From an uncultured virus (IMG/VR IMGVR_UViG_3300032011_003340) (lineage: Duplodnaviria > Heunggongvirae > Uroviricota > Caudoviricetes): DNA of 61,829 bases. A model generated the notes under the pieces. That model was not told the DNA's origin, did not search any database, and saw only the letters and a list, made by a program, of their open reading frames with translations. Location of the stretch: IMG/VR virus record IMGVR_UViG_3300032011_003340; one strand, 5' to 3'. Below are positions 1-61,829 of this stretch, in pieces. Position numbers and translations under genes: made by a program. Every line of letters starts with the position of its first letter. Position 1 is the stretch's first letter.

Positions 1-526
1 TTTGTGCTACAACTTTACATTTATATGTTTCTTCATATTTATCATACATTTTATCATATTTAGATAAATAATAATAATCATTATTATCATTCTTTATATG
101 TACATTAAATACAAATCTTTTAAATGAACTATAATCATAGTATCTTGATTGAGAACATTCAGCATAAACCTTGTTTTCATCATAATTATAATTATATGTT
201 CCAATTGGAATTTCAAATCTTTTAGTAAAATTAATTGTATTACCTGACCAACTTGAAAAACTTAATGTATGTTCTTTCATTACTAAAATATCTGCTTCTT
301 TTGGGTTGAATACTTGTTTTATATCTTTATCTTTAAGATATTTTCTCAAAGGAAGTTTTTTTATTTTACAATTAGGAAAAATATAAATTTTATCATTTTG
401 TTTTAAGTCATCTGGTGATAATACATCTTTATTACCACCATATCTTATTTTTTTATCTTTTACCCGTTGTAAATTTATTGTTTTTAAATATTTAAGGTCT
501 TCAGTTTTTTTAATTACTACATTCAT
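1..526 (-). CDS. Hypothetical phage protein, truncated by the window edge
   Basis: ATG at 526 (MNVVIKKTEDLKYLK...), directly after the stop of 537..1448; frame appears open toward position 1. Confidence 0.6.
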   Translation of the reverse strand, partial: MNVVIKKTEDLKYLKTINLQRVKDKKIRYGGNKDVLSPDDLKQNDKIYIFPNCKIKKLPLRKYLKDKDIKQVFNPKEADILVMKEHTLSFSSWSGNTINFTKRFEIPIGTYNYNYDENKVYAECSQSRYYDYSSFKRFVFNVHIKNDNNDYYYLSKYDKMYDKYEETYKCKVVAQ

Positions 527-536
527 TTTATTTGTT

Positions 537-1448
537 TTATTCTATTAAATTAAATCCTAACTTAATTAAACCATGTTGTAAATCTTCAATATCTTCTGAT
601 TTAATTAATTCGTTAAATAATATTTCTGGTTTTTTTAATTTTATTGCTAATGCTTCTATAACTTCAAGATATAAATCATTATAAAAATTTTTATTTTCAA
701 TTTTATTTCCTGTTGATAATATTGCATTAACTGTTGATACTAAATCTGTATCATTATTTTTATCATTTTTTAATAATTGAGTTAAGTAGCCATTTATTGC
801 TCCCAAATAACCTGAATCATCATATACATAATTAGATAGCTCATCTGTTGCTAATTCTTCATCAGAAAAAGAGGAATCACGCTGTTTAATAATATTCATA
901 CATTTATGAGATTGAAAGTCATTTATTAAATCATTCATATGAGAAACATTATCATCAATCATAAGTATATTTTTATCTGTATTAAATAACAGTAAAAAGT
1001 CTCTAAAATAATGTGTTGTTCTATTATTAGATTCTATGCATACATTATCACTAAAGGTATATTGTCCAATTTGATTTAATGTTAATTTATCTGTATCAAA
1101 ATCTAAACTATAAGAATCATAACCTTCAACATCAATTTCTAATATATTTACTAATGTATCATTTAAAGTAACATAAAAACTATCTCTTGCTTCATTACGT
1201 AATGTAACATCTTCAATAACATTTAAATTTAATAAAGATGCGACTGTTTTAATTGTCATTAATTTACGCAATCTAAGACTATCAGGCTTTTTATCATAAT
1301 CTTCAATTTTTAATTGTATATAATACAGATCTTCATTTTCAAAATCAAATATATCAATTAAAGGTTTAGAATTAATATCTACTTTTTCAGAATTATGGTA
1401 TATTACACCATTATTATAAGTTATTTCACTTATTTTAATTTTACTCAT
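537..1448 (-). CDS. Hypothetical protein (303 aa)
   Basis: Long ORF in co-oriented run; no recognised motif. Confidence 0.7.
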   Translation of the reverse strand: MSKIKISEITYNNGVIYHNSEKVDINSKPLIDIFDFENEDLYYIQLKIEDYDKKPDSLRLRKLMTIKTVASLLNLNVIEDVTLRNEARDSFYVTLNDTLVNILEIDVEGYDSYSLDFDTDKLTLNQIGQYTFSDNVCIESNNRTTHYFRDFLLLFNTDKNILMIDDNVSHMNDLINDFQSHKCMNIIKQRDSSFSDEELATDELSNYVYDDSGYLGAINGYLTQLLKNDKNNDTDLVSTVNAILSTGNKIENKNFYNDLYLEVIEALAIKLKKPEILFNELIKSEDIEDLQHGLIKLGFNLIE

Positions 1449-1474
1449 GATAATTATATTTATTATTTAATAAT

Positions 1475-1744
1475 TTATTCAATAACGGCAGATAATCCTC
1501 TGTCTATAAGTCCATCTTTATAAGGTTTTAATTCTTTTAATGATCCTGATTTAACACCACATTTACCTTTAAAATGTATCAAGTGAGCACATTGTTCAGC
1601 TTGTTGTAGATCATGCTTTAAAAGGTCAATAAATGACCTTATAACCCAATCAAAACTATTATGATCATCATTATATACTACTATTGATTTGGTTAAATGT
1701 TTTTTAGTTTTATTTTTTAAATCAGGATTATTTAAATCATTCAT
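1475..1744 (-). CDS. clpS: ATP-dependent Clp protease adaptor ClpS (Bacteroidota type)
   Basis: VVYNDDHNSFDWVI...QAEQCAHLIHFKGKCGVKSG...RGLSAVIE matches ClpS signature motifs. Confidence 0.9.
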   Translation of the reverse strand: MNDLNNPDLKNKTKKHLTKSIVVYNDDHNSFDWVIRSFIDLLKHDLQQAEQCAHLIHFKGKCGVKSGSLKELKPYKDGLIDRGLSAVIE

Positions 1745-2066
1745 TTTTATTAATATTTTTATAAGGTGTATCTTTAGGAATTAAAATTATAACACCTATT
1801 GTTTCAAAATAATCTGGGTTGTTTAATAATGTCATTTCTTCTTTTATATATGAAATATGTAATACTTCATCTATTATATCTAAATCAATTTCGTACCTAT
1901 TGGAATTTATTAAATGTTCATTTATATCGTCTTCAATATTATTTTTAACAGATAATTTAACTATACATTCTTCATCATTTACTTTAGCTGTTATTAAATC
2001 ATCAACTCTAACATCAATAATAATTGATTTAAACAATGAGTTACTTATTTTTTTTACTTGTTGCAT
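1737..2066 (-). CDS. Hypothetical protein
   Basis: ORF overlapping neighbours in operon-like run. Confidence 0.55.
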   Translation of the reverse strand: MQQVKKISNSLFKSIIIDVRVDDLITAKVNDEECIVKLSVKNNIEDDINEHLINSNRYEIDLDIIDEVLHISYIKEEMTLLNNPDYFETIGVIILIPKDTPYKNINKNE

Positions 2067-2256
2067 TTTTAATTGAGTTTAATATTTGTTCATCTGTTTT
2101 TTGATGAGGATCTTCTATAAAAGCAGAGTTTTTAAATTCACTATATGCCCAATTTATTATATTTAAATTCCATAATGCCTGTCCAAATCTTATATCAGGA
2201 TTTTCTTCTAAATATTTTTGAATTGACATTAATATTTTAATATGTACTTGTTTCAT
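2041..2256 (-). CDS. Small phage protein (YLEENPDIRFGQAL motif)
   Basis: P-D-x-R-F-G-Q motif recurs in small phage proteins. Confidence 0.6.
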   Translation of the reverse strand: MKQVHIKILMSIQKYLEENPDIRFGQALWNLNIINWAYSEFKNSAFIEDPHQKTDEQILNSIKNATSKKNK

Positions 2257-2287
2257 AATTTATATAAATTTTTAAATAATTAAATTA

Positions 2288-2947
2288 CTAATCCTTGACA
2301 CAGCGGCACGAAAAGCCGTACGTCTTAGTGTTGTAGTTGCGGTACACCGTGGTGGACCATATTTCCAGGTAGCGATTCCAGGCGTTGCTACCTGAGTTCT
2401 CCGTAGAAGACCAAAAGTAAGCGTTGCTGCCCAGGTGGTAGAAGCTACCCGAGGTGTAGAGGCCAGCAGGGAACGCATTAAAGCCCGAAGCATTCGTACC
2501 ATTTCCACCACTATTCCAACCAGATATTGATTTCATTTGAACTCCATGATCTGTCCCTCGCCATGCCTGAAGAGCCGTATCCGCCGCAGGCATGCCCAAG
2601 GCCATTTCCAGTTCATTCCACTCAGAATCAGAAGGCAGATGCCAGCCATTCGGTGCTATTTTAATAGCAGCATTCCAATTATAAAGACGACCATAGCTAA
2701 TAGAAGAATTAACAGGATTTAATGAACCAGGCACATCATAGCGCAGATTCTCAGCCATCCAGGTCTGATTACCTATTTTTATTATTGAATATAAAGAATA
2801 ATCTCTTTTATCAAATAATACATTAGGATCAGAAATTATATTTTTAAATATATTTCCTAACTCTTTACAGTATTTTTTTCTTTTTTTAATATTTAAAGTT
2901 GGAAGAAAATTTTTAAGGTATAAAAATTGACTTTCTATTTGACTCAT
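2288..2947 (-). CDS. FISUMP (Fibrobacter succinogenes major paralogous) domain protein, C-type lectin-like fold
   Basis: IKIGNQTWMAENL, YGRLYNW, PNGWHLPSDSEW, GFNAFPAG, YFWSSTE, YGFSCRCVKD motifs. Confidence 0.9.
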   Translation of the reverse strand: MSQIESQFLYLKNFLPTLNIKKRKKYCKELGNIFKNIISDPNVLFDKRDYSLYSIIKIGNQTWMAENLRYDVPGSLNPVNSSISYGRLYNWNAAIKIAPNGWHLPSDSEWNELEMALGMPAADTALQAWRGTDHGVQMKSISGWNSGGNGTNASGFNAFPAGLYTSGSFYHLGSNAYFWSSTENSGSNAWNRYLEIWSTTVYRNYNTKTYGFSCRCVKD

Positions 2948-2950
2948 AAT

Positions 2951-3160
2951 TTATAATTTTTGTAAATTTAATAGAGATTTCACTCTTTTTTCTTCTAATG
3001 TTTCAGTATCTCCAATATTTGAATTACTTTGATTATAACAATAATCATAGCGAATTGATTCTAGTATTGATGATATTCGATCTATATCTCCAGATATACT
3101 TGCATTTGCAATTTTAAATAACAAGTTTCGAAGGATTTCTAATTCTAAGTCTTTATTCAT
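2951..3160 (-). CDS. Hypothetical protein
   Basis: Tightly packed ORF. Confidence 0.55.
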   Translation of the reverse strand: MNKDLELEILRNLLFKIANASISGDIDRISSILESIRYDYCYNQSNSNIGDTETLEEKRVKSLLNLQKL

Positions 3161-3162
3161 GT

Positions 3163-3462
3163 TTATTTTAATTTTGATTCATTATATTCTTCAAATATTA
3201 TTTTTGCTTGGGTGGTAAATGATTTACCATTTTTATAATAAGATTTCCATCTATCATTTGGATCTTCCCCTGCACCATTTAAAATAAAAGTAAATTCAGG
3301 ATATATTACACTATATTTTAACATATGATCATCACATTCATACCATTTACAATCACTCATAAATGGATTAAATGTTACAGTGTTTGATATTCCTTTGTGA
3401 TGATCAATAAATCCTAAATCATCATCAATTACGTGTAATCTATATTCTGTATAATATCCCAT
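3163..3462 (-). CDS. Conserved phage hypothetical protein
   Basis: MGYYT...KWYE...YPEFTFILNGAGED...W..YYKNGK pattern common in phages. Confidence 0.7.
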   Translation of the reverse strand: MGYYTEYRLHVIDDDLGFIDHHKGISNTVTFNPFMSDCKWYECDDHMLKYSVIYPEFTFILNGAGEDPNDRWKSYYKNGKSFTTQAKIIFEEYNESKLK

Positions 3463-3603
3463 TTTATTTTATTTCACTTTTATATATTTTTTTAATATTA
3501 CCATTAGGTAATTCAATAGTAACAATAAGCCAACCTAAATCTTTAATAATACATTTTTTATTATTATAGATTATAGATTGACCTATTGTTAAAGAATATT
3601 TAT

Positions 3604-3999
3604 TCATAGTCTTGTATAAATTACAACAAACTGTTTATGTTCTGAGTTTAGTTTTATTTCTACTAATTGAGATTCTTTCTCATCTACCCAAATAAAATTA
3701 GAAGTATATATAGCTCTATTATTTAAATATTTCATCGTTTCTGATAAATATCCTAACTCAAATAAATCCATTACGAGAATCGTTTCATCAATTTTATTAA
3801 ATACATATGTTGTTGCTGTACATAAATAGTTTCCAGTACATTGATATTCATTATATCTATACCCCATTGAAGTAGTATCATCAATATATCTTTGTCCTTG
3901 TCGAAGTTCATGAACCTCTTTTTTAGTTAACCCTAATCCCTGTGAGTACATACTAATACTAAACATTAGTATTAATAGTAATAATATTAAGTTTTTCAT
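3604..3999 (-). CDS. Putative secreted protein
   Basis: N-terminal signal peptide MKNLILLLLILMFSISMYSQ. Confidence 0.65.
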   Translation of the reverse strand: MKNLILLLLILMFSISMYSQGLGLTKKEVHELRQGQRYIDDTTSMGYRYNEYQCTGNYLCTATTYVFNKIDETILVMDLFELGYLSETMKYLNNRAIYTSNFIWVDEKESQLVEIKLNSEHKQFVVIYTRL

Positions 4000-4009
4000 T
4001 TTTTAAATT

Positions 4010-4330
4010 TTATAAATTTTCAAATATTTTTTCTTTCTTACTTTCACCTAAGTTTTTTATTTCCTGCCAAAAATCAAAACGTTCCAATATTTCTTTTAAA
4101 ACTGATAACTTTTTAATTTTTTTTGTTTCAACTATAGTCCCGTTTTGAAATATTTTTTCTACTGATACTTCATGTTTATGTATATCCCAACAAAATATAT
4201 GTGATTCATAGTCTTTTGATACTATGAAATAATCAAATCCTGTTTCTCCTTTCCATACGGAATCATCTACATCTTCTCTTTTAAAACCTAATTCCAATAA
4301 AGAATTATATGTGATTTTTTCAGTAATCAT
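4010..4330 (-). CDS. Hypothetical protein
   Basis: ORF with LLELGF motif typical of small Bacteroidota phage proteins. Confidence 0.6.
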   Translation of the reverse strand: MITEKITYNSLLELGFKREDVDDSVWKGETGFDYFIVSKDYESHIFCWDIHKHEVSVEKIFQNGTIVETKKIKKLSVLKEILERFDFWQEIKNLGESKKEKIFENL

Positions 4331-5228
4331 AATTTATTAAATGTTCTATTTGGTTATATAATTTGGATAAGTTTCTTTTTTTAAAATTCCTTCTCCAAGC
4401 GGAACCTCGCCATGTACAACCTTTCCATCTTTTAACATCAACATTACATGTTTCATATTTTTTATCTATAGAGTTTATACTTACACTAAAATCATATGCA
4501 TTATGTTTATTTCCAAATACTATAGGAAAAGAACCAATTTTTAATTTATCATAAAAATATCTCTTTTTTACTTTATTGTTATAATTAGGATAATTATAAT
4601 TATACTTATTAATTAATCCTTGTATCTTCTGTAAAAAATGTATTTTGTCAGTCAATTCATCTATTTCTTCTTTTTTTTCATTACAATATTCTACTAAAAA
4701 ATCAATGTTATGTAATGACAATAAAAATTCTTGCATGTCATTGTTTTTTTCTACATAGTCTTTAGCATTTGTAAATTTTACATCTGTTTCTAATCTATAT
4801 TCTCTAAATAATGGTGTAAAATCTTTATTGTCGTCATTATCAGAATGATATATCATATTTACTGATGTTTTTTTAAACTTAAAATATATAGTATTTTGTC
4901 CCCAACTGTATGATGTATCTAAAAACGTATTTTTATATTTATCCTTTAATAAACTTTTATAAAAATCTTTCGCTTCATCAGTTATATATAAATTTCTTAT
5001 TTTCCTTTCATAAAACTGTGATTGTTCTCTAATATAATGAGAAATATTATTTATATCAATATAATTTTTTTTATTTAATTCATGTTCAAAATAAATATCA
5101 ATATCATCAACTTTAATTTCCTTAATATTTTTCGATAATATATAACCTAAATCAAAATTAATTTGATCACATGAAAAAAGTAAATTTATAATTTTATATT
5201 TATCATTTTCCGGATTAATGTATTCCAT
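4320..5228 (-). CDS. Hypothetical protein (302 aa) with shared N-terminal helical motif
   Basis: Long ORF; N-terminus KIINLLFSCDQINFDLGYIL. Confidence 0.65.
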   Translation of the reverse strand: MEYINPENDKYKIINLLFSCDQINFDLGYILSKNIKEIKVDDIDIYFEHELNKKNYIDINNISHYIREQSQFYERKIRNLYITDEAKDFYKSLLKDKYKNTFLDTSYSWGQNTIYFKFKKTSVNMIYHSDNDDNKDFTPLFREYRLETDVKFTNAKDYVEKNNDMQEFLLSLHNIDFLVEYCNEKKEEIDELTDKIHFLQKIQGLINKYNYNYPNYNNKVKKRYFYDKLKIGSFPIVFGNKHNAYDFSVSINSIDKKYETCNVDVKRWKGCTWRGSAWRRNFKKRNLSKLYNQIEHLINYDY

Positions 5229-5994
5229 TTTTAATTTTTTTAATTCGATTTTTAATGTTTAATGTTTCAATACCATTGAGAAGTTTTTGACTATAACATT
5301 TACTTCCTTTATAGCAACTAGTAGCATATATTTGTCCTCCATTTTTTACATACTTAGCTGATTCAGTTAAAGTAAGTCCACCACATAATGCTTTAAGCCA
5401 CTTATTAAGATTAGGTGTACCTTTAATACGTTTTCTATATTTACGCATTAATAGCTTAGTATATGCTCGCATGCTCCACCATTGTGATTTATATTTAGTA
5501 AACTTATCTGTCGGGCTATCGTCCGCGGCAATCATAAATTTACTTTTATCTTTACCTCTATATTTAACACCATAAATATTATTTGCTTCACATGCTAATT
5601 TACTTAATCCGTAATTAGATTCAAGTACAGCTTGTATTACAATTAACTCAGGTGCTATTTCAGGATAAACTTTTGTTTCTTCAACAGCAGCGCGACACAT
5701 ATGGTCTACAAACTCTTCAATATGTGTTTGCTTCCATACTTTAAATCTTATTTTTAACATTCTTTTTTCATGCTCAGGTATTTTTAAGTCTTTAATATGC
5801 CTACCATGAAATTCTTTTCTTGTAAGCCAATATCTATCTGTTGGTAATCCTAATAAGTTATATGTTGTTTTATTAACTTTATCATATCTTCCTGCATAAG
5901 TTTTACTTTCAAACTTTGTATTCGTATTTGTAAAAGCCATAATAAATATGGCTAATACAAATAGAATAATTTTATTTATTGTTTTCATTTTCAT
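5215..5994 (-). CDS. GH73/FlgJ-like glucosaminidase (peptidoglycan hydrolase) with N-terminal signal or TM segment
   Basis: IQAVLESNYGLSKLACEANNIYGVK...FTKYKS...YAT...YSQKL motifs. Confidence 0.85.
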   Translation of the reverse strand: MKMKTINKIILFVLAIFIMAFTNTNTKFESKTYAGRYDKVNKTTYNLLGLPTDRYWLTRKEFHGRHIKDLKIPEHEKRMLKIRFKVWKQTHIEEFVDHMCRAAVEETKVYPEIAPELIVIQAVLESNYGLSKLACEANNIYGVKYRGKDKSKFMIAADDSPTDKFTKYKSQWWSMRAYTKLLMRKYRKRIKGTPNLNKWLKALCGGLTLTESAKYVKNGGQIYATSCYKGSKCYSQKLLNGIETLNIKNRIKKIKNGIH

Positions 5995-6244
5995 TATAAT
6001 TTAATATTTCAGTAAATATTTGAGACATTCCTTCAATTAACATACTTTGTGCTAATTCTTTAATAGATTCAGGAATTGTTATAGGAATAACTTCTTTTAT
6101 CCATTCATTTTCAACACTTACTCGTGCTAATTCATCAATAGTCATTCCTTTTTCTAATGCTAATCCAATTCCAATCTTAATATCAAGATCGTCTCTAGTT
6201 TGAATTAATTTTTTTATTCTTTCTAAATCTTTTTCTTTTATCAT
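5972..6244 (-). CDS. Hypothetical protein with shared N-terminal helical motif
   Basis: ERIKKLIQTRDDLDIKIGIGLA. Confidence 0.6.
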   Translation of the reverse strand: MIKEKDLERIKKLIQTRDDLDIKIGIGLALEKGMTIDELARVSVENEWIKEVIPITIPESIKELAQSMLIEGMSQIFTEILNYNENENNK

Positions 6245-6765
6245 TTTAAATTATTATCATTGATTATAAAAAATGTTTCATTATTACTTGATTCATGCTT
6301 TAAGCCATATGCATAGCCTCCTTTATTTTCCAATGATAATACTTCAAGTCTATCATTTTCATTAAAAGGATGTTTCTTACTTTCTGAATTAACATATACA
6401 ATGGAACCAATATTATATCTCCAACTATTAGCAGAAGGTTTCTCTTCGGTTACTTCAATTATTTCAGTTATATATGTTTCTAATTCATCGGTGTTTTCTT
6501 TTACTCTTTTTTTATTTAATCTTATTTTTCTTAATTCAAAATAAGATTTAACAGCAAAAGTTTTACCTTTTTTACTTAATGTGTCAAAAAATAACTTAAA
6601 ATTCTCTTGATATTCTGATAATTCAGAATTAAGTTCTTCAATTTCCTTATCTCTGGAGGAATTATAAGTTTCTTTATTGTTTTGTAAGTTTTTATAGTTA
6701 GATAATGTTTTTTCCATTTCTAAATACTGCTCAAAGTCTAATATTCCAAAATTTACATTTTTCAT
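6241..6765 (-). CDS. Hypothetical coiled-coil protein
   Basis: 174 aa ORF overlapping the next gene by 4 nt. Confidence 0.6.
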   Translation of the reverse strand: MKNVNFGILDFEQYLEMEKTLSNYKNLQNNKETYNSSRDKEIEELNSELSEYQENFKLFFDTLSKKGKTFAVKSYFELRKIRLNKKRVKENTDELETYITEIIEVTEEKPSANSWRYNIGSIVYVNSESKKHPFNENDRLEVLSLENKGGYAYGLKHESSNNETFFIINDNNLK

Positions 6766-7072
6766 AATTAAGTTTTTTAATTTTTAGTTATCAATTACAT
6801 TACTTATCTTTATTTACTTTATAGATATGCGTTTGCTCGTCTCCGGGATCTGATATTATAACATTGTCTTTCATAATTTATATCGTTTTATAGTTAATAA
6901 TGTTCTTACTTCTTTTTCAGTTAGATTGTTATAAACCTTTTTCAGAATAGCTCTAAAACCTGTTGGTTCATGTGTATATGAACCTGTTTTTACTTTACCG
7001 TAACATCTGTAAAGAGATGTATCAAGTAAGGTTAATTCATCAATTAATTTTTCTTTCATAATTTTTAATTTT

Positions 7073-7129
7073 ATACCCTTTTGGGTATGATTTACATTAA
7101 TTAATTATAATTATACCTTAACGGGTATA
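7073..7129. repeat. Pair of short related palindromes
   Basis: ATACCC-TTTT-GGGTAT (7073-7088) and TATACC-TTAACG-GGTATA (7112-7129). Confidence 0.6.
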
Positions 7130-7242
7130 TTTCATATTTTATTGGTTTAAAATCATCTGTATTTGAACTTTTTACTTTCAAAATTAAAAATGCAATTAAA
7201 GTAAAAATAAATACAAATATTAAATCTTTTTTTATTTTATTT

Positions 7243-7782
7243 TCATTTTTCATGGTTATTATTTTGCGTAAGTAAAATATGTTTTACTTTATCAATATAC
7301 AATTTGCACTTACCACATTGTTTAGTGTTTTTTTGAATGGTAGGGTTTTTACAAAGACATTCGTTTTTATTATACCATTTAATAAATTCTACTATTGCTT
7401 CATATAAACCTCTTTGTTTTCCATGTGTTTTAAAATCAAATTGTTTTATTATATGATGTTTATACATTGTATGCCTCCAAGTATTTTTATTTACTTTACC
7501 TGCTATAAATTGTAAATGTAATTGATAATCTTGATTTGGAGAAAAGTATATTTCAACATTATTTCTTGAAAATTTTACTGTACTATATAATTTTTTACCC
7601 ATAATAGAATAAGAACCAAGTTCTTCAATAAAATCTACTACAGACATTAACCAATCATAAGAGCTGTCATATTCTAATTCCTCGACTTTACATTCTTGTA
7701 ACATTGGAAAATAAACAATGTTATCACGAATAATATTACCCCTAAACTCTGCTATTAACTTATTGTTTTCTATATTATCCAT
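7243..7782 (-). CDS. Conserved Bacteroidota phage protein
   Basis: NNKLIAEF...YDSSYDWLMSVVDFIE...YEAIVEFIKWYN motifs. Confidence 0.7.
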   Translation of the reverse strand: MDNIENNKLIAEFRGNIIRDNIVYFPMLQECKVEELEYDSSYDWLMSVVDFIEELGSYSIMGKKLYSTVKFSRNNVEIYFSPNQDYQLHLQFIAGKVNKNTWRHTMYKHHIIKQFDFKTHGKQRGLYEAIVEFIKWYNKNECLCKNPTIQKNTKQCGKCKLYIDKVKHILLTQNNNHEK

Positions 7783-8359
7783 CCTTTATATTTTTATATT
7801 TAATAATTTCAAGACATTCTGTTGCTTTGTCTAAAATCTGTTCAGTTTTAATTACTGTTTCCTCCGGACGGGGATTTTTAAGTAGGATTTTAGATTTACT
7901 TACTATGCTACTTAATTGTTTTATCAATAATGCATACTCATAATTTGTTAGCACTAATTTTTTCTGTTCTGTTTTCATCTTCATTTCTTTAGTTTTAACA
8001 ATTTCAATTAATTTTCTAAGACAAGCTAACTCTGCTTCTTCATAAACGGTGTAATCATCTGATTCAAATAGTGGTTCATTTACATTTAACACAAAAAACT
8101 CAAATGACTCAATATTTTCCTGTTTAGTTGTAAGATTAACTTCACTAAATAGTGAATATTTCTCTCTAAACCATCTAAACGCTTGTTGGTATAGTGGTGC
8201 GTGGCACAATTCAATAATATTATCATATATTACTTCCTTGAGTTCTATATATTCTTGCCCTCTTATTTCAACAATGTGATAGCTTTTTAAACATTCTTCA
8301 TCAAACCCTAACTCTTTCATAGCTAATGCTATATCATATGACACAAATTCTTTACTCAT
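7775..8359 (-). CDS. Conserved Bacteroidota phage protein
   Basis: EFVSYDIALAMKELGFDE...APLYQQAFRWFREKY...YEEAELACLRKLIEI motifs. Confidence 0.7.
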   Translation of the reverse strand: MSKEFVSYDIALAMKELGFDEECLKSYHIVEIRGQEYIELKEVIYDNIIELCHAPLYQQAFRWFREKYSLFSEVNLTTKQENIESFEFFVLNVNEPLFESDDYTVYEEAELACLRKLIEIVKTKEMKMKTEQKKLVLTNYEYALLIKQLSSIVSKSKILLKNPRPEETVIKTEQILDKATECLEIIKYKNIKDG

Positions 8360-8658
8360 CTTTGTTTTGATTTATCGTTTTTATATTCATAAAGAAACCC
8401 ACCTAAAATGATTACAGGGAATATAGAAATAGGATTAATCCCCAATATTATTAAAAATAACATACTAATTAATCCTCCAATCATAATTCCAAATCCTATT
8501 ATATTAATTTCACTCATCTTCTTTTAGTTTTGATTCTCTTTTCATTTCTAAAGCTTGTATTTTATCGGTTAGTTTATACAACTGTTCCTTTGTGAGAACA
8601 TAATCCCCATCCTGATTTACATATTTGTAATCCCTTATAATTTCTAAATCTTCTCTTT

Positions 8659-8865
8659 TCATAATGATTTAATTTTTGTATACCCTCTTTTAATATCTGT
8701 ATCTATCCAAAACCATTTTTTTGAGGGTATTATAACAATGGTTTTTCTTCTTTCGGGATATGCACAAGTTCCTGCTCTTTTTGAATAACCTAAAGACAAT
8801 AGCAGTTTTTCAAGGGAGTCATCTTTGTCCACTACAATCTTAGCTGTTTGGTTTTCCATCTTCAT
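8659..8865 (-). CDS. Hypothetical protein
   Basis: Small co-oriented ORF. Confidence 0.5.
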   Translation of the reverse strand: MKMENQTAKIVVDKDDSLEKLLLSLGYSKRAGTCAYPERRKTIVIIPSKKWFWIDTDIKRGYTKIKSL

Positions 8866-9023
8866 TTAGTTTTAGTTAATTAATACTTTTCTTGCTCTTT
8901 GTTATAGTCAATTTGAATTTTTTTACATTCATCCATTGTACCTATAAATAAATTTTTGTCTGTATCTAAATCTCTAACAAAATATAATCCTCTGCTTATA
9001 TCCCATTCATTTATTATCATAAT

Positions 9024-9227
9024 TTAGTTTTCATAGATGACCTCATCTACGTGGTGAATTGAATTTACAGGAACTGCTGAACGCAGGTTCCCATCTTGAT
9101 AAACTTTTATAAATTCATACCTACCCAGGATAACAATGAAGGTGCTGTACTCTTTATTGAGTATCCATTCACCAGAAATTCCTTTAGATGTAAATCCTCT
9201 TTCTTTTAATTCTTCTACTTTTACCAT
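9024..9227 (-). CDS. Hypothetical protein
   Basis: Small co-oriented ORF. Confidence 0.5.
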   Translation of the reverse strand: MVKVEELKERGFTSKGISGEWILNKEYSTFIVILGRYEFIKVYQDGNLRSAVPVNSIHHVDEVIYEN

Positions 9228-9411
9228 TTATACATTTTTTAAAAGCAAGGAGGCTCCTTAGTCAAAAACAATATCTGTTAAAATATGTAATTACCCCCTT
9301 GCTGTATTATTTAAATCATAACAGTTGCTAAAAACAACTCCTTTTAGTCGCAGATGTTTAGCTTAGTGTTGTATGCAATTAAAAAAGACATACAACAAGG
9401 TGTATAGGTAA

Positions 9412-9546
9412 TTATTGCCCTTGCTTCAGCTCTTTATTTAAAAGTTTCCATATTTCACCAGCTTCTGAGCTATCCATGTTTAACCATCTATAAGGAGATT
9501 CATTTGTAATCTTTAATATTTCTTCTACTAATTTTGATAATTCCAT
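9412..9546 (-). CDS. 44-aa ORF embedded inside attC-like unit 2
   Basis: Hand translation MELSKLVEEILKITNESPYRWLNMDSSEAGEIWKLLNKELKQGQ*; stop lies in the repeat arm. Confidence 0.6.
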   Translation of the reverse strand: MELSKLVEEILKITNESPYRWLNMDSSEAGEIWKLLNKELKQGQ

Positions 9547-9640
9547 AATTCATTTATTTTAAATCGGGCAAAAACTACCCATACACAATGCGTTAGAGTG
9601 CATTAAAACTCACAATAACAAAGTGCATAAATAATAATGC

Positions 9641-9829
9641 TTAATGTATCGGTTCATTAGGTAAAGCCATCCACCAAGTTTCGTTTTCATCACAATGTTT
9701 TACCATGTGCGTAGCAAATATACTTGTTGAAAAGCCTTTTTGTCCTTCGTTAAGTATTCTATAAACAAGTATCTTTTCTCCATCAATATCAACAGATGGC
9801 TTTCTGTCTTTTAATTTAATCCATTTCAT
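9641..9829 (-). CDS. DUF551-like small protein embedded inside attC-like unit 3
   Basis: MKWIKLKDRKP...WWMALPNEP is the DUF551-type pattern. Confidence 0.7.
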   Translation of the reverse strand: MKWIKLKDRKPSVDIDGEKILVYRILNEGQKGFSTSIFATHMVKHCDENETWWMALPNEPIH

Positions 9830-9930
9830 AATTTAAAGTTTTGTGTTTCAAAATCGCATTACTATTCATGCACCAAACGTTATGATGCAATTAAAAAAGC
9901 ACATAACAACGTATAACAAAAATACGTTCA

Positions 9931-10065
9931 CTAACTTTGGTACACTACTTTTATATCTATACTACCATCAGACCAAGTGTATTTATAGGTTCTTTCAACT
10001 CTGTTTCTCCACTCATTAAACTTGGTACTTATCAACTCTCTTTTGTAACCACTTTTCTCTTTCAT
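9931..10065 (-). CDS. 44-aa ORF embedded inside attC-like unit 4
   Basis: Hand translation MKEKSGYKRELISTKFNEWRNRVERTYKYTWSDGSIDIKVVYQS*. Confidence 0.55.
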   Translation of the reverse strand: MKEKSGYKRELISTKFNEWRNRVERTYKYTWSDGSIDIKVVYQS

Positions 10066-10115
10066 TTCGTTCACTTTAAATTTGTTATACAATGCGTTAG
10101 TCACAATAAAAATTA

Positions 10116-10253
10116 CTAATCTTTAATGTTTAACCTTTTTTCAATCTCTTCAATAACCTTGTATTCTTCATCTTCTAAATCGAAGTGACAGTCACTTGTT
10201 TTAGATATTTCATACAATTCCCTCAATAACTCTAATGTAGTTTTCTTTTCCAT
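10116..10253 (-). CDS. 45-aa ORF in the cassette body between attC-like units 4 and 5
   Basis: Hand translation MEKKTTLELLRELYEISKTSDCHFDLEDEEYKVIEEIEKRLNIKD*; flanked by AAAATTAC/GTAATTTT. Confidence 0.55.
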   Translation of the reverse strand: MEKKTTLELLRELYEISKTSDCHFDLEDEEYKVIEEIEKRLNIKD

Positions 10254-11084
10254 TTCCGTAATTTTAAAAGATGGCTAACAATAAATAAAATTAATAGTGC
10301 GTGTCAGCCTTTTCGCATCTATCAACTTGTAGTGGTCGCACTACTAAATTTTCCATCTTTATTTAATATTATATTAATATTAATATTATTAAAATAATAA
10401 CACATGTATACCATATGTATAACATATTTTTTAATTCTTTTTCCATTTTTATTTGTCTTTATAATAAATATTTACAATTATCCAAAGCATAAAATAAGAA
10501 AATAAACATATATGAGATATTAATCTTGGACAAGATAAAAAAATAATAAATAATATAATTCCTAATATTTTATATATTTTAATAAATCTTTTCATTTCTT
10601 TTTATAAAATTTAGTAAGTTTTTCAAGTTTTTCAAGTAGTTCTTTTTCTATTATATTAGTTGGATATCCACTTGCCATTATATGGCGTTTATTATTATTT
10701 TCAGCATCTTTTATTTCATTTTCTAATTCTTTTATTATTTTTTTTACACCTTTTTTAATAATAAAATTTTCAAATTCATTAAATTTTTTCATTACAAATC
10801 TTTTTTTTGACTTTGAACAAATACAAACATGTATATCCATATACAACTACAAAATAATGTAGTTATATTTTTACCTTCCATTAATGCTATTATACATGTC
10901 ATTACAAAAGTTATAGCAAGGATTTCATTAATCTTGTTTTTCTCCTCCATAAGGTTCTTTTTTAATTATTCTTGAGTGAATTGCAAAAATTAATGCACCA
11001 ATAAAAAAGCTACCAAAAAATAAAATTGGTAGCCCTATTATTAGTATTATTATCAATAATAATATATTCCACATGTTTAGTTTT

Positions 11085-11435
11085 TTATCTATTTATATAA
11101 ATATTTGCTTTAGGGTATTCTTTACATGCATTAATTAATTTTTCTAACCAAGGAATAAAATCTTTATATAATCCCCAACCATTTTTAGAATTAAATTGTT
11201 TAAAATGGTCAGGTTTTTCTTTCATCTCTTTAAGTCCTTTTTCAAGAGGTTTAATGAGATCTTTAGCAGATTTAATATTTTCATCATGTCCCCATAAAGC
11301 TTTATAAAATCCACCTGCTACAGCCATTGTATTTAAGTTATGTGTTATATTGGCATCAAATACTGTTTCTATACCACCTGAACCACAACAAAGACATGTT
11401 TCTTCTTCTGTCATTAAAGTTATATCTAAACTCAT
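11085..11435 (-). CDS. Conserved phage hypothetical protein
   Basis: MSLDI...NITHNLNTMA...NSKNGWG.Y...ACKEYP motif family widespread in phages. Confidence 0.75.
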   Translation of the reverse strand: MSLDITLMTEEETCLCCGSGGIETVFDANITHNLNTMAVAGGFYKALWGHDENIKSAKDLIKPLEKGLKEMKEKPDHFKQFNSKNGWGLYKDFIPWLEKLINACKEYPKANIYINR

Positions 11436-11594
11436 TTTAAGATATTTTTAAAAGTTTTTTAATTTGTTTCCTTGTCTTATCATCGAATTTAACTGAACCA
11501 GTTAAACTACTTTCATAATAAATTATAAGAAGATGATTTCTTAAATCTCTTAATTCTTCTTTTGTATATTCTTTACCTTTTATATTTATTATAC

Positions 11595-11927
11595 TCATTG
11601 TATTTTTATTTTATAAAGATTTAACAATTTAACTGTAAAGTTATTAGTTCTAATTGTTTTTTCAAATAATTTTTCAATATATAAATGTAATGTAGAAACT
11701 GGAATATTTTTTAATTGCATTATAAACACTTGTTCTGTACCTAAACTTATAATATCATTTATTCCTGATTCAACTAATGTTTTATCAAATGAATTGATGG
11801 TAACAAATGCATTTATATGTATTTTACAATTAATTACTTCTTTTTTATTTATAAACCATTTTTTTGCTTTTTCTTTTTCATTATTAAATAATTCTATATA
11901 TACATCTAATTCATTCTGAGTTATCAT
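11595..11927 (-). CDS. Hypothetical protein
   Basis: Co-oriented ORF. Confidence 0.55.
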   Translation of the reverse strand: MITQNELDVYIELFNNEKEKAKKWFINKKEVINCKIHINAFVTINSFDKTLVESGINDIISLGTEQVFIMQLKNIPVSTLHLYIEKLFEKTIRTNNFTVKLLNLYKIKIQ

Positions 11928-12375
11928 TTTCTATATTTTTTTCAATTATTAAATTATATACATCTTCATATGATAAATTTCTGTCAATGTGATTATTAAT
12001 TTTTATTTTATCCCAATTAATTTCACCTCCGCTTTTTATTGCTTTTTCTAACTCTTGATATCCTTCGAAACAACTAAAATTTTCTGTATTAGATAAAAAT
12101 ATTTTAACTCTTTCATTAAGTTTAGTTAAATCAAGAAGTTTTTCTACCATTTTTGTTAATTTAGTTATTTCGTCATCATGAGTTACTTCAGGGATTTTTA
12201 TTAAAACATCATATTTTTCAAATAATTCATCAATATCTGTATGAATGGTATAACCTTTTTGTAATAGTTGTATTACCTGAGTTATTAATATATGTCCAAT
12301 TTTTAATTCTACATCATCTTTAGAATTTTTTATTATTGCCCTTGATGTGTCTAATAAATCTATTATTGTTTTCAT
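11911..12375 (-). CDS. Hypothetical protein
   Basis: Co-oriented ORF. Confidence 0.6.
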   Translation of the reverse strand: MKTIIDLLDTSRAIIKNSKDDVELKIGHILITQVIQLLQKGYTIHTDIDELFEKYDVLIKIPEVTHDDEITKLTKMVEKLLDLTKLNERVKIFLSNTENFSCFEGYQELEKAIKSGGEINWDKIKINNHIDRNLSYEDVYNLIIEKNIENDNSE

Positions 12376-12380
12376 ATTAT

Positions 12381-12677
12381 TTAATTTAAATCAGGTGCTT
12401 TTCCCGGTTTATTATTTAATAGACTAAATACTTTAATTTTATTGTATTCATCTTTTGATAACATTATATAAGCTTCAATACCTGGTTTATTATTCGGATA
12501 ATATTTACACAACACGTACTGATCTTCTTTATTTATTACTTCTATCTTTCCTCTTAATCTTGTAGTTATAACAGTAGTTGTATTTACGTGAAAAAAGTCT
12601 CCAAGAAGTATTTTTCTATCTATTTTCCTTTTAAAGAAAGATAAAAAGTAATAATATAGTTCTTTCATTTTAATCAA
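12381..12677 (-). CDS. Hypothetical protein
   Basis: Co-oriented ORF. Confidence 0.55.
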   Translation of the reverse strand: MIKMKELYYYFLSFFKRKIDRKILLGDFFHVNTTTVITTRLRGKIEVINKEDQYVLCKYYPNNKPGIEAYIMLSKDEYNKIKVFSLLNNKPGKAPDLN

Positions 12678-12963
12678 ATTTTAAATTATCAATCTTTTTT
12701 ATAATTAATTTTTGAATACATTCTAATTTATTTTCATATTCAATTCTTTTTTCTATATCAAAACGTTTTTTTTCAATTAAATCATTTAGTTCTTGTTTAA
12801 TTGATATTAATTCCGATATAGAAACATTTTCATAAATTATCATATTATTTTTTTTATAAGGACAATGTCTACATCCATTATTACAACAATATCCTATATT
12901 TTTTAAATATTTTTCAGTAAATACATAGCAACCAGATTCTATATAATAATTATCATCATTCAT
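12670..12963 (-). CDS. DUF5522-like cysteine-rich protein
   Basis: YYIESGCYVFTEKYLKNIGYCCNNGCRHCPY. Confidence 0.75.
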   Translation of the reverse strand: MNDDNYYIESGCYVFTEKYLKNIGYCCNNGCRHCPYKKNNMIIYENVSISELISIKQELNDLIEKKRFDIEKRIEYENKLECIQKLIIKKIDNLKFD

Positions 12964-14569
12964 TTATTTTAATTTTAATAAATTTAAATGAATTTTTAAT
13001 TTCATCTTTAATAGTTAAATAATATATTCCTGAATTTATATCTTTTAAATTTATTTTTAAATTATTTTGTATATTTGAAACTTTTTTTACATATATAGTC
13101 TGGGACAAGAGATTTATTAATTTTATTTCAATATTTGTTATGTCATTAGAATTTAAATTAATATTTAACTCATCTTTTACAGGAATAGGGTATACAAATA
13201 ATTTATTTTCTTTATTTGTATTAATTACAGTAATATTAGAATATTTGATTTTAGATTCAAATACACTTTTTATTCTATAATATGTAATATCAAAAGGTTC
13301 AAAATCATTATAAGTATAATTTGAATTTAAATTATATTCCATACTATCCATTGTATAGAAATTAATACCATTATTACTTTTTTGTATATCAAAATATTTT
13401 AATTCATCAGATATAGAAATATTCCATCTTAATTGATTAAAACTATTGTTGTCTATAGTTGTAAAATTTAAATCATCTAATGGCAATAATATATTACAAC
13501 CACCGCTAAGATTATTTAATGTATAACTATAATCACACTCATCTCCTGCAAAACCATCTACCATTAAAAATATACATTCTCCGGCTGCTACAGCAAATGG
13601 AGTAGAAGTCCATGTAGTTGCAGGAAATGATGGTGATGGTGCGTGTTCAATGACTGTTAAATTTGTCGCTGTCCCTCTAAATATAGTCATTTGTAAACCA
13701 TTAGCGGGTGTGGCAGTACAATTTGAAATATTTGTAAAATCTATACTCCATAATCCTGCTGTTGTTGTACAGAATGAAAACCATGAATCATTATTTACAA
13801 CATAAGGAACATCATCACCTAATGTTATACATGCAGGACATGTTGTTCCTAAATTATTATCTAAATCTTCAAATCCCGGTCCTCCATTTGTTGGAGAATA
13901 ACCTATATTTGTACCATTGATAACAACACCACATTGGTCAATCATTGTTGGTATAGAAGGTGTATTATTCGCAGGTACTGTATAAACACCTAAGCAATAA
14001 TCTATTGTTCTGTTATTACCTCCACCGCAATCTTCATTCATTATTTGAATAAGATAATCTGAATTAGGAGTAGTATTTATTTGAAAATGAAACCCGGGAT
14101 CAAATAAATCTAAAAAGAATTCACAATAAACTGATGCTGCTACAGTTGGAAGACATCCTGTTCCTGATGCAAATGGACCATATACAGCAATATGATACCC
14201 ACAATTAGTTCCAATTCCTGGCCTTGTTATAGATATATTCATAGCATTTAATGTACTTGAATTTACTCTATACCAAGAACTTCTTGGTGTAACACCTCCT
14301 CCTCCAATAGCATTACATGGAAAGAATGTAGTTTCATTAGGTTCTACTGTATTTGTTGCTGTTGTTCCATTTGTACAAGGCGCATCAAGTGTAAGAACAG
14401 TAGCATTATTACAATCATCATTTACTGTTACTCTCAAATGATTATTATTTTGTGTAATTACTCTTCTTAATTCATGAACTTCACTTGAAGAGTAATTAAT
14501 TGAATCTGGTACTAGTTGTCCATAAGATAATGAACAACTAGCTATTACCAAAAATATTATTTTTTTCAT
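12956..14569 (-). CDS. Secreted Cys-rich protein with T9SS type A C-terminal sorting domain
   Basis: Signal peptide; LPL..F...L.W...FDIQKS..G..F Ig-like module; C-terminal VYPIPVKDELNI...SGIYYLTI...KFIKIK. Confidence 0.85.
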   Translation of the reverse strand: MKKIIFLVIASCSLSYGQLVPDSINYSSSEVHELRRVITQNNNHLRVTVNDDCNNATVLTLDAPCTNGTTATNTVEPNETTFFPCNAIGGGGVTPRSSWYRVNSSTLNAMNISITRPGIGTNCGYHIAVYGPFASGTGCLPTVAASVYCEFFLDLFDPGFHFQINTTPNSDYLIQIMNEDCGGGNNRTIDYCLGVYTVPANNTPSIPTMIDQCGVVINGTNIGYSPTNGGPGFEDLDNNLGTTCPACITLGDDVPYVVNNDSWFSFCTTTAGLWSIDFTNISNCTATPANGLQMTIFRGTATNLTVIEHAPSPSFPATTWTSTPFAVAAGECIFLMVDGFAGDECDYSYTLNNLSGGCNILLPLDDLNFTTIDNNSFNQLRWNISISDELKYFDIQKSNNGINFYTMDSMEYNLNSNYTYNDFEPFDITYYRIKSVFESKIKYSNITVINTNKENKLFVYPIPVKDELNINLNSNDITNIEIKLINLLSQTIYVKKVSNIQNNLKINLKDINSGIYYLTIKDEIKNSFKFIKIKINE

Positions 14570-14747
14570 TTTAACTGTTAATCGTGTATGTAAAACTTTG
14601 TTTTTTTTCGACTTTTAAATCGTCTGCCTTCTATATATAACATAATTCTTATATTTAGATGACTATCATATAAATTTAAGGTAAATAATCCGATAACACC
14701 GTCTAATATTTTTGTTATATTATATAGTGTTTTTAAAATAAATGTTT

Positions 14748-15278
14748 TCATAATTTCATTTTTGAATTTATAATAGTTAGACATAATAAATAATTTTCTT
14801 CTTTTTCACTTTCTAATAATTGAAACCAATTTAATACTTCTTCAATACTGTATCCTTTGGTTTTTAATAATTTACAAATTGTACTTGCTTTTAAATATTT
14901 AAGATAATTTAAATTATCCTCTCTTAATACTTTATCTAATAACCAAGATTCATTAAGCTCTCCTAATTCTGATGGCATACTTGAAGGATTTACATTACTA
15001 ATTTCCCACCATTCACTCCCATCATATTCACCTCTTAAAACAGAACATTCTGAAAAATAAATTATACCGTTTAACATTGCTCCACCAAAACCATTATCAT
15101 ACTTAAAATTAATTGAATCTAAGAATTCATGCCACTCTTTTACATTATAATTACATTTTAATTGATATTTTCGAGAGTTATGCTCTTCCCAAGAACTTCC
15201 ATAATTTATTGAAACAGCCAATAATGGTCTATCAATACTTTTAACTGCCCATAAAAATTCATCTTTTGCATTAATCAT
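14748..15278 (-). CDS. Conserved phage hypothetical protein
   Basis: YDNGFGG...G.IYF...RGEYDGSEWWE motif. Confidence 0.75.
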   Translation of the reverse strand: MINAKDEFLWAVKSIDRPLLAVSINYGSSWEEHNSRKYQLKCNYNVKEWHEFLDSINFKYDNGFGGAMLNGIIYFSECSVLRGEYDGSEWWEISNVNPSSMPSELGELNESWLLDKVLREDNLNYLKYLKASTICKLLKTKGYSIEEVLNWFQLLESEKEENYLLCLTIINSKMKL

Positions 15279-15283
15279 AATTT

Positions 15284-15529
15284 CTAATTTTTTAATTTTT
15301 TTAATTCTTCTTCTAATCTTTTAATTTCCTCTTGCTTTTTTGATTCTTCAAGAATTTTATCTTTATTATTATAATTTAATTCATTTTTAATAGTTTCTAC
15401 TTCAGCCAATAGATTATCCCAACATCCACTATAATAAGTGTCATAACATTGAAATAAACCAAAATTTTCTGCATCACCATGAATTATTGATTCATATAAT
15501 TTTATAAGTTTTTTAACTTTCTTTTTCAT
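15284..15529 (-). CDS. Hypothetical protein
   Basis: Co-oriented ORF. Confidence 0.5.
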   Translation of the reverse strand: MKKKVKKLIKLYESIIHGDAENFGLFQCYDTYYSGCWDNLLAEVETIKNELNYNNKDKILEESKKQEEIKRLEEELKKLKN

Positions 15530-15541
15530 TTTTATTTTGGT

Positions 15542-15733
15542 TTAATTAATAAAATCTTTTGTTATTATAAATGTACTTTTACCATCCACTTCAATATTTT
15601 TTCCATTTTTTTTAACAAATTCTACTTCAAAATGAGAATTATCATACTTATCTAAAATAACCCCTTTAATACCTTTAGGTAATTTTTTATTAATTTCCTT
15701 TTTTAAAATAAATGTATCAAATTTCTTTTTCAT
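15542..15733 (-). CDS. DUF4926-like small protein
   Basis: LPKGIKGVILDKY...FEVEFV...G pattern. Confidence 0.6.
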   Translation of the reverse strand: MKKKFDTFILKKEINKKLPKGIKGVILDKYDNSHFEVEFVKKNGKNIEVDGKSTFIITKDFIN

Positions 15734-16119
15734 TTTTCATTTTTTATATTATTATCAAAATAATTTTTTGACTCCATTAAAGTCCATCCTGTAAGCTTCT
15801 TTATTTCCTTTACTGTTGCAAGAGACCTTCCTTTAAGATCATCACACATCCATCGTATTTTAATACCGTTAAGTGCAGTTTTTTTAAAATTTACAAGTCC
15901 GTTAAAAAACTTTGGATTAATATTTATTACATTCGATGCAAATTCTAATGTTTCTAGTGGGGTAATATTTGTATATATTAATATAAAATAAATCATATCA
16001 TAATCAACTGTATCCCAAGAACAATTAATAAACATCATCTTTGCTAATAGATGATTGTCCCATCCTGCAGAATTCATTAATCTCCAAAGTTTTTTTAATT
16101 CATCATTTTCTTTAGTCAT
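15730..16119 (-). CDS. Protein with ribosomal L7/L12 C-terminal-like motif
   Basis: LATVKEIKKLTGWTLMESKNYFD resembles the L7/L12 CTD motif KxxRxxTGLGLKEAKxxVD. Confidence 0.55.
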   Translation of the reverse strand: MTKENDELKKLWRLMNSAGWDNHLLAKMMFINCSWDTVDYDMIYFILIYTNITPLETLEFASNVININPKFFNGLVNFKKTALNGIKIRWMCDDLKGRSLATVKEIKKLTGWTLMESKNYFDNNIKNEK

Positions 16120-16397
16120 TTTTGAGTTAGTTTTTTTATTTGTTTTTGTGTTAATTCATTTTTAAATTTAGGTATTTTCCATTTATCAGCTATATTATGA
16201 CTAAAAGGTAAATCCCAAGTAGCTCCTTTTTGAGAGCATAGAATTTCTCTTTCTTTTAATGTTAATGCTTTTTTGTTTATTTTTTCATAAAGCTGTTCAA
16301 TATCTGAAATTAAATCTTCATACTCTGTGTAATCTTCATATTTATTTACATTTATATGCTGATTAAGTATTTTAGCTATTTCTTCTTTTATATTCAT
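16116..16397 (-). CDS. Hypothetical protein
   Basis: Co-oriented ORF. Confidence 0.55.
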   Translation of the reverse strand: MNIKEEIAKILNQHINVNKYEDYTEYEDLISDIEQLYEKINKKALTLKEREILCSQKGATWDLPFSHNIADKWKIPKFKNELTQKQIKKLTQK

Positions 16398-16417
16398 TTT
16401 TTTAATTTAATAAACAG

Positions 16418-16502
16418 TACCCGGAGCGGGAATCGAACCCGCACTCCCTCAACGGGAACAGGATTTTAAGTCCTGCGTGTCTACCAGTTCCACCATCCGG
16501 GC
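16418..16502 (-). tRNA. trnL: tRNA-Leu(TAA)
   Basis: GCCCGGATGGTGGAACTGGTAGACACGCAGGAC-TTAAAA-TCCTG, long variable arm, GGTTCGATTCCCGCTCCGGGTA. Confidence 0.95.
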
Positions 16503-16684
16503 AACCAATTAAGAATTATTTAATTCATCTATTTTAAAATTTAATAACTGTAACTCATCTTGTAATTCACTCAATGTTTGTTGAATTATAGTATCTGTTG
16601 GTTCACAGTCTCTTAATAAATTTTCTATTTGTTGAACTAAATCTCTACGTCTTGCTTTTAAAGCAAATAATTTAATATTTTTTT

Positions 16685-17113
16685 TCATTTTTTTAATCCC
16701 TCCCCTAATGCTTTTGCAATATCATAATGATAAGCTATAATATTACCCTCTTTTGTTAACATACATGTATTTCCCATTAAAGAGTCATTAAATTTTTCCA
16801 TATTTACATCAGGATAAAAACTTAATAATTTTTCTATTTCTGATTGTATGAATCCTTGATAATTTTCTGTAGGATAATTTATAGTTAATTTATAATATTT
16901 ATATCTTATCAATTCTAATATATCAAGCATATATTTTTCTGTTATAGAATTTTCATTATCAATAGATGTTATATAATCTGATGGTAATATTGATGAAAAA
17001 ATCTTAATTATTATTTCTTTTATATTAATTTTTTGAGACTTACTAAGTTGATAAGCTAATTTTATATTAGTCTTATCCATTGTTCTTATAAGTTTTTCAA
17101 TTTTTTCTTCCAT
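16685..17113 (-). CDS. Hypothetical protein with shared N-terminal helical motif
   Basis: EEKIEKLIRTMDKTNIKLAYQL. Confidence 0.6.
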   Translation of the reverse strand: MEEKIEKLIRTMDKTNIKLAYQLSKSQKINIKEIIIKIFSSILPSDYITSIDNENSITEKYMLDILELIRYKYYKLTINYPTENYQGFIQSEIEKLLSFYPDVNMEKFNDSLMGNTCMLTKEGNIIAYHYDIAKALGEGLKK

Positions 17114-17234
17114 TATAAATTTCTATTATTGTACCATCCTCCATTACCACGACAGTTTTTATGTTTTTTTACTGTACTGCAACTTTGAAATATTGATATA
17201 ACAAATATCAATATAGCTAATTTAATTATATTTT

Positions 17235-17471
17235 TCATATTGAATGTCTTTGTTCCCCTATTGATTCATTAACAGGAGCTTGTCTAGGAATTGGAGGAAT
17301 GACCTCAGTAATGTAATTTGCACCAATAAAAGAACATTCATTATTATCTAATCTTTTATAAGCTATAGTTTCATAATAACCATAAAAATCTGTTATATCT
17401 ACAATTGTTGCCCAAAATGGGGTTTCTTTTAAATATTTAACTTTTATAATATCTCCTTTTTTGTAATACAT
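17235..17471 (-). CDS. Hypothetical protein
   Basis: Small ORF with YKKGDII start. Confidence 0.5.
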   Translation of the reverse strand: MYYKKGDIIKVKYLKETPFWATIVDITDFYGYYETIAYKRLDNNECSFIGANYITEVIPPIPRQAPVNESIGEQRHSI

Positions 17472-17481
17472 AATTATTGTT

Positions 17482-17868
17482 TTATATTGTTTTTATAAAT
17501 TTTATTTCACTAGGAACTAATATATTCCAATTTACATCTAAATTTAATTCTTTACCTTTTACAATTTGAACTTTATTTAAATTAGGCATTGAAAGAACTA
17601 TTTTATCTTCATGTTTATGAGCTATAATAGAAAATACACCTGCTTTAAATAAAGCATCTAATATCTGATTTGAACAATCAGCTGTAATAGTAGCTTCAAT
17701 AAGAATTTTATGTCCTTTACAATTAAGTAAATGACAATTAATATTACTAGGTACATTTATCGTTGATACATCTTCAGCGATAAAAATCTTACTTGTCATT
17801 ATTTTTGATTGTGCAAATAAATTTATCTGTAATATTGTTAAAATTATTATTGTTATTATTTTATTCAT
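17482..17868 (-). CDS. Putative secreted protein, paralog of 18800..19219
   Basis: Signal peptide ending AQ; shares MPN and .KG..L motifs with 18800. Confidence 0.7.
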   Translation of the reverse strand: MNKIITIIILTILQINLFAQSKIMTSKIFIAEDVSTINVPSNINCHLLNCKGHKILIEATITADCSNQILDALFKAGVFSIIAHKHEDKIVLSMPNLNKVQIVKGKELNLDVNWNILVPSEIKFIKTI

Positions 17869-17897
17869 TATTATATTTTTTATATTTTAAATAATAA

Positions 17898-17931
17898 AAG
17901 GGTGTAGCCTGGCATAGCTACACCCTAAAAA
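17898..17931 (-). terminator. Rho-independent terminator hairpin
   Basis: AGGGTGTAGC-ctggcata-GCTACACCCT with A tracts on both sides. Confidence 0.75.
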
Positions 17932-17949
17932 CTATTAAATTAAACTAAA

Positions 17950-18261
17950 TTATTTATTTTTATCTTCTTTGAAGATTTCTTTATTTATGTTTTTAATTTT
18001 TTGACGTAATTTGTCGATTTCACGTCTTCTTATCGCTTCTTCAACAAGTTCTTCAAAATCTTTATCATTAATACTATATTCCTTTTCTTCAATTAATAAA
18101 GGTTTAGTATTCGATGATATTAATAACCACACCCCTATAAATAAGGGTAAATAAATGACACTTAGTGCCAATACATCATATGCATTAGGTAATTTAAATG
18201 CAAAGCAAGCGACAACTAACATACTTAATAGGGTAGTTGCCATTAAAATTGGTGATTTCAT
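17950..18261 (-). CDS. Membrane protein (2 TM)
   Basis: Two hydrophobic segments then a charged tail. Confidence 0.6.
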   Translation of the reverse strand: MKSPILMATTLLSMLVVACFAFKLPNAYDVLALSVIYLPLFIGVWLLISSNTKPLLIEEKEYSINDKDFEELVEEAIRRREIDKLRQKIKNINKEIFKEDKNK

Positions 18262-18295
18262 AATATTTTTTAATTTTAACTGTTATTTAATATAG

Positions 18296-18547
18296 TTACT
18301 CTTCGTTATAGTAGTAATTCAGTACTTGCGATTTTTTAAACATCATTTCGGGTTCGCAGGAAATCCCACAGGTGCCGAAGATGTCAGCGACCTCCTCTAT
18401 ACAACTAATGGTTCTGGGGCGGTCTTTGAAGTGCTTTCCACTCTTATCATGGAGCAACTCTACCGCTTCTGTTGGGCTATCTGCTACAACATTACCTACC
18501 GCAACATCTAAGTTTACGGTTAGACTAACAAAATATAATTTTTTCAT
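18296..18547 (-). CDS. Hypothetical protein (locally higher GC)
   Basis: ATG with AT-rich leader; co-oriented. Confidence 0.55.
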   Translation of the reverse strand: MKKLYFVSLTVNLDVAVGNVVADSPTEAVELLHDKSGKHFKDRPRTISCIEEVADIFGTCGISCEPEMMFKKSQVLNYYYNEE

Positions 18548-18750
18548 TTTTAAAATTTAGTTATTTAATAATATTTTTTAATTTTTTAAAATTTAAATTA
18601 AATGAAATAATATATGTAAAAATATTTAATAGTTTAGTTTAATTTTTAATTTAAACTATAATATAAAATATAATTTTTTATATTATTCTTTTTTTTACAA
18701 TTTACAAAATAATATTCTGTAAAAAGTACACATTTATAAAATATTTTTAT

Positions 18751-18758
18751 TATCTTTG
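18751..18758 (+). promoter_or_regulatory. Bacteroidota sigma70 -7 promoter element (TAnnTTTG)
   Basis: TATCTTTG about 40 nt upstream of ATG 18800. Confidence 0.6.
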
Positions 18759-18799
18759 TGATAACAAAATAAGAAAACAATATAAATAAATTATAAACT

Positions 18800-19219
18800 A
18801 TGAAACTACTAACTACACTTTTACTTTTAATACTTACTTTTACAATTAATGCACAAGTAAGTAAAACACTAATTAAATCTACTTCTATTGAAGAGACTCA
18901 TACTGCTTTTGTAATACTACCCGGTGAAGTAAATGTAAATGAATGGAATGAAAGCTTTATCCGTGTTACTACTACTATCAACGTGGAGAACATGAGTGAG
19001 AATATCGTTAAACGCCTTGTTATTGTAGGTCGCTACTCTGTAGAAGCTAAAGAAGATAAATACGGTAAAATGATGGTCATCAAAATGCCTAATGTAGCAC
19101 ACTATGTGGCTGTTAAAGGGGTTGATTTGATTGAAACATATACTTTTGAGGTATATGCACCTGAAGGATATAAAGTTGTCGTAAAACAAGATTTAAATCA
19201 TTCCTCCTCTTTAATGTAA
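18800..19219 (+). CDS. Putative secreted protein; only convincing plus-strand gene in the left arm
   Basis: Signal peptide MKLLTTLLLLILTFTINAQ; own promoter. Confidence 0.75.
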   Translation: MKLLTTLLLLILTFTINAQVSKTLIKSTSIEETHTAFVILPGEVNVNEWNESFIRVTTTINVENMSENIVKRLVIVGRYSVEAKEDKYGKMMVIKMPNVAHYVAVKGVDLIETYTFEVYAPEGYKVVVKQDLNHSSSLM

Positions 19220-19729
19220 AGAAGGAAAACCCATTTTTTTAGCATAGGTTAAATGTTTGATGAACACATCCCAATGATTTTCAAATTCATGTTCTATATC
19301 GCCGGGACATTTACCATTAATGTTTTCAATTTCTTCAAGTGAAGCCCTATAAAGCTGTTCCATTAGTTCAGCTTTATTTGTCATACCATTTAATTCGTCT
19401 TCGTATTTTCTTTTTACTGCCGTAAGACGTTTATGGTAACTTTCTTGCATGATTTCTCTTATACGTTGCAATTCAAGTTTATGTTTTCCCTCTTGTTCTT
19501 TAAGAATTCTCATCTTGAATCTTTTCGGAGAAACAACACTTAAAAAATCTTCTTCTATTTCTTTATTTGTATAATTAATTCCTCCTGCAAACTCATTAAA
19601 ATCATGAGAGGGAACAATAAAATTAGGTCTATGATTATTTGTAGACAAAAATATATTATGTCTATTATAATCATTTACAGTATACATTCCCTTTTTACTA
19701 AAAAGATGTATTCTTAATTTTTTAGTCAT
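19211..19729 (-). CDS. Hypothetical protein
   Basis: 172 aa ORF. Confidence 0.6.
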   Translation of the reverse strand: MTKKLRIHLFSKKGMYTVNDYNRHNIFLSTNNHRPNFIVPSHDFNEFAGGINYTNKEIEEDFLSVVSPKRFKMRILKEQEGKHKLELQRIREIMQESYHKRLTAVKRKYEDELNGMTNKAELMEQLYRASLEEIENINGKCPGDIEHEFENHWDVFIKHLTYAKKMGFPSLH

Positions 19730-19933
19730 ATTATTTTTTTAAAAGTTAATTTATTCTGAACCAAATTTTCACGGCATCATCTTCACTTGCTAAGTAGATG
19801 ACACCATGAATATTTTCAGCTTTCCAATTTTCTATGTGTAGCTTTGTTAATGTATAATGAAATATTCTTTCTATTGTAAGAAATTCAATCACTTCATTGT
19901 CGAGCTCTTCCATTTTCCATTCTATGTTTAATT

Positions 19934-20266
19934 TCATAATTTTCTATAATGATTATAAAATGTACACTTTTCATTACCTGTTAAAGCAATGACGTTTCCT
20001 GTTTGTATTTCTAATAAAAACATAATGTTTTTACATTGAATCAAGTTATAATCCTGATTCCCTAATTCCTTTAAATAGATTTTAAATTTAGTTTCAACTC
20101 CATTTCTTTTAATAATTACAATATCATTTGTAACATCAAAAAGAAAATGAATATCCACAATTGTTACTTTTCCATTTTCATCAGAAAATTGATTTTCCGT
20201 TAACATTCTGTTATACGACTGTGCGTATAAATTACTACATAGTAGTATTAATAATAAAGTTTTCAT
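19934..20266 (-). CDS. Putative secreted protein
   Basis: Signal peptide ending YAQ. Confidence 0.6.
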   Translation of the reverse strand: MKTLLLILLCSNLYAQSYNRMLTENQFSDENGKVTIVDIHFLFDVTNDIVIIKRNGVETKFKIYLKELGNQDYNLIQCKNIMFLLEIQTGNVIALTGNEKCTFYNHYRKL

Positions 20267-20278
20267 ATTTTTTTAATT

Positions 20279-20830
20279 TTATTTATATGGTGATTCAAAT
20301 AAGTTCCAATAATAATTTCTTAATTTTTTATTATTAGTAACATCTAAAGAAGTTATATTATTATTTCTTATATTTAAATGTTCTAATTCTAAATTTTTAC
20401 TAACATTTATTTCTGTTAGTTTATTATTTGCAAGAGTAATATCCACTAATAATGGATTATTACTAACATCTACTTTTTTTATTTTATGGTCACACGCATG
20501 TATAATACGTAAATTTAAAAATAAATGTAAATATGGTAATCTTTTTAATTGTCCTGTATAAAAAGGATTTTCAGACATAATAGTTATCCTATTCAACCTT
20601 AACATTTTTAAATTAACAATAAGAAATATTATTTCTTCTGTTATCTTAAATGTTTTTCCTCCATGTCCATGTAATTCAAATAAATGAAGAAAATCTTTAT
20701 AAAAATAAATTGCTTTTCTATATTCATTTATTATATCCGAATCCTTACCGAGAATATAAGCTAATTTTATATTAGTTATATCTTTAGTGGCAATCAATCT
20801 TTTTATTTTTTCGTTTTCTTCTTCTGTCAT
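20279..20830 (-). CDS. Leucine-rich repeat protein
   Basis: Repeats such as LANNKLTEINVSKNLELEHLNIRNNNITSLDVTNNKKL. Confidence 0.8.
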   Translation of the reverse strand: MTEEENEKIKRLIATKDITNIKLAYILGKDSDIINEYRKAIYFYKDFLHLFELHGHGGKTFKITEEIIFLIVNLKMLRLNRITIMSENPFYTGQLKRLPYLHLFLNLRIIHACDHKIKKVDVSNNPLLVDITLANNKLTEINVSKNLELEHLNIRNNNITSLDVTNNKKLRNYYWNLFESPYK

Positions 20831-21095
20831 ACAAAATGTATTATAGGACTACATAAATGTAGCCCTAATTAAATAATTAATTCATCTCTTTTTAACTACT
20901 TTACCATAGAAATTTATACGATAGTTATCCATCGCTCTATTTTCTTTAGATGGTAATTTAATAGTTGCAAAAGCCATAAATTCAGGTTTATTTGAATTTT
21001 TTGCCTTAGCTTTTGCTGTTTCAATATGTAATAATCTAAGTTTCTTTGACATATTTAATAGTTTTAATTAGTTAATTAATTATAAAATATTTTAT

Positions 21096-21122
21096 AAAGG
21101 GTGACTTAAAGCCACCCTTTTA
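21096..21122 (-). terminator. Terminator downstream of the TerD-like gene
   Basis: AAAGGGTGAC-ttaaa-GCCACCCTTT hairpin. Confidence 0.7.
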
Positions 21123-21124
21123 AT

Positions 21125-22864
21125 TTAATTGAATAAATCAATTAATAAACTTTTATCACTTACCGATAAATCTATATCAGCATTATCTTCTACAATTTCA
21201 AACCCTGCTTTTATTAAAAGATCAGATAAGTATATGTAAGTATCTATAGTTTTATGTATATGATTTAAAAAATTATAAACATGTACATTTCCATTAGATA
21301 CTCTTCTTGAACTAGTTGTTAGATTCATAAATACAAATTTGTTATTTACAAACATTCCAATTGTATCTTCCCCTGTTATTTCTAACTGAGTCATAAAATT
21401 TATAGCATTTGGATCAACCATATGATTCATTTTAGGAACAATTGAATCTGTTGCAAGAAACATATTATATTTACTATTAGGTTCTGCACTATATGCATTA
21501 ACCATAACTATACCATTAGGCATTCCTGTTTTACAGTACAATAATTCTGTAGCTTCAGGATTTGCATTTGTCATATCCCCGGAATATATTACTCCATCAG
21601 TGTCATAATCTGCATTCCAACCAATCTTTTTTCCTTTTATGTTTACCATAGAAAGATCAAGATCTCTAGCTCCATCCTCATTTTTCCAATTAATTCCTAC
21701 AATAGCATTATCATTCATATTAACATATGAACCATAAGGTATATGACCTACAAAAGTTTTTTCAGATGTCGGAGCAACTAAATTAATATTTGTAGGTAAT
21801 TTTATTCTGCAAGCTTTGTTACTTAATGATTTAATTACAGAATTTTTTAATCTATCTAAGAAATTAGTATGTATATAAGCATCATAATTTTGTTCTTTTT
21901 CTTTTATAAAAAGTTTTCCATTACGTACTTTTACAGGAACAATACCAGTTTTTTTACTTCTGGTTTTAATTGCTTGCATAAGTGATAATTTCTTAAAATT
22001 AGATAATTGATCTATTTGTTTATCAGTTATCTGATTTAATTCACTATTACTTGCATTCAATACATTCTGCCACAAATTATTTTTCATAGGTTTATGATTT
22101 TTCTTAGCTAAACGTCTTAGTTTGTTAATTACAACACTATTATGTTTTTTCATAGCAAGAAATAATACTTTAAATCTATAAAATACAGATGAAAGCTTTT
22201 TTAACCCATAATTATTAATATGTTGGGTTATATCCTGATGATTTGCTTTTATTTTAAATAACACTTCAGGTGACTTTATAAGTAAAGTCTGTTCAGTATA
22301 TAAAAAAACTAAAAATCTAACCATTTCTACAGGATCTGTAGGATACTTACCTAATTGTTTACAAAAATGCATCATAGCTTCTTTGTTTTTTATTAAATCA
22401 ATATCCATAAATAAATTATGAAGATTGATTAATTCAATTAGATTAGTAACTGTTTCTTCTTTCAATGCTATACCGCTGTATAACATTTTCTGTACTTTTT
22501 TTTCCAATTCATCAATTGTAATAGGCATAATGACTTTAATATCATTATATTCTACTACTGCAGGTGTACCATTAGGTACATAAGCTTGAGCTTGAAAATT
22601 ACTACCATATGTAGAATGATAATGTATAATTTGATCAATCAAAAGTTCACTTCTTGATTTATCAGTAATATTAGACCATTCTTTATAAAAAGTAGTATTA
22701 ATATTATTTGGCAATGTATTTAGAAAATCTTCTACACTATTTAAATTACAATTAGGATGTACTAAATATCCTTTTTTTATTGCTAATTCATTAATAGTTG
22801 AAATTCTTTCGGGGTTATTATAATCAACCCTAATTGCTTTTTTAAATAATTTTAGTTCTTTCAT
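21125..22864 (-). CDS. Helical N-terminal region plus C-terminal TerD-like domain protein (possible Ro60/TROVE-like RNP protein)
   Basis: C-terminal W...RDLDLS...IGWN...YSGDMTNA...E matches TerD-like motifs; N-terminal TFYKEW...DQIIHYHSTYG. Confidence 0.65.
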   Translation of the reverse strand: MKELKLFKKAIRVDYNNPERISTINELAIKKGYLVHPNCNLNSVEDFLNTLPNNINTTFYKEWSNITDKSRSELLIDQIIHYHSTYGSNFQAQAYVPNGTPAVVEYNDIKVIMPITIDELEKKVQKMLYSGIALKEETVTNLIELINLHNLFMDIDLIKNKEAMMHFCKQLGKYPTDPVEMVRFLVFLYTEQTLLIKSPEVLFKIKANHQDITQHINNYGLKKLSSVFYRFKVLFLAMKKHNSVVINKLRRLAKKNHKPMKNNLWQNVLNASNSELNQITDKQIDQLSNFKKLSLMQAIKTRSKKTGIVPVKVRNGKLFIKEKEQNYDAYIHTNFLDRLKNSVIKSLSNKACRIKLPTNINLVAPTSEKTFVGHIPYGSYVNMNDNAIVGINWKNEDGARDLDLSMVNIKGKKIGWNADYDTDGVIYSGDMTNANPEATELLYCKTGMPNGIVMVNAYSAEPNSKYNMFLATDSIVPKMNHMVDPNAINFMTQLEITGEDTIGMFVNNKFVFMNLTTSSRRVSNGNVHVYNFLNHIHKTIDTYIYLSDLLIKAGFEIVEDNADIDLSVSDKSLLIDLFN

Positions 22865-22898
22865 TTGTTAAATTTTTAATTTGGTGAATAATTAAATT

Positions 22899-22978
22899 AA
22901 ATATAATACCTTTCAGCGGAGAGTAATTTCTTATCCATAGTTAAATAGGAACTTTCTATGCTTTCAGGTATTATATTT
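22899..22978 (-). ncRNA. Repeated stem-loop RNA, copy 1
   Basis: Plus strand: AAATATAATACCT...AGCGGAGAGTAA-loop-AGGAACTTTCTATGCT...AGGTATTATATTT. Confidence 0.6.
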
Positions 22979-23007
22979 ATGTGAAATAATTGTTTGCCAT
23001 CTCTTAT

Positions 23008-23116
23008 AAAACCAAGTATGTAGCGAAAACTAAATAATGCTAATTTTCATACATCAAAAACTAGAGATGAACAAACTTCTAATGTTTAGTGTATTAGGAA
23101 GTTTTATTTTGGTTTT
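23008..23116 (-). ncRNA. Repeated stem-loop RNA, copy 2 (divergent)
   Basis: Plus strand: AAAACCAA...AAAACTAA-loop-AGGAAGTTTT..TTGGTTTT; compensatory stem changes relative to the other copies. Confidence 0.5.
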
Positions 23117-23123
23117 TAAAATA

Positions 23124-23182
23124 AATAGCGGAGAGTAATATAAGATCACCATTTATGTAATTTAGGAACTCTCTTTGCTATT
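23124..23182 (-). ncRNA. Repeated stem-loop RNA, copy 3
   Basis: Plus strand: AATAGCGGAGAGTAA-loop-AGGAACTCTCTTTGCTATT. Confidence 0.6.
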
Positions 23183-23199
23183 AAAAACTTAATTATCAG

Positions 23200-23304
23200 C
23201 GGTAATTAAAGGAATCGAACCTTCTTAACTCAGTTAATCAGCAACCATCTCGAATTCATAGGTTCTTGTTTAATGAACTTTTTACTATCTTGGCTGAAAT
23301 TACC
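23200..23304 (-). ncRNA. tRNA-like RNA without a canonical anticodon arm
   Basis: Acceptor stem GGTAATT/AATTACC, T-arm GAAGG-TTCGATT-CCTTT, long internal arm TCAGC...GCTGA. Confidence 0.6.
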
Positions 23305-23464
23305 TTTTTAATTTTATTTCTATTTATTTTTTCTAGAATATTTTTTCTTATTTTTATGTACTTTATGTACTCTTTTAAAACCATGAGGGTTTTCCTCAAG
23401 GTATACTTCTCTTGCACCTTTACCAAGTGCATTTATAAGAAGTTTTTTATCTTCTTTTTTCATT

Positions 23465-24067
23465 TTATAAGGTTTTAGTTCTATTGTATTGTTTAATAAT
23501 ATTATAAATTTCTTCCTTATTTTTATTTTGAAAATCTTCATTGTATTTATCAATAAATAAATAAGGATCTTTGTGTTTTGTAAGTTCTTGATAAATTTCT
23601 GGTTCATAAGACCATTCTATACCAGGTCTTTTTAACAAGCTGATATCTTTTAGTATTTTATTAAATACTAATTCTGGTTCATATATGTAACCTTTTATAT
23701 AACCGTTCAAAAATTTGTTAGTATGACTATAAAAGCACATTTTATTTTTATACTCATGTTTGCCTTTTCTGTTTATTTTTAAACTGCGATTATAAATACC
23801 ATTTTTATTTATAATAACCCAACGAGTTTTTTCTCCATATTCAGTTTTTTTAATCCAAATAGTGTCTTCGTTTTTATTATTATAATAAGTAATAGAAATA
23901 GCTCCTTCATATGAAGGGAAATTAATTATAAAAACACGATGGTTCCTACTCCATTTTTTATAATGGTAGCTTTTCCTTCCTTTATATAGTGGTAAACAAT
24001 TATCATGTATAAAATACCATACATCAGTATAGTATTTTCCTATAAAATTATCATCTCTATCTTTCAT
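23465..24067 (-). CDS. Hypothetical protein
   Basis: 200 aa ORF. Confidence 0.6.
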   Translation of the reverse strand: MKDRDDNFIGKYYTDVWYFIHDNCLPLYKGRKSYHYKKWSRNHRVFIINFPSYEGAISITYYNNKNEDTIWIKKTEYGEKTRWVIINKNGIYNRSLKINRKGKHEYKNKMCFYSHTNKFLNGYIKGYIYEPELVFNKILKDISLLKRPGIEWSYEPEIYQELTKHKDPYLFIDKYNEDFQNKNKEEIYNIIKQYNRTKTL

Positions 24068-24127
24068 AAATAAAATTTTGCGCTGATCTAACAGACTGTT
24101 AAACTATTTTCTTTATTTAGTTATTAG

Positions 24128-24199
24128 ATGTTCTACCAGGACTCGAACCTGGAATAACAGTACCAAAAACTGCTGTGTTGCCAATTACACCATAGAACA
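24128..24199 (-). tRNA. trnQ: tRNA-Gln(TTG)
   Basis: TGTTCTATGGTGTAATTGGCAACACAGCAG-TTTTTGGTA-CTGTTATTCCAGGTTCGAGTCCTGGTAGAACAT. Confidence 0.93.
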
Positions 24200-24624
24200 A
24201 TTAATTTGATAATATAAATATCTCTTACTCTTTATATTATCTTTTTTTGTGGCCGGGCGAGAACACCGGACAAGCACGTCCTCATAGTCAGTGAGCGCTT
24301 GCGTTCATTTTGTTAGACCCTTCCTCCATGTCATTTTATTTCATTATAATTTACCATACGTAAATTATTGACTTATGAAATAAAACCGGCAGTGTAACTC
24401 AAATTAATTAAAATTCATCTTGAAATTTTAGTTATTAAATCTTTTTTGCTATGTACATGTAAAACAATGCACAAAATGTACAACTAAGTATCAATACTGT
24501 ATTAAATACAATATCAAATACATTATTTGCATATAACATTGTTGATATAACTATGGTAAACATAATTATATACATTGCAATGATTATGCATATTGCTTTT
24601 TTAGCTAATCTCATAATTAATTTT

Positions 24625-24903
24625 TTATTGTGCGTTGTAATAAGATTTCGAATTAGTTCTTGTTCTGTAGTTATAAGTACTACAGTCATACCGTGGAGTT
24701 ACCTCCAATCTTAAGGTATCACCATCATGAGTAATACCAAAAGTTATATCAACTAATTCTTCACAATCATGAAATCGTGCATCACCATATGAAATGGTAA
24801 CAAATGATTCAAATTCTGATAGTTTTGGAAATGGTTTAATTAGTTGCTTTGGTGAATTACAGGAATAACCTATAAACACCATTAAAATGATAATTAATTT
24901 CAT
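24625..24903 (-). CDS. Putative lipoprotein
   Basis: MKLIIILMVFIGYSC lipobox-like N-terminus. Confidence 0.55.
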   Translation of the reverse strand: MKLIIILMVFIGYSCNSPKQLIKPFPKLSEFESFVTISYGDARFHDCEELVDITFGITHDGDTLRLEVTPRYDCSTYNYRTRTNSKSYYNAQ

Positions 24904-24938
24904 AATAATTAAGTTTTTTGTTTTTTAAGATATTTTAT

Positions 24939-25223
24939 TTATGGTACCATTACATAAGGATTTTCTGTTTCCTTTAACTCATTCTGTAATTTTAAAATCT
25001 TTGTTTTTAGTAAACAAGCTTTTAAAATTTGTAAAAATAATGGAAAAGTATTCTTAGTTATACATCCTTGGATGTTATAATAATTTACTTTTTTATTTTT
25101 TGAGAAAATAAGCTCAGGAAAAGATGCTTCTAATCTTTTTTTCTGTTCCGGTGTTAATAATACTCTAAGTTTGACAAGAATATGCTTGCCAAAGTTAGTA
25201 TATCCGAATTTAATTTTAGACAT
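24939..25223 (-). CDS. Hypothetical protein
   Basis: Co-oriented ORF. Confidence 0.5.
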   Translation of the reverse strand: MSKIKFGYTNFGKHILVKLRVLLTPEQKKRLEASFPELIFSKNKKVNYYNIQGCITKNTFPLFLQILKACLLKTKILKLQNELKETENPYVMVP

Positions 25224-25475
25224 AATAATTAAGTTTTTAATAAATTAATCAAAGAAAAATATCTTCTTATCTGAAAAAATATGTACAAGGAGCATAGTAC
25301 TCCAAATCATTTGTATTAATATTCCTACAGCAACCCACATTTGTTCATTGTTAATTGCTGATACTGCTATCAATAACGGTGTAAATACCGTTAATATAAT
25401 CATTAATATTTTCATATTTTCATAAATTTATATTTTAAAATAAAAAATACAGGATATAATATTTATATCCTGTTT

Positions 25476-25787
25476 TTAATCATAACGTGGTCTTTCTTGG
25501 TAAATAAAGAAATCCACTTTTTTTTCAAGTTCTTCAACATCATATATATCTACTCTATGGCAATAATGACATAGGTCAATAAGCTCTTCCATAGATGCAA
25601 AATCTTTTTCTGATTTTACTTGTATGATATTGATATTATTAGGATATTTATTCCAATAATCATCCTGTTCGACAAGTAACTCCCATAGAAGTTTCTTATC
25701 TTCTTCGTTATTTACAAAGATGACTGAATTCATTTTTGGATTCCAATCTTTTTGACTTTGTAAACTTACTTTTACGTTTACATTCAT
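25476..25787 (-). CDS. Hypothetical protein
   Basis: ORF followed by hairpin ACAGGATATAA/TTATATCCTGT. Confidence 0.6.
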   Translation of the reverse strand: MNVNVKVSLQSQKDWNPKMNSVIFVNNEEDKKLLWELLVEQDDYWNKYPNNINIIQVKSEKDFASMEELIDLCHYCHRVDIYDVEELEKKVDFFIYQERPRYD

Positions 25788-25822
25788 TTTTTATTGGTTT
25801 AATAATAAGTTTAAAAAATAGT

Positions 25823-25890
25823 AGTAGAGGTGGTTTTCGAACCCACACTTGTTAAATAGCTAACATAACAAGTTCCTATAGTTACTCTAC
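25823..25890 (-). ncRNA. Degenerate tRNA-like RNA
   Basis: GTAGAG/CTCTAC stem, GTGG-GTTCGAAAA-CCAC T-like arm, 8-bp arm ACTTGTTA/TAACAAGT. Confidence 0.45.
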
Positions 25891-26053
25891 ACTTTCATAT
25901 AACATCACACAAAAGTTTTACTGTTATACTAAGATGTCTTTCCATCAGTCATTGTTTTTTTCTACGAGGGATTCAACTCTTCATCATATACATGCTCCAT
26001 ACTTACTCCTAAGCACAGGATTCGAACCTGTAACATATATGTGGTTGTTTATT

Positions 26054-26344
26054 TTACCAAATTTCACCTTCTCTTATATAAGAGTTGTCTTGGTCAAATT
26101 CGTATTTACTCTCTGCCCAAGTGGGCAAAGAATTTAATTCTTTCTCTGCTTCCTCTTTTGTGAGAAAGACTTTCGTTTCACAATGTGTTAACTTTCTACA
26201 GCTCAAATGAACTATAAAAACTTTGCCGTTCAGGGACTTTAACATATCCCTTATTTCTTCTCCCCGCGTACAATTGTCACCATCTTGATCAACTAATTGA
26301 TCTGCAATTTCATGTAGAGATTTTTTGATTTCTTTAAAATTCAT
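26054..26344 (-). CDS. Hypothetical protein
   Basis: Co-oriented ORF. Confidence 0.6.
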   Translation of the reverse strand: MNFKEIKKSLHEIADQLVDQDGDNCTRGEEIRDMLKSLNGKVFIVHLSCRKLTHCETKVFLTKEEAEKELNSLPTWAESKYEFDQDNSYIREGEIW

Positions 26345-26619
26345 TTTAATTGTTTTTTATGTGTTAATAATTATTTCAACTTGCCCAGGGTGCGCTTATA
26401 TTTTTTTAAAATCATTAATAAAATTGATATTACTATACAACTTTACTAACTAGTTTATGAGTTTCCTCCCCGGCTTACCCGTTCTTTATATCCTAATTAA
26501 GATAGGATCAATCTTATCAAGTAATAACAACACTACAGCATAGTACCTCTACTAATCAAGTGTTGTCAAAGAATACAATCCTAAAATAGGTTGTTTTAAT
26601 CATGTATTCTTCTAGCAAT

Positions 26620-26711
26620 GTACCTCTGCAGGGTTTCGAACCCTTTTATGTTAAAAAACATAAAGCCACGTAATTTAGCACTTGCTGAGTGCTATTACAC
26701 ATTTGTGGTAC
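26620..26711 (-). ncRNA. tRNA-like RNA directly 3' of tRNA-Glu
   Basis: GTACC/GGTAC closing stem, AGGG-TTCGAAA-CCCT T-arm, two internal hairpins. Confidence 0.45.
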
Positions 26712-26717
26712 TATACT

Positions 26718-26791
26718 TGGAACTCAGTAAGAGAATCGAACTCTTATTTTCAGGATGAAAACCTGATGTCCTGCCATTAGACGAACTGAAT
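26718..26791 (-). tRNA. trnE: tRNA-Glu(TTC) with encoded CCA
   Basis: ATTCAGTTCGTCTAATGGCAGGACATCAGG-TTTTCAT-CCTGA...GAGTTCGATTCTCTTACTGAGTTCCA. Confidence 0.88.
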
Positions 26792-26933
26792 TTTAAATTA
26801 TATTTTACATTCTGGTATGGTTGCTAACCAACGAAAGAAAGCAACACATAACAGAATTGTTATTATTTTTGCCATAATAATTTAGTTTATAAAGACACGA
26901 GTGCCACTATTAATGGCTCCCATGTCTTGTTAT

Positions 26934-27446
26934 TTAAAATTTTACATGCTCCGCTTTTTCAAATGAAACATATTTATTCCATTGCTCTACTGACATAGAA
27001 CAACTGGAATTATTCCAATTCTGATATGCCATGTGATGTCTTTCATCACCTGTAAAACTCGCTTTGAAGTTTTCAACTTCTTCTTGAGTTTTACAATTAA
27101 AGAACTTTTCTCTAAGTTCTTTAATGTCTTCCTCTTTAGTAAAAGGATGACGAACCAATTCTGTACAGGACCACATATACGTATATTCCACTCTGTCTAA
27201 AAGTGGATTATATTCATGTCCTGTTACTTTTTTTACACTATCCTTGTTATATACAATGAATTTTTCATTGTGATTTACAAGTTCAGGAGACTCATCTAAA
27301 CCCATTAAAATGGATATAGCTGTTCTTTTGTCTCCTCCCATAAAAGAAATTAATCTAGAAATATTTTCTTTAGAAGGATTGCAATTCTCTAATAGTAAAT
27401 TGTAGATTTTCATATCTACATTTGAATTTTCTTTTCTACGTGCCAT
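26934..27446 (-). CDS. Hypothetical protein
   Basis: 170 aa ORF followed by a hairpin. Confidence 0.65.
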   Translation of the reverse strand: MARRKENSNVDMKIYNLLLENCNPSKENISRLISFMGGDKRTAISILMGLDESPELVNHNEKFIVYNKDSVKKVTGHEYNPLLDRVEYTYMWSCTELVRHPFTKEEDIKELREKFFNCKTQEEVENFKASFTGDERHHMAYQNWNNSSCSMSVEQWNKYVSFEKAEHVKF

Positions 27447-27599
27447 GATAATTAAGTTTTAATAGTTTTATTAATAAAAATATGCAGTTGAGGTTAATCC
27501 CTGCTACCCTTCACGCCGTTAAGAAGGTTTAGATACTTTGTCCAAGTGATCCTAACTTGTTGACTTTTGTATTCAGGCGAAGCAACTTACCTGTTTTTG

Positions 27600-27812
27600 T
27601 TATACATACGCACGAATAAACGCACGTTGTATAACATCGAAATTCTTTGTAGCTTGTAATTCATCACAAGGATGAAGATAAGCCATGTGAACTTCTGAAA
27701 AAGCAAGATGATAAACAGCGTCGCTAAACGCATCTACACCATGCTTTTCTATAAACTTATTCATGTTTTCAAGATGAAATTCATGAACCATTTCTCCTAT
27801 TCCTGCTTGCAT
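27600..27812 (-). CDS. Hypothetical protein
   Basis: Small ORF between structured intergenic blocks. Confidence 0.55.
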   Translation of the reverse strand: MQAGIGEMVHEFHLENMNKFIEKHGVDAFSDAVYHLAFSEVHMAYLHPCDELQATKNFDVIQRAFIRAYV

Positions 27813-27911
27813 AATTTTTTGTTTTTATGTGTGTTAATAATAAAATGTAAATCCAAACACGTATTGTACCACATCGTAAATTACGAGCTTGCCTGTGTTT
27901 GAATTTACTAT

Positions 27912-28053
27912 TGGTAATCCATGAGGGACTCGAACCCTCCACTTGTTTTCAATCATAAGTTAATTAAATTGGTTAAATTTAACAACTTCTAATCTAACTA
28001 TTATCACAGTCACCAACTAAGATGAATAGTGCAAGCTGTAACCCTACCGGATT
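27912..28053 (-). ncRNA. Long tRNA-like RNA (~142 nt) with CCA end
   Basis: 5' AATCCG pairs with 3' TGGATT-A-CCA; T-arm GAGGG-TTCGAGT-CCCTC; ~90-nt insert closed by CTTG/CAAG. Confidence 0.55.
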
Positions 28054-28087
28054 GTTTAGTAGGAACACCCGAAGGTGCTCCTTATTC

Positions 28088-28363
28088 TTATAGGTTTTTT
28101 AAAACAATTTCTCTTTGTTCATCGCTGAACAAAGTATTCCACTCGTCCAAAGTTGGACGTTTCATATCAAATTTTGAGGATTTGTATGTAGTCTGATCTT
28201 CAAAATCAAACCATCCAAATGACATACCTACTATTTCAGAATAACGCTCATCTGATTCGATGAATGCAGTTGATGCAAAATAGCTAGGTGTTGCATAACC
28301 TACGTATTTATTTTGATAAATTACTGCATTGTTAGGTACAGTATTGTTTTTTGATGTACTCAT
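28088..28363 (-). CDS. Hypothetical protein
   Basis: Followed by a C(UUCG)G hairpin at 28061-28082. Confidence 0.6.
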   Translation of the reverse strand: MSTSKNNTVPNNAVIYQNKYVGYATPSYFASTAFIESDERYSEIVGMSFGWFDFEDQTTYKSSKFDMKRPTLDEWNTLFSDEQREIVLKNL

Positions 28364-28488
28364 GATAATTAATTTTTATTTTGTGTATTATAAAAAAAGA
28401 ATAGAACTCGTTGGGTCCCATTTATTTCAGTCTTTTTCAATCTCCCTGAGATAAAAGACAAACTGTTCTATTCTTATTTGTTTTTATG

Positions 28489-28821
28489 TTAAATTAAATG
28501 AGAATATTTTTCTAACTTCTTTAAATGTTTTCTATCCTCCTCAATTTTATTCACTACTACATCAGGAAATGCTTCAAGAGGTATAACCTCTCTAACCATT
28601 TCAAATAATTTTATGCTATGGTCAGCCCAAGGGCTGTGATAAATAGTGTATATCCAATCTTTTATTTTGGATTTACGTAATAATTTATTATATTTATCCT
28701 TTGAAGAGTCTATGTCCCCTTCAAAATACTCTCCGGCATATTGAAGCAGTTTTACAGTAGTTGGAGTTGTGCACTCCTTATCAAAATTGTTTTTGATTTT
28801 ATTATAATATTCATTTAACAT
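28489..28821 (-). CDS. Hypothetical protein
   Basis: Co-oriented ORF. Confidence 0.6.
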   Translation of the reverse strand: MLNEYYNKIKNNFDKECTTPTTVKLLQYAGEYFEGDIDSSKDKYNKLLRKSKIKDWIYTIYHSPWADHSIKLFEMVREVIPLEAFPDVVVNKIEEDRKHLKKLEKYSHLI

Positions 28822-29129
28822 GATAATTAATTTTTAAGAATAAATTTATACTCAAAATCTACATTTACATGTAGTAAAGCCTAATTAGAAATATCTAATT
28901 GAGTTTGTATAGGCTTTATTATGTATACTTTCTTTTTACACGTGTTAGAATGTATAGGGAAAGTATGTGTGTGTTTAGTGGCGTACGCTAAGTACACCAC
29001 TTTAACACACAAAAATAGCATGTCCACCCTCTTTATCAGGTTGCATCAGTTCGTAAACTGAATCTGCAGACGTTTCTCTTATGGATTCAAACCAAGTGAC
29101 ATGAAACTGCTAAGAAACACACGTTTTAA

Positions 29130-29378
29130 TTAAATCATTGGATATCCATTCAAGTGAGGAAAGTATATATAATTCAAATGTTTCTCGGCATTCCTCCTAA
29201 TGTATAGGAGAGCTTTTAATTCTCCCCTTATATCATTTTCTCCGATGCAATTTTCGATATAGTTTTTATAGTGCAAAAGCACTTTACTATACTTGTATTT
29301 CATGACTTCATCGTCGAAGTTATTCATAGTTTCAATTAGGTATGCTATCGTTTTAAAAACCTTTTCATAATCTATCAT
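29130..29378 (-). CDS. Hypothetical protein (start revised to MIDYEKV)
   Basis: The ORF-track extension to 29462 overlaps the ribozyme; an AT-rich leader precedes ATG 29378. Confidence 0.55.
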   Translation of the reverse strand: MIDYEKVFKTIAYLIETMNNFDDEVMKYKYSKVLLHYKNYIENCIGENDIRGELKALLYIRRNAEKHLNYIYFPHLNGYPMI

Positions 29379-29413
29379 AATATATATTTTATTTGTGTGT
29401 ATAAAATTGTTAC

Positions 29414-29500
29414 CGTTGCATGGTAACTCTTCAGCATATCCTACCAATGGATATGAACACAACCTTACTCGTCAGTAAGGTTATGTTTCGTCGCGCAACG
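29414..29500 (-). ncRNA. Type II hammerhead ribozyme
   Basis: CGTTGCGCGAC-GAAAC-ATAACCTTAC..GTAAGGTTGT-GTT-CATATCC-ATTGGTA-GGATATG-CTGAAGA-GTTACCATGCAACG: full core, stems I-III, loop I TGGTA / TACCA pseudoknot. Confidence 0.85.
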
Positions 29501-30431
29501 AAATTTGGACTCTTCCCTCGTCCAGGATATACTCTAATGGTACACCTATGTCGGGCCACATCTCTCTTTCACTTATAGTAAAGATGTGAGTTAGTTAACG
29601 GGAGGTATATGTGAATAACCTTTATACTATCTAATATCCTAGATGTATATACCCTTTGATGTAATAACCATACAGTGTGGAGATATCACAACTGTAATCG
29701 CCACCGGGTCACTCTTTGAGTGATAAGCCGGTTTGTTTAATTAAATAATTCATAATACACTCACTTACTGCAGAAGTGTTTGGTATAGTGTTGGTTTGCT
29801 CCTACCATAACGGAGCTGGTTAAAAAATAGTGATAATCTCTATGATGTTCAAGATTATCTTTGCAGGACATACCTCATGAGATATGGTTTACCGAGGTAA
29901 TCGGGCTTTTTATCTCCTGCAACAGAGAATTTATTTAAAACAATCAGGGTTAATATCCCTGATTGCATTTTCTATCATACAAGCTTCATCGAAAGACAGA
30001 TTAGAAGCAACTAATTTAGCTTCTAATTCTTCCTTGAAGAATTTAATAGACTTTTTAGATGCTAATGCATCTCCATCTTTGAACTTGTATACATTATATA
30101 CAGGTTCTTTTTTTAAATTTATCATAATAATATTTTTATACATTAAATAAATTACAATTAAATGTATGCAGATTTCCATCTGCATCTTTAAATGTCATTG
30201 TATAATTACCTGCATCATCAGCAGGTGTCTGAGATATGAAAATAAGATTCTTCATATTTTTATGTTTTAAGCCACTCAAAATATATTTTGATATGTAGGT
30301 ACCAAAAATGTTTTATAGTGGAAATATACTAATAAATTTAAACGATTAAATATATAACCATGTTATTTCATACATAGTATATATTTAAAAAACAATACTC
30401 TCTCAACCCGAAGGAAGAGAGAGTAGAGTTT

Positions 30432-31049
30432 TTATGCATCTTTTTTAACGGCGGTTTCAGCCTTTAAAGAAGTTGCTACTTTTGAAGTGGCCATGTAATG
30501 GGCATTCACGGCGGTTTCTGAAAGCTTCTCAGCAACTTGCTTGCTGAAAGTTTGAAAACAACCGCTGTCACGGATAGGTTCAACAAAGGTCATCAGGCCA
30601 TCGCCTGCGCCCTTTTTTGTTTCCTTTCCGTAGCTTACGGCAACAGACCCTTTCGGGATGTGCACCGCAGGGATTTTTACCAAATCCCCAACTGCGTAGC
30701 CGTTGAGTTCTGTAAGACGAATAGTCCAACTCCTTAGAGTTTGATTATTCTCTTCATCACGACAGATGAGAGCGTACTTGTCGTACGATTTCTCATCTTT
30801 TGCAATAATAGTTTCAGTGAGAGTTGCCGAGTTAACGACGGCAGTTCTCATTTCGAAACTTTCAACTTGGTCATCTACAACAATTTGTTGCAGGTTTCCT
30901 GCGATTAATTGTTCGATGATGGCTTCAAAGCCTTCAAGATTTTCAGCGTCGCCTTCTTTGAAGACGTTGACAATTTTGGTTCCTTGCTCTCTTGCAAGGG
31001 ATGCCTGCTTACGCAGGTTTGCGAGGAAATTCTTATTAGAATCTTTCAT
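30432..31049 (-). CDS. First gene of the left arm; hypothetical protein with higher GC
   Basis: 205 aa ORF with AT-rich leader and downstream UUCG hairpin (~30397-30424). Confidence 0.7.
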   Translation of the reverse strand: MKDSNKNFLANLRKQASLAREQGTKIVNVFKEGDAENLEGFEAIIEQLIAGNLQQIVVDDQVESFEMRTAVVNSATLTETIIAKDEKSYDKYALICRDEENNQTLRSWTIRLTELNGYAVGDLVKIPAVHIPKGSVAVSYGKETKKGAGDGLMTFVEPIRDSGCFQTFSKQVAEKLSETAVNAHYMATSKVATSLKAETAVKKDA

Positions 31050-31084
31050 AGCATTAAAATTTTTTAATTAATTAAGAAATAAAT

Positions 31085-31500
31085 TGTGGGGGGCTCCACC
31101 CGCCACAAAACTTAAGGGGGGTTCAATTGGTATGTGGTAACCAACCCCACATTCACTAACACAAAAAAATTATAATAAAAAATTTTTTCCTATATATACA
31201 TACAATACATATACAATACATACAATATACATACATTATAATTATAATACTCTATACATTATTACATATAATACATATATTAGTGTATATTAGTAATTAT
31301 ATTAGATATTAAAATAAACATACTTATAAGGTTATTTATAATATTGTATTTATTATTACATTGTATAATATAATTAAAGTATTTTCTATAATTATTATAT
31401 AATTAGCCTTTTTTAATATTTATTGGTATTTATATAAAATATATCTAGTATATTTGTACCAACATAATATAAAACATATATTATTACTTAAACAATTAAC
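31085..31500. other. Divergent strand-switch junction (possible terminus, origin or promoter region)
   Basis: G-run hairpins (31085-31150), CATACAATA-type tandem repeats (~31195-31235), extreme AT content. Confidence 0.55.
31449..31456 (+). promoter_or_regulatory. Bacteroidota -7 promoter element
   Basis: TATATTTG about 50 nt upstream of ATG 31504. Confidence 0.5.
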
Positions 31501-31503
31501 AAA

Positions 31504-31764
31504 ATGTTATTAATAGAACTAACTACATTAACAACATCCTCTAGATTAAAGAACCTAGGTGTAAAAATAAGTGACGATGACTATATACAGATCAATTCAT
31601 TTATAGATATAGGAAAAATAACACACCTAACAGAAAATCCAGACGATAAGAGCATAACTAATATTTATTTAACCAATGGAGCCGTTTTACATACAGATAT
31701 AAAACTATTAGAATTAATAAATTATCTTCAAAACGCCCATAAAGAAAATACAGTAGATGTCTAA
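31504..31764 (+). CDS. Hypothetical protein
   Basis: First ORF of the right arm. Confidence 0.6.
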   Translation: MLLIELTTLTTSSRLKNLGVKISDDDYIQINSFIDIGKITHLTENPDDKSITNIYLTNGAVLHTDIKLLELINYLQNAHKENTVDV

Positions 31765-32254
31765 CATAAATTACAGTAAAAACAGTAAAGTAGTAAAATA
31801 CGGTAATTATACCGAAGAATACATAGGACCTGGTGAAATAGAAACAACTGTTCTCAGATCCATAGATATAGATACATTCTACAGACTTTACCTTAAATTA
31901 AATAATGTCATTGGAGTTAGAAGACAGGGTAGTAAAATAATAGAAACTAAACTACCTGATACCCCAATAGAACTATTAATTCATTTGATGAAAAAGAATG
32001 GGGACTTTACAATTGTATTTCGCAATAAAGATGCAACATTGGTTAAATTAGGTGAAGAGCTGGGTAAAAGTGCTTCTAGTATTTATGCCACTTTAAGTAA
32101 ACTGCGTAAAGCGGGTTATATAATAAAAGACGAAGATAACCTCTTTATATTAAATAAAGAACTACAAGACCTTATAAAATTAACACGTAAAGTTATAAGT
32201 GAAGGTGAACCATTAAAATTTGATTTCCTATTTAAATTCTGTGTAACAGAATAG
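31757..32254 (+). CDS. Winged HTH DNA-binding protein (RepL-like)
   Basis: LGEELGKSASSIYATLSKLRKAGYII...FILN. Confidence 0.7.
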   Translation: MSNINYSKNSKVVKYGNYTEEYIGPGEIETTVLRSIDIDTFYRLYLKLNNVIGVRRQGSKIIETKLPDTPIELLIHLMKKNGDFTIVFRNKDATLVKLGEELGKSASSIYATLSKLRKAGYIIKDEDNLFILNKELQDLIKLTRKVISEGEPLKFDFLFKFCVTE

Positions 32255-32269
32255 GTAAGTAACAATAAC

Positions 32270-32545
32270 ATGTCTAATAATCCTTTTATAAAGAAAGTAA
32301 TAAAAGAAGTTGCTAAAGAATTAAATTTACCTGAAATTAAAGTAGAACATGCCGTTAATCATTTCTTTTTGTGGCAGCGTCATGCTTTTGACAGTTTAAA
32401 GTATAGTAAGTACTTATGGAATTACTTTGGAACATTTACAATAATAAAGAAGAGATATGAAGGTCTGATTAAATCAGATAAATTTATACCTCCTGAAGAT
32501 AAACTAACTAATAAAAACAATAATAAAAACAAAAACGATGAGTAA
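32270..32545 (+). CDS. HU/IHF-like DNA-binding protein
   Basis: VIKEVAKELNLP...V......YFGTFTI resembles HU/IHF. Confidence 0.6.
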   Translation: MSNNPFIKKVIKEVAKELNLPEIKVEHAVNHFFLWQRHAFDSLKYSKYLWNYFGTFTIIKKRYEGLIKSDKFIPPEDKLTNKNNNKNKNDE

Positions 32546-33320
32546 AAAGAGTAGACCTAGGAAAACAAGAATACGTAAAGCAAGTTCATACATTAACAAT
32601 GCTAAACGTCAAGAATCAGAAGAAACACGTCAGGATCAAATTAATAAAATGCTGGCCGGGCAGAACTTTGTTGATACATGGAATAGTGAATATGTTGGAC
32701 ATAAGAGTATGAAAGGTGAGGATATAACTAATCACTTTGATAATATTCAGTTGGAAGACGGATTAATTGTTCAAATGTATATGGAGAATCCAATTAAGCA
32801 TATTGCTCGCAATAGTGAGACAAAAGAAGTAATACACCTTGATTATTACATTCGTCAGATTGATGCGCGTAAACGCAATACAGATGCGCCACATTGGGTC
32901 CCTACACCTTTCCCTGTAATTGATAAAGGTATTATTATGGCTATCTCTCCTCGCACTAAGATGTGGTATTATGAACAACAAGAGAAACTAGCCAAGTATG
33001 ATAAAGAAGCTGCCAAAGCCATGATTATACCAAAGGTGGGAGATGTTGTCTATACTAAACTATTCCAATTTAAAGATAAACGGTATTACATTAACAAACA
33101 AAGTAAGTGTGAGGATTTGGTTAAAAATCAAATAGAGTTACGTTTAAAGGAGTTCGATTTCTTGTTTCTGATTGATAATTTTGATATTGAATCAATTGTT
33201 AATCAAGAAGAAATTGGTAACATGTCAGATCATCAAGTATTAGTTGATAATCGGTATATTGAAATAGAACCAGATCCAGAGCCAACACCAGAACAAAAAG
33301 AACAATTAATAGAAGATTAA
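32538..33320 (+). CDS. Hypothetical protein, possible extended GroES-like co-chaperonin
   Basis: KGIIMAIS...PKVGDVVY...FLFLIDNFDIESIV echoes GroES strand motifs. Confidence 0.4.
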   Translation: MSKKSRPRKTRIRKASSYINNAKRQESEETRQDQINKMLAGQNFVDTWNSEYVGHKSMKGEDITNHFDNIQLEDGLIVQMYMENPIKHIARNSETKEVIHLDYYIRQIDARKRNTDAPHWVPTPFPVIDKGIIMAISPRTKMWYYEQQEKLAKYDKEAAKAMIIPKVGDVVYTKLFQFKDKRYYINKQSKCEDLVKNQIELRLKEFDFLFLIDNFDIESIVNQEEIGNMSDHQVLVDNRYIEIEPDPEPTPEQKEQLIED

Positions 33321-33330
33321 ACCGAATAGT

Positions 33331-33567
33331 ATGAAAATGAATTTAGATAATTGGTTATCTAAAAATGTAAGACCTTTAGTTCTATCTTTTTTAGTAATAT
33401 CAACAATACTTTTAATATTTATTGATGGTATATTTCCAAAGTTTAATGTTAGTGAAAGTTGGATAAGTTTACTTGAATTAGTTTTAATAACAGTCATCGG
33501 AGCTTATTTTGGTGGTAGATCTTTTGAAAAAGTAAAAAATAAAACTGCCGAATTAAAAAATGATTAA
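33331..33567 (+). CDS. Holin-like membrane protein
   Basis: WLSKNVRPLVL...VIGAYFGGRSFEK holin-type motif with TM helices. Confidence 0.75.
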   Translation: MKMNLDNWLSKNVRPLVLSFLVISTILLIFIDGIFPKFNVSESWISLLELVLITVIGAYFGGRSFEKVKNKTAELKND

Positions 33568-33572
33568 TTCAG

Positions 33573-33944
33573 ATGGATATAGATAAAAGAGTACTTTATA
33601 CTATTATAGGATGTTTTATTATATTAATTATAGTAACAGTAGTATCATTAACGATAGCATTTAGACCTACTCCTATAGTTGATTTCAATAAAGATCAATT
33701 TGATTTAATATATGATAAATTAGATCAAGTAGAAAGTAATTTGATTATTAATCAAAATATTATACAAAAAGAAATTGATTCATTAGAAACAACATATGAG
33801 TATTTATCTAATGATTTAATAAAGTATAATAATCAACTATCAACATCAATAACTAAAATTAAAAAATATAAAGATGAAATTAAGTATAATAATTATAGTG
33901 ACTCTTCTACAATTAGTATCATTGCAAGGTTACAGTCAAACTGA
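33573..33944 (+). CDS. Putative spanin-like protein (TM plus coiled coil)
   Basis: N-terminal TM and coiled coil; follows the holin. Confidence 0.45.
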   Translation: MDIDKRVLYTIIGCFIILIIVTVVSLTIAFRPTPIVDFNKDQFDLIYDKLDQVESNLIINQNIIQKEIDSLETTYEYLSNDLIKYNNQLSTSITKIKKYKDEIKYNNYSDSSTISIIARLQSN

Positions 33945-34347
33945 TATTTGGCCAGGTCCGGATAGTAGTATATGTATGACTAAAGAGAAAGCAGCTGAAT
34001 TAGCTAATATGATGGACAGTTTATCTAATCTTTATACTTTAAATGAATTACTTGAAGAAACAATTAAAAATAGTGACATTGTTATTAAATCATCTGAAGA
34101 GGCACTATCTAACTTATTTAATCAAAAGACAGCATTAGAAAATAAAATACTTAGTCTTGAGAAACAGTTAAATATTAGATCAGATAAAGAGTCTCTATTG
34201 AAAGAAGAGGTTGAGCAATGTTCTATAGTATTACTTAAAGCAAATAAGCAAATAAAGAGACAAAAAACAACTATGGCAATAACAGGAACTGTTGCGGGGA
34301 TTTCATTAATTGGAATTATTGTATCAGTATTAATTATTGCAATATAA
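33874..34347 (+). CDS. Putative spanin-like protein (signal, coiled coil, C-terminal TM)
   Basis: Overlaps the previous gene in the lysis cluster. Confidence 0.45.
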   Translation: MKLSIIIIVTLLQLVSLQGYSQTDIWPGPDSSICMTKEKAAELANMMDSLSNLYTLNELLEETIKNSDIVIKSSEEALSNLFNQKTALENKILSLEKQLNIRSDKESLLKEEVEQCSIVLLKANKQIKRQKTTMAITGTVAGISLIGIIVSVLIIAI

Positions 34348-34406
34348 TTAAAATCATAAAATGGGTGAGGGTAAGCAATTATCTAAACCCATTTAAATTT
34401 AAATAA

Positions 34407-35096
34407 ATGAAATTAGGTAAATACGATATTACAATAAAAAATGTATGGGCTTATATACAAGGTAATACTCGCAAAATAGTTGATGAATTAGGGCCTGATA
34501 TATTAAAATCACCTAAGCATATACAAGAACAAATATTGTGGCGTAAAGCTATACATAATCCAGAATGTTCAGAGAAGGGTAGTTGCATTGAATGTCATTG
34601 TACAGTACCCGATAAGTTTTATTCCGATAAAGAATGCGAGGGAAGTTGTTATCCTTCTATTATGGATGAAAGTAAATGGAATAAATTTAACCAAATGTGT
34701 TTACGTCGTAAGATAGATATATTTAAAGATAAATTTGATTGGGACGTAATTATTTCTGATATTGATCATTTAGGAGATACATATTATTCTTCTATTATTT
34801 GTTCTGATAAAGCTATAGTGGACCTTGGCGAATGCCAAGTCGGTACTCTACTTGAACACAAGTTTGAATTATTCAACCCAGATGAAGAAGATCTAGTAAT
34901 TAATACTATGAGTATTAGTTGTTCATGTGGTAAAGCAATAATACCTGAACCTATAAAGTCAAATGAATTTGGACATTTAATATGTACTATAGATACAAGT
35001 AATAAAAGGTCAAATAAAGAATATGATCTATGGTTTACTATTCGATATAATGAAATAAAAAGAATGAATTTTAAATTAATCTATAAGACAAAATAA
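34407..35096 (+). CDS. Cys-rich Zn-binding domain plus DUF1573-like Ig domain protein
   Basis: C-x4-GSC-x2-C-x-C cluster; F.LFN....LVI.....SCSC motif. Confidence 0.6.
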   Translation: MKLGKYDITIKNVWAYIQGNTRKIVDELGPDILKSPKHIQEQILWRKAIHNPECSEKGSCIECHCTVPDKFYSDKECEGSCYPSIMDESKWNKFNQMCLRRKIDIFKDKFDWDVIISDIDHLGDTYYSSIICSDKAIVDLGECQVGTLLEHKFELFNPDEEDLVINTMSISCSCGKAIIPEPIKSNEFGHLICTIDTSNKRSNKEYDLWFTIRYNEIKRMNFKLIYKTK

Positions 35097-35108
35097 CAGA
35101 AGTATTAC

Positions 35109-35390
35109 ATGGAACTAATTATAAAATTTATATTGGTAACTATATTAGAATTTATTTTCATAATGTTAAAGACAGTTAATATTAATAAGATTGTTCAACA
35201 AAAATTAATAGAGTCTATATTATTAACAGGATTAACAACTATTATATGGTTAACCAGTATAACAATTGGAATATTCTCAATGTTTAAAGGACAATTTATT
35301 ATTGCATTGGGATATATAATAGGTTCTATGTTAGGATGCTACGCTGCAATTAAATATGAACAACGAAGAAAAAGGAAAAATAGTCTATAA
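35109..35390 (+). CDS. Small membrane protein (DUF5698/UPF0316-like)
   Basis: Three TM segments, GYIIGSMLGCY. Confidence 0.5.
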   Translation: MELIIKFILVTILEFIFIMLKTVNINKIVQQKLIESILLTGLTTIIWLTSITIGIFSMFKGQFIIALGYIIGSMLGCYAAIKYEQRRKRKNSL

Positions 35391-35580
35391 TATATATATT
35401 CATTATTTAGAATATTTTATTGCTCATGCTCATCCAACTGGGCAAAATGGATGTTTAGAATTATCAAATAAAACTGTTAATAAATGGAAAAGATTATTAG
35501 AAACTAGTTTTGATAATTTAACAACAAAAGAAAAAGAAATTAATTATAAAATGGCGGATAAGTATTTAAAGAATTTATGA
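35356..35580 (+). CDS. Hypothetical protein
   Basis: VNKWKRLLETSFDNLTTKEKE motif seen in small phage proteins. Confidence 0.55.
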   Translation: MNNEEKGKIVYNIYIHYLEYFIAHAHPTGQNGCLELSNKTVNKWKRLLETSFDNLTTKEKEINYKMADKYLKNL

Positions 35581-35807
35581 CGGAAAATGAATTTAAACAA
35601 TGGTATCAAAAAAAATATAAAATGAATAATATTATGTTTAAGGAATTTATGACGGAAAATGAAATATTACCATGTGACTGTAGTGCAATTGGATGTAAAG
35701 GATGGGCAATGATATCTAATCATGTATCGTTTCATGATAATAAAATTAAATCAAATCATTTTATTGATCTTCATATGAAGACATTAAATAAAAAAATAGA
35801 CAGTTAA
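35577..35807 (+). CDS. Hypothetical protein (LPCDC..GCKGWAM)
   Basis: Cys motif common in small phage proteins. Confidence 0.55.
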   Translation: MTENEFKQWYQKKYKMNNIMFKEFMTENEILPCDCSAIGCKGWAMISNHVSFHDNKIKSNHFIDLHMKTLNKKIDS

Positions 35808-36715
35808 TGAAAAAAGGTGATAAAGGATCTAATGTAAAAGATCTTCAATATAAATTAAAGAAAGTATTGAATAAAAGAATAACAGTTGATGGTGATTATG
35901 GAAATGGTACAAAACAAGCAGTATGGGAGTTTCAAGAACTATATAATTTACATGTAGATGGTATAGCAGGAACAAATACAGTTGCTGTTTTAAATAAAGC
36001 ATATAAGGCAATGCACCTTAATAACAGTAATCTATTAACATTTAATAAAAATAGATTTGTTGTATTCGTTGATGCTGGTCATGGAGGTATTAGTGATTCG
36101 GGTGAATATGTTACTTCTGGTAAACGAGGATACCATAAAGGATTAAAGTTACATGATGGTGGTCATTACTACGAAGGATATGAGAATAGAATAGTAGCAG
36201 AGATGTTTATAGAAGAGTTAACTAAAAATGGTATAATGGCCATACGTACATATCATCCTTATAAGGATACCTCACTATCTTCTAGAACAGAATTAGTAAG
36301 AAGTTGGTTAAAGAGAGGATATTATGGATATTTACATTCATTTCATTCTAATGCAATATCTTCAACTAATAGTCCAAGTAAATTAGAAAATACTGTTGGG
36401 TATTGTGTTTATAGTACAAGAGGTGATAATTTAAGCGATGAGATAACAGAACAACATTTTAATAATGTTAAAGCTGCAGTATCGGATTGGAAGTTTAGAA
36501 CACAAGGTAGTGATGGTGATTCTGATTTTGAAGCTAATTTTCAATTACTAAGAGAAACAGATCTCAAAGAGTTTGATAAATTTGGTTCTATATTAGATGA
36601 ATGGGGATTTCATACAAGTGGTAAGGATTGTCAAAAGATAATGGGAACTCGCACTGAAAGAATAAACGCTTGTTTAAAAACAGCTAAATGGGTTAAAAAC
36701 AAATTAGATAATTAA
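35807..36715 (+). CDS. Endolysin: PG-binding domain plus Amidase_3 N-acetylmuramoyl-L-alanine amidase
   Basis: KKGDKGSNVKDLQ...VDGDYG..T..AV..FQ....L.VDGIAG; DAGHGG, SFHSNA, EWGF motifs. Confidence 0.9.
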   Translation: MKKGDKGSNVKDLQYKLKKVLNKRITVDGDYGNGTKQAVWEFQELYNLHVDGIAGTNTVAVLNKAYKAMHLNNSNLLTFNKNRFVVFVDAGHGGISDSGEYVTSGKRGYHKGLKLHDGGHYYEGYENRIVAEMFIEELTKNGIMAIRTYHPYKDTSLSSRTELVRSWLKRGYYGYLHSFHSNAISSTNSPSKLENTVGYCVYSTRGDNLSDEITEQHFNNVKAAVSDWKFRTQGSDGDSDFEANFQLLRETDLKEFDKFGSILDEWGFHTSGKDCQKIMGTRTERINACLKTAKWVKNKLDN

Positions 36716-36731
36716 TTAAATAAATAATACA

Positions 36732-37304
36732 ATGCCAAATTTCAATACACAAACAGAAGCTCAAATAAGCAATGATTTAGCTCAATATGGATATGATTGG
36801 TTAGAAACAGAAAATCCAGCATCTCCGTTAATAATGTATTTCAAAGATAACTTTAATACTGTACTTAAATTAACAGTTGACACTACATCATATGCGCATG
36901 TTTACACTGTCGTTGATACTAAATATTGGAGAGAACAATCCGATATATTAGCCACTGCGGTTGTAACCGATTTAGCATCATTGGATACACTTTTAATACC
37001 AGAGTATGTTGCTGTAGATACTAATATATTAAATATAGAATATCTAACAGAAATATCAAATAGAGAAGTATTAACTCCTTCTGGGGGTAGTTATTATACT
37101 TCTAGTGTATTTCAAGATGCCGCCCTAGCTTCATATAATGTATCTGAAAATCCATCTTCATATAGGGATATAACAGTATCATGGGTGCCAATATCTTTAG
37201 TTGGACCCAACTGGGTATTAACATATAATAATAGTATTATAGTTAATACAGCTGATAAAATAACTACAACTTATGGAGATCATGTAATAGTAAAACCTTT
37301 ATAA
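36732..37304 (+). CDS. Hypothetical, possibly structural protein
   Basis: 190 aa ORF. Confidence 0.6.
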   Translation: MPNFNTQTEAQISNDLAQYGYDWLETENPASPLIMYFKDNFNTVLKLTVDTTSYAHVYTVVDTKYWREQSDILATAVVTDLASLDTLLIPEYVAVDTNILNIEYLTEISNREVLTPSGGSYYTSSVFQDAALASYNVSENPSSYRDITVSWVPISLVGPNWVLTYNNSIIVNTADKITTTYGDHVIVKPL

Positions 37305-37305
37305 T

Positions 37306-37974
37306 ATGAATCTATCTAACCGTTTATTTCAGATAATAGATGAAGAACCCGTATATTGTGCAATACTTATAAATATTAAATGTTTTAAAGAACTATATAT
37401 GTTAGATAATAGTGATGATAAACATAAGTTTGCACAACACTTATTATACATATGGTATACTTGTGATCCTAGTTCTCCTTACTTTAATAGTGAAGAAAGA
37501 TTATTAGATGCTGCAATAGAAGTATATGGACGTAAAAAAGTAATGACAAAACATTTAAAGAAATGTATGGTTGAATATACTAAACGTCAATCTACACCTA
37601 TGATAAGGGCATATGAAAGAGCAATGAGAATAACAGATCAAAATGAATCTATATTACAAAAAAATAATCAACAGGCTGTAGAGTGGCAACGTTTAATAGA
37701 TGATTCAACTAGTCTTTTACAATCATTAGGTAAGAACCCTGATGAAATTTTAGCAAGGATTGAGTTACTTGAAAGAGTTCAAGATATAGAAGCTAAAAAG
37801 ATTAAGAATCAATCTGAATTATCTAAAATGGTTCCAACCATTAATAAGCAAGTAAAAGAGTTATTGGAACTTAAAAAGGAAGTTGATAAAGCAAGAATGC
37901 AAATTGATAGTGAAGATAACAAAGAAGCAATAGCAAATTATATTGTTGATGAGTTTATTGAAAGACATATATAA
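37306..37974 (+). CDS. Putative terminase small subunit-like protein
   Basis: FKELY..D....K...LLYIW...D..SPY; coiled-coil C-terminus; upstream of terL. Confidence 0.45.
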   Translation: MNLSNRLFQIIDEEPVYCAILINIKCFKELYMLDNSDDKHKFAQHLLYIWYTCDPSSPYFNSEERLLDAAIEVYGRKKVMTKHLKKCMVEYTKRQSTPMIRAYERAMRITDQNESILQKNNQQAVEWQRLIDDSTSLLQSLGKNPDEILARIELLERVQDIEAKKIKNQSELSKMVPTINKQVKELLELKKEVDKARMQIDSEDNKEAIANYIVDEFIERHI

Positions 37975-38301
37975 ATGATAATAACACAAAATCATTCTAT
38001 CGTTGATAGTATCAATAAAGGTAAATGGTGGAGGTTATTTGATCTTAAAGGTTTGAAGTTAAAACTTAAAAAACCTATATGTACATTTGCCCACCCTTAT
38101 TATAAAGGAGATAGAAACTATATAACAATATCAAAATATTTATATCCTGTTAATCATGAAAATTCAGAACCGCCGTATACTTACTCAGATTGGGTCCTAT
38201 ATGGAAATGAAATAATAAATGAATATAAAAACCATTCAATAAACCTAGCAGCCTTAGATGTTGAATATTTTTATGATTTACTAACTAAAAAGAATGTATA
38301 A
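37975..38301 (+). CDS. Hypothetical protein
   Basis: Packed between structural genes. Confidence 0.55.
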   Translation: MIITQNHSIVDSINKGKWWRLFDLKGLKLKLKKPICTFAHPYYKGDRNYITISKYLYPVNHENSEPPYTYSDWVLYGNEIINEYKNHSINLAALDVEYFYDLLTKKNV

Positions 38302-40756
38302 AACAAAAGAAGATTTACTTAAGTTACAATATGAGTATGACAATAATATACTCCCTGAAACTCCAAAAGAAAAGATGGTAGTTAATCCATCTATTGCTTA
38401 TTTGGTTTCTGATAATGATATTAAAAATTCTATTCCTGATAGTCATATTTTAAAAAGGGTAGAACATATATATGGTAAGTTAAGTAGATTTTCTACAGAT
38501 TATACACCCGTAAGTAATTTAAATTGGGATTATTTATTTTTTACAAATTCTAAATTATTTAGCCCTGCTGGAAATGCTTTTATGAAAAGCTTAAAAGCAA
38601 CTAAAGGAACTAAACTTAAGCCTTCATATACTAAATTTCTTCCTGGGACTAAAGTACATAAGAAATTTTGGGAAGAAGAGTTTTTAAGAATAATAAATGG
38701 ATATGAACCTCTTATAAATGGTAAACCTTGTGGTATAAGAATACCAGGGGAATTTTATTTTTATCTTAATTATGGATGGATGCAAAAAGTTCATATTGAT
38801 GAGGAAACAGAAGAAGTAACTGATATGTCAGGTGTTCCTGATTTTCTTGTTATGGATTACTATTATTACAAAGAATTAGAAGCGCGAGAAAATCCTAAGT
38901 TATATAATTTACCTCGTGAATATAAACAATCCTTATCTGTTACTAAATCTAGACGTTTAGGTTATAGTTATAAAGCAGGTTCAGGAGCAGTATGGTGTAC
39001 TGCATTTAAAAACAAAGCAAAAGTTCTTATTGCATCTGCCCAAGGAAAAGATGCTACCTTATGCTTTCAGAAGTCACTTGATATAATAGATCACATATCT
39101 AAGTATACTCCTTTTGGTAGAAAAAATCCAGGTAGACCACAAGATAATGGTGGATGGAAACATTTAACAATGAGTAAAACAAAAGATAGTGGTAATTTTA
39201 CTTTTGGGTTACTTAATACAAGAACTGGAGAACGATCCGGTAGACAAAGTGAAATAGCAACAGCTTCTTTATTTAATAAACCAGATGCTGCATCAGGTGA
39301 AGGACTTACTAGACTATATATTGAAGAGGCAGGTAAGATTTCTAATTTAGGAGACGCGTGGACATTTTCTAAAGAATCAATGAGAGTAGGTACTGTATAT
39401 AGAGCAGGTATTGCTATTATATTTGGTACAGGTGGTTCTATGATAACTGATAGTGGCAAAAGAGGATCATCACATGATTTTTCTAATATTAATGATAGAC
39501 CAGAAACAGTTGGTATAGCCGGATTTAGAAACATATATGAATACAAACCAACACAAAGAAAATGTGGTTATTTCGTAAGTGCTATGTGGGCTAACTTTGG
39601 ATGTAAAATTATGATTGATGGTAAATCATATAGGGGATTAGATAAAAATGGAAATGCTATATTTTGGGTTGCTGAATTAGCATTAAATCAAGAAAGATTA
39701 AGTAAAAAACCACCTTTAGGTAAAAAGAAAGATTATGATAAATTTCTTACACAAAGATGTAAAACCCCAGGTGAAGCATTTTTAATTACTCAAGGTAGTA
39801 GATTTCAAACAGAAGATTTAGTTGAACGTAGAACAGAAATAGCTACATCTAAAGGAGGATTTGAATCATTACGAATGCCGGGAGAATTGGTGGAAATAGG
39901 CGGTAGAATTGAATTTATTCCTAAGCCGAATGAAGAACCACTATTGAATACTTTTAACGAGTCTGAGCGAGAAGGATGTTTTTTAAGATATGAACCTCCT
40001 CAGAAAATTAGAGGAGATGTACCAGAAGATGCTTATATTATATCTGTTGACCCTATTGGTCAAAATACAAATGCGGGTAAATCATTAAGTGCTATTATTG
40101 TTTATAAAACACGAAAGTATGAACAATGGATTGGACCTGAGAAAATAGTTGGAATATACTTTGGTAGAAAAAGAATGAATCCACAAGGATATGTACATAG
40201 ATTATTATTAAAACTATCTAAATATTACAACGCTAAGATAACAGTTGAGAATGATAGAGATGGAGGTATTCCTCAATTTTTTATACGTAAGGGTGAAGCA
40301 TCTAGATTAATGGGACCACCTATTACAACACTAGAAAAAATAATGCCGGGTAGTAAAACTAATCGTAGGGCTTATGGACATGCAATGTCTAGTGTACGAC
40401 ATAAACAAATAGGTGAAGATTTATTATATGAGTGGTTAGATCAACGTGGAGTGAATACTAATTATTACGATACAGAAGATGGTGAAAAAGTAATTAAGAA
40501 AGGTGTTCGTAATATAGATAGATTAGAAGATCAATTGCTAATTGAACAATTAATAAACTATGAGAGATCCGGTAACTACGATTTAGTTATGGCAATGATG
40601 GGTATTGTAGTTCAATTAAAAGAATGGTATGACCCTGAAGAAGATAATTCATGGGAAGAGAATAGTATTTCAGATCAATTACTTGAGTGGAGAATGGAAC
40701 GATATGGAAGCTATGAAGAAAAAATGAAAAACATAAATAAAAAGTTTAAATTATAA
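38294..40756 (+). CDS. terL: Terminase large subunit (crAss-like)
   Basis: G.FYFYLNY, KSRRLGYSY Walker A, LYIEEAG Walker B, FGTGG, ISVDP nuclease motif, GNYDLVMA. Confidence 0.92.
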   Translation: MYKTKEDLLKLQYEYDNNILPETPKEKMVVNPSIAYLVSDNDIKNSIPDSHILKRVEHIYGKLSRFSTDYTPVSNLNWDYLFFTNSKLFSPAGNAFMKSLKATKGTKLKPSYTKFLPGTKVHKKFWEEEFLRIINGYEPLINGKPCGIRIPGEFYFYLNYGWMQKVHIDEETEEVTDMSGVPDFLVMDYYYYKELEARENPKLYNLPREYKQSLSVTKSRRLGYSYKAGSGAVWCTAFKNKAKVLIASAQGKDATLCFQKSLDIIDHISKYTPFGRKNPGRPQDNGGWKHLTMSKTKDSGNFTFGLLNTRTGERSGRQSEIATASLFNKPDAASGEGLTRLYIEEAGKISNLGDAWTFSKESMRVGTVYRAGIAIIFGTGGSMITDSGKRGSSHDFSNINDRPETVGIAGFRNIYEYKPTQRKCGYFVSAMWANFGCKIMIDGKSYRGLDKNGNAIFWVAELALNQERLSKKPPLGKKKDYDKFLTQRCKTPGEAFLITQGSRFQTEDLVERRTEIATSKGGFESLRMPGELVEIGGRIEFIPKPNEEPLLNTFNESEREGCFLRYEPPQKIRGDVPEDAYIISVDPIGQNTNAGKSLSAIIVYKTRKYEQWIGPEKIVGIYFGRKRMNPQGYVHRLLLKLSKYYNAKITVENDRDGGIPQFFIRKGEASRLMGPPITTLEKIMPGSKTNRRAYGHAMSSVRHKQIGEDLLYEWLDQRGVNTNYYDTEDGEKVIKKGVRNIDRLEDQLLIEQLINYERSGNYDLVMAMMGIVVQLKEWYDPEEDNSWEENSISDQLLEWRMERYGSYEEKMKNINKKFKL

Positions 40757-40762
40757 TTATCA

Positions 40763-43486
40763 ATGAAGTATTTTTTAAATCAACGTATTTCTTCTAAAAA
40801 GAAGAATAAGAAATGGAGAGAAAAAATGGTTGATTACCATGTCGAGTTATCTTATTCTTGGTCAGATGAATGGGAAAAGATTGAAGAAAATTATGCTCTT
40901 AAGAATAATCAATTAAATCGTAGTGAAATTGCGAGTATATGTAAAGGGTTGGGTACTGAGGAACATTCCGATGTATTTATTAATGCATATAATAAAACAC
41001 ATAATATTATTGATGCTCATAAAGGTGAAGAATGGAATAGACCTTTTTCTTTTAGTATTATTAATAACTCTAAACGAACAGTAGATAAATTAGAAAGAGA
41101 TAAAAGAAGAGAAATAGAAGAGATAGCAAATGAAATATTTAAAGTTGAATCAGAAAGACAAATTGAACTCTATAAAATTGAAGAGCAAAGAATAAAAGGT
41201 TCAATGGATGAGCAACAGGCTCAAGGAGAAATAGAAAAGTTACAAGCAAGATATGATAAATTATATGGAGAAATAGCTGATCCAAAAACAGTATTTGATA
41301 AATATAAAAATATAACAACAGCAGAGGAAATAGCAATGAGTAGAATCATGAAAATGATTTCAGATAAGCTCAATTTAAAATTTGTAAAGAATCAAACCTT
41401 TGAAGATGCTATTATAGCAGGAAGAGAGGCTGTTGAAATTTATTCTCTTCATGAAAATGACTTACCTAGAGTTAGGCAAATAAACCCCTTAAATTTATTC
41501 TTTCAAAAATCACCAGATGTAATGTGGATACAAGATGCAGATTTTGCAGGGTATTCAGAATTACAAACTGTTGATAAAGTGATTGAAGAATATGGTGAGT
41601 TTATAACAAAAGAGGAATATAAAAAACTAACAGAAACAGGACCATACTTTGGAGATTTAAAAGGATTAAATCATCCTTTCTCGGTAGATAAAAATAATAA
41701 ACAGCCATCTGAAGATAGAGAAGTTCGTAATTTTAAAAACCTTCCTCGTGATCAAAACTCATTAAATGCAGAAGATTATATTCTTTCTGATATGGGTAAC
41801 AATGGTTATATAGGAACAGATTATGTTAATAGATTAGGATTGAATGCTACTGATACTCGTACTAATAAATTACGTGAATATATAAATGTATATACAATAT
41901 ATTGGAAGTCTCAACGTAAATTAGGAAAATATTCTTTTATTAATGAGTATGGTGAACCAGATATAACTTATGTTGATGAATCATTTAGCATTCCTAGAAG
42001 TGCAAGAAAAGAAACAGTATCAAACGGTTATACTAAAAATAAAGTAATTTATAACTGGGTAGATAAAAAGGATACTACCAAACAATTTTCTTTAGAATGG
42101 ATATGGGTTCCTGAAGTATGGAAAGGTATCAGAATAGGTCAAGATATATATTGTCAAATAGGGCCCGTTAAACATGCGTATCAATCATTATTAAATCCTT
42201 ATGATGTTAAATTACCAATATACGGACATGTATATAATAATAGGAATGCATATAGCATTTCCTTAATGGATAGAATGAAACCCTGGCAGAAACTATACTA
42301 TGTTATAATGGCTAGGATGTTAAAACTAATTAGTCAAGATAGAGGTGTATTAACTTTTATTAATATACACATGCTTGATAAAAATTTAGGTTTCAAAGAG
42401 GCATTAAGAGTTGCTGAAGATAATGGTATAATCCCTTATAATCCATTAAGTAACTCTAAGGGGGCTGGTAATTTTGGTAATACAAATACCATGAAAGTAG
42501 CCGAACGTATTGACGCTACTAACTCAGGTGCAATTCAACATTATATTAATATTCTACAATTTATAGAACAAAATATTAAATTATCATCCGGAATGTCTGA
42601 TCAACGTTTAGCACAAACTAATGCGCGTATGACAGCTACTGATAATTATAGAGACACAATGCACTCTATTAATATAACTGAACCATTACATGCAGCACAT
42701 GATTTATTGTGGCAGGATGTATTACAAGGAATGATGGAAATGACATTATCTGTTTTAAGTGAATCTACAGGTAAGATAAGAGGGTTTCTTAATGATGAAG
42801 AAAAAGTACTTGTAAATTTAGATTTATTAACATTAGAAGATAATTTTAAACTCAGAGTAGCTGATAATTCTAAAGCATTTAAAATACTTGAACAAGCTAA
42901 ACAACTTAGTCATGCTCTTGTACAAAATGATAAAGCAAGTCTTGATACATTGATTGAATTAATGGAAACTGAAAATCTCAGTGAATTTAAACATATTGTT
43001 AAAGAGATTGAAGAAGAGAATAGACAACGTAGACAAGAATCTGAACAGGCTCAAAGAGATCATGAAAAAGAAATGGCTGAAATGGCTAGAAAACAATCTG
43101 AAGATGCTCAAATTGCAAGACTTGATGAAATATATCTTAAAGGTAGAATTGAATATCAAAAAGAATTAATGAAAGCTGAATTAAATGCTGCATCATTTGA
43201 TGAAGAAAAAGATTATAACAGAGATGGTATTCCTGATTATTTACAATGGGAACAATTACAACAAAAAGTAAATAATGAAAGTCGTAAAATAGATATAGAA
43301 GAATTTAAACTTGGAATGGAAGAACGTAAAGTTGAAAAAGAACAAGAATTTAAAATGAATGATTCTAAATTAAAATTAGAAAAAGAAGCATTAGATAGGC
43401 AAATGAAAGATCTTGAAATGCAACAAAAAGAAAGATTAGAGGCTATGAAAATAAAAGCCATAAAAGATAAAAATAAATCCAAATAA
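40763..43486 (+). CDS. Portal protein (crAss-like)
   Basis: 907 aa after terL; EVWKGIRIG, KLP..G, SLMDRMKPWQ.LY, coiled-coil C-terminus. Confidence 0.88.
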   Translation: MKYFLNQRISSKKKNKKWREKMVDYHVELSYSWSDEWEKIEENYALKNNQLNRSEIASICKGLGTEEHSDVFINAYNKTHNIIDAHKGEEWNRPFSFSIINNSKRTVDKLERDKRREIEEIANEIFKVESERQIELYKIEEQRIKGSMDEQQAQGEIEKLQARYDKLYGEIADPKTVFDKYKNITTAEEIAMSRIMKMISDKLNLKFVKNQTFEDAIIAGREAVEIYSLHENDLPRVRQINPLNLFFQKSPDVMWIQDADFAGYSELQTVDKVIEEYGEFITKEEYKKLTETGPYFGDLKGLNHPFSVDKNNKQPSEDREVRNFKNLPRDQNSLNAEDYILSDMGNNGYIGTDYVNRLGLNATDTRTNKLREYINVYTIYWKSQRKLGKYSFINEYGEPDITYVDESFSIPRSARKETVSNGYTKNKVIYNWVDKKDTTKQFSLEWIWVPEVWKGIRIGQDIYCQIGPVKHAYQSLLNPYDVKLPIYGHVYNNRNAYSISLMDRMKPWQKLYYVIMARMLKLISQDRGVLTFINIHMLDKNLGFKEALRVAEDNGIIPYNPLSNSKGAGNFGNTNTMKVAERIDATNSGAIQHYINILQFIEQNIKLSSGMSDQRLAQTNARMTATDNYRDTMHSINITEPLHAAHDLLWQDVLQGMMEMTLSVLSESTGKIRGFLNDEEKVLVNLDLLTLEDNFKLRVADNSKAFKILEQAKQLSHALVQNDKASLDTLIELMETENLSEFKHIVKEIEEENRQRRQESEQAQRDHEKEMAEMARKQSEDAQIARLDEIYLKGRIEYQKELMKAELNAASFDEEKDYNRDGIPDYLQWEQLQQKVNNESRKIDIEEFKLGMEERKVEKEQEFKMNDSKLKLEKEALDRQMKDLEMQQKERLEAMKIKAIKDKNKSK

Positions 43487-43511
43487 CTAATTAACTAACT
43501 AACTAACTAAA

Positions 43512-45080
43512 ATGAATAAAACAACTGAAATTATTTTACATGGGGTTAATACCCTTGCTAATACCGTCAAACAAACATTAGGTACTAAAGGTAGAACAAT
43601 TTTATTTAATGATGAAAACAATAGAACACATATAACAAAAGATGGTGTTACTGTTGCAAGACATATAATGTCAGCTGATGATTATGAGAATATGGTTATT
43701 ACTGTATTAAGAGAAGCATCGTTAAAAACCATGAAATCAAGTGGTGACGGCACCACTACAACAATGATATTGGCACAGTATATTCTTACTGAGGGACTTA
43801 AATTAATTGATAACGGGTTAAGTTATTATGAATTAAGTAAACAGATTGATAAAGCTGTTCAAAATGTTGTTGATTATGTAAATTATGATTCAATTAAAAT
43901 TGAAAACAATAAAGAACTATTAAAAGAAATAGCATCTATTTCATCCAATGATGAAAAGCTTGGTGAATTCATTTATTCTATAATTGATGATATTGGTTTA
44001 TATGGTGATATCGAAGTTAAGGAAAGTCAATACTCAGAAACACGTGTTAACAAAACAAAAGGTATGAAATTACATAAAGGTTGGATTGAAAACTTTATGG
44101 TTAACGATACTCGCGAAATGTGTTTTAAAGCAGATGATTGTCACATTCTTATTATTGACGATGTTATTCAAGCCGTAACTGATATTGATCAATATATTAA
44201 ACATTTAATGGGGAAACCTCTTGTAGTATTTTGTGAGGATATCACTGATATTACTCTTACTCAAATAGAAAAGTTTATGGGTGCTACAGGTAATCCTATT
44301 TGTTTTGTTACTAATGATGGACATGGAGATAGAAAGCATTTATTAATGAATGATTTGGCTGCATTAACTTCATCTTATGTTATAGGAGCACAGGATGATT
44401 TTGATCCTCGTAATCTAGGATTTGCTAAACAAGTAAAAGTAGACGAATGGTATACTTCTATCTTAGATGGTAATAACGATGAGGAATTAATTGAAGACAT
44501 AATTTATGACATTAAAGAAATACTATCAGATGATGATAATAGTGATGAAACACTTATAACAAAAGTAGATCGTAAATTTCATAAAAAAAGATTAGCTAAT
44601 TTAACAGGGGGAGTTGCAGTTATACATGTAGGGGGAAGAACTCACATGGAGATGAAAGAATTAAAGGATAGACTTGATGATGCAGTATTAGCAGTAGAAT
44701 CAGCTATTAAACAAGGTGTTAATGTAGGTGGTGGTTCTACTTATTTAAACTGTCAAAATACATTAAATAAAAGATGTAAAAAAGAATTATGCTTTGAACC
44801 AGGTTGTCAATTAATTATTGATTCATTAAGTGAACCCTTTAAACAATTATTAGTTAATGCAGATCTGTTTGATAACTATGAAACATATAAAGAAAAATTA
44901 ACTGATGGTTTTGCATTAGACTTAAGGGATAATAAATTATACAAATTATCTAATGCTAAATATAGAGTATACGATCCATCTTCGGTTCTTATTGACTCTT
45001 TAATTAATGCATCAACAGTTGCAAAATCATTATTATCAATAAAAGATATAATATTTGATGGTAAAAAATTAAGTGTATAG
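43512..45080 (+). CDS. groEL: Phage-encoded chaperonin GroEL (Cpn60)
   Basis: TLGTKGR, TKDGVTVA, GDGTTT, RLANLTGGVAVIHVGG, ELKDRLDDAV motifs. Confidence 0.93.
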   Translation: MNKTTEIILHGVNTLANTVKQTLGTKGRTILFNDENNRTHITKDGVTVARHIMSADDYENMVITVLREASLKTMKSSGDGTTTTMILAQYILTEGLKLIDNGLSYYELSKQIDKAVQNVVDYVNYDSIKIENNKELLKEIASISSNDEKLGEFIYSIIDDIGLYGDIEVKESQYSETRVNKTKGMKLHKGWIENFMVNDTREMCFKADDCHILIIDDVIQAVTDIDQYIKHLMGKPLVVFCEDITDITLTQIEKFMGATGNPICFVTNDGHGDRKHLLMNDLAALTSSYVIGAQDDFDPRNLGFAKQVKVDEWYTSILDGNNDEELIEDIIYDIKEILSDDDNSDETLITKVDRKFHKKRLANLTGGVAVIHVGGRTHMEMKELKDRLDDAVLAVESAIKQGVNVGGGSTYLNCQNTLNKRCKKELCFEPGCQLIIDSLSEPFKQLLVNADLFDNYETYKEKLTDGFALDLRDNKLYKLSNAKYRVYDPSSVLIDSLINASTVAKSLLSIKDIIFDGKKLSV

Positions 45081-45155
45081 GCTTAATTATGACAACTATT
45101 AAAATATAAATAAATAAAATATAACTTATTAATAACTAAATTACGTAAATTACAC

Positions 45156-46286
45156 ATGATTGATCCAAGTATCCCCGAAGAGGAAATGAATTTTGATTTT
45201 GGTCTTGATGATATTCTTAAGACAACAAATGAAGCTTCCTCCGAACCGACAGATAGTGAAAATACTTCCGATTTTATGGAAGATGTTCAACAAACTATCG
45301 AACATCATACTGCAGAGAATGAACCTGCAGTAGAAGAACAAGTTACTGAACAGCAACAACCATCATATAATAACGATGTTTATTCAGCTGCTTTAGATGT
45401 ATTGAGAGAAAATAACTTACTTAATATACCTGATGATATTGGGGATATTAATCAAGAGACATGGAATGACCTTATAGAACAGAATAAACAAAATCAACGG
45501 TCTGCTATTTTAAATGAAATGCGAATGAATGCAGCTGATCCTAAAATAACTGAATTATTTGATTATGTTTATCAAGGAGGATCGTGGCATGGATTTGAAG
45601 AAATGAAACAAACTATAAGTGATGAAATTAATATCGAATCATTGAATACTCAAGAAACAGATGATCAAAGATATTTAATTGATTCTTATTTAAGAGAAGG
45701 ATTAGATCCTCAAAACCCGGCACATCAACGAAGGATTGAAAATATTCCTAATGAGGTAGAAAATTATTTTGATAGATTAGAAGCAGAGGATATTGCCCAG
45801 GAGGCAAAAAATTATTTTTTAGGTAAAGTAAATGAACAAAAACAAATGGTTGCCTATCAACAACAACAAGCTCAACAACAAGAACTTCAATACCAACAAC
45901 AGCAAGCTCAACAACAACAAGAATGGATTAATGATTTTAGGCAAACATTAAATCAAAGAAATTGGTCTCAAAATAAAAAAAACAATGTTGTTAAACAATT
46001 TGATATTGTAGAATTAGATGATGGTAGAGAAATGGAAATGTGGAGATATAAATTTAATGAACTATGGAAAGATCCAAATTTAACACAAGTTTTTATAGAT
46101 TTTATTTCAGATCTTGATCCTCATACATTACAATTTAATTCAAGAGGAGTTCCGGTTAATAAACAAGTAACATCGACAATACAAAATTTAATAAACAGTA
46201 AAAAACAAAATAGATCAAAAGGTCAATATAGCGATAAAAGACAATCAAATTCTTCAGTTCAAAGAATTGACCCTCGAAATATTTAA
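45156..46286 (+). CDS. Putative capsid scaffold protein (acidic, Gln-rich)
   Basis: Acidic N-terminus, poly-Q tract, position between portal and MCP. Confidence 0.55.
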   Translation: MIDPSIPEEEMNFDFGLDDILKTTNEASSEPTDSENTSDFMEDVQQTIEHHTAENEPAVEEQVTEQQQPSYNNDVYSAALDVLRENNLLNIPDDIGDINQETWNDLIEQNKQNQRSAILNEMRMNAADPKITELFDYVYQGGSWHGFEEMKQTISDEINIESLNTQETDDQRYLIDSYLREGLDPQNPAHQRRIENIPNEVENYFDRLEAEDIAQEAKNYFLGKVNEQKQMVAYQQQQAQQQELQYQQQQAQQQQEWINDFRQTLNQRNWSQNKKNNVVKQFDIVELDDGREMEMWRYKFNELWKDPNLTQVFIDFISDLDPHTLQFNSRGVPVNKQVTSTIQNLINSKKQNRSKGQYSDKRQSNSSVQRIDPRNI

Positions 46287-46326
46287 AATTAATAATATTT
46301 ATTTTTATAATTAAACACATTTAACA

Positions 46327-47925
46327 ATGTCAGTAAAAACATTTGAAAATGCCAAATTTATCCATAATGGACAATTAAGACCTACCGTATTAACAGATGG
46401 TCTTTTGGCAACAGGTACAATTAAAGGACTTCACCTAAGTCAAGCTTTTGGAAGTACTGAAAATCTTGAAACCATAAATATGGGTTATGCTCAGATATTC
46501 TCTGCGACTAACCGTTATTATGGTAAACCAATGATTGGTATGACCGAAGCTAAAGGTAAAGTAAAAACAATTAATCGTTCAGGGTTCCGTTGGGAACTAT
46601 CAGGAGGTAATACACAAAAAGCTCGTATTACTCAAGTTCCATGTAATGATGCTAGACCTGGTCTTCACTTACAATCTTTTGATATTGTAGTTGATAAACC
46701 TTGGTTCAATGTATCAGATATCATAATTCCTCAGCATAATCAAAAATTATGTCGTGTAATGACTTATGGTAATGGTCAATCCCGTTCTCATCACCAAGTA
46801 GGCCCTAATGCATTTAGGTATACTATTCAATATGTTACTAATAACGGTAATGAATTCTTAGATCCTAAATATATTCAAGAAGGACAGGAATGGTGTAAAG
46901 TATCCGGTGCTGTAGCTACAGAAGATAATATTGATGCTGGTGGATTCCAGTTCTATTCAATTTTTGAAAGTGAAGGTCAAATTCAACAACATGCAATTAA
47001 AGTAGCTGTATCAGATAAAGCTGCTCGTAGATCTAAACAAGCTATGGACGGTAAAGGTGGAATGGACGAATATGGTAAATATTTGAAAATGCTTTGGGTT
47101 AAATATGAAGATAAAGTTACAGGTAAACCAATGGCTCGTTTTATGGCATTGTTAGATGCAGAAGCATTTAATGAATTATATCAAAACTGTGAATGGACGT
47201 TAGTATTTGGTAAAACATCTAATAACATGGTATCTCCTGAAGGTCATCAAATTTTAACAGCTTCAGGTTTACGTCAACAATTAGAATCAGGACATACATT
47301 AGAACATAATGGTGCTCTATCTCTTGAAGAGTTAGAAGATTGGTTTGATTCTATCATTAAAGATAAAATCTCTGAAGGCGAACAAAAAATTATATTATCT
47401 GCAGGACGTGAATTCCGTAAAATGTTTGATAAGATGATTAAAGCAGATGCTAAAGCATTTACAACTGTTGACTCATTATTCTTACGTAAAGGAGATAATT
47501 TCCGTCATATGGATTATGGTTCTTATTTTGCTAACTATAAAGGATTTACAGTTGATATTTCTGTAATGGAAAATCCAGCTTATGACAATCAATACTATTG
47601 TCCACAAATGCACCCAGTACGTACAAATGTACCTATTGATTCTTGGCGTGCAGATATCCTTGATTTTGGTTCTAGTAAACAACAAGGAACAGGTGGAGAA
47701 ACCGATAATATTTCAATGATTCAAGAATCTTATTGTAACTATAACATTAGCTATAATGGTAAATGGTATGGCGAACATGATGGTAAAACAGGAATGCCTA
47801 TTACTGACGGTGGCTTGGGTCAAGCTGGAGGTGTATCAGGATATTCTATTTCACGTGAAAAATCTGTTGGTCTTATGGTTGCTGATGTAACTCGTTGTGG
47901 TGCAATATTCTTATCATTTGATTAA
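46327..47925 (+). CDS. Major capsid protein (crAss-like)
   Basis: 532 aa; FRWEL, SGLRQQL, NPAYD motifs; biased codon use; synteny. Confidence 0.8.
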   Translation: MSVKTFENAKFIHNGQLRPTVLTDGLLATGTIKGLHLSQAFGSTENLETINMGYAQIFSATNRYYGKPMIGMTEAKGKVKTINRSGFRWELSGGNTQKARITQVPCNDARPGLHLQSFDIVVDKPWFNVSDIIIPQHNQKLCRVMTYGNGQSRSHHQVGPNAFRYTIQYVTNNGNEFLDPKYIQEGQEWCKVSGAVATEDNIDAGGFQFYSIFESEGQIQQHAIKVAVSDKAARRSKQAMDGKGGMDEYGKYLKMLWVKYEDKVTGKPMARFMALLDAEAFNELYQNCEWTLVFGKTSNNMVSPEGHQILTASGLRQQLESGHTLEHNGALSLEELEDWFDSIIKDKISEGEQKIILSAGREFRKMFDKMIKADAKAFTTVDSLFLRKGDNFRHMDYGSYFANYKGFTVDISVMENPAYDNQYYCPQMHPVRTNVPIDSWRADILDFGSSKQQGTGGETDNISMIQESYCNYNISYNGKWYGEHDGKTGMPITDGGLGQAGGVSGYSISREKSVGLMVADVTRCGAIFLSFD

Positions 47926-47962
47926 TAAAATACATTTCATAATTTAAAAACTAACTAAAAAA

Positions 47963-49045
47963 ATGACTAAATATATTAAAGAAGATAACAGAAAAATTAG
48001 AATTGAACCTAATCCTTATCGAAATATTAAGCAAAAGTTTAAAATGAAAACTAAAAAGCTTAGTGGCGGTCAACCTGTAGTTAATTTGCAAGGTAATCCT
48101 GTGTATACAGAAGTTACACCTGAATCACTATATAGAGTTCCGGGGACAAGTAAAAGAGTTGCCCCAGCAAGAACTCAAAAGGGATTAAATACAGGACTTG
48201 ATATGCTAGTTACAAACCCATATAAAGATGTTAATTCATATACACCTGAATGGGAAGTAGTATTAAAAGGAAAGGAAAAGGTTCTTTTACAACATATTTT
48301 AGAGTATGAGTGTGGATATTCTTTGGATTATCTAACTCATCGTATTCCTAATGGAGTAGTTGCTTCAGATAAAGTTGATAAAAGGTTCTTTGAAACTGTT
48401 GAATCTAAACCTAGATTAGATGGTAATGTAACATTTCTGCATCTTTCAAACCCTATTCATAAAGTTAATTACTATACGCTATTGGCACATAAATCCGTTG
48501 CTAATACTTGGGATGAACTTATGGATGGTGGTAACGAAGAAGCTGAATGGTATATTGTTGATGATGAATCAAAACAAAAACGTCAGAAGTCTAAATCAAT
48601 GCGTGTAGTTGAAGGTGGTGCTGCTTTAAAAGAATTAATGGATAGTAATTCAGATTCTATAATCACAATGACTAAAGCATTAGAATTATCAGAGGCTTCT
48701 GATCGCAATATAACTAAAGATAAAGCATTTAATATTATATATAATTATTATAATAAAAGTATTAAATCTTTTGATCAGTTTATTGAAATATATAATTTGT
48801 GGAAAGACCCTGTTGTCGGTAGAAATAAATTTATTGCAATGGGTGATTTATTTGATTATCAAAATCAAGGTTTAGTTGCTTATAAAGGTGGAAGATATAC
48901 TTGGTACAAAACAATCCCTGGTGAACCGGCTGAAACATTTACATTCAATGGTAAAATGAATTTTATTGTTGAGTTTTTATTGGATCCGGCAAATCAAGAA
49001 AATGTAGAAATGCTTCAGGAAGAATACGAAAGTAAAATTAAATAA
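47963..49045 (+). CDS. Conserved crAss-like structural-module protein (after MCP)
   Basis: TGLD, L.LSNP, EFLLDPANQE pattern; synteny. Confidence 0.6.
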   Translation: MTKYIKEDNRKIRIEPNPYRNIKQKFKMKTKKLSGGQPVVNLQGNPVYTEVTPESLYRVPGTSKRVAPARTQKGLNTGLDMLVTNPYKDVNSYTPEWEVVLKGKEKVLLQHILEYECGYSLDYLTHRIPNGVVASDKVDKRFFETVESKPRLDGNVTFLHLSNPIHKVNYYTLLAHKSVANTWDELMDGGNEEAEWYIVDDESKQKRQKSKSMRVVEGGAALKELMDSNSDSIITMTKALELSEASDRNITKDKAFNIIYNYYNKSIKSFDQFIEIYNLWKDPVVGRNKFIAMGDLFDYQNQGLVAYKGGRYTWYKTIPGEPAETFTFNGKMNFIVEFLLDPANQENVEMLQEEYESKIK

Positions 49046-49047
49046 AT

Positions 49048-49911
49048 ATGCGTATTGAACAAATGCATTATAATTTTGAACTTGGCTTAGATCGGGTCGC
49101 ATCAAATGATCGACCTGATTTTATGCCGTGGGAAATAGATGAATATCTAAATAATGCAATCTTGTTATTTTTAAAAAAAAGATATAAACTTGATCAAGCT
49201 CGGAAGGCATTTGAGGTTGATCAATTTAGAATGTCTGAACTTGCAAACTTGCATATAAAATCTCCTGAATTACAACCAGCAATAACACCCACTGATTTGG
49301 GTAATGGTTTATACGAAGTAAGATTAAATGATTTAGGTAATAACATTAATAATCAATACTTTAGATATTTATTTTTAACAAAAGCAGAGATAACAATAGC
49401 GAAGGGAACTTGTACTAAAAAAATTAGAGTTAATTTACATCAAACTGATGACAACAAAACCTTTTTTAGTCAACCTAGTTTTGATTGGGGAGAAATACTT
49501 GCAATGTTTGGTAAATCAACTTATAATACTCCAGCAATCATACCTGCTCCTGCAATTAATGCAGATTCATATGATATGACTGCTAAGTTAATAGATGATC
49601 CTGGACTTACAACTGAGCGTTTTAATAATGATCAATTACAATCTTTATATCTTGATACAAACGGCTCTGATGGAACACAACAATTTACAGTAAGTAATGC
49701 ATGTATAAGTTATATTAAATATCCAAATAGAGTTTTTATAGGAGGATATGCACATATTGATAAACATTCAACAGCTACTACTGAACAAATTCAATGTGAT
49801 ATTGATGAAGGTTTTCATCAAGACATAGTTCAAATGGCAATACAACTTGCATTAAAAGATATAATTGGTGGAATAAATCAAGCTCCTCCGCCTCCAAAAA
49901 CACAAAAATAA
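49048..49911 (+). CDS. Putative head-tail connector or ring protein
   Basis: MH..F...LD......P.F...EID.YLN.A...YIKYP...FHQDIVQMA pattern. Confidence 0.6.
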   Translation: MRIEQMHYNFELGLDRVASNDRPDFMPWEIDEYLNNAILLFLKKRYKLDQARKAFEVDQFRMSELANLHIKSPELQPAITPTDLGNGLYEVRLNDLGNNINNQYFRYLFLTKAEITIAKGTCTKKIRVNLHQTDDNKTFFSQPSFDWGEILAMFGKSTYNTPAIIPAPAINADSYDMTAKLIDDPGLTTERFNNDQLQSLYLDTNGSDGTQQFTVSNACISYIKYPNRVFIGGYAHIDKHSTATTEQIQCDIDEGFHQDIVQMAIQLALKDIIGGINQAPPPPKTQK

Positions 49912-49951
49912 TACTAAACAATTTATAATTATTAATTAAAAATTACTTAAA

Positions 49952-51358
49952 ATGATTTCAAAACATAGTCAAACAAAATACTTTATACTTGATCCCGCTG
50001 TAGCGGCTCCAGGTGTAGGAAGTGATTTGTATACCGCAGGAGGTGTACTTAATTTAGCAGTAGGTAGCACAGGACTTTATGGTCCAGTACCAGGTAGTGG
50101 TAATCACGTTGAAGTTGGAGCTGGTGGTCCAGGATCTGCATTTCAAATAATCCAACGCAGAGATACATCTTTAGATAAATCTCCATTGTATAATCGTCCA
50201 TTTGAGCAATCTGATTGGATTAACGCTTTCTGTTCAGAAGGTATTATAATTGATCAGTCTAATGCCGCTCTAGGATCTAATGATTCTCATTTAATAGGAG
50301 ATGCAAGTGTTGCATCAAGTCAAATTGTACCTGCCGATTTAACTACTTATCAAATTCAAGTATCTGGTCATGGTGACCGTACTGATTGGTTTAATGGTGG
50401 ATATAACACTCCAACAATATTTGGATTTTATACAACTCCTGATTTTTCTCTTGGTACACTCACTGTTCCTCAACAAAGAGATACAATTGTTGCTGAATTA
50501 GCACTTGCTGTCAATGACAATAAATCTCAACAAATGGCATTTGCTGTTGCACTAGACTCATCAGGTGTAGGTGCAGGAACAGGAGCAGAATTAATATCTA
50601 ATTTAGGTAACAGTCTTGGTGCACCGGCACCTGTAGCTGCTGGTACTAATGTAGTCATTGGATATGACCGACAGGGAGGTGTTCAGTCATTTGTACTTAC
50701 AGCGGAAATGATAGTATCTTTTGCGGCATTAGAGGCTGATTTAGTAGCTAAAGGCTTTGGTGCCGATACTGTAAAGCTAATACCTTATGCTGTAGTAGGA
50801 TCTACTAATATTCCAGCAGGTGTAGTAATAGCAGGTGCTGGTACTTGTGACATGATTTATGTCATGGCATTAGATGAAGGTCAAGCATATTATGATTTTA
50901 GAATGCAAACTAAACGTAGAGTTGAAGTAGGTCTAGTTAGTGGATTAGACAATGTACCTCAATCAAGAATTAGTGTTGGTTCTGAAGGTCAAGGTTATGG
51001 TCATCAATTGAATATTCAATATCAAATGAATAATCGCTATGAAGAAACTAATCGTTCAAGAATGCCTTGGGAAAGTTATAATGTTGAATTTCCAAATGCA
51101 TTTAAAGCTAATGCTTTCTATGATTATTTTGTAATAGAACATTGTGATGGTAGAACAGCGTCTAGTGGAATGCCTTCTGTAAATAGAAATACAACTATTA
51201 TAGCAGTCGTTAATACGACTATTGGTGATGCTACAACTAATCCATTTTTTGGAAGTGCTACCGCCCTTGCTCAACGTACTTATTTATTTACCATGTTAAA
51301 TTTATTTAATACTAATAATAACTTAAACGCAACAGCATCAGGTGCACCATTAGCTTAA
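49952..51358 (+). CDS. Virion structural protein (auxiliary capsid-like)
   Basis: Gly/Ala/Thr-rich; EGQGYG and YDYFVIEH motifs; synteny. Confidence 0.55.
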   Translation: MISKHSQTKYFILDPAVAAPGVGSDLYTAGGVLNLAVGSTGLYGPVPGSGNHVEVGAGGPGSAFQIIQRRDTSLDKSPLYNRPFEQSDWINAFCSEGIIIDQSNAALGSNDSHLIGDASVASSQIVPADLTTYQIQVSGHGDRTDWFNGGYNTPTIFGFYTTPDFSLGTLTVPQQRDTIVAELALAVNDNKSQQMAFAVALDSSGVGAGTGAELISNLGNSLGAPAPVAAGTNVVIGYDRQGGVQSFVLTAEMIVSFAALEADLVAKGFGADTVKLIPYAVVGSTNIPAGVVIAGAGTCDMIYVMALDEGQAYYDFRMQTKRRVEVGLVSGLDNVPQSRISVGSEGQGYGHQLNIQYQMNNRYEETNRSRMPWESYNVEFPNAFKANAFYDYFVIEHCDGRTASSGMPSVNRNTTIIAVVNTTIGDATTNPFFGSATALAQRTYLFTMLNLFNTNNNLNATASGAPLA

Positions 51359-51370
51359 TAAAACATTAAA

Positions 51371-52615
51371 ATGGCAGATCTCAATTTTTTAAATACAACA
51401 AATTGTGATGCTATAACATTTAATACTCCTACAACAGGGCTTCAGTATGTTGATTACATACTGGGCTCTGCTGTTAAGGATTTTACAAATGTTGATAAGT
51501 ATACAATAACACATTCTACCAATTGTTGTACACCTGGTATTATAACCAATATTGCACCTCGATATCAATTTGTATTGAGTGAATCATGTGTTCTTGCAGG
51601 TCCAAATGATGTATATAGCGTTCAATTTGCTGGATTTAACGGAGATTTAATATCTGGAAATTTATCTTTAGTAATTGATGGTGGATTACCTATTAGTCCT
51701 GTATCTACTGTTGTTGGTGGGGTATTAAGTATAGATCTTACTTTATCAAGTGGATATGGACTTGCTACAACCTATGAACTTACAATAACAACTCAATCTG
51801 GATTTGTTTATGTTATAGACTTTATTATAACAAAATCAGGTGGTACTTGTGATGGAGTTCTTTCAGGAACTGTAATTACATACCCTGCTTTACCAAGTAA
51901 TATTGTGCAAATAGCCTCTCCTGGAATTGCAGCAACTACAGGAAATGTTACTACTTTATCGGGTTCTTTTGCTGCCACAACAGGCGGTACACCAGAAGCA
52001 ATAAACTTAACTGCTGATAATACGGGAATAATTGGTAATGGTATTGTTATTACGGGTGATGGTATTGATTTATTAAGCGCACTTGTTTCAAATTGGAATG
52101 CTGCTAATCCTACTAATACTATAACATTAACTGAAATTGAAGGTAGTGATTATACTCCTTCAAATGGAGAAACGTTTACATTATCAGGTGGAGTTGATGA
52201 AGTTATACAATTAAGTGTTAATTCTTTATATGATTCAACAACTATGTTACCTGGTACTTATGAAATTATATTTTGTGAGGTAAACCAAGATACAACATCA
52301 ACATGTATACAAAATCATATATTTATTGATTGTGGAACACTTAAATGCCAAGTTGTTAATAAATGGGTTTTATGTGTTGATTCTAATATAATGGATTTTT
52401 ATAATGCATTATTATATTCTAATGATTGTACATCAAGTGTTTCATATTCTGAAATATGTGCATTATATGAAATATTAATTGTTTTATTGCAAACAGATGG
52501 ATGTTTTGGTAGAATTGATGATTGTAATTGTTCTGATGCTTCTACTGTAGCTAATAAATTAAGCCCTATAGCATATCCAACTAATTCTAATAATAACCCT
52601 TGTAGCAGCTGTTAA
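51371..52615 (+). CDS. Structural or tail protein with Cys-rich C-terminus
   Basis: Thr/Gly-rich; ends CSSC. Confidence 0.55.
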   Translation: MADLNFLNTTNCDAITFNTPTTGLQYVDYILGSAVKDFTNVDKYTITHSTNCCTPGIITNIAPRYQFVLSESCVLAGPNDVYSVQFAGFNGDLISGNLSLVIDGGLPISPVSTVVGGVLSIDLTLSSGYGLATTYELTITTQSGFVYVIDFIITKSGGTCDGVLSGTVITYPALPSNIVQIASPGIAATTGNVTTLSGSFAATTGGTPEAINLTADNTGIIGNGIVITGDGIDLLSALVSNWNAANPTNTITLTEIEGSDYTPSNGETFTLSGGVDEVIQLSVNSLYDSTTMLPGTYEIIFCEVNQDTTSTCIQNHIFIDCGTLKCQVVNKWVLCVDSNIMDFYNALLYSNDCTSSVSYSEICALYEILIVLLQTDGCFGRIDDCNCSDASTVANKLSPIAYPTNSNNNPCSSC

Positions 52616-52616
52616 T

Positions 52617-52856
52617 ATGGATCCAGATTTAAAATGTCATTTTGTTAAACAATTATCCCAATATGCATCAAGGATATTATATGGATATAATTGTAATATG
52701 GAAGTATTACTAAGTGATATTAATACAGTTAAACGATTTATTACAATTGAAGACAATATCGTTAACTGTTCTTTAAATGGTGCTGTTATTAACGATCTTA
52801 ATAAATATAGACAATTACTATTAACTAACTATTCTAGTGCCTGTAGAGGGTGTTAA
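52617..52856 (+). CDS. Small Cys-containing structural protein
   Basis: Ends CRGC; packed between tail genes. Confidence 0.5.
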   Translation: MDPDLKCHFVKQLSQYASRILYGYNCNMEVLLSDINTVKRFITIEDNIVNCSLNGAVINDLNKYRQLLLTNYSSACRGC

Positions 52857-52863
52857 ATTAACT

Positions 52864-54720
52864 ATGGAGTATTTTATAGATAAACGTGTATTTGTAACAG
52901 GAAGAAAATCTGTTCTTTCTTTAGATAACCCGTTTAATCTAACTGCTTTTGTGAATAGTCAAATTTCATTAATGGGTGTTTCTTGTGCTCAAAATGGATT
53001 AAATATTCAAACAGCATTAGATCCTATAACTGGAACACAAACTAATTGTACAGAATTAGGTGGTACATTATTACATGGTACTACAGTTACAGGGGGAGGG
53101 CATCAATTTGCATTTGATACTGTAGATTTAGACTTTACAGGAGATTTTTGGTTTACTCAATATGCAGAGACTATAGCCATAAGATCTGCACAAACTTTAT
53201 TACTACGAGGAGACTCAACAGTAAAATTAATTACTCCTAGTATTGTAGCTTCTACTGGTACAGCTGGACAAATATTAACTTTACAATCATCTGCAGGGCC
53301 TGTTACAGGTGGAACATGTGAATGGGCTGATCCAAGTGCAGCAATGCTTAATAATATATATACAGCAGATGGCACCGTAGCTACTAATAGATCAATAGGG
53401 GGAGATGGAGAATTATATAGTATTACTTTTGAAGAGTTTTCTACTTTTCAAGTTAGTGATACAAATGATATAACATTATCATCATTAAATAATTTAACAT
53501 TATCAGCGGATAATGCTATACTTATTAAAACTCCGGGTGTAGCAGGTAGTCAGGTTGGTGATATATTAACTGCTGTAGTAGCAGGTACTGGGGAATGTGA
53601 ATGGCAAACTCCAAGTGGTTTATTAAATGTAGGTTTAGGACTTACAGAATCACCTGCAGGAACAGTTAAACTTGGAGGTGCAGGAATAGGGTCAAGTGAA
53701 AATTTAGAAGTAGCAAATGCAGGTTTATGGGAAGTAAAAGAAAGTGGAACAGTTGCAGATACTAATTTAAGTTTAGGAATAGGAACAAATCCTTCATATG
53801 GACCAGGAATTATTTCTAATATCTCTACAACAGGAACACAGGCTACTACAGGAATAGTTAATCCTGCAGTTGGATTTTCATTTGAAATAATTGCAGATAA
53901 TTATGGTACAATAGGAAATTCAATAGTAATAACTACTGATGGAGTAAACACAATAGAACAACTAGTAATAAATTGGAATTTAGCAAATCCTTCAAACACA
54001 GCTACAGTAACATATTATTTAGGATCAGGATGGGGTCCACTTTCTACAGGTGTATCTCATACTTTAAGTGGGGGCAGTGGACTTATTCCTTCAACAGCAT
54101 TGAATGCTGTACTTGCATCATATCCTCCTCAACCTATAATGTATCAGACTATTCCTAGTCAAGATCTTGAAAGATTTGTTCTTTTTGATACTAGTATACT
54201 CATATCAAATGAAGTAGGTACACAAAGAGGTTCTGTTACAGTAAGTGATTCACAAGTATATTTAGAGTCTAGTGATGCTGTCGGAAATGCAATGTACATA
54301 CAGTTACAAGAGACTAATGGAGTTAAATTTGGAAATTCTAAGGTTCCTGTTTATTCTTATAATTTCCCAACAGCAGATGGTCTTGCAGGTCAGGGCCTTG
54401 TTAATGATGGAGGAAATAATATTAATTGGGAAGATTCTATAAATGTTGTTAGTACTGCAATAAATTATACAGCAAATCATAAAGAAGTTGTTTTAGTAAC
54501 TACTGGTGCAACAGATAAAGATATAACATTACCATTAGCAGCAAGACCAAATCAACAAATAACTATTAAAAAAATTGATCCTGGTGCAGGAGTTGTTCAT
54601 GTATTAGGTAATGGAGTTGAGACAATAGACGGTGTAAATGATCAACCATTGAATTCACAATATAATGCAATCACAGTTATAAGTAATGGAACTGAATGGT
54701 TTATTATATCAAATTTTTAA
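52864..54720 (+). CDS. Tail fiber-like protein
   Basis: ATG at 52864 (MEYFIDK); GTAGQILT repeats, FPTADGLAGQ, C-terminal ITLP...ITIKKID...ETIDG...SNGTEWFI. Confidence 0.7.
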   Translation: MEYFIDKRVFVTGRKSVLSLDNPFNLTAFVNSQISLMGVSCAQNGLNIQTALDPITGTQTNCTELGGTLLHGTTVTGGGHQFAFDTVDLDFTGDFWFTQYAETIAIRSAQTLLLRGDSTVKLITPSIVASTGTAGQILTLQSSAGPVTGGTCEWADPSAAMLNNIYTADGTVATNRSIGGDGELYSITFEEFSTFQVSDTNDITLSSLNNLTLSADNAILIKTPGVAGSQVGDILTAVVAGTGECEWQTPSGLLNVGLGLTESPAGTVKLGGAGIGSSENLEVANAGLWEVKESGTVADTNLSLGIGTNPSYGPGIISNISTTGTQATTGIVNPAVGFSFEIIADNYGTIGNSIVITTDGVNTIEQLVINWNLANPSNTATVTYYLGSGWGPLSTGVSHTLSGGSGLIPSTALNAVLASYPPQPIMYQTIPSQDLERFVLFDTSILISNEVGTQRGSVTVSDSQVYLESSDAVGNAMYIQLQETNGVKFGNSKVPVYSYNFPTADGLAGQGLVNDGGNNINWEDSINVVSTAINYTANHKEVVLVTTGATDKDITLPLAARPNQQITIKKIDPGAGVVHVLGNGVETIDGVNDQPLNSQYNAITVISNGTEWFIISNF

Positions 54721-54767
54721 AATAATAAAATAATAATAAAATATTAATAATATTAAAATTCAAAATT

Positions 54768-54986
54768 ATGTCAAGTAACAAATTATTTATCGACAGAAGA
54801 ACAGCAGTAACAGGAGCAAAGTCCAAAATACTTATGGATAATCCAGTTGCAGTGCATACTTTTGTACTTCAATTATTACAAGCTTTACCTGAATATGTAG
54901 ACGACGCAGCTGCAGGCACTGCAGGAATAACTACCGGTCAATTATATAAAAACTCAACTGATAATACAATATCATACAAAATATAA
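54768..54986 (+). CDS. Small tail-associated protein
   Basis: LPEYVDDAAAGTAG..G.LYK motif; N-terminus resembles 52864. Confidence 0.6.
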   Translation: MSSNKLFIDRRTAVTGAKSKILMDNPVAVHTFVLQLLQALPEYVDDAAAGTAGITTGQLYKNSTDNTISYKI

Positions 54987-54992
54987 TAAATC

Positions 54993-55319
54993 ATGGCAGG
55001 ACCTAGACTTGGACTTCCTGGTAGAACGGGTTCGTCTAATAAAAACACGGAATTAGGAGCTTTAAACGCAATAGTTAAGAAATTAATAGAATTAAAAAAT
55101 ATTAATTTAAACACTAATTCTAAAAGCAACTTAGAAAAACTTGAAACTCAAGCTAATGATTTAGTTACTACTTATGTATGGCTTGATGGTGGAGCATCAG
55201 ATCAAAGACCTGATACTATAACATACAGTTCTTCGCAATTAGGACTTACTGTTATTAAAACTTTTACTTATAATGGTGGCGCAGGTACTTATCATGTAGC
55301 TACAATAACTTTATCATAA
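54993..55319 (+). CDS. Hypothetical structural protein
   Basis: Packed tail-region ORF. Confidence 0.55.
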   Translation: MAGPRLGLPGRTGSSNKNTELGALNAIVKKLIELKNINLNTNSKSNLEKLETQANDLVTTYVWLDGGASDQRPDTITYSSSQLGLTVIKTFTYNGGAGTYHVATITLS

Positions 55320-55320
55320 T

Positions 55321-56418
55321 ATGGCTTTAAAATATAATCCTTTATTAGAAGATAATTTCCAAGAGCTTAATCCTGCGGGCCCAGGTGGTGGTGAAGATTT
55401 AGCTGCTACTCTTGTATTAGGTAATACCACAGGAGGAAGAGATATTATATTGTCAGGAAGTGGTCTAACTGCTGATACAATTATAGCTGCAGGAACTACC
55501 CATTCTATAAATTTAAATGGACCTTTTGGAGGATGGTCAATTTCTTCAGATAATACAGCTTATGGAGAATCTTGGATATATGGTGATGCAACAACAGCAC
55601 AAATTGGTTGGGGTGCAGCTGGTATATTAAGTGCATACTCCACAGGAATAGATATACAAAGTAATCAAAGTGGTGATAAATCAGGGGTTGTTATTAATGG
55701 TGATAGAGTTGCAGCGATAGCAGATGCAAATCTTTTAGTTCTTAGTACATTTAAAATACAAGATAATAGTGTTACTGATGCTGGATTTGTTTCAGAAACT
55801 GATAAAGCTATTGGTATAGGAACGGGTGCAGCAGGAGTAGGTCTTAATTCTTTCATTGGCGCAGGATTGGACAATGTTGTTATTGTTTCTGGAGTAGGTA
55901 TAACTGCTAAGACAGCAGGTACTCTTTATACTAATCAAATAAGTTTACAGCCAAGTGGCAATACATTTGATGGGTTATTAGTACCACCTGCTTTAAGTGG
56001 AGATCAAACTTATACATTTCAAGATGCAAGTGGAACAGTTGCTTTTCTTTCTGATATTGCAGGAGGTTCATATGTACAAACGGCAACTTTAACAACTGCA
56101 GCGCAAACAACATTAACATCTTCTAAAGCTATAACAAACAATTCAGTTCAGTCTTTTGTTACAAGGATTACTGCTATTAAAACATCAACGGGCGATGTTT
56201 GGTGTCATGAGTTTAGGGGTGCTATAAAGCAATTTTCTGCTGTTACTTCTATTGTTGACACTGTTACGGATGAGTTAATAGCCGAGGATGCAGCCACTTC
56301 AGGTTGGTCAGCAGTTTTAGAGGCAGGTACTGGAGTGCTTGACGTAAAGGTAACATCAGGAGATGCATTAGAGATAAAATGGAAATCTGAAACTGTGTTT
56401 AGCGAAGTATTGATATGA
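55321..56418 (+). CDS. Tail fiber-like protein
   Basis: LAATLVLGNTT, TYTFQDASGTVAFLSDI fiber motifs. Confidence 0.65.
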   Translation: MALKYNPLLEDNFQELNPAGPGGGEDLAATLVLGNTTGGRDIILSGSGLTADTIIAAGTTHSINLNGPFGGWSISSDNTAYGESWIYGDATTAQIGWGAAGILSAYSTGIDIQSNQSGDKSGVVINGDRVAAIADANLLVLSTFKIQDNSVTDAGFVSETDKAIGIGTGAAGVGLNSFIGAGLDNVVIVSGVGITAKTAGTLYTNQISLQPSGNTFDGLLVPPALSGDQTYTFQDASGTVAFLSDIAGGSYVQTATLTTAAQTTLTSSKAITNNSVQSFVTRITAIKTSTGDVWCHEFRGAIKQFSAVTSIVDTVTDELIAEDAATSGWSAVLEAGTGVLDVKVTSGDALEIKWKSETVFSEVLI

Positions 56419-57254
56419 TAATTAAGAATATAAATGTAAAAAATTTAAAGTATCTAAAAGGACAAAAATTACCCTTTGGATTAGTCACAAGTGGACTTGT
56501 TTTAAATTTAGATGGTTTTTATAGTTCATCGTTAGCAGGAGGTAATAACACATGGAGTGACCTTACAGGTAACAACTATGATGGCACTATGCTTAATGGT
56601 ACTTCTTATACTACAGATAAAGGTGGGGGAGTAGCTTTTGATGGTTTAGATGATACTATTGACTTAGGGAACATACTTAATGGAGTAATAGGAGGGACAA
56701 GTCCTACTTATACAATTCAAACTTGGATAAAGTTTGATACATTAGCAGACGATGTTCCATATACTTTCTTTTCAAAATTTGGTTCCGGAAACAACAGGCA
56801 GCTCCTTATGTTAGTAAGAAACATTACAGCAGAAAGCTATGGAGGAATAAGAATAGAACATATTCCTTACACATCCCCAGGTCTTATTGGTGGATTCCCA
56901 CAAACAAGACTTGTAAGAAGTGATGGAGATATTATAGAGGCAAATAAAATACATAATTTAACTATTTGTTTTGATGGCTCTATAAATACAAACGATGGGC
57001 TAGATAGACCAACATTTTACATTGATGGCAAACTGCAAAGTAATGTAATAGTTATAAGTTATGGAGCTTTAACAAATACATTTCAAACTACATCTATGAA
57101 AGTTGCACTTAATGGGTGGATAGGAACAGGAACAGTACCGTTATTTCAATTTCCTGGAACAACTTATCAAACATTAGTATATGATAGAGTGTTAACACAA
57201 GAAGAAGTAACACAGAATATTAACACATTAAATGGTAGATACGATGTCACATAG
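56415..57254 (+). CDS. LamG/concanavalin A-like domain tail protein
   Basis: LVTSGLVLNLD...WSDLTGNN..GT..NG...FDG.DD...YDRVLTQEEVTQN. Confidence 0.8.
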   Translation: MIIKNINVKNLKYLKGQKLPFGLVTSGLVLNLDGFYSSSLAGGNNTWSDLTGNNYDGTMLNGTSYTTDKGGGVAFDGLDDTIDLGNILNGVIGGTSPTYTIQTWIKFDTLADDVPYTFFSKFGSGNNRQLLMLVRNITAESYGGIRIEHIPYTSPGLIGGFPQTRLVRSDGDIIEANKIHNLTICFDGSINTNDGLDRPTFYIDGKLQSNVIVISYGALTNTFQTTSMKVALNGWIGTGTVPLFQFPGTTYQTLVYDRVLTQEEVTQNINTLNGRYDVT

Positions 57255-57498
57255 TTATGAAAATAGAGATTCTATCATATTCAATATTAGTGAATTATCA
57301 AAAATAGATTTTTCTCAGGTTTATGAAACAGAAGATGTTAGAAGGTCGGTAGATCAAACTAAAGCATTTGTAAAGTGGAAGCACGGTAATCCTCCAGACT
57401 TTCTTGATGATTTAATAACAAAAGAAGGTCCATATACATATGAAGAAATGATGGCAATAATGTTAACAGAAGAATGGAACGATCCATTTATAGTATAA
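57232..57498 (+). CDS. Small conserved phage protein accompanying LamG genes
   Basis: IDFSQVYET..VRRSVDQTKAFVKW...YTYEEM..IM.TEEW. Confidence 0.65.
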   Translation: MVDTMSHSYENRDSIIFNISELSKIDFSQVYETEDVRRSVDQTKAFVKWKHGNPPDFLDDLITKEGPYTYEEMMAIMLTEEWNDPFIV

Positions 57499-57509
57499 AA
57501 TAAAAAACA

Positions 57510-59069
57510 ATGGGATTAAGAACGATATTAAAAACAGCAGGACACTGGTTAAAAGGTTCTATATTAAAAGTTGATTCTGAAATACAATTTGATGCAACTT
57601 CCAACCCTGAGATAGATTCTACGGGTGGCAACTTTGTATGGAATACACAAACTTCAAACGCTAATTCTTGGAAATTACGTGATCCTGGAACTACAGAAGA
57701 AATATTAATAACTGATACATTAGCAAAGACATTTACACTTCATCCTAATTATACTGCCAGTGGGTTTGGAGGAGTATTTACTCCTACAATTAATGGTGTA
57801 AATGTAGTAGAGATTGCTCAAGAATCAGATTTTGGAACTGCCGTAGGGAGTGTTATTACATTAGCAGCTAACACAACTTATTTTATTAGGGGTAATGTTA
57901 ATTGTTCTAATAGACTGTTAATAAATGGGGATAACATAGCCATTCTTGGTTGGGATAGAGACAAAGATGGTTTAACATACACAAGTAGTGGAGGTGATTT
58001 CATAACAGTTGATAATGTCAACTGTGAGTTTTCAAATTTAAAGTTTTCTTCTACAAATGTCACAGGAGGAGAGGTTGTATTAAGAGCAGACAACCATAAT
58101 TACGGTGTAGGGTTTAATGATGGCAGAGATAAGGTACTTACTATTGTCAACTGCCAATTTAGGAATTGCTATGATGTTTGGCATATTGAAGGGTTTGATT
58201 TGGTAGATATTCAAAACACTTTAGTTTGGTATGTTCAAGCTACTGTAATGGGGTGTCATTTCCAAAATAATTCTAAACTTCAGTTATCAAGTTGCGAGTT
58301 TGTAAGGTGGTTTGATGAAACAAGTATTCCTACGCCAAGTGGGTGGGCATTAACTCCTCTTATAGAATTACGCCCTAATGGTGCAGGTAATGGTTTTGGA
58401 GCAGTTAATATTTCAGGTTGTTTATTTCATCCTCAACAAACACAAGACGGAATAAAAATAGATAATACTACAACAATAGGTTTTGGAACTATATCTGCAA
58501 ATACAGGTATAGATGTAGGGTTGACAACCGGTGCTGTTACAAGTATTGATTATGACATTCAGAACACTACAATTATTCAAGCCAATCAAGGTATTGGTAA
58601 TGGAAATGCTAAGGCAACTCTGTCTATTGTAGGAAACTTAAATGATTTAGACACAGGAACTACAAACCCTCAAGTTTTAGCGGCAGCTAATGTAACAACA
58701 GGTGCTTTTACAAATACACCAACATTTCCTCTTGTTACGAGGGTGATAACAAGTGCTGCAAATTGCTCACTTACTTATGACTCAAAGGTAGATGCAAATT
58801 TCATGGTAGTTGTTACAGCGACAGTTGAAATGTCGGGTGATGGATTTATAGCTTGTAGGTTGCGTTCTAATGGAACAGCTATTCCTTATGCAATAGGTTA
58901 TCCCGAAATAAGACAAGGTAGGGCACAATCTTTTACATTCAGTGTTATAGGTCAAGCTACCTTTGGAGATGTATTTGATGTAGAATTTGAATCCTTTAAT
59001 ACGGGAGGAACTTCTACCCCTAAGGATATTTTAGTAAGAGAATTTGTATTAAATGGATATCAATTTTAA
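57510..59069 (+). CDS. Tail spike-like protein with putative beta-helix
   Basis: VITLAANTTYFI; repeated NCQF/SCEF/GCLF beta-helix-like turns. Confidence 0.6.
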   Translation: MGLRTILKTAGHWLKGSILKVDSEIQFDATSNPEIDSTGGNFVWNTQTSNANSWKLRDPGTTEEILITDTLAKTFTLHPNYTASGFGGVFTPTINGVNVVEIAQESDFGTAVGSVITLAANTTYFIRGNVNCSNRLLINGDNIAILGWDRDKDGLTYTSSGGDFITVDNVNCEFSNLKFSSTNVTGGEVVLRADNHNYGVGFNDGRDKVLTIVNCQFRNCYDVWHIEGFDLVDIQNTLVWYVQATVMGCHFQNNSKLQLSSCEFVRWFDETSIPTPSGWALTPLIELRPNGAGNGFGAVNISGCLFHPQQTQDGIKIDNTTTIGFGTISANTGIDVGLTTGAVTSIDYDIQNTTIIQANQGIGNGNAKATLSIVGNLNDLDTGTTNPQVLAAANVTTGAFTNTPTFPLVTRVITSAANCSLTYDSKVDANFMVVVTATVEMSGDGFIACRLRSNGTAIPYAIGYPEIRQGRAQSFTFSVIGQATFGDVFDVEFESFNTGGTSTPKDILVREFVLNGYQF

Positions 59070-59172
59070 CAACCCTTATTAATAACAAATTTAGATTTTT
59101 AGACTAATGAATTTAAAAATTAAATAAATTTACTCTTGATAAAAAGATTAAAAAAATCGAAAAAAATATAAT

Positions 59173-59325
59173 ATGTTTAATTTAGATATTGCAGATTTTT
59201 TAGCTACAGGAGGATTATTATTTACAGGGACAGATATTACTGCAATAGATTCTATTATAAAAATAATTAGTAATTTTGGAGTTGTTGCAGCGCTAACTTT
59301 GTTTTACAAAAGATATTTTAAATGA
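59173..59325 (+). CDS. 50-aa membrane peptide
   Basis: Hand translation MFNLDIADFLATGGLLFTGTDITAIDSIIKIISNFGVVAALTLFYKRYFK*; ATGA overlap with next gene. Confidence 0.5.
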   Translation: MFNLDIADFLATGGLLFTGTDITAIDSIIKIISNFGVVAALTLFYKRYFK

Positions 59326-60374
59326 GTAATGCCACAGTTACATTAATTAATGTGTCTAAACCATATGAAAATATATTTATAAAAGAATTAAATATAAATG
59401 TATCATATGGTGGAGATTTTATTGTCACTAATAATTTTACTTTTGATCAAATATCTTCTGCAAACTCATTAGCAGATGCAATACAGAATGACAAGATATT
59501 AATTAAAATAAATGATAACTTACAGTCTAAAGCAGATTCTATACTATATGTAACTACGCCTGCTCCTCCAGGTTCTGGAGAAGTAAATACAGCTAGTAAT
59601 GTTGGTGGTGGTGCTGGAGTCTTCAAGCAAAAGACAGGCGTTGATTTAGAATTTAGAAGTTTATCATCTGCAGATTTTGATATTACAGAAGGTACTGATG
59701 AAATAGAAATTCAAGCACAACCTCAACTTATAACAAATTACGCTAGTATAACACCTATTGCAGGAATGAAAGTTTTACTAGAAAATAGTGGAACTTTAAG
59801 AAGTACAGATGTAGCTAATTTTTTAGCTAGTACGCCAATGGTAGATGATGCTATAGCAAGAGATGCAGCTTACCCAAGTCCTACAAATAATTTTCAAGTA
59901 TTTAATAAAAGACAAGGATTAATAGAGACATATAATAGCGGATATGATTTGTGGATCAGTGTGGCAATGAACATATGTGTAGAAGATACTACTGTGCAAA
60001 CAGTTGCTGTACAAAAGGTAGTATTTATAACTACAACTGCTGCAACTATTGGCGGTGTTGAGTTTCCTGTTTTAAATTATATATCATCAACGGGAGAGAG
60101 AAATGTTACTCAAGGTGTTGTTACAAGAAGGGGTGCAGCAACAGGCAATCCAAATGAGACATATGTAGCAGTGCATCACTTTGGTATATACTATGTTGAC
60201 TATAGTGCTGCCATAACAATAGGTTATAATGTATATCCTAATACGGCAGGAGCAGGTGATGTTATTGGGGCAGCATTTGCTCAATCGGGTACAATAGGGC
60301 AAGCCATAGAGAATAGTGGTAGTAATCCTAGTTTTCCTAGCTCTGTATTAGTTAGTTTACAAAATAGAAGATAA
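59322..60374 (+). CDS. Tail fiber-like protein
   Basis: GEVNTASNVGGGAGVFKQKTGVDLEFRSL fiber motif. Confidence 0.65.
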   Translation: MSNATVTLINVSKPYENIFIKELNINVSYGGDFIVTNNFTFDQISSANSLADAIQNDKILIKINDNLQSKADSILYVTTPAPPGSGEVNTASNVGGGAGVFKQKTGVDLEFRSLSSADFDITEGTDEIEIQAQPQLITNYASITPIAGMKVLLENSGTLRSTDVANFLASTPMVDDAIARDAAYPSPTNNFQVFNKRQGLIETYNSGYDLWISVAMNICVEDTTVQTVAVQKVVFITTTAATIGGVEFPVLNYISSTGERNVTQGVVTRRGAATGNPNETYVAVHHFGIYYVDYSAAITIGYNVYPNTAGAGDVIGAAFAQSGTIGQAIENSGSNPSFPSSVLVSLQNRR

Positions 60375-60922
60375 TGAATTACAATAGCGAAAATTACTCT
60401 GTTCAGATTATTCCTCTTATAGAAGGAACTTATTTCTTAGGTGAAATGGTTACTAAGGATACAAATTATTATATAGCTAAAGACTATATTAATAATACCA
60501 ACATAGAAAGCTATGAAGATAGTTTAACTACTGACATATCTAATAGTATATTACAAGTAACTAAAAACCTTAGAATAGAGCAGATACAAAAAGAAGATGA
60601 TAAGAATCTTATTAACGTTTTTGAGTATCCATTAGATTCAGGTAATACTTTTAATATATCAAGAACTCAATTTAGCTACTATAATTCTATGATGATTTTC
60701 AAAGATAACTTTACATATCCTTTTGAGTTTTTAGGGAATAATGGGACGGTATTATTTTTTGAAAATTCAACAGACGTTACTAATTTTGTAGGATCAGCAC
60801 TTGTTAAACATCAAGAAGTATACAATAATAGATATTTAATATCTATAAACGCAATAAACGAAATAACAATTACAATAACATTAAAAGACGCAATTATAGC
60901 GGTCATGAGTATTGAATATTAA
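60374..60922 (+). CDS. Putative tail fiber assembly protein (DUF4376-like)
   Basis: Directly downstream of fiber gene; weak motif resemblance. Confidence 0.4.
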   Translation: MNYNSENYSVQIIPLIEGTYFLGEMVTKDTNYYIAKDYINNTNIESYEDSLTTDISNSILQVTKNLRIEQIQKEDDKNLINVFEYPLDSGNTFNISRTQFSYYNSMMIFKDNFTYPFEFLGNNGTVLFFENSTDVTNFVGSALVKHQEVYNNRYLISINAINEITITITLKDAIIAVMSIEY

Positions 60923-60957
60923 ATAATATTTAAAAATATAAAAAACTAAACATATTA

Positions 60958-61260
60958 ATGGATTTTACATTATTAATGCAGCGTTTTGCCGAGCAATCTC
61001 CCTTAATTATCGGCTGTGGTTTAGCAATTTGGCAACTTCTTAAAATGTATAAAGAAGAAAAAGCTTTATTAAGAATAGAGAGGCAAGAGTGTCAAAAAGA
61101 AATTAAAGGGCTTATTGAACGTCATACAGTAGAATTAAGGGAACTTAATAAATACACAAGAGAGCGTGACTTAGAAACCCAGGAAAGTTTAAATGGAGCT
61201 GTTGTTGCAATAGAATCTATACACCAGCTTATTAATAATAAATTTAGATTATTAGACTAA
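60958..61260 (+). CDS. Holin-like membrane protein (1 TM plus coiled coil)
   Basis: N-terminal hydrophobic helix, coiled coil. Confidence 0.45.
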   Translation: MDFTLLMQRFAEQSPLIIGCGLAIWQLLKMYKEEKALLRIERQECQKEIKGLIERHTVELRELNKYTRERDLETQESLNGAVVAIESIHQLINNKFRLLD

Positions 61261-61471
61261 AATTTAATATTATGTTAAAACAAGAAGTAGATCACAATAA
61301 AATTCTTGAAGAATTTATTGAAAAACAGAAGAAAAGAATTAAAAAACTTAAGGACAAGTGTAATAAAAATAAATAAATATTTGAAAATAAATAATTACTA
61401 AAATTGAAGATTAAAAATAGTAATAATTTAAATGAAAATATTTAGTTAGTTAGTTATAATTTTATTTTCAC

Positions 61472-61497
61472 AGCCTCTAGTAAAATAGAGGCTTTTT
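61472..61497 (+). terminator. Rho-independent terminator
   Basis: AGCCTCTA-gtaaaa-TAGAGGCT followed by TTTT. Confidence 0.7.
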
Positions 61498-61566
61498 CAT
61501 TTATTATGACCGTTTAGTTAATAATTATGAGTATATTACAACATTATTAACTAACTAATTAACTAT

Positions 61567-61829
61567 ATGAAAAATTTTTGTGATTCTCCTAAAACTAATA
61601 AATTAAGAAATAAAATTAATAAAACGTTTTCAGGGTTATCTTTTGATGAAGAAACACATACTTATACATTAAACGGAAAACAATTAATTAGCACAACAAC
61701 TTATTTAAAACGTTTTTCAGAAGCTTTTAATTCATACCATGCATCAGAAGCCAAAGGTAGAAAAAAGTTAAAAGAAAATGCAAATGATAAACGTACAGGA
61801 CTATATTATAGACAACGTTGGAAATTAAT
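61567..61829 (+). CDS. PD-(D/E)XK exonuclease-like protein, truncated by the window edge
   Basis: LSFDEETHTYTLNGKQLISTTTYLKRF is the typical N-terminus of phage PD-(D/E)XK nucleases. Confidence 0.6.
   Translation, partial: MKNFCDSPKTNKLRNKINKTFSGLSFDEETHTYTLNGKQLISTTTYLKRFSEAFNSYHASEAKGRKKLKENANDKRTGLYYRQRWKL

Follow-up and report, generated by a model that had tools for sequence, protein, structure and literature searches.

A probable integron-like cassette array of Bacteroidota phages with small genes held inside hairpin loops

Integrons are seen as bacterial devices with short sites and with cargo placed between those sites. They comprise an IntI integrase, an attI site and cassettes bounded by folded attC sites of roughly 60-140 nt, and their integrases act on folded attC strands, the strand being chosen through extrahelical bases and an unpaired central spacer. 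A stretch of 61,829 nt from an uncultured virus, a marine crAss-like phage (the whole stretch of DNA analysed here, called the window), points to another layout, in which genes lie within the hairpin itself. The original prediction, made from this DNA alone, had proposed such an arrangement, and its interpretation as a whole is partly supported. We consider it probable that positions 9320-10356 are a recombinase-less array of an integron-like cassette system of Bacteroidota phages, in which the cargo lies in the hairpin loop.

Layout of the array and strength of its stems

On the minus strand, which is the coding strand, positions 9320-10356 hold an ordinary cassette (gene A) and three units in which arms enclose an ORF (B, C and D), together with short GTT..AAC hairpins between the units and one hairpin without a gene. 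The arms, AAC/GTT cores, ORFs and short hairpins described in the original prediction were all found in place. The features are as follows.

10286..10356, minus strand: composite hairpin upstream of the array; RNA fold -17.9 kcal/mol, with 2 of 200 shuffles equal or better
10272..10279, minus strand: 3' foot opening the body of gene A, GTTAGCCA on the coding strand (TGGCTAAC on the plus strand)
10116..10253, minus strand: gene A, 45 aa, placed as ordinary cassette cargo with a foot on either side (ORF list)
10096..10103, minus strand: 5' foot of unit B, TGACTAAC on the coding strand (GTTAGTCA on the plus strand)
10081..10090, minus strand: unit B 5' arm, GTATAACAAA on the coding strand, in duplex with 9911-9920
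9931..10065, minus strand: gene B, 44 aa from its ATG, in the loop of unit B (ORF list)
9911..9920, minus strand: unit B 3' arm (arm duplex)
9879..9907, minus strand: short GTT..AAC hairpin with a near-empty body, loop TTTTTTAATT and one unpaired base
9856..9873, minus strand: unit C 5' arm, 18 nt (arm duplex, covariation)
9641..9829, minus strand: gene C, 62 aa, DUF551-like, the entire ORF in the loop and its stop abutting the 3' arm
9623..9640, minus strand: unit C 3' arm (arm duplex, covariation)
9592..9619, minus strand: short GTT..AAC hairpin with a near-empty body, imperfect, loop TTTTAATG
9566..9586, minus strand: unit D 5' arm, 21 nt (arm duplex)
9412..9546, minus strand: gene D, 44 aa, the entire ORF in the loop and its stop codon within the 3' arm
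9400..9420, minus strand: unit D 3' arm (arm duplex, comparison among contexts)
9368..9396, minus strand: short GTT..AAC hairpin with a near-empty body and a perfect 8-9-bp stem
9320..9370, minus strand: gene-less compact ('empty') unit, with AAC at 9320-9322, arms at 9327-9336 and 9355-9362, and GTT at 9368-9370

Each of the four units in the window is built as AAC, a 3-5-nt gap, the arms, a gap and GTT, an integron-like order of cores. The arms are 10 bp long in B, 18 bp in C and 21 bp in D, and the arm-to-arm length is 251 nt in C and 187 nt in D, with loops of about 215 and 145 nt. In B, C and D the ORF lies between the arms, and the usual cargo slot, from the GTT foot to the next AAC foot, is a hairpin loop of 8-13 nt. 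Around gene A, the feet at 10272-10279 and 10096-10103 are complementary at 7/8 positions, and the unit border at the latter foot probably falls within AAC. The composite hairpin at 10286-10356 may be a first site or a terminator; its inner stem (10329-10344) is listed as terminator-like and it has no TAAC core. A relaxed scan of both strands found no further AAC..GTT unit elsewhere in the window, so the array is local, and its loop and gap motifs show no enrichment in the remainder of the window.

Arm-only RNA duplexes on the coding strand came to -26.7 kcal/mol for C, -31.3 for D and -10.6 for B, and arms adjoining across an intergenic gap pair at merely -2.9 and -15.8 kcal/mol. By these duplex energies the arms of C and D pair across their own gene and not with the arm of a neighbour. 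With 60-450 nt allowed between arms, C and D are the two strongest stems on the minus strand of the whole window; among 30 dinucleotide shuffles three had one stem at or below -25 kcal/mol, none had two and none reached -31.3. The smaller elements are uneven. No shuffle out of 200 folded as well as the short hairpins at 9879-9907 (RNA -7.1 kcal/mol) and 9368-9396, the one at 9592-9619 was equalled by 66/200 and is not above chance alone, and the 10-bp arms of unit B, taken alone, are also not above chance. The elements of the 'empty' unit postulated at 9320-9370 are present, but its fold is weak, being matched by 22/200 shuffles. All three gene-enclosing stems form part of the minimum-energy RNA fold of 9300-10130. 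The gaps are asymmetric, 5 nt vs 3 nt. The long stems of C and D have no single-base bulges, and they are stronger on the coding strand than on the other (-26.7 vs -17.5 kcal/mol for C, -31.3 vs -23.3 for D). Rfam gave no family in 8500-11000 at E <=10 except two chance snoRNA matches, and only three tRNAs in the whole window.

Genes A-D have no match in Pfam, and in PHROGs only gene C has one (phrog_924, of unknown function, E 9.7e-05). Gene C has orthologues in the viral loci L411 and L412, gene B has a single homologue cluster (91% identical, 58 aa) and gene D has 26 homologue clusters at 77-100% identity. A tblastn search with the window's small proteins against a set of 409 loci gave no match at E 1e-3. 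No close relative for direct synteny comparison was found, the phage collection giving short matches only; proteins of neighbouring genes reach <=58% identity in viral contigs, and the nearest record (G001) is the structural module alone.

Exchange of units and a wider hairpin family

Units C and D are discrete mobile cassettes: each recurs in several unrelated contexts as an exact module whose limits are the AAC cores. The original prediction of cassette-like units, which had named unit-level exchange at these borders as its own refuting test, is upheld on this point. Unit C has three flanking contexts in total (the window, L411 and L412), with the same build including the arms and the short hairpin. 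Its similarity begins after the AAC and gap and stops at the next AAC, with unrelated flanks. L412 is part of a 93-kb record (G008, rated 100% complete) that holds no relative of the window's capsid protein. For unit D, contexts located through alignment of gene D homologues number six (the window and five others), all of them 187 nt from arm to arm, and mean identity is 0.91 inside the unit, falling to 0.36 over the 30 nt that precede the 5' AAC and to 0.29 beyond the closing AAC.

The pairing of arms across the gene is under selection. In the three unit C sequences 18/18 pairs of the stem are kept, four of them changed on both sides, and there are no single-sided changes. Two G-U pairs are conserved in this stem and stand at fixed positions in C, D and orthologues. 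Exchange reaches beyond the AAC foot, because identical short hairpins stand behind different genes (L416 compared with L411 and L412) and in L413 and L420-L424 the gene D module continues into different C-terminal parts and has no 3' arm. The 29-mer of the hairpin at 9368-9396 occurs identically after gene D in L417, L418 and L425.

Four sequencing runs were examined, all as contigs whose joints are short-sided, and they contained no recombination product, circle or precise empty site. X4 contigs cover 8300-11200 in three pieces with no differences. At genes A, B and D, X7 contigs match the arms and flanks and skip 128-153 nt; as the matching sides are 20-30 nt and the letters between them are unread, such a skip fits a deletion, a replacement or a diverged allele equally well. 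An X5 contig joins the gene D leader to another ORF, with equally short sides.

A scan of other viral contigs for TAAC, gap, 18-22-bp stem, loop, stem and GTTA revealed a family of such hairpins arranged in arrays, for example 12 elements in L011. Read along the coding strand, a family site consists of ..TAAC, a gap of 3-5 nt, an 18-22-nt 5' arm, the loop, the 3' arm, a gap of 0-3 nt and GTT(A/G), and the window arms fit the short-class consensus GTGTATG.. of L011 and about 40 scan matches. Most family members hold the leader and start codon of the next gene in the loop. An ORF starts within the loop in 148/283 elements, and five of the 283 enclose a complete ORF whose stop codon falls within the 3' arm; one such ORF is DUF551-like. 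The loop-cargo layout of the window recurs in L131, with a short TTTTAATG hairpin in front, and in Polaribacter phage P12002L gp41 is enclosed by an element of 205 nt (32695-32491). L131 and L208 have a common 5' arm and leader followed by different ORFs, and an 18-nt leader is conserved among unrelated phages.

Family arrays also obey the end pairing of integron cassettes that had been claimed for this locus. In 13/22 adjacent pairs the 5 nt that follow GTTA of one element pair completely with the 5 nt that precede TAAC of the next, compared with 1/28 within one hairpin and 2/138 non-adjacent pairs, and feet complementarity extends to 9-10 nt across entire gene bodies of 300-800 nt. In the window the pair GTTGTATG/CATACAAC is perfect, GTTATGTGC/GCATCATAAC has one bulge and a third pair is imperfect. 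Among 59 blocks common to arrays, 18 left ends lie at TAAC -2..0 and 13 right ends at TAAC +5..+9; only two ends lie at GTTA, and 28/59 blocks end at neither landmark. TAAC on the coding strand, which is also the strand that folds, marks both borders of common blocks, in agreement with the earlier statement that the cargo is antisense to the attC 'top' strand. The coding strand alone folds well because the stems contain G-T (G-U) wobbles: the 283 family stems have 667 G-U pairs on this strand vs 30 A-C or C-A mismatches, a bias that is somewhat inflated since elements were picked with G-U allowed. Only six elements were found on the opposite strand alone.

The linked tyrosine recombinase and known systems

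In other phages the arrays are tied to a gene for a tyrosine recombinase. At 80 loci encoding a protein 63-100% identical to the 267-aa L011 recombinase, counted with redundancy kept and no de-duplication, 314 elements lie upstream on the same strand in 396 kb, and four lie downstream in 548 kb. Where at least 3 kb upstream was available, 48/49 recombinase loci have an element, and a downstream element is present in 2/72. The background is 26 elements in 1.06 Mb from 108 unrelated phage loci, 11 of the 26 coming from L011. Around bacterial relatives of the recombinase (about 45% identical) elements are only slightly enriched, with 43 in 0.64 Mb.

Phage_integrase and SAM_4 domains were recognised in the L011 enzyme. 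Among NCBIfam models it scores best with XerA/integron integrase (171 bits) and TIGR02249 (155 bits), both below cut-off, the latter scoring 154.7 bits in two stretches vs a cut-off of 265. The nearest solved chains are XerC-like, IntI4, XerA and XerD, the match to IntI4 (2a3v) covering only query residues 39-173. The expectation of an IntI-type tyrosine recombinase stands in so far as an enzyme of the Xer/IntI clade accompanies the family arrays in other phages; it is not a host IntI but phage-borne, short and below the integron-integrase cut-off. As had been noted from the start, the window itself has no integrase: domain search and tblastn found no tyrosine recombinase in its 61.8 kb. Downstream of the array, below 9320, are only small ORFs and two ORFs (194 and 179 aa) without a family match, so that a recombinase just downstream on the array strand, as in relatives, is absent from the window. 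None was found in G008 either, the complete-rated record that bears a C unit.

In the mechanism that we favour, a recombinase of the Xer/IntI-like type would cut and join units at the AAC/GTT core of the folded coding strand, and would be supplied from a part of the genome outside the window or in trans by a co-infecting phage. The same stem would also form in the mRNA and present the start codon in an open loop. Several points weigh against this reading. In neither the window nor G008 was a recombinase found, the sequencing contigs contained no recombination product, loops of about 145 and 215 nt exceed those familiar from integron sites, and an RNA structure would explain the coding-strand wobble bias and the loop-borne start codons equally well. 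Exchange also reaches past the AAC foot, 28/59 common blocks end away from both landmarks, and the B arms, unit 1 and one short hairpin do not exceed chance by themselves.

Like integrons, the phage arrays have imperfect hairpin sites with ..AAC and GTT.. cores, complementary cassette ends, one-gene units exchanged whole at the core and a single strand that folds well, and in relatives a tyrosine recombinase of the same clade stands at one end of the array, placed like intI relative to site orientation. They differ in that the family enzyme has 267 aa and scores under the integron-integrase model cut-off. Unlike integron cargo, the phage cargo is read on the folding strand, so that a hairpin precedes its own gene, and family loops contain start codons. 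The window differs further in having whole ORFs in loops of about 145-215 nt with the usual cargo slot nearly empty, in long C and D stems without single extrahelical bases, whose strand bias comes from G-T wobbles, and in having no integrase.

Integrase-less attC clusters (CALINs) have been reported from virulent phages (Qi et al. 2023, PMC9892861), among them Polaribacter phage P12002L, and the accessible part of that paper lists two predicted sites in P12002L, of which P12002L_attC1 was called attC by HattCI. We found P12002L_attC1 to be a family element (30056-30008 of NC_028924); attC2 is not an evident family member. According to the same part of the paper, attC2 recombined, and P12002L_attC1 alone among six sites lacked a verified IntI1 junction. 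It is also the sole family member assayed in print with IntI1, as far as this text goes, a further point against our main reading. CALINs thus resemble the window in being an integrase-less attC-like cluster in a lytic-type phage with a marine Bacteroidota host, and they differ in that PMC9892861, in the portion accessible, gives no hairpin family, linked phage recombinase or in-site cargo.

Promoter-early stem-loops (PeSLs) of T4-type phages, which their authors themselves liken to integrons in the accessible parts of PMC2839356 and PMC4122927, likewise belong to a plastic early region, where small ORFs that are non-essential each follow a structured regulatory element and come and go as modules. 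PeSLs as set out there are conserved repeats that recombine by homology, whereas the arms in the window are unit-specific and covarying, with core borders of 3-5 nt. We found no printed description of a loop-cargo layout in the literature, nor one of phage cassette arrays tied to a short Xer-like recombinase.

Alternative readings and significance

A wider form of the main reading treats the hairpin as a two-slot, dumbbell-like junction in which cargo may sit in the body between feet or in the loop between arms, so that the recombinase swaps both genes and protein halves. We put this forward tentatively, as a possibility somewhat short of an even chance. The loop slot would then also contribute a start codon with its leader and, in some cases, an entire N-terminal module; a phage recombinase acting at two feet of one folded strand would swap genes and re-pair the front and back halves of proteins, and the start codon would be displayed by the same stem in mRNA.

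An RNA-level role of the stems may exist beside a DNA role. That the stems act only in RNA, in processing, end protection or start-codon display, with the modules spread by ordinary phage recombination, seems unlikely to us. On this reading stems of 18-21 bp around each small ORF would serve a polycistronic early transcript, for example through a double-strand-specific RNase. In its favour, the family G-U excess lies on the coding strand, where the C and D stems are stronger by 8-9 kcal/mol and belong to the minimum-energy RNA fold; two G-U pairs keep fixed positions in C, D and orthologues; about half of the family loops hold leaders and start codons; and the 18-nt leader is conserved in unrelated phages. 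Against it, the borders lie at a core of 3-5 nt with unrelated sequence on either side, and this homology is therefore too small for ordinary recombination. The complementarity of feet over bodies of 300-800 nt has no plausible RNA role and is the expected residue of circular cassette joints, and the arrays are tied to a tyrosine recombinase gene.

We regard as quite improbable that the units are PeSL-type regulatory cassettes (promoter plus stem-loop repeats) whose small early genes are shuffled by homologous recombination. A conserved leader does stand before each small early ORF, L131 and L208 share a 5' arm and leader before different ORFs, the gene D front module is joined to differing back parts, and PeSLs of T4-type phages form mini-circles according to the accessible part of PMC2839356. 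A shared repeat would, however, be alike in every unit, whereas these arms are unit-specific and covary pairwise, and the flanks have no similarity beyond the AAC core. Nor are sigma-70-type promoters in excess (19 vs 15.4 expected), and the same holds for terminators on the coding strand. A Bacteroidota -33/-7 promoter in the 5' arm was also considered and, by eye, was not consistent across relatives.

Inverted repeats do flank each gene, and shuffles do as well as unit 1, the arms of B or one of the short hairpins taken singly, but the idea of miniature transposon-like elements, moved by a transposase and having the arms as their terminal inverted repeats, or of chance pairing in an A+T-rich genome, is barely credible and was rejected for C and D, whose stems exceed the shuffles and whose orthologues keep their pairing by compensatory arm changes; no target-site duplication is visible, window ORFs of at least 150 aa contain no transposase domain, and a single transposase could not read the arms by sequence because they differ among units.

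Under the main reading, a virus-borne relative of the integron, run in other phages by a shorter enzyme, would keep tiny accessory genes within the hairpin. The tiny genes pass as exact units among unrelated marine phages, including a crAss-like phage with no recombinase in view, and this suggests a testable route for the fast turnover of small early genes. Small early phage genes often serve host takeover or counter-defence. The array also raises the question of what loop length such a recombinase tolerates, and bench work is feasible because family hairpins are present in a cultured phage, Polaribacter phage P12002L. DNA exchange and the start of translation may both be served by a single structure. 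If the two-slot junction is true, lytic phages would have a site-specific means of shuffling genes and protein parts, and crAss-like phages without a recombinase would rely on co-infecting phages for it.

Anatomy of the array and its host phage

Throughout the array region of the window the minus strand is the gene-coding strand. The original prediction described an 'inside-out' integron-like array with its cargo inside attC-like hairpins, and all of its coordinates proved correct when the positions were rechecked in the sequence.

Features of the array region
Composite hairpin, minus strand: first in the array as read from 10356 to 9320
Gene A, 10253-10116, minus strand: 45-aa ORF after the composite hairpin, preceded by the foot GTTAGCCA and followed by the foot TGACTAAC
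Units B, C and D, minus strand (ORFs at 10065-9931, 9829-9641 and 9546-9412; 44, 62 and 44 aa): three units, each AAC, 5-nt gap, 5' arm, 19-27-nt leader, ORF, 3' arm, 0-3-nt gap, GTT
Short GTT..AAC hairpins of 28-29 nt, minus strand: one behind each of units B, C and D
Gene-less compact hairpin, minus strand: array end toward 9320
9367-9463, 9561-9657 and 9852-9948: stretches of higher contig depth in sequencing run X7

The stop codon of gene C adjoins the 3' arm of its unit, and that of gene D lies inside the arm. On the coding strand, the arms alone form duplexes of -26.7 kcal/mol in unit C, -31.3 in D and -10.6 in B, compared with only -2.9 and -15.8 kcal/mol for neighbouring arms across the intergenic gaps. 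The C and D stems are the two strongest on the entire minus strand with 60-450 nt between arms; a single stem of -25 kcal/mol or stronger turned up in three of 30 dinucleotide shuffles, two such stems in none of them, and the value of -31.3 was never attained. Both long stems carry G-U pairs at two matching positions and are 8-9 kcal/mol weaker on the non-coding strand. When the region is folded as RNA, the minimum-energy structure includes all three gene-enclosing stems. Considered singly, the 10-bp B arms, the gene-less unit and the middle short hairpin lie within the range of the shuffles.

The window is part of a crAss-like phage, and its major capsid protein matches PF23898. In the structural module, the crAss-type capsid gene (46327-47925) is directly preceded by a gene for a GroEL/Cpn60-family chaperonin (43512-45080, plus strand), and three tRNA genes (16418-16502, 24128-24199 and 26721-26791) lie on the minus strand in the leftward gene block. 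The window also encodes proteins with Bacteroidota-type sorting domains. At 12956-14569 and 34407-35096 lie phage proteins bearing a type IX secretion C-terminal sorting domain and a DUF1573 domain; both are characteristic of Bacteroidota, in keeping with a host of that phylum. Public runs containing the array stretch are labelled marine metagenomes, and in one of the runs examined it is present unchanged. The arms and short hairpins show 3-10 times the summed contig depth of the intervening ORFs in run X7, as expected if many different contigs of that sample have these pieces in common; contig depth is a poor measure.

Units C and D in other contexts

Orthologues of gene C occur in two other contigs, L411 (73% identity) and L412 (68%), built alike. 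In a three-way alignment the likeness starts past AAC and the gap and stops at the next AAC; outside these limits the three sequences are unrelated. All 18 pairs of the C stem are retained in the three sequences, with four double-sided changes, no single-sided change and two conserved G-U pairs, and the short hairpin of the unit adds four compensatory pairs. The arms of L411 and L412 are identical, so the stem covariation represents two independent lineages. The 93-kb record containing L412 is rated complete; it has neither the recombinase described below nor any relative of the capsid protein of the window.

Gene D encodes a genuine small protein, conserved in 26 clusters of homologues at 77-100% identity. 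Its unit recurs in five further metagenome contexts, with an arm-to-arm length of 187 in each; mean identity is 0.91 inside the unit and falls to 0.36 over the 30 nt that precede the 5' AAC and to 0.29 over the 30 nt past the closing AAC. Unit borders thus lie at the core in three contexts for C and six for D, and the integron-like reading withstood the comparison that, according to the original prediction, could have refuted it. On these alignments the loop-cargo units C and D are mobile modules. A window-like layout surrounds a different gene in contig L131, and in the cultured Polaribacter phage P12002L a 205-nt element encloses gp41.

A hairpin family and its linked recombinase

Following the leader of gene C into other viral contigs revealed hairpins of 120-130 nt at -33 to -39 kcal/mol with the order TAAC, arm, leader, partner arm, GTTA. 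The 18-nt leader GATTTTGAAACACAAAAC, directly behind the 5' arm (window 9830-9855, minus strand), is identical in 21 viral stretches, and in seven of them (L113, L115, L116, L119, L122, L128 and L129) it stands in a TAAC-arm-leader-ATG setting before unrelated genes. One 128-nt hairpin, whose loop contains a start codon, is identical in L119 and L129; the sequences on either side of it differ. Short hairpins of the window (9374-9384, 9600-9607, 9886-9896), L131, L411, L412 and L416 have the small loop motif (G)TTTTAAT(K)G in common, and in the compact site P12002L_attC1 (30008-30056) this motif is the loop; a small loop can therefore occupy either end of a two-stem structure.

Other contigs proved to contain arrays when scanned for TAAC-arm..arm-GTTA, L011 alone having 12 elements. 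The 5 nt past GTTA are exactly complementary to the 5 nt before the next TAAC in 13 of 22 adjacent pairs and match at four of five positions in four more, compared with 1/28 inside single hairpins and 2/138 between non-adjacent elements. This is the relation between the two ends of one integron cassette. The census holds 283 distinct elements, spanning 80-99 nt in 98, 110-139 nt in 134 and at least 170 nt in a tail of 26. In 148 of the 283, the loop contains the start of an ORF of 25 aa or more that runs through the 3' arm; in five, one with a DUF551-like ORF, the whole ORF ends within the 3' arm as in the window. Where the next element lies within 1.5 kb (n=114), 55% of read-through ORFs end at -60..+10 of its TAAC, often taking its TAA as stop. 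Counted on the coding strand, G-U pairs in the family stems number 667 and A-C/C-A mismatches 30, and the coding strand is the folding strand. It corresponds to the integron 'bottom' strand, bearing out the proposal that the cargo is inverted relative to the 'top' strand. In 59 blocks common to different arrays, left ends fall at TAAC -2..0 in 18, right ends at TAAC +5..+9 in 13, two ends at GTTA and the remainder elsewhere. Since block ends favour TAAC, the unit spans TAAC to the next TAAC, and the hairpin lies before its own gene.

In L011 a 267-aa tyrosine recombinase begins 78 nt past the array end. Its domains are Phage_integrase and SAM_4; the NCBIfam models that fit it best, XerA/integron integrase and TIGR02249, both score below cut-off, and its nearest solved chains are XerC-like, IntI4, XerA and XerD. 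Around relatives of this enzyme (63-100% identity) at 80 viral loci, some mutual duplicates, the 396 kb upstream contain 314 elements on the same strand, and the 548 kb downstream contain four. At least one element occurs in 48, and at least three in 38, of the 49 loci with 3 kb or more upstream, and any downstream element in 2 of 72. In 1.06 Mb of unrelated phage loci there were 26 elements, of which L011 contributed 11. Bacterial relatives reach only ~45% identity, with a slight excess of elements. No tyrosine recombinase was found in the 61.8-kb window, either among ORFs of at least 150 aa or by tblastn.

Qi et al. 2023 (PMC9892861) report integrase-less attC clusters in virulent phages, P12002L included. 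The family element at 30056-30008 corresponds to the P12002L_attC1 of that study, the sole site among six without a verified IntI1 junction; attC2, functional in that study, is not an evident family member. The nearest phage concept is the PeSLs of T4-type phages, which, unlike the window's units, act via conserved repeats (PMC2839356, PMC4122927). IntegronFinder detected no integrase in a crAss study (PMC11054128). Full-text literature searches listed neither a description of recombinase-linked arrays of this hairpin family nor an account of cargo inside a recombination site.

Mosaicism and mechanism

An identical short hairpin stands behind different genes in the D unit of L416 and the C units of L411 and L412, and a second is common to the window, L417, L418 and L425. 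The 40-residue gene D module is also fused in frame to other C-terminal parts, in some cases traversing the 3' arm and in others without any, a pattern that suggests re-pairing of protein front and back halves. It forms the N-terminal part of 54-154-aa proteins (L413, L420-L424; P0010, P0012, P0022, P0024, P0025), some reading through the 3' arm (..LPIH.VV..) and some with zinc-ribbon-like tails. L131 and L208 have arm and leader in common, and their ORFs differ. Together, these cases indicate exchange also at the GTT foot and within ORFs; a one-site model would predict a less mosaic system.

We regard cassette recombination as the probable explanation. A tyrosine recombinase would cut and join the folded coding strand at the core, in the fashion of an integron integrase; for the window's phage, the enzyme would come from a gene in another part of the genome, or from another phage. 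That the stems act in RNA only, the units spreading by other means, seems unlikely; the borders of units C and D lie at the core. Repeat-mediated shuffling and all other causes share the small remainder. Each stem must form in the mRNA too, and with start codons placed in the loops the stems are likely to have a further function, in translation or in the stability of the RNA.
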